DNA of 64,000 nt from Zootoca vivipara (taxonomy: Eukaryota). The translations under genes were made by a program, and so were the position numbers. Below, piece after piece: positions 1 to 64,000 of the stretch. The stretch is taken from NCBI RefSeq assembly GCF_963506605.1, contig NC_083281.1:47120001-47184000 (forward strand). Direction: 5' to 3'. Within the stretch, counting starts at the first letter, position 1. Every line of letters begins with the position of its first letter. The notes under the pieces were generated by a model that worked only from the letters and a program-made list of their open reading frames with translations, ran no database searches and had not been told where the DNA came from.

Positions 1-1412
1 AAGTCAGCAAATGGCAGGCGAGACAGTAAGATTTTGATTCTGGAGCAATGTCAAGGGGGTCACCATTAGTCTGCATGCAAAGGACTCTGCCAACTTAGGG
101 CTTAAGGTGCCTGAATGCCAAAGGCTTCACCAAACAGAGTCAGGATGGTCTGCAGCACAGGCAGAATCCTGGGCCCCTAAGCCTATAGCTTTGCAGGCAG
201 ATAACCAGTGCCTGGTGTGCAGCTCCTGGGGCCAGTACAGTCAGACACCTTCATAGGGCTGTGCTGCCTTCTTAGGAGCAAAGTCCTTCCAAGATAGTAG
301 TTTTATTTGAAGAGAGATCTCTGGCTTTGGGGAAATTTGAAACCCAACACCTGCTGGCTGTTGCTGAATCCTGCTCCTTGCCCACAGCTCCCTTTTTCCA
401 CTTGTCATTTCCCACATCAGAGAGCGCCTTTAAAAGGGAAGACCCTTGTGCTCATGCATTGCTGCTGAGCAATAAAAAACCCCTTTATTCTCTCTCCTGC
501 ACATGAAAGAGCCCCTACCCAGCAGGCACTGTCTGCCTCTTAAGACATGGGCAATCTGACAAAAGGAGAGCAGGGGCATCCCAGCTTGGCTGGCCATCTG
601 TGGCTGGCTGCTGTCCAGTGGGTGAAGGGGGTGGGGAGGGGCCAGGAAGTGAGAAGCTGCTGAGATGGAGCTGCCCTGTGAGAGTCGCAGCACCAGATAG
701 GACAATTAGTGCCTTGTGTGCATCCACAGGCATATCTGCTCCACTTGTTCTGGCTAACGGGGCTCTTGCCTTGTAGACAGATTTAATGTTGGGACAGTGA
801 GATTCTTCCACTTGCCCAGATTGACCCATGCAGTCTGCAAGTATACCCCAACAACCAGCAGGCCCCAAGAAGAGAACCGAGCAAGAACTGTGGCAGAAAG
901 GAGCAGGTGCTTTGTGTCTGCAGGCTGGGAGAAAATTGCTCCCTCTCCAAATATGGTGACGAGGCAGCAGCTCCAGCAAGGAGTTATCTTGAGTGGATTA
1001 TCCAGAACATTGGCAGGAGATAGAACCACCAAGTTCTCAATGCTGCAATGCAGAGGAAAACTGCCATTCTGTTCCAGGGATTGGCGACAACTGAAGGTGG
1101 GTCTGGCATTGCAACAGGAGGGACGGCACCTAAAATTATCAGCATGTGGAAGCTTTTAGTTATTAAAACCTCCACTGCCCTGAAAGGACTTACCCTCCTG
1201 AGTCTTTTAGAGACCAATCTAGGACTTGACACAGAATAAAAGCAAAGACAGTCACTTCTCAAATCTCTCCACCTAGGGAAATCCACGGCTGCTTCACCTG
1301 GGGGCAAGACCCTCACAATGCCCCCCCCACTTCTACACCATTAAAACTCACAGCTAACCAAGGTTTGTGTACTTACCAGTCTCCCCACCCTAGTGCTGTG
1401 AGTCACTTGGAG

Positions 1413-1502
1413 CATAGCTGCCAAGTTTTCCCTTTTCTCGCGAGGAAGCCTATTCAGCATAAGGGAATTTCCCTTAAAAAAAGGGAGAACTTGGCAGCTA
1501 TG
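1413..1502. mobile_element. 90-bp hAT-type MITE
   Basis: TIR CATAGCTGCCAAGTT / AACTTGGCAGCTATG; 8-bp TSD acttggag. Confidence 0.8.
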
Positions 1503-2113
1503 ACTTGGAGACATAAAAGGGCTATTTTTTTTACTAACTGCAGGAGCTGTGAGCTTTTCCTTTTTTTACTGGATTGAGTGTGTTTTTGCTAGGGTTCCTT
1601 AAAGAGGAAATCCATGTGAGCTACAAGAGCTCCATAGGTCACCACTAGTCAAGCAGTCAATGCAGAAACCTCTTCGTCCATGTACCTTCAACACCCCAAG
1701 GTCTGACAGAAGGCAAGCCTTACAACGCAAGGCCCTAGAACTGCCCGTGATTCTGACCTTTCAGGGCTGCCCCTCCATTAACCAGTGTACCTTACAGAGT
1801 TTAGAAACACAACAGCAACACCTGCTGGAAGTAAAAGGAACACCACCACATGCATGCTGGAGGCCTGTCAGCAGGCACTGCTGCAGTCATGGTGCTCTCC
1901 TTAGGATGAAACTAAGGGAGGGGGCTTCTGTTGCTGTTCTTCGAGCTAATCTATTCTGGTCCAGCCACAACATCAGCCAGGTACACAATTTAGTGTTACA
2001 GCATTTACAGTAACGGCTGCACAACTTCCTCACGTGTGTGTGTGAGAGTGGAAACATTCTGGCCATCTCTAAAGCAATTTGTGATGTTTTGGTTGATCCT
2101 AACAAATGTATTA

Positions 2114-2474
2114 GGGACCCAGGTGGCGCTGTGGGTTAAACCACAGAGTCTAGGGCTTGCTGATCAGAAGGTCGGCAGTTCGAATCCCTGCAACGGGGTG
2201 AGCTCCTGTTGCTCGGTCCCAGCTCCTGCCCACCTAGCAGTTCGAAAGCACATCAAAGTGCAAGTAGATAAATAGGGACCGCTCCGGCGGGAAGGTAAAC
2301 GGCGTTTCCGTGCGCTGCTCTGGTTCGCCAGAAGCAGCTTTGTCATGCTGGCCACATGACCCGGAAGCTGTCTGTGGACAAACGCCGGCTCCCTCGGCCT
2401 CTAGAGCGAGATGAGCGCCGCAACCCCAGAGTCGGACACGACTGGACCTGATGGTCAGGGGCCCCTTTACCTTT
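2114..2474 (+). mobile_element. Sauria SINE, full length
   Basis: tRNA-like head (GGTGGCGCTGTGG A-box, GTTCGAATCCC B-box), ACCTTT tail, ~15-bp TSD taacaaatgtattag. Confidence 0.9.
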
Positions 2475-4007
2475 AACAAATGTATTAGCCTCCTGCCCAC
2501 TCTTGGCTTTTGGTCTGAAAGACCAGCCAGCAAGACTACCTGTGCTGAGTACAGACTGTCAATAATCCTTCAGCTCAGAATTCTGGTTATTTTAGGTCAC
2601 CCATTTTAAGCTAAGTGGAGGAAGTGGGTTGGACTGGATGGCCCTTGTGGTCTCTTCCAACTCTATGGTTCTAAGTGGAAGATAAAGGGCATCACATGAC
2701 AAGCTGAGTGGCAACTCTACCCACACTTGCATTTTGACAGATGGGGAGTCATGGGAGCACCTCCACTGCTTGAAACTCAGAAAGGGCAAAGGGTATGTTG
2801 CACCGTGAATCTCTCCCCACCCCCCTTAGAGAAGGGGTAGATATCCTGCCGTCCTCCAGATGTTCCACAGCTGCAACACCCATCCTCCCTTATTGGCCAT
2901 GCCTACTGAGGCTGATGGGAGTTCAACAAATTATGGAGTCCCCTCCCCACAGAGATGAGCCTGCCACCTTCACTATAGTCTCAGGGAATTATGAAGAAAC
3001 ACCTCTTTTGATACCAGAGATGTGTGTTTGGAGGACCCACCCTATTATTGTGACTGTAATTTGCATTAATTGCTTTAATACTGAATTGTCAATTGCTGTA
3101 ACCAACCCTTGGACCTGGTGAAGCAAGGGGAGTAAGTTTAGTAACAATATTTGTAAGGCTGAGGCTGCTGGAAAGCGCCCCCCCCCCCCAGGAGGCCACT
3201 TTGCCCTGATTTCCCAGCCCCTTCCTTGGACTGATGCCACCAGCAAGGGAAGGCAGCCAACCTAGTCCCTTGTCAAATCTCCCTAGCTTTCCGCTTTCGC
3301 CTTTCCTAGAGAAGCTTCAGATGCAGCCATTCCCCTGCCCACTTTACAGAAGTCATTAAAAGCACCAAGGCAGAATTTTGTTTTTCAAGGGGGCAAAACA
3401 TGCTCCCGGTTCCCTTCATCAGCTGTGTGCACTGCACTGTGAATTTTCACACCACATGACCAGGAAAGAGAAAGGGGATTCTACTGAGGTTTATGCCCAA
3501 GAAATCAGATCTGACAGTTCAGAACTTTGGCTACCATCCCTCCTTATCTCCTTGGCACTCAAGCAGGAGACACACACTGACACTTGACAATGAAGGGGAC
3601 AAGGCAGGCCAGGTACAATACCACAGGGAATCAATTCACCTTCAGGGGAGCCTGTGATGCATAAGGCCTCCCTCAGCATGCAGTAACCAAGAACAGCCTT
3701 ACAAAGAAAATCAAATATTTAATAGCAGCTTCCAGAAGGGGAGGAGCCCACACATATTTGGAGCATACATGAAAAAAAGATATGAACAGCAAAGAAGAAA
3801 AACCACTGGCATCCGAGGGGGGTGGGGGGCACAAGGATCTCAGAACTGCTCCAACAGAGTTGTCTGCATGCAGTCAGGATCAAGCCCCATAACTCAAGTT
3901 TGCTCTGGAGTTGATTTTAAAGTGCAAGCTTGATCGTGCATCATCTCGCTCACACAAAACAATGACATGGTTAGTTGTCCTGTGTCCCAGCATTTTAGAT
4001 ACCAACT

Positions 4008-4013
4008 TTTATT
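4008..4013 (-). terminator. CFAP20: CFAP20 polyadenylation signal (AATAAA)
   Basis: tttatt on + strand, ~110 nt after the stop; a second candidate ATTAAA lies at 3718-3723. Confidence 0.55.
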
Positions 4014-4122
4014 AAATAAAGTTACCCTATGTAAATCAACATTAAATTTTGTTTTTAATTAAAAAAAAACCTCTTCCATCTCTCTTCACAGTGTCTCTCT
4101 CAGCGTGTTTACCAATGTGACA

Positions 4123-4128
4123 TCATTG
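4123..4128 (-). CDS. CFAP20: CFAP20 last coding exon (Q-stop)
   Basis: ttccccctgcag|CAA TGA; AATAAA follows at 4008-4013 on the minus strand. Confidence 0.85.
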   Translation of the reverse strand, partial: Q

Positions 4129-7100
4129 CTGCAGGGGGAAAGATGCAGAGAAAGACAAAGTTATTCAAAAGTTCACATTCATTCAAAGGGCATTCGGATC
4201 TCTCTTATTGCAGCAATATCCCTCACCAGCAGGCTCTCTGCCTGTGTGTGCATGTGCATGAGACAAGAGATTTGTCCAAGGCCCCCTGCTAGAACACAGC
4301 TGAACTGACACCTGAAATCCAATTTCCCAAGGCTCAACTTTCATAGCATTCCTTCTTTAGAACTCACTCCTTAGAGAGACTCACCTTTAGGCACCAGGTG
4401 CAGACCTTTTAAGATCAACTAGTTTATAGGTTTTAACATTGGGACATTTATCTGCTCCACTTTGTTCTGATGCTATATTGCAGCATATGTTGTTTGAATG
4501 TATATCAGTTGCTCTGTGAACCTGACAGCTAAGGAGATTATGCTGCAAGCAGCCATCTCTAAGTTTCCATGCAGTCCACCCATAAGGCTCTCTTACTCTC
4601 TCTTGGCATCAGTTGCCCTCACTTCCAGCAGCCATGGGGAACCTCCAGCCTGTGGGCCTAGTTAGGCCCCCAGACACCCCTGTTTGGTCCATGAGGCCAT
4701 TTTGACCAAGCCATGTCCATGTTTCCTACCGAGATAGGACTCCAGGGAAGGGGCAGGTAGAGATGTAGCACCAATCAGATTAATTGGCAGCAGCTGCAAA
4801 GCTGCATGCAAAACACTGTGCCTCCCATGGCTTCACAACTCAGGCGATCAGCTGGTTGTTGGGGCTTTCTATGCACATTGACTTCACAAGGTCAGCTGAA
4901 AGTTGGCACTTTACAGGTTGTGCCTTTGCTCATCCTATTTGATTTCAAATTGTGTGGGCAAAAGTGGGTCATTCGATGAGTCAACAGCCAACCTGTCAGA
5001 CTTGGCTTGGGGAGGGTGGAAGATAAAGATGCATTCTTGCCCTCCAAATCCAGTGCTCCACTCCAACCGTCTCTGCTCCCAAACTAGCTTAACAAGCACT
5101 TTCTGAGAGTGCAAACTCCTGCCCCCCCCCATCCTCCAGCAGCTGCTCACCTTGGCCTTGTTCTGGACTGGGATATAAAGCTTGAACTCAGCAGGAAGCT
5201 CATCCTCAGAGTAGAGTCTGTCAGAGAAATAAATTCTGCGGATGCGACAGTTTGCGTGGATCTGAAAAGTGAAGCATGTCCAAGAAGGGTGTTTCAGCAG
5301 CAGTCATTTCAAAGCATCCTGACAGCTACCAGCCCACCCCCCCCCCCAAACCAAATGAATGCTATCCCATTTTGCTATAAACCTAATCAGCTAGGAAGTC
5401 ATTTTGGTACAGTCTCAGATTTGGGTTTTATGACAGGTAAGAAATTTTATATATAAATACTAACATACATATATACAATGCATGTGTTTCAGAACAACCT
5501 CCGAAGAGAGATCAGGCCCAGGGATAAAAGAAAACAGTCAAATCTGCTAATTGACACTTGTGGGCCTTGAATTTCCAGTGTTAACTCTGAATGCTGATCT
5601 CCCCCATGTTAACTGAAGACCCCAGCAGTTGCCACTGCTAACTATGGAGGGACTTAAGCAGGGACCCACAATGGCTCTTTCTTCACAAGGCCAACCACGC
5701 AAATCAGCAACTGAAATGCAAGTGTCACAGCTGTCAGAACACACAGCTCCTTACCTGGACTCGCAGGGTTTCAATGTAGTTGGTACCGTACGCTCGTCGA
5801 GTGAAGTCAGAGAGGTTGAACTGGATCTGGTTCCAGCCATCGTCCAGGCGCATAGGCATGGTGCAGATGAAAGGCTTGACGCGGGTGGTGCTCTGGTAAT
5901 TGCTGGCACGGAACCGTCGGCGCACATTTTTATCATCTAACACCTAACACAGAAAAACACACCACTGTTGGAAAACGGGGGGCTGCAGATGTCAAGCCTG
6001 CAGTCCCCTAACCTTACTGACAAGAATACTAGGCAGTCTGCCTTCAGCTCCCCTGGAGGGAGGGGCCCGCAGAATAAGCAGTGTCAGGCTAGGCAAGGAC
6101 CTGACTGAAGTGCTGGAGAGGAACTCTCCCAGAAAGGCTGAACTGAGGGTTGGAGTAACAGATGGATCTCAGAGACTGAGTACCTCTGAGCAAGTCACCT
6201 TTTATACAATAGGAACAACCATCTCATGATTTTAGATGGGAAGACCAATGACTTTGCCCACTAATGCTGTCATGTTCTGGACCTGCTGTGTTAGCTCCAT
6301 GAACTAACCTGTACTTCAAAGGTGAAGTATTTCTTCAGGTTCTTGATTATCATCACCAAAAAGGGTAATTTGATCCCCAGCGTCTTCTTTGGGTCAGCAG
6401 GACATGTGATGTATGTGGTACTGTGGGAGAGAGAAACAGAATGAGCAAGACTGCATGACTTGCAGGAGAAGCAGGGCCTACTGAGAGCATCTCATCTCTC
6501 AAGGCTTCAAAATTCAGGTGCAGGATCCACATCAGCAGAATCCATTTGTTTGAAATATTTCTACAAGCATTTCAGGATTCTCTAAAAGCTTATATACTAA
6601 TATTTCTGCTTCCCTACGGAGCAGGATTGGGGAAACAGCCCCAGGGACCAAATGTGGTCCTCCAACCTTCTCATCCAACCCTTGGAACTCTCTCCAGGCC
6701 ACAAACCCTCACTGACCCTGCTCCGCACCCTCCTCAAGCACCTTTCCCTGTCAGGAAAGCATCCTATGCATTATATGATATGCGACAATACCTCTTCCCT
6801 GCCTGGATTGAAAATTGAGAAAAGCTTGTGTTGAAACTCTTAACTTTTGCATGGCTGGAAGGTATCCGGCTCTACTAAGTCACCTCTGTTGGTATGCCCA
6901 GGTTTACCTCTAGTAGCCCCTGGAAGTTTACGCACCATGGAACGCAGCTCTCAGGCTGAGAAAGGTTCTCCATCCCAGCAGCTGTAGGGAAAGCTCCTGC
7001 CACATGGGAGACTTTCTGGCCTGAGGGCCACATGCATCCAGCCCATTCAAAGCATAACAACAGATAAATTGCCACAATGGGCTCCTCCAATCCCAGACTC

Positions 7101-8467
7101 ATCATTACCAAGGATGGGAGCAAGGAGCTGTTTCCATAGTCACTATACACTTGCGTGGTTTTGATGGCTTCTCAGCTGAGAAAGCTCCTAATCTCTGTGA
7201 GGAAACTGGAGCTGGGAATCAATCCCATGATGCTTTTCAATGTCTAATTCTCAATGGGACATTAGGAAAGCATAGACGTGGTTCCTCTTTACCTGACATT
7301 GGTCCCTTCAATCTCCAACACCAATGACTGAATATCATTATCTGTAATTCTTTTGATGTGGCCATTCCGCACCTAGAAGGTGAGAATGAAATAGGACATT
7401 ACTCAATTAAGCAGATAACTTTCTTGCTTCAAATAGCATCTGAAATCCCTACCAGGAAGACACACTTCTGAATTAGAAGTGCAGGCTTCATCCTGTTCTC
7501 ACAATGGCCAAACATATTCCCATGGAAAGCCCACAAGCAGGACATAAAAACAACAGAACTCTGTCTACTTGCAGTTCCTAGCAACTGGTACTATAGTGGA
7601 GGCAGTATACAACCACTGCAGCTAGTAGTCATTGCTATACTAATTCGCCATGAATTCAGCTTAATCCTTTTTTAAAGCTGCCCAAGTCAGGGACCATCAT
7701 TACATTATGTGGTACAACTCCCACCATCCATTACCACTGGCCACATTGAATAGGCCTGATGGAAACTGGCATCCAAAACATATGGAGGGCACCTAGTTGG
7801 GGAAGTTATGACCTAGAGAGTAATCTGCTTAGCCACTGAGGGAAATAGGCTGCAAAGCTATTTGGTCTGATCCAACAGGGCTCTTTTCAGCTGTAGTAGG
7901 AAGGGAAAATGAGGCTTTCTGCTTCCAGTCAATTGGAAATGGGACCACCAGGCATGAAGCACTGCTAGACCACCCTAAGATGTCAGGGGCCCAAGGGACA
8001 GTGGAGGGGCTTCCAAAGAAATGGGGCTACAAACGAGGAGGGAACCCAAGAGGATCTCTCCCCAAACAGGTGCCCTCCAGATTGTTCTCCCATCAGCCCC
8101 AACCAAACACAGTAATACGACGCTGGGGCCGACGGGAGTTGTAGTCCAAAAGAGCCCGGATGTTCCCCAGAACTGGCTCGGGCTTCCTTCGAGCATGCGA
8201 AGCCTGAGCGAGGAAGCGAGGCTGGCTGGCTCCGGGGTTCTCCCTGGCGGCGCCACAAGCCCTGAAGAGAGCCCTTGTAGGCCAACCCTTGAAGGCCAAC
8301 CCTCTAGCAGCCATGAGGACTAGAAACCCTCTCGTAGAAACGCCCCCCAGGCCAGGTAGGCCAGGACTAGCTCCCTCCGCCACCTTCTTGTCCCAGATCT
8401 GCAGCGGTTTGCTCCCGATGCTGTAGAGCACGGACAGGAAGCCGCTCTGGAACGTGTTCTTGAACAT
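4123..8467 (-). CDS. CFAP20: Cilia- and flagella-associated protein 20 (spliced CDS, 6 exons, 193 aa)
   Basis: join complement(8384-8467,7293-7372,6309-6420,5755-5943,5151-5261,4123-4128) = 582 nt, all GT-AG. Translates [28 protein letters not shown]...[11 protein letters not shown], nearly identical to vertebrate CFAP20. Confidence 0.98.
5151..5261 (-). CDS. CFAP20: CFAP20 coding exon 5
   Basis: [37 protein letters not shown]; 111 nt. Confidence 0.96.
5755..5943 (-). CDS. CFAP20: CFAP20 coding exon 4
   Basis: [63 protein letters not shown]; 189 nt. Confidence 0.97.
6309..6420 (-). CDS. CFAP20: CFAP20 coding exon 3
   Basis: [37 protein letters not shown]; 112 nt. Confidence 0.96.
7293..7372 (-). 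CDS. CFAP20: CFAP20 coding exon 2
   Basis: [26 protein letters not shown](S); ctag acceptor, gtaaag donor; 80 nt. Confidence 0.96.
8384..8467 (-). CDS. CFAP20: CFAP20 coding exon 1
   Basis: [28 protein letters not shown], then GT donor. Confidence 0.97.
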
Positions 8468-8812
8468 CCCGCCGCCGCCGCCGCGTCGCGGGTAGGGAGG
8501 GCTCGCTCCGCCGGGCGGGTGAGAGGGCGTTGGGCTGCCTCCTCAGCCGCCGCCGCCGCCGCGCGCGTCTCTCGCTCTTCTCAGTGAGTCCTATGCGGAA
8601 GGACACATGCTCCCTCTCACTGTGCACTTCGTCCCCGCGCGACTGGAAGAGCGCTCCGCCAGCCAGCTAAAGCGAGGCTCAAAGGGCCAACCGGACATCA
8701 CGCCGAAGCCACGCCCCCCGTCGTTAAGGGACGGACTACTTTCCGGACGGGACTAGTTGCCGGCCTCTTTCTCGCTCTCTAGGCGCCGTGTGTTGTCGCG
8801 CAGCTCGTGCGC

Positions 8813-8826
8813 GTTGCCTGGGCAAC
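8813..8826. promoter_or_regulatory. RFX X-box in the CFAP20 CpG-island promoter
   Basis: GTTGCCTGGGCAAC, near-perfect palindromic X-box ~350 bp upstream of the ATG; a GC-box lies at ~8708-8719. Confidence 0.75.
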
Positions 8827-9396
8827 GGGGCGGGACGAGGGAACTACCTCACCGCGTCCGCTTACTCCGTAGATCGGAAAAGTGCAGAGACGACCATTCA
8901 GTAGTTTCTAGTGGAGCTCTGAAACTCCCTTGTCTCTTGCTTGTTTGCCTTCCTCCAACTTCCAACTCACTTCCCTTGAGAGCTGACCCCCAAAACCACT
9001 TCAGAGAAATTCGTTGCATAACCCAGCTTGTGCAGCAACCCCGCTACCTTCAATCATCCCCTCGTTAAACTCAGTGGGGTATACTGTACTGTGTAGGCAT
9101 ACAGAGCTGCACTCTTCCTGTAAAATATGATTTGCTTATTTTAATCTTTTAAGCAGTTCAAAGCTGCCCTCCCTATTTGTTCCCATTCATGACCCTCAGC
9201 TGTTGATACCCAGCAGGATGCTACCACCTCTGTAACCTGGAGGTCATAGGAAGCCATCATGGGCCAACAGCCTCCTCTATAAATTTGCCTTTAAATTGTG
9301 ATCACTCGCTTGGATAGCTTAAAAGGAAATTAGAAAAATGCATGCAGAAGCAGATCATGTGACCACTATTCACAATAGCTATATTATCACCTACAG

Positions 9397-9644
9397 CAGT
9401 GCTCCCCAACCTTTTTATCGCCGCGGACCAGTCAACATTTGATCATTTTACTGTGGCCCACTGAGGGGGGAAAATTGATTGTTTTGCGGCCCGCTGAGGG
9501 GGGGACGTTGATTTTTTATATTTTATTTAGATTGTTTTGATTTAATATTTTTAATTTAATTGTATTTAATGTTCCTTGGGCGGCCCGGTACCAATTGATC
9601 CACGGACCACTACCGGTCCGTGGCCCGGGGGTTGAAGACCACTG
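9397..9644. mobile_element. hAT-type MITE
   Basis: TIR CAGTGCTCCCCAACC / GGTTGAAGACCACTG; 8-bp TSD acctacag. Confidence 0.8.
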
Positions 9645-11209
9645 ACCTACAGGATCACAGCTTCTAAGTACCAGTTTCTGGAGAAAACACTTTGAGAGAG
9701 CTTCTATTACAGTATTATGATTATCACTAATTTGTTACCTGCCTTTCACCAACAGGTCCCAGGGCGGGGTAAAGCAATTTGAAATTCAGGATTTGAAACA
9801 GATTACAGTCACCAGAATAGGGTGGGTTCTGAAAATGCACATCAACATTGTGTCATAGGCCAGGTTAAAGATGTGTGTTTTCAGCATTCCCTAAAAGCTG
9901 TATAGTGAAGGTGTCAGATGCAAATCTGTGTGGATGGAATTCCACAACTTAAGGAACACCACAGAGAATTGTCTTCTCTTGGGCTGCTGCCACCTCTGAA
10001 CTTCCTCAGGAGTGGAACTATGAAGAGGGGCCCCTCTGCCCACCTTAGCACCCACAATGGTCTCTAGAGAACAAGCTGGCCTTTTCACTATTTGGGCCTG
10101 AGTCATTTAGGGCTTTAAATGCTAACATGAGAACTTTGAATTAAGACAGGAAACAAATTGGCAGCTAATGTAGCTGTCTTAGAATAAGGGTTGAGTTCTA
10201 AAAGCAACCCCAACCAATAATATGATCGCAGTTTGGACCAGTTGAGGTTTCTGAGTAGTCTTCAAGGGCAGCCCCACATAGAGTGCATTGCAATAATTTA
10301 GTATGGAATTTAGAGCATGGAGTGTTTTTTAATACATAAAAAAGAAAGCTGGGAGGGTGGAGACACCTCAAAACCACCCAATGAGGATTGAATGAAAAGA
10401 GTTATTGTAGAATGTGGAGGAGGAACATAAATTGGGGTGGGGAATGGTAGAATGGACTATCAGGAATCCCAAACTGTAATAGTTCATGCTGCCCCATATT
10501 TTGTTGTACATCCACTTGTTTCCTGATTGCAGAGAAAACAGCCATGACCAATGCAAAAGAGGGCAGCATCAGCAAGCAAGTGGCAAGGTTCTCAGATGTG
10601 TGTGCTTAAACCTTGATTAGGACTGCTAGGCAAAGATATCCAAACTGTGCAGTCTTTTGCTTCTGGAGACTTTCCCCAGTTTTCTTTTGCCTGGCAAGCT
10701 GTGCCCAGCTGCTGTTTCAAGTCCACTCTGCTCTCTGGATGCTGGCAATAGCAAGATTTCTTCAACCATAGATTCCTTATGCTTGCCCCTTCCTCACCCC
10801 ACCAGTTTCCCTGCCTCTCAGACATGTTTGTTGTTTCCTTTCCTTTCAATTAGTCAGCACTCAATTAGTCAACACTTGCTGCAGTTATCCCAAAAGGAAA
10901 GCTGTCTGTTTTTAGAAATGTTAGAACCCAGGGTGGCAATTGGATTTTGGCTGAGGGCACCTTATCAGCTTCCATGTTCTCACCTGCACCAGTCAAAAGA
11001 AGCTTGTAGGCTCACTCTATCTTTAAGGAACTTCCCACACAAATCAGTGTAAACTGCTGTCATCTTCAGATGAAGGGCAGTATAAAAAATTAATTAAAAA
11101 AAAACACCTTATTATTATTGTTGTTGTTTTATGTTTCTGTACTGACATTTCAAGCCATAAAGCTATTTTACTTACCATCCACCATTATGTGTAAACAAAC
11201 ATTTTAGTT

Positions 11210-11344
11210 CAGTGTATCTGAAGAAGTGTGCATGCACACGAAAGCTTATACTAAGATCAAACTAAGTTTGTCTCTAAGGTGCTACTGGACAATTTTTACA
11301 TATATATATTTCGACTGTGTCAGACCAACATGGTTACCTACCTG
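11210..11344 (+). mobile_element. Short Penelope-like (hammerhead-bearing) retroelement
   Basis: Homologous to 40210-40379 and 43424-43556; flanked by 9-bp direct repeat attttagtt. Confidence 0.7.
11214..11251 (+). ncRNA. Minimal hammerhead ribozyme motif (Penelope-like element type), copy 1
   Basis: GTAT-CTGAAGA-A-GTGTG CATG CACAC-GAA-AGCT-T-ATAC. Confidence 0.7.
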
Positions 11345-12491
11345 ATTTTAGTTATAGTGACATTTGTAGCTTTTGCTACAAATTTAAAATTTGTAGTGAC
11401 ATACAGCAAAAACCACAGGGTCACCACAATAAGAATCACAAAAGTTGTATCTCAGTGAACACAAGTACAAGATTTAATTTGTGTGGATAGACACACAAGC
11501 AGATCCGTTAACAGGAGTGTCTGGACAACAGAGAGGGTGAAATGCTAAAGGAGGCAGTAATGCACTCTTTATTGGGGGGGAAACAGTATCCAGTTGGATC
11601 CCCGCCCCCTGATTTAAATAATTGCCTTCAAGTTAAAAACAAGGCATTGCAGCATGTGTTCCAGACCTCAGAAGCAACTTAGTATTCCAGTAGCAGGTTG
11701 AGTTATAGTACTGAGCAAGAAGAGCTCCTTCACAATAAGGCTATTCCAACCATTCACAAGAGGGGAAGCAGCCCTCCTAAACTGTTCTCTCTCTCCTATG
11801 GTCCAGGCACTGCTTTACCCTCTAGACTGCCTGCTTGGCATTCTTTGTTGCTAGAGATAGCCAATGGCTTCCCGAATGCTTAGACATGAATTTGTGAGAG
11901 GCAGATTACATACTTGGGGAGTATGGCTGATCTTCTGGTGTGTGTGTTTGTGTGCTTGTGGGGAAACATAGAAATGGAAATAGTGAAAGTGTCCAGCATG
12001 TGGCACTGGCAGAGGGAGCGTTCTGCTCTTCCCTTTTTGTGCTCAAGGACTGCTTCCCTGCTTTCCAGGTGCCCTATATTCTTCCAACCAACCCACCCAT
12101 GGAAGGAAAGCAGCCTCTTGCACAGCAGCAGCAGCAGCACCGCTGCATGCAATTTACAGCTCTTTGGGGGTCCTCTCCACTTTAATCTGCACAAACTCCT
12201 CAAACAGGTCAGCCATGGATTGCCAGGCATCATGCCTAGCTCAGCCATACGATGTCAAGGGAATCAAAGGAAAGAAGATACATTTTTTAAAAAAAATGAA
12301 GAAAAAAAATGTGTGATTGATGCCAAGACACTCATGAGCAAATTGTGAAGCCGTTTCTGATTTTCAGGGATAGTGACTATGAGCAGCAAGACATCCCTCC
12401 CTCTTTCTTCTTTCACTTATTTTTTGACCTCCTGCTTTGGAGATCAACCATGAGAGTATCTGAATCATTTTACATATTGATTGGTTTATTG

Positions 12492-12558
12492 CAGGCGTCA
12501 GAAAACTTTTTCAGCAGGGGGCCGTTCCACTGTCCCTCAGACCTTGTGGGGGGCTGGA

Positions 12559-12634
<76 letters not shown>

Positions 12635-12801
12635 GAAATGATCGAATTCCTATGCCCCACAAATAACCCAGAGATGCATTTTAAATAAAAGCACACATTC
12701 TACTCATGTAAAAACATGCTGATTCCCGGACCGTCGGCGGGCCGGATTGAGAAGGTGATTGGGTCAAATCCGGCCCCTGGGCCTTAGTTTGCCTACCCAT
12801 G
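12492..12801. mobile_element. hAT-like MITE containing a (CTAT)n expansion
   Basis: Degenerate TIRs; a related inverted copy at ~43118-43390 has an internal ~60-bp tandem duplication. Confidence 0.6.
12559..12634. repeat. (CTAT)19 microsatellite
   Basis: Perfect tetranucleotide array. Confidence 0.95.
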
Positions 12802-13059
12802 CATTAGGGGTTGGGGAAGAGACCAGGGAGGAATTCTAGGAAGAGGGGGCCTTGACTCTAAATGATTATTGCATGGGAGGAACTCATAGGAAACTTCCAT
12901 TGCTCTTTCTCAACTTTTACTTAATAAAAATTGTGTCTGTCTAGCGGCAGGTCCTGTGGACCTATACAAGGAGACATTTCCCCACCACCCCATGATATTT
13001 GTCCTGTTCCAAAACAGAGGCCTCACTGCATGCCTTCTTCCATCTGTACGACTCTCCAT

Positions 13060-13493
13060 ACATTTACTTTTAAAACTTTTATTCAATAATATATAATTAT
13101 CTTAATATAGAACTGTCCATCATGCCACAGGCCCACCCTCCTCCCCCAGCCCACAAAACAGGAGCCAGGTGGTCAGAACACCATACACTGGGCTGGGTTC
13201 AGGGAAGTCACCTGAGCCAACAGCGGTTTCGCATACCCTTCACATTTCCCATGCTTTCTTGGTCAGGAAGAGGTCAACAGGAAGTCAAAGACAGAAGTTA
13301 AGGTTTGTGTTTTTATATGCTGTTCAATCCCATCAGCTGTTGCCACTGCCAGAGTCCTTGCTCCCGTAACCTGCCACTCGGATGACGACATCTGGAAGCT
13401 GCACACCACCATCTCTGTACACAAGCAGATTAAAACGTTTGATTTGGTTCTTGTTCTGCTTATGGAAAATTGGGAGAACAGCACCAGACAGAC
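13060..13493 (-). other. CSNK2A2: CSNK2A2 non-coding terminal exon (3' UTR)
   Basis: Acceptor ttccctag|GTCTGT at 13493. TTTTCCATAAGCAGAACAAGAACCAAATCAAACG and TATATTATTGAATAAAA match my recollection of the mammalian CSNK2A2 3' UTR. AATAAA at 13078-13083. Confidence 0.8.
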
Positions 13494-16229
13494 CTAGGGA
13501 AGAGACGGGAAGCAAGCATCAAACGCAAAGCTGGAGCTTGGAGGCACTGTGTAGCCAGAATGGTTAGCACAAGGAACAAAAGCCGAGGCAACTGTTTACA
13601 TTTATGGCCAAAGGCCTGTTGGGTCAAACACCGCTACATTCCAATGGTAGGCTTCAACACAGTGGAGCCAACCCATCTTGACATGAGCTCCCAATCTGAG
13701 AAGCAACTATGCCTCTCCAAGAACTGTGCCAAGGCATTGACATGGTATAGTCATGAGCCTGGATATGAGATGACTTTTATTATTACTTATTAAATTTGTA
13801 TACCACCCTTCATCTGTAGATCTCTGGGCAGTTCACAGCATGAAAATACAAGATAAACATACAAAACACATAATAAAACAAGAACAAAATAAACCACTAA
13901 CAACCCCACCCCATGCCCTTGAGGAACAGCAAGCAAAAGAAAGGAAAATGTCAGAGGAAAATAAATGTTCAGATTAGCTATACTGTAGTACCACATTGTG
14001 CAAAAAGACTCCATCACAGTCTCCAAGGAGCAGTGGGGTGGATCCTTACCCCATTTGTCAAAGGCAGAGGAAATTTTGTATTCATGTTGGAAGCCTTTGG
14101 ATCAAAGAACTGAGAAGATGCATCAGGTACTTCAATAAAAATGATTCTTTCAGTAAGTTTTGATGGTACTTTGACAGAACTCAGCTACACATAGCTGCAA
14201 GGACCGGCAGTATGCCTCCCCACCCCCAAATTCTACATTCAATCTAACATTTAATTATGCAAGAATGTATTACATCTTGTGTGCATTTTGAACAATGGCT
14301 TTTCTTAAAAGTAAAACAAGAGTAAATTGGGGGCCATGAAAACCAAGTAGACAAATTCAAATTAAGATAATAGAAGGCGGAGATGCTGAGCTGCTTTCTT
14401 AAATATTTTGCATCGAAGTAAAGAGTGCTCTGTTCTGAATATATTTTTTAAAAAATTAATCCATGCACTTACTTCTTGATATTTAGCCTGAGCTCACTAA
14501 TCAATGTTCTAAAAAACAACAACAACTAACTGCAGAATTGCAACAAAACTTTATTTTTTCCTGAAAGGACAGCGAGGTGAGAAAATATGTATGGGTGAAA
14601 TAGAAGTGAGCAATGGTTAGGGGAAGAGTGATTAGAGGTCACAAGGAAGAGTCCATCATCTTAAGATTCTGCTAGGCATAAACGTCGTCTGAAGGTGGTC
14701 AACAAAGTGATCAGAAATAAAAGGTCCAAGAGGGACATCAAAACTGGGATGCAAAGCAGAGAGCAAACCCTGCACTCAAAGCCAGCCAGTGAGTTGGGAC
14801 ATGAACACAGGTCTTCCACAGCCAAGGCTCTACTCAAGCTACTGAGTTTTAAGGATAGAGATTAACAAGAGGGCTTTCCTCCTATGCCCCCAAAATTGTA
14901 CTTCAGCCCCCAAATCAGATCCTTCCTTCCAAGGAATTCCCAGAGACTAGACGGAGGACAACACAAGTTTGTACACAGAGAGATTTATTGGTTCCAGTGA
15001 ATTGTACAAATGGATCTGACCTGATATCAATGCTAACATGTCGTTATGGGGATGTGGAATGTAAACAGATGCTTCAAATAGAAACAATCTAACCTTCTTA
15101 CTTAAAATTAAATATTTGACAATGTAACAGAAAGGGGAAAAAATCTGCATTTTGGCATGGTGACAATTTTTTGGGGGTGGATTTAGGTATATGAAGTCAC
15201 CAGAATCACACAATATAATCCCCCCACAAGGTGGGGTTGAACTATAGGGCTCATGACGAGACCCAATGGAAAAACAAAAGGAGCATCTTACACACCATTC
15301 CCCCAAAGCAGAGGATTCTACCCCAACAATTCCAACACTGGGCTGGGCATGTAAAAATGCTTATAGGGATCTGAACCCTTGGCAGATTGTTGCACACCAA
15401 TTCTGAACAGCCCCTCCATGTCTGGCTTCCAAAATTCCACACTGGCCTCCTTGCCCAAACACTTCCTCTTTGCCTCTTTCACATAGTCAAAGCAGCTGTA
15501 ATCAACACAATTCTGAATTTTGCACAGTGATGGGAATGACCATGTTGGCTTTTCTAGCGATAATAACATGCCTCGCCAGAGGAAGCTCTCCTTCTGTCTC
15601 AAAGAATGACCTTTCCTCCAACTAAGGCAAGCACTTCCCCAGAGGGAATGGAAGGGGGAGGAAGTAGGATTCTCCCCAATGGCTACCTGCTTTGAATGTT
15701 CTTTTGACCGACTCAAAACCAAACCCAAGACTTGCTGGTTTAAAAACAGGAAAATGAGGGTCAGGGTGAGACCTGGAGAGAGCAGAGGTGAAACCCACCA
15801 CTTACAGGCTTTAATTTGCTTATGACTTAAGTAGAATCTGACCCCACAGGAGCTTGCCTCTGTGGGATGCATATGCTACATTCCAGTGTGTGTGGGAGGG
15901 GAGAAATTGCCCAACGGAAGAACAGAGAAAATGGTAGGCTGGGAAAGGTAGAGTACGAAACTGCAGAATCAACCCAGAGCCAGTCGTGCAGACCATGGGG
16001 GTACAGCCGCTTATCCAAGTAAATCTCGCACAACTGTTTGGATCAGTAACACAGAGAGAAAGTTTGGGTAGCCGTAAGTGCTGGAGAGGACTGGAGGTTA
16101 AGCCCTAACCCCCTTCAAGACGAGGCTTGCTGCAGAGCATACAGGGGTTTGGTTCATCCCTTCCCTAGGTGACTGAAGGGTGTGTTTGTATTTGTAAACC
16201 TCTGGAATTACCCGTCATTCCCCCAAACT

Positions 16230-39990
<23,761 letters not shown>

Positions 39991-40209
39991 GGCTTTTTGT
40001 TTTTAAAGAAGTTGTGGCAGGAAAGGAGCGCGAGTACTCTTTTGAAAACAGAGGCTTTTCCCCCTTTAATACTGTGAAGATTTTTCTTTCATCCCCCTCA
40101 TTTTGAAATACCGGTAGCCAAGTAACTTAATACAAAATGCTCTAAGACGAAGTTGTTACTAACCCTTTTTGGGAGAGCTGATTGGGATTAGCGAGGTGAT
40201 CTCCTGAAA

Positions 40210-40379
40210 CAGGTAGGTAGCCGTGTTGGTCTGGTGTAGTCGAAACAAAATAAAAGATTCCTTCCAGTAGCACCTTAGAGACTAACTAAGTTTGTCATTG
40301 GTATGAGCTTTCGGTGCATGCACACTTCTTCAGATACCTTCTTCAGATACTGGAAGGAATCTTTTATTTTGTTTCGACT
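40210..40379 (-). mobile_element. Short Penelope-like retroelement with inverted segment
   Basis: 10-bp direct repeat tctcctgaaa; 32-bp perfect inverted repeat 40238-40269 / 40348-40379. Confidence 0.72.
40301..40337 (-). ncRNA. Minimal hammerhead ribozyme motif, copy 2
   Basis: reverse complement GTAT-CTGAAGA-AGTGTGCATGCACC-GAA-AGCT-C-ATAC (1-nt deletion in stem II). Confidence 0.62.
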
Positions 40380-40454
40380 TCTCCTGAAAGTTAGCGAGAA
40401 CTTTGAAAATGGCGCTGTTCACCCATTCCTCCTGGCAAACGCATTGGATGGTAG

Positions 40455-41522
40455 TGTTATAAAATCATATTGGGGGAGGGGGTTTGCAGGACACCATTAT
40501 TAATGAACAGAGAGGGGTGACAGAATTTGACAGCTGCAATACCCAGAATCCTGTTCAATGCCATCTTCCCTGTCTCCTCACCCCTCCTGCTAGGACACGA
40601 CCCTGCCTGAAGGAAGGCTTAAGGATCTGCATATGCACAACAGTTACCATAAACTCACACATTTCCCCTCTCCACCTCCCCTCCGCCCAGAACAAAACAA
40701 TGTTTCCAGAAGAAGGGGGGGGGGAACCGCCCAAATCCAAAGCGACACTTTTCTACTCAAGTTAATAATATGTTCTCTTACCATGAAATCTCTATCCGCT
40801 GCCTCTGTATTAGAATTGCTAGTATCTCTCTGTATTAGAATTGCTGTTTTATATCTTAGAACTGTATATGTCAGGACTGCTACCTTTTAATTAGAAATCC
40901 CTGTATTAGGTATGTTTTCCAGGTATATTTTCTGTATGAACCCTGTATGACCCCAGCCTACCTGAACCTTCCCCTACTGCCACCCCATACCCACTCAAGG
41001 ACACACGGACAATAGAGGGATTAGCTGGAACAACTTTATTAAAATAAGAATGCCATCTTCAACGTAGTCCACCCTTCCATGGCCTGGAGGAAAACACCTG
41101 CCGGGCGGCCCCACCTCTGCACCCATCTCGCCTGATTGCCCCTCCGGCCAAACAAAGGAAAACACCATCAACAACAGGAGGAGAGCGATTGACATCTCGC
41201 CATGTGAAAAGAATACTCACTGCCACCCATCCTCCTTCTCCTTCCCCTCCCTCCCAGTCCAGGGATTTTCATGCAGGGACAGGGGGGTATAAAAAGGGAC
41301 TTCACCATTTTCCGGGGTCCTTCCTTCTTTCCAGAGGCAGGGACCCTACAGCTGTAGTTCTTTCTTTTCTGTAATAAAAGGATCAGTTTGTTTTTCCTGA
41401 CAGCATCGTGTGGTCTCTGTCATTTTCCCGGCGGAGCTGAACTTAGTGCAAATTTTGGAGCTTCCGACCCGCGTCTGTCCTTCTTAAAAGGCAACGCATT
41501 TTGGGGTACATTTTTCATAACA
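40455..41522 (+). mobile_element. Solo LTR (~1.07 kb)
   Basis: TG...CA ends with imperfect terminal inverted repeat TGTTATAAAA / TTTCATAACA; 4-bp TSD gtag; TATAAAAA at 41288, AATAAA at 41373. Confidence 0.75.
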
Positions 41523-42789
41523 GTAGTATGCTTTTAACCGTAATTTCTTTTAGAATGTTTTTGTTTTTAATTTTCAATATCTCTTTTCTTATTTTCTTAT
41601 TTATGAAATTTGTATAGTGCCCTTCATCCAAAGATCACAGGGCGGTTCACAACATAAAACTACAAAATGAGAACACAAAATACATAATAAAATAAAAGCA
41701 AACCGATAACAACGCCCCCACAACGCATTTAAAAGGCCAAAGAATGTTTAATCAGCCTGGTTATCTTTGCTGCCCTGTGCTGCTCGGGGAGGAACGGTGA
41801 GATATAAATTGTATTATTATTACTATTCATAATGCTGATATTGATGCTGAAGGAGGTCTTATGGCTTGCTCGAACAGGCGCCCTTCCAGATGTTTTGAAC
41901 TACAGCTCTCAATCGTAGGCTAGCGTCCGGCCGTGATGCAAGTTGCGGTCCAAAACATCTGGAGGAGCAGTAAGTTGGGAAGGCATACTGTGTACTGTTT
42001 TTCTTTTTTCGCTTTTTCCCCTGTTCCAGCGTTGTAAATCGCCTTGGAACATATTTTGATGAAAGGCAGTATATAAAGAACATGCTAATGTGTGTGTTTT
42101 TTTTAATAAACACGTGTGCTTGCCACAGACTAGCCTTCCAGTGTTGCCCACTGCCATGATTCTCAGAGCAGGCGAGTCGGGGGAGTCGGAATCTTTTCCC
42201 GACCGTCTTGCAATGTAGGTCAAGAGGCTTTTATTGCTAGGCCGCTGGTGCGAGAGCGACGACACTCCGTATCTATGCTTACTGCAGGGCTTTTCTGTTT
42301 GGGAAGCGAGGCATAAACAGAATAAGCATAGCTGGACAACACCTTCAGCACCGCAAAGGCTGGCTTCGCATGCCCGAAAATCGAGTCCGGCTGCTGCTTC
42401 TGACCGGGCGCGCAGGAAGCAACCACTGTGCTCTCGGCCCCCGGGTTACGTGCCCGCCTCGGGCATGAAGCCGCCGCCGGAGCGAGGGAGCAAGCTGCCC
42501 GCGAGTCAGCGCCAAACTCGCCCGCCGTGCCATAGTCCGGGGATTAGGTGAAGCCCCGCGAAGTGGGGCTGGAGCTGTCCGTGCCAGTCGCGGGTCACCG
42601 CTCCCTCCTCCTCCCTTTCGGGGCCTGGACGCGCCGCTTGCCGAGGATTATTCCCCCGCCCAGCAGCCTCCTTGTCTCGGTCGCGAGGCGCGGCGGCTGG
42701 CCGCCCGCGATGACGCGACCCCTCCTGGAAGGCCGGACCAGGAAGAGGAGAAGGAGGCGCGGTCGGGCGGCCTGCAGGGCCTGTGCCGC

Positions 42790-42803
42790 GTTGTTATGGC
42801 GAC
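42790..42803. promoter_or_regulatory. RFX X-box-like motif at the CCDC113 start (within CpG island ~42150-43140)
   Basis: GTTGTTATGGCGAC resembles the consensus GTTNCCATGGNAAC and ends 17 bp before the Kozak ATG. Confidence 0.6.
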
Positions 42804-42819
42804 CTCGCAGTCCACGGCC

Positions 42820-42947
42820 ATGGCGGACGAGGAGTCGGAGCGCGACAGCGTCCACACGGGCGAGTCGCGGGAGCTGAGCGAGGAGCTGCACCAGGACCTG
42901 GCCCAGTACTCCATTCACCAACTGGTCTGCTTGGTGGAGGAAGTCAG
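42820..42947 (+). CDS. CCDC113: CCDC113 exon 1
   Basis: MADEESERDSVHTGESRELSEELHQDLAQYSIHQLVCLVEEV; good Kozak context gccATGG. Confidence 0.85.
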
Positions 42948-45900
42948 GTGCGGCGAGAAGAACCCGCGCGGCGGCTCCGGCTCTTCCTCCAACGTACACC
43001 CGCTTGGGGCCCCTCAAAAACACCCCCTTTCCTTCCCCGCCACTGGCTGGCAGCCATCCCTGTGGGCAAAGGGAACGACCTACCCTGGGGCGGCGCGGGT
43101 CTCCCCCAATCGCCTTCTAAATCCGGCCCGCGGACGGTCCAGGCATCAGCGTGTTTTTACATGAGTAGAATGTGTCCTTTTATGTAAAATGCATCTCTGG
43201 GTTATTTGTAGAGCCTGCCTGGTGTTTTTACATGAGTAGAATGTGTGCTTTTATTTAAAATGCATCTCTGGGTTATTTGTGGGGCGTAGGAATTCGTTCT
43301 TTTTTTCTTCTTCAAAATATAGTCCTGTCCCCCCCAAAGGTCTGAGGGACAATGGACCGACCCCCTGCTATAAGAGTTTGCTGGCCTGTTTTAAAGAGTA
43401 AGCTTTAAAACTTTTCTCAGGTACAGGTAGGTAGCCGTGTTGGTCTGAGTCGAAGCAAAATAAAAAAATTCCTTCAGTAGCACCTTAAAGACCAACTAAG
43501 TTTTTATTTTGGTATGAGCTTTCGTGTGCATGCACACTTCTTCAGATACTTTCTACTTTCTCAGGTAGTTATTGTTCCATAATTTATTGCTGCTTTACCT
43601 CAAATGGAACCCTCAGAGTGGTGCAAAAGTTATACAGTATACCCCCCCTCTCTAAGGAGCAGGTTACCATAGATTGCAGCTTGAGGATTTTGCCTTAATG
43701 GATGCTGTTGTTATCCCTTTTGGTTTGCGACATGCATTGCTCACATGAACCACTGGGTTTGCTCACCTAATCTTTCATCTACCTTCAGCCATGACAATGC
43801 CATGCTCAAACTCGAGACAACAATGTTTGAGAAGACTTTCAATCGGCTTGAGCCAAGGGACTTGTTGCTGGAAAAGTTTGGCTCCTTTATGGACATGGGA
43901 CAAGCACAACTTGTAAGTTATGGGATTATTTTACAGATACTGGTATAGCTGTTGTGACAGTATTTGTGGTTTTGATGGTGCAAAGAGTCGGCTCCCATGT
44001 CCTTTCCTGAAGCTTAACTGGCCCAGAGTGTGGATGAGAAGCAGACCCTGAATTTAAAATGCTGTTTTTGTCCTATAAAGCCTTAGGTGGCTCAGGTCCC
44101 CACTACCTTAGGAACTGCTTCTACCTGCATGGACCTACTCAGACCCTGCACTTGTCATCTGAAGCCCTTGATGTCATCTGAAGCCCTGCTCCAATGGAAG
44201 GGCAGAGGGTGCCAGCACAAGATTGGGCCTTCTCAGAGGTGGCTCGCAAGTGTGGAATGCTCTCCCCAGAGAAATGTACCAAGTTCCATCACTACCTATA
44301 TTTAGACCACATTCCTTTTCATCCAGGCATTTTGTTCTTAATTGATGTTCATCATTTAGTAGGTTAGGTTATGATTTGTCCTTTTTATTATAGGATGAGT
44401 ACTTTTAGTCAACTAATGTTCTTTTATCTTTTTTATTTATTTTGAATTTTGTATCATGCATGCTTTTATAATTGTAAGTTGCTTTGAGACTTTTTTGTAA
44501 TAAGCAACAAATAAATATAATACTAACAATATTTTATTGTTATTATTAATATCAGGCTGCCAATCTGTCTTGTATCCAATTCACCACAAATTTCATCTAA
44601 GACACCTAACAAAGCATATCACTTATTAATATTCATAAAGGGGGAAAAGAAGAAACAAATGGTAAATTCTAGAGTTCAGTTGCACCTTTTGTGGCTTTTT
44701 ATGTAGAGCTGTGTGCTGCTATCTTGCAATCATTTTGTTTCTAGGCACGAGGCAGGCGCAAATCTAAAGCCCGGTTAACAGCAGATCGCCTGGTGGGTCT
44801 GACGGTGGAACAGAAATGTGACATAGCACAACGGGAGCTGGAGGAGACAAAGGAAGACGTTCAGAGGTTAAAGGAGAACTCAGAAAGGCTCTTGCAGAAC
44901 TACCTGGTATAGTTGTCCATCTGCTCTGGGATAGGAAGAGGCACATTGTGTGGTATCGCTGTACTGAAGTGTGTGATTTCTCCTCATTGAGGCACCTGTT
45001 CATGCCAGGTCAAATTTAGTAACAGTGAGCAGTGGTATACCATTTTTGGCCCACTCAGCAGTATCTGGTGATTCAGGTGAAGAGGCACTTTTCTACCAAT
45101 CAAATTTATAATCCAAAGGTAGTTCATTTAGTCAAGGCTGTAGACAAGTGGTCTTATTGAGAAGCAGAAGGCAGGAAATGATGGCACTTGATAACATTAA
45201 AACACTGAGCTTCAAGATCCCCTGAATTTTCTTGGATTTAGCGCTGATCTTGTCATACGTTTCTGTGCAGTAGTACTTTGGGAAAGGCTTAAAAACACCA
45301 ATTTATGGACACTCCAAGGAGCTGCGGGCTTATAAAAGCCATAGTTAAGGGGAGGATGTGCCTTTTAAAAAACTGTCAGTTTTGCTGTTGATTGGGAAGA
45401 TACATGCCAGGCTGCCTCTTGCAGAATCTCAGAATATTTCTCTTTTGTGTATGTTAAAATAGATGCTGAAGAGCTAAAACTTGGGTTAAATGTCTCTTTT
45501 CTGGATATTTAAACTTGGGGTGCATAGCTGGCCAGAGTGGGTGGCTGCTTAATTTTTCTGCCAATAAAATCCTTCTTTTCCTCATTCATTATTTCAGTAC
45601 TATAAACAAAGCAGGAGCTGTGGCATGAGAAATACAGCTGAAGTACTTGACAGTGTCATTTGCTCACACAGGCTCTTATGCATGGAGTTTGGGGAGCCCA
45701 ATTAGGGTTAGTTCCAAGATTATCAGTTGCAATAACATGGTCAGGTTTGGAAAGCTTTTCCAATGGAGTGTGACTTTCAAGGTGGGAACTGAGCAAGGGA
45801 GATAGACAAAAACATTATATGGGCCTGCACCATCTGCCCTGTGGGAAGGAAAGGGGGGAAGCAAGAGAGACAGGAAACATCAGTGCCTGCTGCCATTGGA

Positions 45901-48900
45901 CTCACCCACTCATAGGCAACTTTAAATTTTATATCATGTGTTGGATTGCAATGTCAAAATACTAAAAACAACAACTTGGGTGCCTTGGCAGAAAGGCAGC
46001 ATATAATTGTTGTAAATAAAGAATTGCTGGACATCTTACAATCAGTTAGGCATTGTTCATTAACAGTCATACCAATTAATGGTCTTGGGCAAGGAGTTCA
46101 GCTGGAGTAGCACAGCCAAGCAATTCATGTTTGCCACCTACTTCTTGCTGCTGGTCTCCACCTTTTTAACTCAAGGGTTTACAGAACACAATACTTTGTC
46201 CCAGGGCAGCAGCTGGGCAGCATGGTTCTCCATGAGAACAAATCAATGACATGCAGCCTTCCTTTACTGACGGTGCAATCTGAATTTGGCAGGCTGTCCT
46301 GGAGGAAACAGACATCCGCCTAGTTGACATTAAGAAAGCTGTGCAGGACTTTGACAAAGATATAGTCAAAACCATCACCAAGAAGAAAGGGAGTGTCATC
46401 GCCTCTGAAAAAGTGCTGAGATACATGGAAGATAGGATACGCTACAGGGTAAGTGGGGAGAACATTGGGCAGTCCCATCAGCTGCTCTCATTTTGCTCTG
46501 TTAGCCAGTTGATAAGCTTGGTAAAACAGCCTGTTAGTGGGACAGTCGGTGTCTCTAATCCTCCTGCATGTGATCATGTTTTGTTAGATACCAGCAACTG
46601 AGTGCTGTAGCCTGTAGACATCATGGTGGGATCCCACCAAACAGTGGCATACATTCAGATCCCTTAAACAATCTTTGCCATTCAGATGAGGACTTCCTGA
46701 GAAATGTGTCCATTTCAGAGCATTATTATTCTATAGAACAGCGTTTCTCAACCGCTGTTCCGCGGCACAGTAGTGTGCCGCGAGACGCTGGCTGGTGTGC
46801 CGCTACCTGCGGTGACGAGAAGGGCGATTGTCGCCCGCAATGCACCAGGGTGCCGGGCTGCCAGGGGCGCCGAGCCGCTGCGCCCGTGGCAGTCGTCCGG
46901 CGCCCACGGCAGTTGCGCCCGACTCCCGAGCCGTGCGGCGCCTGAGGCGCCCGTCATCACAGCCGCACTGTGTGGGAGGGGGCAGGGGCTGACGCTGACA
47001 CTCCCGACGTTCGGGAGTCCTTTGCGCATGCGCAAAGCGCAGCTGTGGACTCCGGTGGTTTCTCCCGAACGTCGGGAGTCGTCCGGCGCCCTCCAGACGG
47101 CCGCGAGGCGCCCGCCGGAGTCCGCGCTGTGTGGGAGGGGGCAGGGCTGACGCTCTCGTGGTCTCCTGACTCTGCCAGCCAGGTCTCCTTCTCCCGACGT
47201 TGGCAGCCTGGCGCAGCTCACGGGGCGCCCAGGGGCCGTCAAGGCAGGTGTTCGGCTCCCGCCGGCGGCCCTTCTCCCGCCATGGCTGCCGTCGCGCACC
47301 CGGCTGGGATCCAAGCAGGCGGCCGCGGGGCGGGTGTGTCGCTGGGTCCGCTCCTCCTCCTCCTCCCTCGGCAGGGCTCTGAACTCCGTGTAGGTGTGTT
47401 TAAACTTTTATTGATGAAAAGTAAACTCTTCAGCATAAGTCTGTCATGATATTAACACGTATTTTCATTTTAGGCAGGCTAAATCATTTCGATTAATGAC
47501 ACAGCACTTCCTGTCGAGAATCCCAGCAAAACAATTTTGCATAGGTGTACGCCACGCATCCAGGGAATTCCCCCCCCAAAAAAAACCCATTTATTGAGTA
47601 CATAATCATAAAAGGACATCATTTTTATTCATCAAACTAATGAAACAAAAGCTTCACTATTTCTTTTAAATTAACAACCAAACTTTAAAAATACAATCTT
47701 AAGTGAGACACAAATTACTATCTTTTTGGCAAGTGTTTCTTACAGTCATAATTATATAGTCAATATAGGGCGGCACAGAGTTAAATTTTTTAACTTTTTT
47801 AATGGTGGTGTGCCTCGAGATTTTTTTCATGGAACAATTGTGCCTTGGCCCAAAAAGGTTGAGAAACACTGCTATAGAATACATATCTTGAAATTATAAA
47901 GCTGAATCAGTAAATAGGATGGATATTTATTATTAAATAACTATACCTAACTCTGTACCTGTGTCCTTAACATGCAGAAATAAAACAGGTAAAGCTCCTC
48001 CTCCTATCTCCATGCCAGCTTCACCACATTTCTACATGTTATATATTACATTTCAGCCTGGTAAAGACACAGGAGTGGGGCCAATGAAAAAGATGGCAAC
48101 TGTATCTATGAAGTCCCAGTTCTGATCTTCATCAACTTTTCCTCAATTCAATCTTTCAGAGAATGGCCATTGCCTGTGCAAGGCAATAGCAATAATAATG
48201 AGCAGCTGGCATTCCTTCTAGTTTAACTGCATCAGGGTTGAGAGCTGTTTATACACAATTATACACAATTGTATAATTGCTCAAAATACTTCTGAGATGC
48301 ACCTAACTCTTTGGCCTAAAATTGAGTTCTGTGCAACTCAAAAGTCTTCACACTTGTTAGAGTTGAGAGGCAATTCCATTTGGATACATGTGAGATCCAA
48401 GGCAAAGCAGCATCCCTGTTATTACCTGGGAGTTTCCTCTGGAGAGCTTTGCCGCCAGGAGTGATTGGTCACAGCCTGCAGGGTAAGTGCTAATCTCCCA
48501 GCCATGCATAAAGTACATGTAAACGCAGGCAAACTTTAGCAGCAAGCCTGAGAAAAAAATTAGGTGACTTTCTTTTTCAGGATGTACTGAAAGAGAAAAT
48601 TCGTTTGAAAAATGATTCCCTGAAAGTCCAGAAGAATAAGATGCAAATGCAGCTCAAGCAGGTGGGTAAACTGCAATTTTGTGAAGGTGCATCTCAACAG
48701 GCCAGCCTCGCCTCGGTGTACCATTGTTTGGTGTCCTATACATTCCATGTTGTTGTTCATTGATCAGGAGTATCTCCATAACTCGAACACCATAATCATC
48801 AATTAAGAAAGAGCACCCAACATTTGGAACATGTCCTCTTTTAAAACCATCCAAATTTGACTATCACTGCCTCCTTTGGGAGCGAGTTCCACAGATTAAC

Positions 48901-51900
48901 TGTGCGTTATGTGAAGAAATGCTTTCTTTTAAATTTCCTGAATCTTCCAACTTTCAGCTTCATTGGATGTTCTAGTATTATGAGAGAGGGAGCAAAACAT
49001 TTACCTTTCTCCATGCCATGCATAACTTTCTAAACTTACATCACTTCACCTCTTAAATGCATTTTCCCTAAACTAAAAAGTCCCAAACACTTTCACGGGG
49101 AAGTTGCCCCATCACTTGATCATCTTGGTTGATGTTTTCTGAACCTTTTCCAACTCTACAATATCCTTTTTGAGGTGAAGCAACTAGAACTGTACACAGA
49201 GAAACCTGCTATACACTTGGGCTCCCTGATCAGTGACCCACACTGTTATTGGTTGGTCTGCAGAAAGAGGAACTCGGGGAGGCACTACATGAGGTGGATT
49301 TCCAGCAGCTGAAAATCGAGAATGCCCAGTTCCTGGAGAAGATTGATGAGCGAAACCAGGAGCTGCTGCAACTGAAGGTGACTGTGGGCAACGCTATCCA
49401 GGTCCTCAACTTCTACAGAGTAAGTAGAGCAGTCCCACAGCTCTCTCCCTCTCTTCCCTCCCCTGCTCTTTGGTTTTCCTCATACATGGATTAAGATAGC
49501 TGCTGGAAGAGACCTGGGACCCAACTGCCTGCACTTCCCCACTGAGGGGGACAGTGCTGCTGTAGACCAAAGCTCTGCTCTGTAACCAGCAATTATTCTG
49601 CTAAGGGGTAAACACAGCTTTTCCTCGTTGCAGCACAGAGTTCCAGTGGTCAGAAACAGTGGCAGGGGAACCTGGAACCTAACCTCTGCCTCATTTACTA
49701 CACCTTTTCCTGGCTTGCTAGGGTTACTCCTTGGGGCAGACCAAGTGTAATAGCAACACTGCCTCTAGACATCTGATACTTTGCATCCAAGTGGACAAGT
49801 CCTTTCTCCAACCACAAATGTTGGAAGGACAGTTTTCACTGGGACTATTGTGCAAGAGGGCTAAATGCTCCCTTCTCCTCACTGTATTCTCATTAATGAG
49901 TCTCCCCCCGCCCGCCCATGCCCTCTGCATTGGGGGGTGGGGGTGCTGATATAAAAGCAGTGCTTTTTGGACAGGGAGAGTTAAATTGATCAAGTTGATT
50001 CCTAGAGAAGAGGGACAGAGCATAGGAAAAGAAATGGCAACAGTCCAGAAAATGGCCAGAACAATCTAATCAGCAAGAATAGAAGTGGAGGAAGGGGGTA
50101 TATTCATTTGGGTAATTGTGTGCTATTGAATTGGGGTTTTTAAAAGTTGAATGTTCTGGGCACTGAAAAGAAAAAGAGGGAAAACTGAGTATGGGGGACA
50201 TGATGTCATGCAAAAACCTGTGGAAAATGAGTGTAAAGCATAGGAGCCAACTTCTAGGGGCTGAGTTCTCTTTGGCCCCTCCCAATAAAATATTTGAGGG
50301 GGCCGTGTCCCCCCCCCAGTTGATGGGCATTGCTATTCAAATGGTGTGCATGAGCCATGTCTTGGGATCAATTTTGCGGGTCAGGGCTTACCTGCCCCCC
50401 CCATATTTTATTCAAGTTGGTACCCCTGGTAAAGCATGGCTATTCTGCAGTAAATGTCTAGTGTGAAGCAAGCTAAAGAAGGACTGAGTCTCTCTCACTC
50501 ACACTCACACATCTCCTGCAAGAGGCACCATTTTGGACTAGTGGGTACCTTTTGAATTTTGAGAGAATCCTAGGGGCTCCAGGCACAAAATGGCTGCCAT
50601 AGGGGGGGGGCTTGGCATAATGCAAAATTAGAGGGACAACTGTCCCTGAAACCTTATGCTTACCATGGAAAGCTTTCCCCACCCCAAAGGAAGATTCCAC
50701 TGTGTGCAAATGAGCCTAGAAGAATCAAAACTGTGGGACTTGGTCCAGGAGGTTATATCATCCTGGGCCAAACTTAGAGGAGGATGAGCCTAGGGACACA
50801 AGACTCTAGCTCCATATTGTCTCTACACTAACTGGCAGCAGTTCTCCAGGAATTCAGACTTGGGCCATTCCTGGCCCTTCCTGGAGATTCCAGTGGGAGT
50901 TGAACCATGAACTTTCTGCATTCAAAGCAGATGCTTTTAACCTCTTAGCTTTGGCCCTTTCCCAAAAGCTTCTGGAGCATCTTTCAGTAGGAGTCTCTTT
51001 TTCTGGATCTCTTCAAATCTCTTCTTTGCACTACTGTCTTCATTTTCACTTCAGCATTATTCCCAGGGAATAATCCCACCAGCTAAACATTGCAATATAT
51101 CAATATATCACAATGTCTGAAATGAGGATGGAACTATGTAAAGGCGAAAATCATTTTGTGAGCATACCTGATGCTTTCATTCTGGATTTAGTGTCTGTGC
51201 TGGCTACTGAAACCTCATTTTCCAGTTACAGCTGTTCCACATATGGCCAGGTAGCATTCAGACATGCAAAGTAAATCTGGATGCTGCCTTCTGAAAGTTC
51301 CTTCTGCTTAGGTAGACACAGGCCATCCAGCCTTCTTTTCCCTCTCAGTCTGGACCAACTTGTTTTATTTCAGAAGAAACTCTATGCTGCAATGACCCTG
51401 GCTACAAACCTGGTGAAAGATATTGCCCAGAGAAAGGAGTCCCTGGAAAAAATTGAACATGAGGCCATCCTTGTTGAGGAGGTAGGACTGAAGGGAGGCA
51501 CAGGAGCTATTTAACTGCAAGCAAAGGTTTTAAAATAACCATGACAGGATCGATTTACTGGGATTATTTGTGTATGATGGTGTTGCCGCCGGGAACAGTG
51601 TCCAGTTTACTGGCACGTAATGTATTTTTATTACTTTTTATTGTTAATGCATGTGATTTTTCAGGCTTGTGAGTTAAAGTAGAACAAAAATGATCCCAGA
51701 AGAAAAATCAGTACACTAAGAGAGGACTTTATATGGTATTATCTGGGAACTAATTTGCTTGATGAGTGATGCTGAAAAGCCTGGACAGGAAATGAACCTA
51801 TCACAATGTGAAACATTAACTTTCACATTTTCAGGAAAAAAAGTGTGAATGGTTGCAAACTGAAAATGGCTTATTTGCGTAGATCAAGAGGGGGAGTCAT

Positions 51901-53536
51901 CTGACTAAGGAAAGAATGTCAGGAAAGGCTCAGTGCATCTTTATCTTCTGTGGATTGTACATTCAGGATAAACAGCTATTTCCCTTACTCAGAAAATAGG
52001 GTGGGCTACCAATGGGAGCCCTGCAATGTCTGGCTTCAGATGAAAATGGCCAGTCATCAGCTGCAGGTGCTTCCCCCAGAGTATGGGACCCGTGAAGGGT
52101 CTAACTCAGGCATCCCCAAACTGCGGCCCTCCAGATGTTTTGGCCTACAACTCCCATGATCCCTAGCTAACATGACCAGTGGTCAGGGAAGATGGGAATT
52201 GTAGTCCATCTGGAGGGCCGAAGTTTGGGGATGACTGGTCTAACTACATATTACACTGAAGATCTGTGATCAGCTCTCCAAACATTTTTATTTTTACTTT
52301 TAAAAAGTCACTGGGGGTTCTGAATGTGATTGGTATAATGATGTTGGATGAAGAGATGTTTAGCCCTGTCTCCCATTTCCCTGATCTAAATTCCCACCCA
52401 CCCACCCACCCCCCACCCATACAATGCAATGAAATAAAACTAAAGAGAGTCTCTCATCGAAATACTTGTCCTTTTATATATATATATATAGGAACGGGAC
52501 AAAGCCGAGGTCGTGAACAAGAAGCTACGGAAAAAACTGGCAGAGTACAAAGTGCCCCCTGTCCTTGACTATGTCCATGAGAAGATGGCAGTACATGAAC
52601 TGGAGAACATCATCAAGATCTGGGAGAGGAAGGTGGAAATTGCAGAGGTATGGGCATGCTGGCCTTACATCTGGGCACCTGTGCCACATGGTTGACCACA
52701 GCGAGGTCTGTGTTACACCTCTATTCTGCCTCTCAACACAAACTTTGCACTGATGTGGGCAAAATGTGGCCAAGTGCTCCATTGCTATACTCAACACCAG
52801 ATTAAAGAGAGGTAAAATTCCCTGTTGGAAAAGAGTGTTCAGATTGTGTGCAGGAAGTGTAGTTTGGGGATCAGTGTAGGGATAGCCCTGAACTTGAAGA
52901 GATGTGGCTATGGACAAAAACTCCACTTTCAACCTGTTGCCTTTGGCATATCCTTTCTTATCCTTGTTCTTTCCCTTGCTGGTTTGCAGAGCAGGGTTTT
53001 ATTTAAACTTTCTAGGATTGTGAAGGTGGCAGTAGAGCATCAGGAAATAGATAAGCCCTGCAGATAGTGGGTGCTGCTTTCTGGAGCACTCTGAAATGAT
53101 ATTACTCCAAGGTGCAGATGCAGGAGGAGAAGCAGCCTCTCTGTTTACGTGTGTGGTTTTTTCTCCTTGCCTTGAATTTAAAAGAGGAGCAGAATGAGGA
53201 TGAGCAAGCAAGAGAGGGCCAGGAACAGCTGCTCCACTCACCTTAGGGGCAGGAACTTAGAGAGCATTTGTTATTTAGGGTAAATAGAAGGCATGCAATA
53301 GTTGTCCCCCTCCCCCTGGACTACCCATCAGGTGACCTTTGGCTTCCCCAAGGTCTGGGTTTTCTTTCTCAGTCTCTCTCTCTGTCCCTCACTCCCAGTT
53401 CAATTTCTTACTGCTTTCCTCTTTTCCCTCTTCCGTCTCACAGATGGCCTTGCGGAGCTACCAGAGTATTTGGCACAAGACAAAGCTGGCTAGTCAGCAG
53501 CTGCAGGCTCTTATCCCAGAGCAAGCGAGCAACTGA
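42820..53536 (+). CDS. CCDC113: Coiled-coil domain-containing protein 113 / CFAP263 (spliced CDS, 9 exons, ~387 aa)
   Basis: join(42820-42947,43789-43912,44745-44906,46293-46448,48581-48661,49264-49419,51374-51481,52492-52647,53444-53536) = 1164 nt in phase. Contains EALHEVDFQQLKIENAQFLE and WERKVEIAE, typical of CCDC113. An in-frame upstream ATG exists at 42796. Confidence 0.95.
43424..43556 (-). mobile_element. Short Penelope-like retroelement in CCDC113 intron 1
   Basis: 11-bp direct repeat tttctcaggta (43413-43423 / 43557-43567). Confidence 0.72.
43512..43549 (-). ncRNA. Minimal hammerhead ribozyme motif, copy 3
   Basis: reverse complement GTAT-CTGAAGA-A-GTGTG CATG CACAC-GAA-AGCT-C-ATAC. 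Confidence 0.72.
43789..43912 (+). CDS. CCDC113: CCDC113 exon 2
   Basis: HDNAMLKLETTMFEKTFNRLEPRDLLLEKFGSFMDMGQAQL; gtaagt donor. Confidence 0.92.
44745..44906 (+). CDS. CCDC113: CCDC113 exon 3
   Basis: ARGRRKSKARLTADRLVGLTVEQKCDIAQRELEETKEDVQRLKENSERLLQNYL. Confidence 0.93.
46293..46448 (+). CDS. CCDC113: CCDC113 exon 4
   Basis: AVLEETDIRLVDIKKAVQDFDKDIVKTITKKKGSVIASEKVLRYMEDRIRYR. Confidence 0.94.
46739..47871. mobile_element. Non-autonomous hAT element (1133 bp) with CpG-rich interior, CCDC113 intron 4
   Basis: TIR CAGCGTTTCTCAACC / GGTTGAGAAACACTG; 8-bp TSD ctatagaa. Confidence 0.85.
48581..48661 (+). CDS. CCDC113: CCDC113 exon 5
   Basis: DVLKEKIRLKNDSLKVQKNKMQMQLKQ. Confidence 0.94.
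48830..49200 (-). mobile_element. CR1 LINE 3' fragment
   Basis: Reverse-complement similarity to 36920-37590 (QF..PHLKKDIVELEKVQ; DGFKR). Confidence 0.65.
49264..49419 (+). CDS. CCDC113: CCDC113 exon 6
   Basis: KEELGEALHEVDFQQLKIENAQFLEKIDERNQELLQLKVTVGNAIQVLNFYR. Confidence 0.96.
50241..50428. mobile_element. hAT-like MITE
   Basis: 8-bp TSD gtaaagca; degenerate TIRs (..GCCAACT / AGTTGG..). Confidence 0.6.
51374..51481 (+). CDS. CCDC113: CCDC113 exon 7
   Basis: KKLYAAMTLATNLVKDIAQRKESLEKIEHEAILVEE. Confidence 0.93.
52107..52237. mobile_element. Palindromic hAT-type MITE
   Basis: TIR CAGGCATCCCCAAACT / AGTTTGGGGATGACTG; 8-bp TSD gtctaact. Confidence 0.82.
52492..52647 (+). CDS. CCDC113: CCDC113 exon 8
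   Basis: ERDKAEVVNKKLRKKLAEYKVPPVLDYVHEKMAVHELENIIKIWERKVEIAE. Confidence 0.93.
53444..53536 (+). CDS. CCDC113: CCDC113 exon 9 (stop)
   Basis: MALRSYQSIWHKTKLASQQLQALIPEQASN*; strong polypyrimidine acceptor. Confidence 0.92.
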   Translation: MALRSYQSIWHKTKLASQQLQALIPEQASN

Positions 53537-53926
53537 GAAGGAGAGAGCTGGACAAAGGCACTTTACCAAGGGTCCAGTTGCCTAGCCTTGGAAGAGAGCA
53601 TGAGCCCCTGCAGCACATGCCTCCTGCTTCCTCTGTCTTCTTTGGCTTTCTCTTCCTGACAAGGTATTTGCACCAGGCTCTCAGGACCCCTGCAGTTGTT
53701 GTCCCCTTTCCCTTTCTGTTCCCCTGTGATGAGTTACTTTATAAGTCGTCATTATATCTGGCTATATTTACCTTTTTGGAGTCATTTCATACCACATGGT
53801 TCTGAGGAGATTGAATAAGGAGGGTTTGAAGTTTAATTGTCCAAATGGGACTTCTGGGGAAATGACAGATGAGCATAACAGCACTCACTATATCTCAACT
53901 GTGCATTTCTCAGAAATGTCTGCTGC

Positions 53927-54421
53927 TTAACCTGCCACCACCCAGCATGTCAGAATACAGGGCATGAGGCTTGCAGAGAGGAGGCTTTCAGGCTGGCCTA
54001 ACTTGGCTGTAGAAACAGGAAGAAGCTCCCCACTGTAGTAGTCATAATAGATGGGATCAGACTGCTTGGCCCGTGACTCAGCTGGCCCTTCTGGGAGCTC
54101 CTGGCTGTCTTCTGTGAGATACTCTGTATGATTAGGGCTGGTGTAGTCTGAGAAGTCAATGGCTCTCTCCTCCCCAATGGGTTCAAATATCCCTTTGTCC
54201 TCCTCCATGGGAGGTCTGAAGGGGCTGTGCCTTGAGCCAGGGATGGGAGAGGCCGGAGCTCCCCACTTTGCTGTGGTGGTCACGATCCAGTCGCCATAGG
54301 AAGACACTCTGGTGTAGAGAAACGGCCCATAGCATCTCATACCGCCCTTGGTCATCACTCCCTTCAGCACCCACTGCCTTGTTCCATCTGCCTGGCACAT
54401 GACCGGGTTGCCTGGGTATCC
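53927..54421 (-). CDS. PRSS54: PRSS54 last exon
   Basis: [10 protein letters not shown]...[11 protein letters not shown]...[10 protein letters not shown]...ILTCWVVAG*; ATTAAA at 53832-53837 (-). Confidence 0.9.
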   Translation of the reverse strand, partial: GYPGNPVMCQADGTRQWVLKGVMTKGGMRCYGPFLYTRVSSYGDWIVTTTAKWGAPASPIPGSRHSPFRPPMEEDKGIFEPIGEERAIDFSDYTSPNHTEYLTEDSQELPEGPAESRAKQSDPIYYDYYSGELLPVSTAKLGQPESLLSASLMPCILTCWVVAG

Positions 54422-55281
54422 CTTTGGAAGAGGAAAAAGCAAAGGTGCCTTTATTTATTCATTTCAAATACCTCTCCCCCACCTCTCCATATGCAGTTCA
54501 AGGCAACTGACAAAGAAATCATGAAATACAATAAAAGCCAAGGCAAAATAAGAAAATAATATGGAGCTCATGACCTCATGAAAGGTGCACAAAGCCAAAA
54601 TTTTAGGAACAAGAACGATGGGTTTGTGGAGCTTTTGGGTGGGCCCCCTGTTCCAATGAAAAGGTTCCATCAGGAGAAGAAACTGCTGTTTTACTCTCTG
54701 CTCCAGATCCCTTCCAAATAGCAGATCAAGAAAAATGTTCCCCCAAACAACTCACTTCCACAAACAGGGATGGCCAGCAGCAGGCAGGTAGACATTAACA
54801 TTAGAAATTGGGCACTGTGAGCTGGCTGGCTAAGGGTGTCATAGTTGCATACAGGGAGGGTTCTCCTCTCTGTTTTATTCTCACAATAACCCTGTGGATA
54901 TGGGCCTGTCACCATCTCTGACCTAAGATCACCCAGTGAGCTTCACAGCTGAGCAGAGATGTGAATTAGGAGTGCATTTAACATTTACCTGTGAATCTTG
55001 AATAAATTGGATTGAATCCAGATTCATCATGCTCTGCTCTGTTTTCAGCCATCAGAATAATATGAAAATTAGACATTCCAAGACATTTCTGAGGATACAG
55101 TTCTGATATCACTTATGGGCTATGGTTCACCTACCAGCTCATAACTGGTCTCTTGAAGGGTGTTTCTTTTTTCTTTTCTTTTTTTATCAAATGCTGCCTA
55201 GGAATGAGTAGATTTGCCCCTTTCTCAAAAGTTCTTCAATAGATTTATATCCCCCTTTTAGAAAAAAATTCTTATAAGGGG

Positions 55282-55328
<47 letters not shown>

Positions 55329-58300
55329 GCACACACACACACACACATAACAATATCTAAAAATTATAATTTAATAATAGAAAACACAAGTGCTAATGTT
55401 AAAGCACCACCCTGCCTAGTAAATGGCTGCAGCAATGCTCTCTTAAAAGAGGGAAATATTTTCTGTACTTTCACTATGCCTTGCTGAAGTGTTTGCATAG
55501 TCGCTAGAAGAGAACTTGTTGTATTCATGAATTGTGTAGAGGTAGCAGCAGATGAGCCTATGAACATGACTTTCTCACCAGGCATCCAGACACATTGTCA
55601 GCTTTCCTGTGGCTGCAGCACTCTGTCGTCATGATTCTGTGCAGGGGACAGGGGTCAACATCCACCACCGAGAGCTTCCGTAGAGAGACGCTCCCTGTCT
55701 GGACTGAGATACAAAGGCATGAGCAAAGCCTGGCCTTTCTAGGTCTTTACAGGACTAAGTTTGCAACGGAACACAACACACATTGGGCTGCCCATCTTCC
55801 CTTCAAAGCCCACCCTCCTGTGCTAAATGCTGTATTTCCTATCTTCTGTCCAGGACAAAGAGGAAGTAGCTCTCCTTAGTACACAACAGTGAGGGGCAAG
55901 GTAAAGAAAAGAAAAAAGATCTCACTAGCTTCCAGAATTTGGTTCTGGCAAAATATCTACAAATTGAAATTAGATTAGTGACTCTATTGGTTCAAAAGAA
56001 TTCTCAATGTTCTAAAAAAGGTTTGAATAGCACCTTGTCTCTAGTGCCCAGCCAGGAGAAATCTTGGAATCCACATGCAATAACCACATGCAAGGAAGAC
56101 ATAGATCTGATCCCTGGGAACTGTGGGAAGTCTTCCACATGCAGATGGCCAATAGATGTGTATCCATGAGATGGATGGATGTTCTCATGGGAGGAAAACT
56201 GAAAATAGGTATAACACCAAATATGCCACCCAGAGCTCCTTGTAGGAAGAGTAGGATGTAAAAGCAATCCAAAAATAATGGAGCAAATGATCTTGCACAG
56301 GGTTTGTGAAGACTGCCTTTGTGAGCGCCATGGTACAGAAGTAGCTCACCTGTGTGAGGATGCAGCCAGCCTGCAATCAAGCAGTTCCTCAGAGCTGTCA
56401 CAGGGAAGTTTTCAGGTGGGAAGCAGATGGGCTGCAGGGCCTTGCTGAAATAGAGCCGGGCGCCTATCTTCAGGAGGGCAATGTCATGGTGAAGAGTGAG
56501 TTCATCAAAGGCTTCATGTGGGATGATGGCACTGATGGGGATCAAGAAACTTCTGTGTTTCGGGCCTGTGATACCAACCAGGGCCAACACCTGGGTCCTG
56601 GCCATGGAAAGCATAAGCAAAGAGAAGGCACTTGAGTGAACACAGATATGGGCCCTTACTTCAGGCCTCTCCATTCCTGGGGAATGCTTCTGGGCTTGAG
56701 GCACAGAAATTGAAGAGGAGGTGCAGCGATACAGTGGTACCTCGGGTTATAGACGCTTCAGGTTACAGACGCTTCAGGTTACAGACTCCACTAACCCAGA
56801 AATAGTACCTCGGCTTAATAACTTTGCCCCAGGACGAGAACAGAAATTGTGCTCCGGCGGCGTGGCCCCATTAGCTAAAGTGGTACCTCAGGTTAAGATC
56901 AGTTTCAGCTTAAGAATAGACCTCCAGAACGAATTAAGTTCTTAACCCGAGGTACCACTGTATATGAAAAGAATCAGTTAATGAATGCCTGACTTTCAAG
57001 TACCAGTTAAAAGCACAGAAATCCTGACATCATGCTAAACATGTCTTTACATACTACTACTACTACTACTACTACTACTAATAATAATAATAATAAATAG
57101 CAGGCAGGAGAGGGGTTAGGTTTTCATCAGGATGCAGGAAATGGGGAAGTGAGGTTTAACCGTTTCCTTGTTGGCCACAATTCTGGCCTGCCCTCCTGAC
57201 TCTGGCTATTGGCTTAAAAAAAATCCTATTGGTTCTCGGATGCACACAACCAATCAGGGTTTTGTCAAGCCTAGCAGGCAAAAGGGACCCTAATTCCTGC
57301 CTGCTAGGCTTGCCAACGTTTTGACTGGCCCCTGCTGGATCAGGCCAATTGCCCATCTACTCCAGTAGCCTGTTCTCAAAGTGGCCAACCAGACTTCATT
57401 GTGTTTCTTTGCTGGGGGCTATGTACTTCTGGCAGCCTATTGTGGTAGGATTCTGATTAACTGAGCAGCCAGTTTTCCAGTGTGGCTGGGAATAAAGGTC
57501 TTCATCTCAGGCTTTCATGGACTCGCCTGGGAGCGGTTTTCCTGAAACACCACCTTTTTTGCAGCTGCTGCAAGGGACAGGAGCAGGCCACTGAGCAGAG
57601 GACTCTGCCCGGGCTCCACTGCAACCCTGCTACATCTCCAACTTGACCTACTTGTCTAGCTAGAATGACCCAAGGATAGGATTGTGCTGCAAGAACTATT
57701 GTTGCAAAGTCTTTCCTGGCCCTTGAGGGAAGTTGCCTATACAGTGTTTGAAGATTTGCAGCTATAACTGTTCCTGTTCTATCTGTGTAAAAACCTCCAC
57801 TTTAGCACCCACCTGTTCAGGAAAGTAGAGGCTGCACTTACTATCCAGTGTTTATCCAGGATGCAGCCCAAAGCCAAGTGGTTGCCATAGACATCCTGCA
57901 AAGATACCATCCAAGGGAGTTCATCCACAACTGCAAACTCTTGCATGAGTCTTCTGGGATCTAAGCTGATCTGCATGCCGCAATCTGTGCCAGTTAGAAA
58001 GAGGAGGGGCAAGTCAGACTCGGCCAGTATTTTCTCCTTTGTCCTGCTAATATCCAGGAGGTTCATTACTCCATTGTGCTGCAGGAAGCAGAACATGTCC
58101 TCCAGTGGATGGGGAGCCCCTGCATTCCCTTCTGGACAACTTTCCAAAGGCCACATGCCAGCAGTGGGTAAAGCCAAAGGGAAAAGTGGGTAGAGAAATG
58201 GAAGTACATTTGACCTCTCTATCCTCCATCCAGGCAAACAAGAGTCAGGCCCTCTGTTATAGCTGGAGCTGGTAGAAGCCAGAGTCCAGCATTTGGAAGG

Positions 58301-59476
58301 CCACAGGTTACCCCATCCTTCCCTCTGATACATGTTTGTTTCTCAGTTATGTCTCATCAGCCCTGTTTTCACGAGAAAACCCAAAGGTTGGAAAAGAATG
58401 CAAATCATTTGAAATAGTGTACAATCTTGGCCAAATTCTCCTGAAGGGGAGAAATTGTGTAATCTACTCTGAAAACTGCTTCAGCAGTTAAAGATGTGAC
58501 CTAGGCCAAGTATACCAGTTTGCTTAGTTTACATTGTTTATGTTAGCCTTTGTCAACCTGGCAGCCTCCAAACGTTTTGAACTACAGCTCCCATAACGCC
58601 TTGCCACCTGGCAGGCACCTGGTCAGCAAAAGTCTGGTTTACTAAGGTACTAGCTGGCCCTGGCATGCATTGCTGTGCGTTAGTCTGTCAAATGGAGGGT
58701 AATAGGCCCCCTTCAGATCCCCCCCGAGTCTCAGAGTCCCCCTGTTTTACAGGTGTTATGTTTAAAAACGGGTACCCCTGTGAGTCCCCCCACCGTTCCG
58801 ATCCATTAATTATCCTTCCCCCCACCCCCAGGTCATCCCTGTTATTGGGGTCACCCTGTCCTGAACCATGAGGTATTCGGACCCCGTTCTCCCCCCCCCC
58901 CCCCAGTCCCTGGAGATGCAGATTTTTTGGAATAATTCCCAGCTTCCCTGGGTATCTGAGTGGTGGGTTCCGAAATTTGCCAAAAATGGTGTTTTTTCGG
59001 CACAGGTATGGCATTTGACCATGGAAAGGGTATGGTGTCGCTCTCATAGTGGCAAGTGAGATTGTGGGCAAAGCTGATGAGTATTGATCCAGCGGTTTTT
59101 GTGACCATTCATGTGGAACAAACAGGGTCAGTCTACATTTATATATATATATAAGATTATGCACTGTTTGGATTTTGGATCATCTAATGTGGCAGTGCTA
59201 GCAGATAATACCATTATTATTATTATTATTATTATTATTACTACTACTACTTACAACACACACAAAATATTAGAAATGTCCACCTTCGTTGCTTTGCATC
59301 CCCACCCCATTTCTGATCATCTGTGCCCTCTGGCATCCTTGGGCCCAGAAAGGTCTCTTAGCTCTACCACCCATGGCCAATGTTCTTCTGCAATTTCAGA
59401 CCCAAATGCTTCACTCACCAGCCACTGAAGAGGGCAAGATGGAGCAGCAAAAAAACAGGCTTCCTATGCAATGTCC
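53927..59476 (-). CDS. PRSS54: Inactive serine protease 54-like (5' end incomplete)
   Basis: join complement(59419-59476,57813-57984,56350-56597,55579-55703,53927-54421) in phase. Trypsin-fold motifs [22 protein letters not shown] and YTRVSSY.DWI are present; catalytic His and Ser are absent. Syntenic position between CCDC113 and GINS3. Confidence 0.88.
55285..55348. repeat. (AT)n(CA)n compound microsatellite
   Basis: Read directly from sequence. Confidence 0.9.
55579..55703 (-). CDS. PRSS54: PRSS54 exon
   Basis: [41 protein letters not shown]; phase matches both neighbours. Confidence 0.85.
56350..56597 (-). CDS. PRSS54: PRSS54 exon (DIALL)
   Basis: [11 protein letters not shown]...[17 protein letters not shown]...QPICFP...[12 protein letters not shown]. 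Confidence 0.9.
56732..56960. mobile_element. Tc1/mariner MITE (PRSS54 intron)
   Basis: TIR CAGTGGTACCTCGGGTTA / TAACCCGAGGTACCACTG; TA TSD. Confidence 0.85.
57052..57097. repeat. (TAC)n(TAA)n microsatellite
   Basis: Read directly; a similar (TTA)n(CTA)n array is at ~59213-59250. Confidence 0.85.
57813..57984 (-). CDS. PRSS54: PRSS54 exon (N-terminal protease domain)
   Basis: [56 protein letters not shown]. Confidence 0.88.
59419..59476 (-). CDS. PRSS54: PRSS54 signal-peptide-like exon
   Basis: ttttctaacag|[19 protein letters not shown]|gtgagt; phase 1 joins to DCG of the next exon. Confidence 0.65.
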
Positions 59477-60872
59477 CTGTTAGAAAAAAATAAATAAGCA
59501 GACGGTAAGCTTGGCACAGGCATTTCCAAGGACCTTTCCTCATCTTCAGCAGTAGTCAAGTCTTTCTGTTCTGAAGCCCAGATCAATCCCATAGCCACTG
59601 GAGAAGCAAATGCAGCATGTCTAACAAGGTTCTGCTAGTGTTACAGTGATCAGTTTTACCTTGAAACCTTTTCTCTTAGGCAACACATACAGACACCACT
59701 TGTCATCTTCTTTAGTACAATGGTTTTTCAAAATGTCTTCAGGAAGGCCTTTCAGGGATTTCTCAAGGAAAGGCACAGGAATGGCAGGCAAGCTTCTCCA
59801 ATTAACGGCTACTAGCCACAATGGCTGTGTTCTACCTCCACTGTCCGAGGCATAATGTGCTGGGAAGCACAGGTGGGTAGAGTGCTGTTGTGCTCATGTG
59901 CTGCTTGAAAGTTTCCCACAGGCATCTGGTCGGCCACTGTGAGAAGATGATGCTGGACTAGATAAGCCATTGGTCTGATTCAGCTTTTCTTGTCCCTCTT
60001 CCCTTGCAATGTATAGTTGCAAGAGGGTTGGGTGTGTTCTTGGTCACACAGTAGAAATGGGCCAACAATGATATTCCCAGAGTTTTATTTACTGCTGAAC
60101 ATGAACTGGGTGATCCAGAATTCTCCACAAAACGGCATTGGAATTCCATATCAAGTGTGGGGATTTATTGGAAGGCCCATCATTGTGCAGGGTTGCCTGG
60201 AAGTAGGAAATTGGAAAGCCACTGCTTTAAAGCAGGGGACCCCCAACCTTTTGGGACCCATGGACCATTTGCAAACCAAAGGAGCTGTCCTGGGCACTGC
60301 AACTTATTCTATTGACTACAACAGAATGCTGCTTTCAAGATTAATTTCAGCACAGGGAAGAGATCCTGTGGAAACCACAAAGACCTTGACAGGTGCATGT
60401 GTGCCTATTTGTCGGGATATTCACTTTTTGAAATATGGGAATGATAACTATGCTGGTTGGGGCTGATGGGAGTTGTAGTCCAAAACATTTGGAGGCCATT
60501 GGGTTTAAAAAGTCTGAACTAGAGGCTTGTGTGGTTTGAGAACAAGAGGTGTCCCTCCTCCCACAGTGGATTGAAAAGTAAGATACTGTACTCAAATCAA
60601 CGAGTATAACAGATGGATGAAGATCCATGGCCAATTCTATTGAAACCTTGTCCTGCGTTTATTCTTTATTTATTGCATTTATATCCCACCTTTTTCTTCA
60701 AGCAGCTCAAGGTGATGTACATGATCCTCACCTTCCTCATTTAATCCTTATAACAACCCTGTGAGGTAGGTTAGGGTGCAAGGCAGTGACTTGCTCAAGG
60801 TCACCCAGTGAATTTCATGGCCAAGTGGGGATTTGAACCCTTGTCTCCCAGGCCCTATTGCAGCACTCTACC

Positions 60873-61077
60873 CAGAGCTTTCCAAACTTCTCATGTTGAT
60901 GACACACTTTAGACATGCATCATTTCACGACACAGTAATTCAGTTATACCAGCAAACTGGAGGTTAAACTAACCCCTTTCCAACACTGGGAGGAGTGCAG
61001 GGAGCGTTCCTGCAACACACCTATACACTGCAGCTGACACACTTAACATGTCGTGACACACAATTTGGAAATCTCTG
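60873..61077. mobile_element. hAT-type MITE nested in an older SINE-like repeat (~60660-61095)
   Basis: TIR CAGAGCTTTCCAAA / TTTGGAAATCTCTG; near-duplicated ctcta(a)cc flanks. Confidence 0.6.
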
Positions 61078-62939
61078 CTCTAACCATTACACCACTGTCT
61101 CTTGTTCTCCTTTGTTTGACCTTCCTAGAAACTCCATTATGTGGTTCTTGTCTTGCTCTTTCTAAAACACAAGCCTTTTCCTATTCCATCTCCCAAGTTA
61201 TTCTGTCAAGAGCAACCATATATGTTTCTGCCTTTTACCAAAGAGGTCTTGGCGCTGTCTTGTGACCTCTGATTTCCTGCCATCAGGTAGAGCCCAGGAG
61301 CGACCATGCCCTTTGCCAGAATTTGGCACTGCAGACTCAACTATTGTTAGGTCGTGGTTGCCATGGTGCTGGAGTTCCTTCTTGCTGGTCTCATGACCAA
61401 GAACCTTTCTGGGACTAGACCTGCTTGCAATTCCCCTTCTCGCTCCGAATCCATGACTGCATTCCCTAAACTTAAGGCAAATCTGACCCCAGGGTCATTA
61501 CTGAATCCTACAAAGAGAAGCTTTTCTAGGGATGACCTCCCCTAAAAAAACTCAACAACTTTGACTAGGCGCTCCCCCTAAAAAAAAGTCAACACGTTTC
61601 TGCACCTTTTTTCTAGAAGAAAAGACCTGGTGAGGGTAGCCAATGGGTCTCAAACTCTCGGTGAATTAGGGACTTCCCCTGCATGCGAAGACAGGCTCAA
61701 GAAGGCGGTTTCTGCACATGGTGTGGGAGCAGATGGGGCCTGTCAACCTAGGAAGGTAGCCCATCTAGAAGGAAAACCCTGATCCTAAACTTTTTCCAAA
61801 GAGGGCCAGATTTGATGACGTGAAGGGCCGTGGGGTCCGACCAAAGTTGGTGACCTTTTTAGGGTTGAAGTTGTTGAGCTTTTACCCCAAAGTTGTTGTG
61901 CTTTTTTTAGGATTTTAGCCCACTGCCACAAGGAGCAGATTAAACCGACCGGCGGGCCACATTAGGCCCCCAACTTTGGACATGCCTAAGGATGAAACCC
62001 TACATAAATCCAGAGTGGAGTCCCTAAGATGGTTGGATGATGCCTTTTACACCTCCTTCCAGCAACTGCTGCAACTAAACTGGTGCCAAATGTATTGCTC
62101 TGCTTTCCTTTGGACCACTTTAGCAAGGCCAAGAGGGGGGAGGGTCTTGACGTCTGGGAAACCCAGGACCTCCTGGAGGTAACTTTGGTTAACACAGTGG
62201 CTCGACTTCACCCCCAGAATTGGGAAAGGTTAACACTACGCTCCCTGCATGCTGCCCTCCCTCCCATGATAGGCTTAGGGGAGGAAAGGTCCAATTCATG
62301 CAAATAGGACTCACTCTTGGCTCAGTTGCTACATTCTGGTGGAGAAATGGGTGTCCGCTGCTAGCTCTTTTTTGACCTTGCCATTCTGTGTGTGTGTCCC
62401 ACACTTTCCCTCATGAGAATGCAGCAATGAAAAATGAAAAAGAATGAAATAAAAAAGTCCATAAAAACTGAAACAAAAATTGAAACAATAAAAAAATGAA
62501 AGCAATGAAACAAGAACGAAACAATAAAATTGTCAGTAAAAACTGCTGACAACTATTTAAAACCTTTGAATAATTAAAACAAACAATAAACTAAAAACCG
62601 GATTAAAACACACGTCCACATTCTACATACCCGGTACAATAGGCTTGCCTAAACAAAAATGTTTTAATCAGGCATGGAAAAAGTGCAGTGAAGACGCCTG
62701 CTTGATATAAGTAGGCAGAGTCCCAAAGTGCCACATTAAAAAAATCGTACAAGATAACTCTTCTTTACTATTTAGTTGTAAATTAATTTAAGTTTCGTGG
62801 CCAGATATGCACCAAGGTTTAGGAACTATTATACTGTAAGTAATATCTCTGTCAAGAACGATTGAAATTAAATATTTTAATAAATCAGCCGTTCTTTGGG
62901 GAGCGGAGAGACCCCCAAGAAGGCCTGCAGCCTTGAACA

Positions 62940-63350
62940 GGGCGAGTGAACCCCAAACAAGCAAATGCACAAGACAAGCGCTTTGCAGCAGCCAGCCCAC
63001 CGCGCAGGTGCGCGACTTGCCCCGCCCCCTCGCCAGGAGGAGCCATTGCGCGTGCGCGAATCAAGCGCGGGCTTTTCTGTAGCGGCGCTATGGGCGAGGC
63101 CTACACGCCGGTGGAGACTGGGCTCGGGACCGAGGAGAGTTTCCTCTCTCTGGCAGACATCCTCATGTCGCAAGAGAGGCTGCCGTGCCGCGCGGAGATC
63201 AAACTGCCTCGCCTTGCCACCGTCTTGGGTAAAGCGGCCACTGCCTCCGCCTCCTCAGACAACGCACTCCCTGAGGTGAGCTAACATCCCTCCACCCTCC
63301 TGGATGGAATGACTACAACTCCCGACAGCTTCACGTCGGAAGTGACGATG
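62940..63350 (+). promoter_or_regulatory. GINS3: GINS3 CpG-island promoter
   Basis: GC-box 63020-63028; NRF1-like TGCGCGTGCGC 63047-63057 overlapping E2F-like GCGCGAA 63054-63060; ACTACAACTCCC 63312-63323; ETS-CRE composite CGGAAGTGACG 63337-63347. Confidence 0.7.
63090..63275 (+). CDS. GINS3: GINS complex subunit 3 (PSF3), coding exon 1; gene continues beyond the window
   Basis: MGEAYTPVETGLGTEESFLSLADILMSQERLPCRAEIKLPRL...DNALPE|gtgagc; 186 nt, resembles the vertebrate GINS3 N-terminus. Confidence 0.93.
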
Positions 63351-64000
63351 CAGAACGGGAGGTTCAGACTTCCGTTTAAATCGGCTTTGCCCATAGATCT
63401 ATAATGCGACTTCGATACCATGGCGAGTTTCCGGGTTGAGTTTGAAGTGTCTCGGAGGATAATGAGAAATCCCGGGATTTCAGTGGGGGAATCCAAGATG
63501 ACTGGTTGAGCAGCAGCGCCTGTTCCCCACCCACCCCTTCCCAAAAAACAATGGCACAATGGGTCGGTGCATCTGGCTGTTTACCAGAAGGTTGGTAGGT
63601 AGAGCCCAATCAGAGACGGCTGTGGACAGGATTCCTGCACTGCAGGGGGTTGGACTAGATGACCCCTGGGATCCCTACCAACTTTACTGTTCTATGATTG
63701 TATGAATGCAGAAGGTAGCTGCAAGGGCAGCTGTTCGTGTTCTTGTAACTCAAGACTTTTTAATCTTTTTCCTTAATGAGGTCCTAAATCATTCAAAATT
63801 GCAATGCATCTCCATACAGGTCAGTGGAGCATGAGGCTTCTGCTTGCCATTGGGCTCTGGACGGGCAACACAAGTAGATCATGCTTCTTCGGGCTGGTGC
63901 TCCAAGCCAGCTTGGAGCTCTTGGGGAGGGGAGGCTAAGGCTTGCTCTGGCTCAAGAGAGTAGAGCCCAAACCTTTTTAGACTTCAGCCAAACTTTGGCA

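What the first reader, a model, noticed from the sequence alone, without database searches (positions are those of the whole stretch)
43424..43556. Family of tiny TSD-flanked retroelements, each carrying a minimal hammerhead ribozyme (3 copies in 64 kb)
Seen: three homologous ~130-170 bp elements at 11210-11344 (+), 40210-40379 (-) and 43424-43556 (-). Each has its own 9-11 bp flanking direct repeat, so they inserted independently. Each contains GUAU-CUGAAGA-A-GUGUG(CAUG)CACAC-GAA-AG/CU-H-AUAC. This gives the hammerhead core CUGANGA...GAAA, stem II GUGUG/CACAC, stem I GUAU/AUAC, a CUC or CUU cleavage triplet, and a loop-less palindromic stem III (AGCU). Established: Penelope-like retroelements carry minimal hammerheads with very short palindromic stem III that are thought to cleave as dimers. 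Inference: this is an abundant non-autonomous, retrozyme/SINE-like ribozyme element in this lizard, mobilised by Penelope machinery. It may instead be extremely truncated Penelope ends. Copy 3 is the most intact.
Basis: partly seen in the sequence, partly recalled or inferred. Interest (0 to 1): 0.78.

Follow-up and report, generated by a model that had tools for sequence, protein, structure and literature searches.

The report
Short Penelope retroelement insertions with hammerhead
These are three real, independently inserted 130-base end pieces of a very abundant lizard Penelope-like retrotransposon, each carrying that family's known minimal hammerhead ribozyme motif, so they are a clean example of a known kind and not a new type of element.

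Summary
The window has three homologous 126-170 bp insertions, each with its own 9-11 bp target-site duplication. A minimal type-I hammerhead motif is intact in 2 of 3 copies; copy 2 has a 1-nt deletion in stem II (0 hits in 200 shuffles).

The motif has the published features of Penelope-like-element (PLE) minimal hammerheads (PMC4209133). The distance from stem II to the 3' end is 113 nt. This matches the internal reverse-transcription start, 111-118 nt, measured for the Anolis Poseidon element (PMC11167929). Copy 2 has the known PLE footprint of an inverted 5' arm.

Read pile-ups show a very abundant, sharply bounded family. No RNA ends pile up at the predicted cut site.

I read these as dead-on-arrival PLE by-products running from the RT start site to a fixed 5' end. 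That end is probably the 5' end of the pLTR-initiated RNA; this step is inferred.

I found no tandem units, no tRNA-like head and no RT or GIY-YIG frame in the window, so the retrozyme/SINE reading is not supported.

I could not link the family directly to a PLE ORF. The scan has noted this family before on other DNA of this genome (186 notes).

The parts
11210..11344 (+). Copy 1: a 135-bp insertion. It has 4 nt (CAGT) of upstream parent sequence followed by the 131-nt family unit. It is the most diverged copy, 80-82% identical to the others.
11214..11251 (+). Copy 1 minimal hammerhead, intact by the descriptor, with H17 = U. The predicted cut lies between 11247 and 11248.
11201..11209 (.). 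Copy 1 target-site duplication ATTTTAGTT. The second copy is at 11345-11353.
40210..40337 (-). Copy 2 main arm, 128 nt. Hammerhead stem II carries a 1-nt deletion, so the motif fails the descriptor.
40338..40350 (-). Copy 2: a second, perfect copy of the first 13 nt of the unit (GTATCTGAAGAAG). Both copies start at the same G.
40351..40379 (+). Copy 2 inverted 5' arm. It is identical to the reverse complement of 40240-40268 in the main arm. It ends at ...TTTCGACT, 28 nt short of the usual 3' end.
40380..40389 (.). Copy 2 target-site duplication TTTCAGGAGA. The second copy is at 40200-40209.
43424..43549 (-). Copy 3: the 126-nt family unit. It carries the majority letter at every variant site of the element that one search lists for the DNA run.
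43512..43549 (-). Copy 3 minimal hammerhead, intact by the descriptor, with H17 = C. The predicted cut lies between 43516 and 43515.
43550..43556 (-). Copy 3: a 7-nt filler (GTAGAAA) between the upstream TSD and the unit.
43557..43567 (.). Copy 3 target-site duplication TACCTGAGAAA. The second copy is at 43413-43423.
43424..43447 (-). AC-rich 3' terminal block (CAGACCAACACGGCTACCTACCTG) shared by all three copies, with 0-2 mismatches. It is the presumed site where reverse transcription starts.
   Evidence: PMC11167929

Best explanation
Each element is a short, dead-on-arrival insertion made by the reverse transcriptase/endonuclease of a Penelope-like retrotransposon (PLE).

Proposed steps:
1. 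cDNA synthesis started at the element's internal, AC-rich RT start site. This is the constant 3' end ...CCTACCTG.
2. Synthesis ran about 113 nt back through the minimal hammerhead.
3. Synthesis ended at a fixed point, the first base of hammerhead stem I.

[quoted passage not shown] On this view the 130-bp unit is a run-off copy of the RNA leader.

The hammerhead is the known PLE minimal type. It has a 4-bp stem I, a bulged A before stem II and a loop-less AGCU stem III that can only pair between two RNAs. It is kept by selection in the master elements, not in these copies.

The hammerhead cut site defines neither end of the insertions, so the template RNAs were uncut.

Shown: the anatomy, the TSDs, the motif, the abundance and the sharp family boundaries.
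Inferred: PLE parentage, the RT-start identity of the 3' end, the transcription-start identity of the 5' end, and the inability of the copies to move again.
For: [quoted passage not shown]
- Geometry: the start of stem II to the 3' end is 113 nt in copy 3. In Anolis Poseidon the ORF begins at stem II and RT starts 111-118 nt into it, in an AC-rich stem-loop.
- Copy 2: the inverted arm is identical to its main arm and 28 nt shorter at the RT-start side. This fits the two RT start sites, the 30-40 bp 'tail' present at one end only, and priming on both DNA strands.
- 5' ends: the termini lie at -4, 0, 0 and 0 relative to the G of GTATC, counting copy 2's duplicated 13-mer.
- Upstream sequence: reads of other copies that run past 43549 share their first 12 letters in three runs. 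In the two RNA runs the consensus ends, 25-30 nt out, in a TATA-like ATATAA/ATATAT on the element strand, with a TTCAGT initiator-like motif at the boundary (table 7). Copy 1 keeps the CAGT.
- Family boundaries: RNA depth rises from 13-19 to 838-2107 at 43420, and falls to 0-8 after 43555. The summed DNA word depth is 1.0-3.9 million on the element against 14.6 on the unique flank.
- Conservation: the hammerhead and the 3' block are conserved, and the A/T-rich linkers are not.
Against: - No RT or GIY-YIG frame is in the window: 0 of the 150 longest of 215 open frames of 75 aa or more. I therefore never saw this family attached to a PLE ORF. Parentage rests on motif, geometry, footprint and unchecked notes of this scan.
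- The region between hammerhead and 3' end is closed in all three frames in copies 2 and 3. Only copy 1 keeps the loop-II ATG frame open, for 37 codons. That peptide found no PLE protein among 1.84 billion representatives. This differs from Anolis Poseidon, where the segment is coding.
- For the transcription-start sub-claim, table 6 lists no place where RNA molecules begin or end, and 82-84% of laid RNA reads run on into unlike sequence. The RNA seen is mostly host read-through, not unit transcripts.
- Agreement of the upstream loose-end consensus is only 0.39-0.50. The place of those loose ends is set by copy 3's own boundary, so cannot say what share of copies end there.
- Only three loci were examined directly.
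Confidence: 0.75

Rival explanations
1. A self-propagating non-autonomous element (SINE-like, or a retrozyme monomer). The 130-nt unit is itself transcribed, perhaps cut and circularised by its hammerhead, and copied again by PLE enzymes.
For: The length is discrete and the ends are constant in 3 of 3 copies. Abundance is very high. The abundant form has no open frame (and reading). A 2026 preprint argues that animal non-LTR retrozymes derive from PLE pLTRs (10.64898/2026.07.22.740005; part 1 of 5 and passages read).
Against: There are no tandem units in the window. ARAGORN finds no tRNA-like head and Rfam gives no hit. The copies end at the RT start and lack the downstream RNA that the Anolis enzyme needed, up to +172. 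No RNA ends pile up at the cut site or anywhere else (table 6). RNA reads are mostly chimeric with unrelated flanks. No joint from the unit's 3' end back to its 5' end is among the 15 joint rows shown; 52 rows were not shown.
Confidence: 0.12
2. Ordinary random 5' truncation of PLE insertions. On this reading the three similar lengths are a coincidence and there is no discrete class.
For: PLE insertions are known for heavy 5' truncation (PMC8557442, passages). Most min-HHRs were reported as single motifs 'probably related to truncated PLEs' (PMC4209133). Some reads do continue upstream into shared sequence (table 7).
Against: Four 5' termini from three events fall within 5 nt of each other. 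The summed DNA word depth does not fall toward the 5' end of the unit: 1.0 million at the 3' bin against 3.9 million at the hammerhead bin. That measure is no copy number.
Confidence: 0.08
3. The class is a PLE by-product as above, but the fixed 5' end is not a transcription start. It could be where RT stops or switches template at the folded hammerhead. It could also be an RNA-processing site: the upstream TTCTGTTTCAG looks like a 3' splice acceptor, and in Drosophila virilis Penelope the intron ends at the 5' edge of helix I.
For: The upstream consensus reads as a pyrimidine tract followed by CAG, 1 nt before stem I (table 7). PMC4209133 states that the D. virilis intron end maps to the 5' end of helix I. 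No RNA 5' ends pile up at the boundary (table 6).
Against: A spliced RNA would carry a shared upstream exon, yet the three copies have unrelated sequence or filler there. Copy 2's end-to-end recopying of the first 13 nt suggests a true template end. A TATA-like motif lies at the right distance for a start site.
Confidence: 0.2

Closest known systems
Minimal hammerheads of Penelope-like elements (Cervera & de la Pena 2014, PMC4209133; whole text parts 1-2 read)
   Same: Both have the CUGANGA...GAAA core, an unpaired nucleotide before stem II, a G10.1-C11.1 pair, a short helix I and no loop 3, with palindromic 15.2-16.2. They occur mostly as single dispersed motifs. The paper reports them in reptiles (turtle and snakes).
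   Different: The paper places the motifs in pLTRs of elements with an RT-EN ORF, and I could not see such an ORF next to this family. Here stem II plus loop II is a perfect 14-nt palindrome. The paper does not describe a fixed-length 130-bp class.
Poseidon PAc of Anolis carolinensis (Frangieh et al. 2024, PMC11167929; parts 1-2 and passages read)
   Same: Both have a hammerhead just upstream of an internal RT start in an AC-rich region 111-118 nt from stem II (113 nt here). In both, insertion ends fall on the RT start sites, a tail lies between two start sites, and both DNA strands are primed. No RNA-seq ends are seen at the cut site.
   Different: In PAc the segment after stem II is the start of the ORF, and the cut site is 26 nt after the start codon. 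[quoted passage not shown] Sequence relatedness to PAc was not tested, because its sequence is in a supplement I could not see.
Metazoan non-LTR retrozymes (Cervera & de la Pena 2020, PMC7229834, passages; Li et al. 2026 preprint, part 1 and passages)
   Same: Both are ORF-less units with a type-I hammerhead and larger TSDs. A link to PLE machinery has been proposed for retrozymes.
   Different: Retrozymes are tandem arrays of 170-400 nt units with canonical hammerheads and abundant circRNAs. These are solitary 130-bp units with a minimal hammerhead, and no circular or tandem junction was seen.
Schistosome SINE-like elements with a hammerhead (as described in the review PMC6765202, passages)
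   Same: Both are short, dispersed, ORF-less repeats carrying a hammerhead.
   Different: The review draws those elements as a promoter followed by the hammerhead. No internal promoter or tRNA-like head was found here.

Membership tests
PLE minimal hammerhead (min-HHR) | Catalytic core CUGANGA ... GAAA with U16.1 and H17, flanked by stem I pairs | tested here: met
   My descriptor script hits copies 1 and 3 and gives 0 hits in 200 shuffles. Copy 2 fails because of a stem II deletion.
PLE minimal hammerhead (min-HHR) | [quoted passage not shown] | tested here: met
   CUGAAGA-A-GUGUG...CACAC in copies 1 and 3. The feature list is from PMC4209133.
PLE minimal hammerhead (min-HHR) | No loop 3, with palindromic 15.2-16.2, so that helix III forms only between two RNAs | tested here: met
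   AGCU lies directly before H17 in all 3 copies.
PLE minimal hammerhead (min-HHR) | Lies in the pseudo-LTR of an element encoding RT + GIY-YIG | not testable with these tools
   There was no RVT or GIY-YIG hit in the 150 of 215 open frames scanned. No tool here reads the rest of this genome. Only unchecked notes say so.
PLE minimal hammerhead (min-HHR) | Self-cleavage, as a dimer or with protein help | not testable with these tools
   This needs a bench assay. Nearest-neighbour energies do not favour the double hammerhead: -11.1 kcal/mol against -12.0 for two monomers and -30.6 for a stem-II palindrome duplex. No RNA ends pile up at the cut site.
PLE insertion footprint | Target-site duplication, no poly(A), and a 3' end at the internal RT start | tested here: met
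   TSDs are 9, 10 and 11 bp. All three copies end in ...CCTACCTG with no A-tail. Copy 3 ends 113 nt from the start of stem II, against the published 111-118 nt.
PLE insertion footprint | Inverted 5'-truncated arm, and a 30-40 bp tail at one end only | tested here: met
   Met in copy 2 only (1 of 3). Its inverted arm at 40351-40379 lacks the last 28 nt. Opposite-strand joints are also seen in reads of other copies (table 5).
Non-LTR retrozyme | Tandem units, each with a hammerhead | tested here: not met
   TRF finds no array with a period near 130, and nhmmer finds 3 solitary copies.
Non-LTR retrozyme | Unit-length circular RNA | tested here: inconclusive
   No 3'-to-5' junction is among the 15 joint rows shown. 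Another 52 rows were not shown, and the libraries are ordinary RNA-seq.
SINE | Pol III head derived from tRNA, 7SL or 5S | tested here: not met
   ARAGORN finds 0 genes in the window. Rfam gives 0 matches at gathering score.
Rfam hammerhead families | Score at or above the family's gathering threshold | tested here: not met
   There are 0 matches in the window at gathering score. No hammerhead model matches at E up to 10 on 43380-43620. This is expected for a motif without helix III.

The most novel reading that the evidence does not exclude
The hammerhead sits at the very 5' end of the RNA started by the pseudo-LTR promoter. The roughly 10^5-scale 130-bp class would then be a genomic record of 'strong-stop' events: the PLE enzyme starts at the first RT start site it meets and runs off the capped 5' end about 130 nt later. 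Most insertions this family has made would be abortive leader copies. The hammerhead would be conserved as a 5'-terminal RNA module bound by the PLE protein, not as a processing site.
Probability: 0.3. Interest if true: 0.45.

Novelty: new member of a known kind. Interest (0 to 1): 0.25.

Why it matters
The finding adds a lizard family to the known association of minimal hammerheads with Penelope-like elements. It also gives three clean natural insertions whose ends agree with the internal RT start site measured in vitro for an Anolis element.

The one point that goes beyond print, as far as my searches reach, is the fixed 5' end at the first base of the hammerhead. If that end is the RNA 5' end, these very numerous copies record how often PLE reverse transcription ends as a dead 130-nt product. 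The hammerhead cut would then play no part in making them. This bears on the open question of what PLE hammerheads are for.

For annotation, these units should be masked as PLE fragments and not called a SINE or a retrozyme.

Tried and rejected
- **Rfam.** There were no matches at gathering score over the whole window. At E up to 10 on 43380-43620 the only hits were three chance matches: L10_leader, TCV_H4 and Afu_198.
- **Parent element elsewhere.** An exact 28-mer and a gapped hammerhead pattern found 0 loci in metagenome contigs. The gapped pattern found 0 in viral contigs. These collections hold little animal DNA, so the blanks say nothing.
- **Coding test.** Copy 1's 37-codon open frame was searched against 1.84 billion representatives. 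It gave one hit, P0001, a 683-aa translation of a tandem repeat with 33% identity over 10 stretches. I reject this hit as repeat-inflated. The frame is probably open by chance.
- **tRNA-like head.** A CTTAG...CTAAG hairpin and a TTCGA motif made me check. ARAGORN found nothing. The sigma-70 and terminator scan found nothing and is irrelevant to a eukaryote.
- **PLE ORF remnants in the window.** Pfam on 150 of 215 open frames of 75 aa or more gave Pkinase 3, CFA20_dom 2, Trypsin 1 and PSF3_N 1. There was no RT or GIY-YIG hit. The 65 shortest frames were not scanned. Searches rescanned 30 frames for context: only Trypsin at 56015-56704(-) and the first CFA20 exon at 8096-8542(-) matched.
- **Dimer folding.** The double-hammerhead conformer is not favoured by nearest-neighbour energies. 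I do not count this against activity, because the core's tertiary contacts are not modelled.
- **Limits of the reads.** cannot give the share of copies that end at stem I, because every foreign read becomes loose where copy 3 itself ends.
- **Papers.** Lunse, Weinberg & Breaker (PMC5785218) is not held. I know it only from a reference list and a review passage. I did not ask for any supplementary file. Frangieh's Figs S1-S2 and File S1, and Cervera's Figs S2-S4, may already show short copies or the reptile motifs.
- **Earlier notes.** Look-ups by place and by longer word sets gave nothing.
Full report
**What is there.** Reading the three places and aligning them shows one family.

- It has a 126-131 nt unit that begins GTATCTGAAGAAG and ends CAGACCAAC(A/G)(C/T)GG(C/T)TACCTACCTG, with no A-tail.
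- A profile of the three copies finds only these three full hits in the 64 kb (E 2.5e-42 to 4.3e-40), plus a 41-nt inverted hit next to copy 2.
- Pairwise identity is 80.5%, 82.5% and 91.1%.
- Each copy has its own exact flanking repeat: 9 bp for copy 1, 10 bp for copy 2 and 11 bp for copy 3. They are independent insertions.

**The hammerhead.**

- I wrote a descriptor with a 4-bp stem I, CUGANGA, an optional bulged base, a stem II closed by G-C, GAAA, a complementary 15.2/16.2 pair, U and H. It hits 11214-11251(+) and 43512-43549(-) and nothing else. It hit nothing in 200 dinucleotide shuffles.
- Copy 2 lacks one base of the 3' strand of stem II and fails the descriptor.
- The bulged A, the G10.1-C11.1 pair, the loop-less palindromic AGCU and the short helix I are the features that Cervera and de la Pena list for minimal hammerheads of Penelope-like elements. 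They report these in reptiles as well (PMC4209133).
- Rfam's models do not see the motif. This is expected without a helix III.
- Among the three copies the hammerhead has 2 variable columns of 38, against 31 of 94 for the rest (p = 0.0007). The last 24 columns have 2 variable.
- Two blocks are therefore held constant across diverged source elements: the ribozyme and the 3' end.

**Ends and footprint.**

- In copy 3 the distance from the first base of stem II to the 3' end is 113 nt.
- For the Anolis Poseidon element, Frangieh et al. report that the ORF starts at stem II. They report that reverse transcription starts internally, 111-118 nt into the ORF, in an AC-rich stem-loop. They also report two start sites that bracket the 30-40 bp 'tail', and that both DNA strands are cut and extended (PMC11167929).
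- Copy 2 fits this. Its inverted arm at 40351-40379 is identical to the reverse complement of 40240-40268. The arm stops 28 nt short of the usual 3' end, so the tail is present at one end only, as drawn for PLEs in PMC8557442.
- The 5' side is fixed as well. The unit starts at the G of GTATC in copy 3, and twice in copy 2, where the first 13 nt are recopied end to end. It starts 4 nt further out in copy 1.
- None of the copies starts or ends at the predicted cut site.

**Reads (two RNA runs as raw reads, one DNA run and one run of a second species as contigs, laid on 43250-43750 at 85% likeness).**

- *Depth:* it is low on the unique flanks and jumps on the element. In X21 it is 13-19 in bin 43403-43419 and 838-2107 in bin 43420-43436. 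It is 390-1086 in bin 43539-43555 and 0-8 beyond.
- *DNA run:* the summed word depth is 1.0-3.9 million on the element against 14.6 on the flank. The tool warns that this is no copy number, but it agrees in scale with 3 copies per 64 kb. It does not fall toward the 5' end.
- *3' boundary:* loose ends are heterogeneous (2425 and 641 reads, agreement about 0.45, and different consensus in the two runs). This boundary is therefore family-wide.
- *5' boundary:* the position of the loose ends is set by copy 3 itself and is not informative. Their consensus shares its first 12 letters in three runs. In the two RNA runs it ends in a TATA-like motif 25-30 nt out on the element strand, with TTCAGT at the boundary. 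Agreement is only 0.39-0.50.
- *RNA ends:* table 6 lists no place where molecules begin or end, so there is no pile-up at the cut site 43516|43515 or at the 5' boundary.
- *Chimeric reads:* 82-84% of what was laid runs on into unlike sequence. That count includes a neighbouring repeat.
- *Other copies:* opposite-strand joints occur inside the unit, for example 43468/43534 with 97 reads in X21 and 20 in X22.

[quoted passage not shown] The 5' end as a pseudo-LTR transcription start is about 50%. The rivals for that step are RT stopping at the fold or an RNA-processing site. The upstream motif also looks like a splice acceptor, and in D. virilis the intron ends at helix I.

Because the copies stop at the RT start, they lack the RNA downstream of it, which the Anolis enzyme needed up to +172. 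I therefore expect them to be unable to move again. This is an inference across families.

**What I could not show.**

- No RT or GIY-YIG frame lies in the window: 0 of the 150 scanned of 215 open frames.
- The window instead holds host gene pieces: Pkinase, CFA20, PSF3_N and Trypsin.
- Scans of other collections found nothing.
- Copy 1's open 37-codon frame found no PLE protein.
- Copies 2 and 3 are closed in all frames, unlike the coding segment of Anolis Poseidon.
- Parentage therefore rests on motif, geometry and footprint. It also rests on unchecked notes of this scan that mention full elements with GIY-YIG, a TATA box and the hammerhead elsewhere in this genome.

**Compared with the known, and novelty.**

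- The motif and its PLE association are in print.
- The RT-start geometry and the absence of RNA ends at the cut site are in print for Anolis.
- Retrozymes differ in being tandem, in having canonical hammerheads and in producing circles.
- My searches found no paper describing a fixed-length 130-bp class in lizards. I saw only listings for most hits and no supplements.
- Verdict: a new member of a known kind, of low to moderate interest.
- The scan has met this family many times on other DNA of this genome (186 notes).

Noticed in passing
window 43497 (- strand A in CTTAGTTGG): T>C on the + strand (A>G on the element strand) appears in 318 of 1083 (X21) and 325 of 665 (X22) first-mate-on-+ RNA reads. 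It appears in only 83 of 3232 and 49 of 1169 reads of the other direction, and at about 0.2% of DNA word depth (table 3). This could be A-to-I editing at a UAG site, or a single highly expressed copy that carries G.
   Followed up: no
window 43557-43750 and 43386-43402: A 305-nt contig of the second species (organism B, depth 4.4) aligns from exactly 43557, the edge of the insertion, up to 43750, with 9 substitutions and some indels. The unique bin on the other side has depth 4.85 (tables 2 and 8). This suggests an empty site, so copy 3 would be younger than the split of the two species. The joining row itself was not shown.
   Followed up: partly
window 43475-43552 in organism B contigs: In the second species the hammerhead half of the unit passes the 85% likeness limit at depth 29,000-71,000. 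The 3' half reaches only 400-3,000 (table 2). The ribozyme end is the part conserved between species.
   Followed up: no
window 43130-43370: Another very high-copy repeat lies next to copy 3, with summed DNA word depth 1.1-2.7 million at 43250-43300. It contains two tandem units of about 70 nt, and reads show 'goes back 36' joints. The family was not identified.
   Followed up: no
window 43524-43537 and 11226-11239: Stem II plus loop II (GTGTGCATGCACAC) is a perfect 14-nt palindrome. RNAcofold therefore predicts a 14-bp intermolecular duplex dimer at -30.6 kcal/mol, which lacks helix III. The double hammerhead scores -11.1 kcal/mol.
   Followed up: partly
window 43461 and 43484: Loose ends with high agreement occur at 43461 (376 reads, 0.90, X21) and at 43484 (184 reads, 0.98, X22). 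They point to single, well-expressed transcripts elsewhere in the genome that contain a partial copy of the unit (table 7).
   Followed up: no
window 8096-8542(-), 56015-56746(-) and other open frames: Host gene pieces are present: the first CFA20-domain exon at about 8.4 kb on the - strand, a trypsin-domain exon at about 56 kb, three Pkinase frames and one PSF3_N frame. From recall, not tested, this gene set resembles the CSNK2A2-CFAP20-PRSS54-GINS3 neighbourhood of mammals. Copy 1 lies about 2.7 kb upstream of the CFA20 first exon.
   Followed up: partly
window 11232-11342(+): Copy 1 keeps an open frame of 37 codons from the ATG in hammerhead loop II to the end of the unit. Copies 2 and 3 do not. 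Its only database hit was a tandem-repeat translation.
   Followed up: yes
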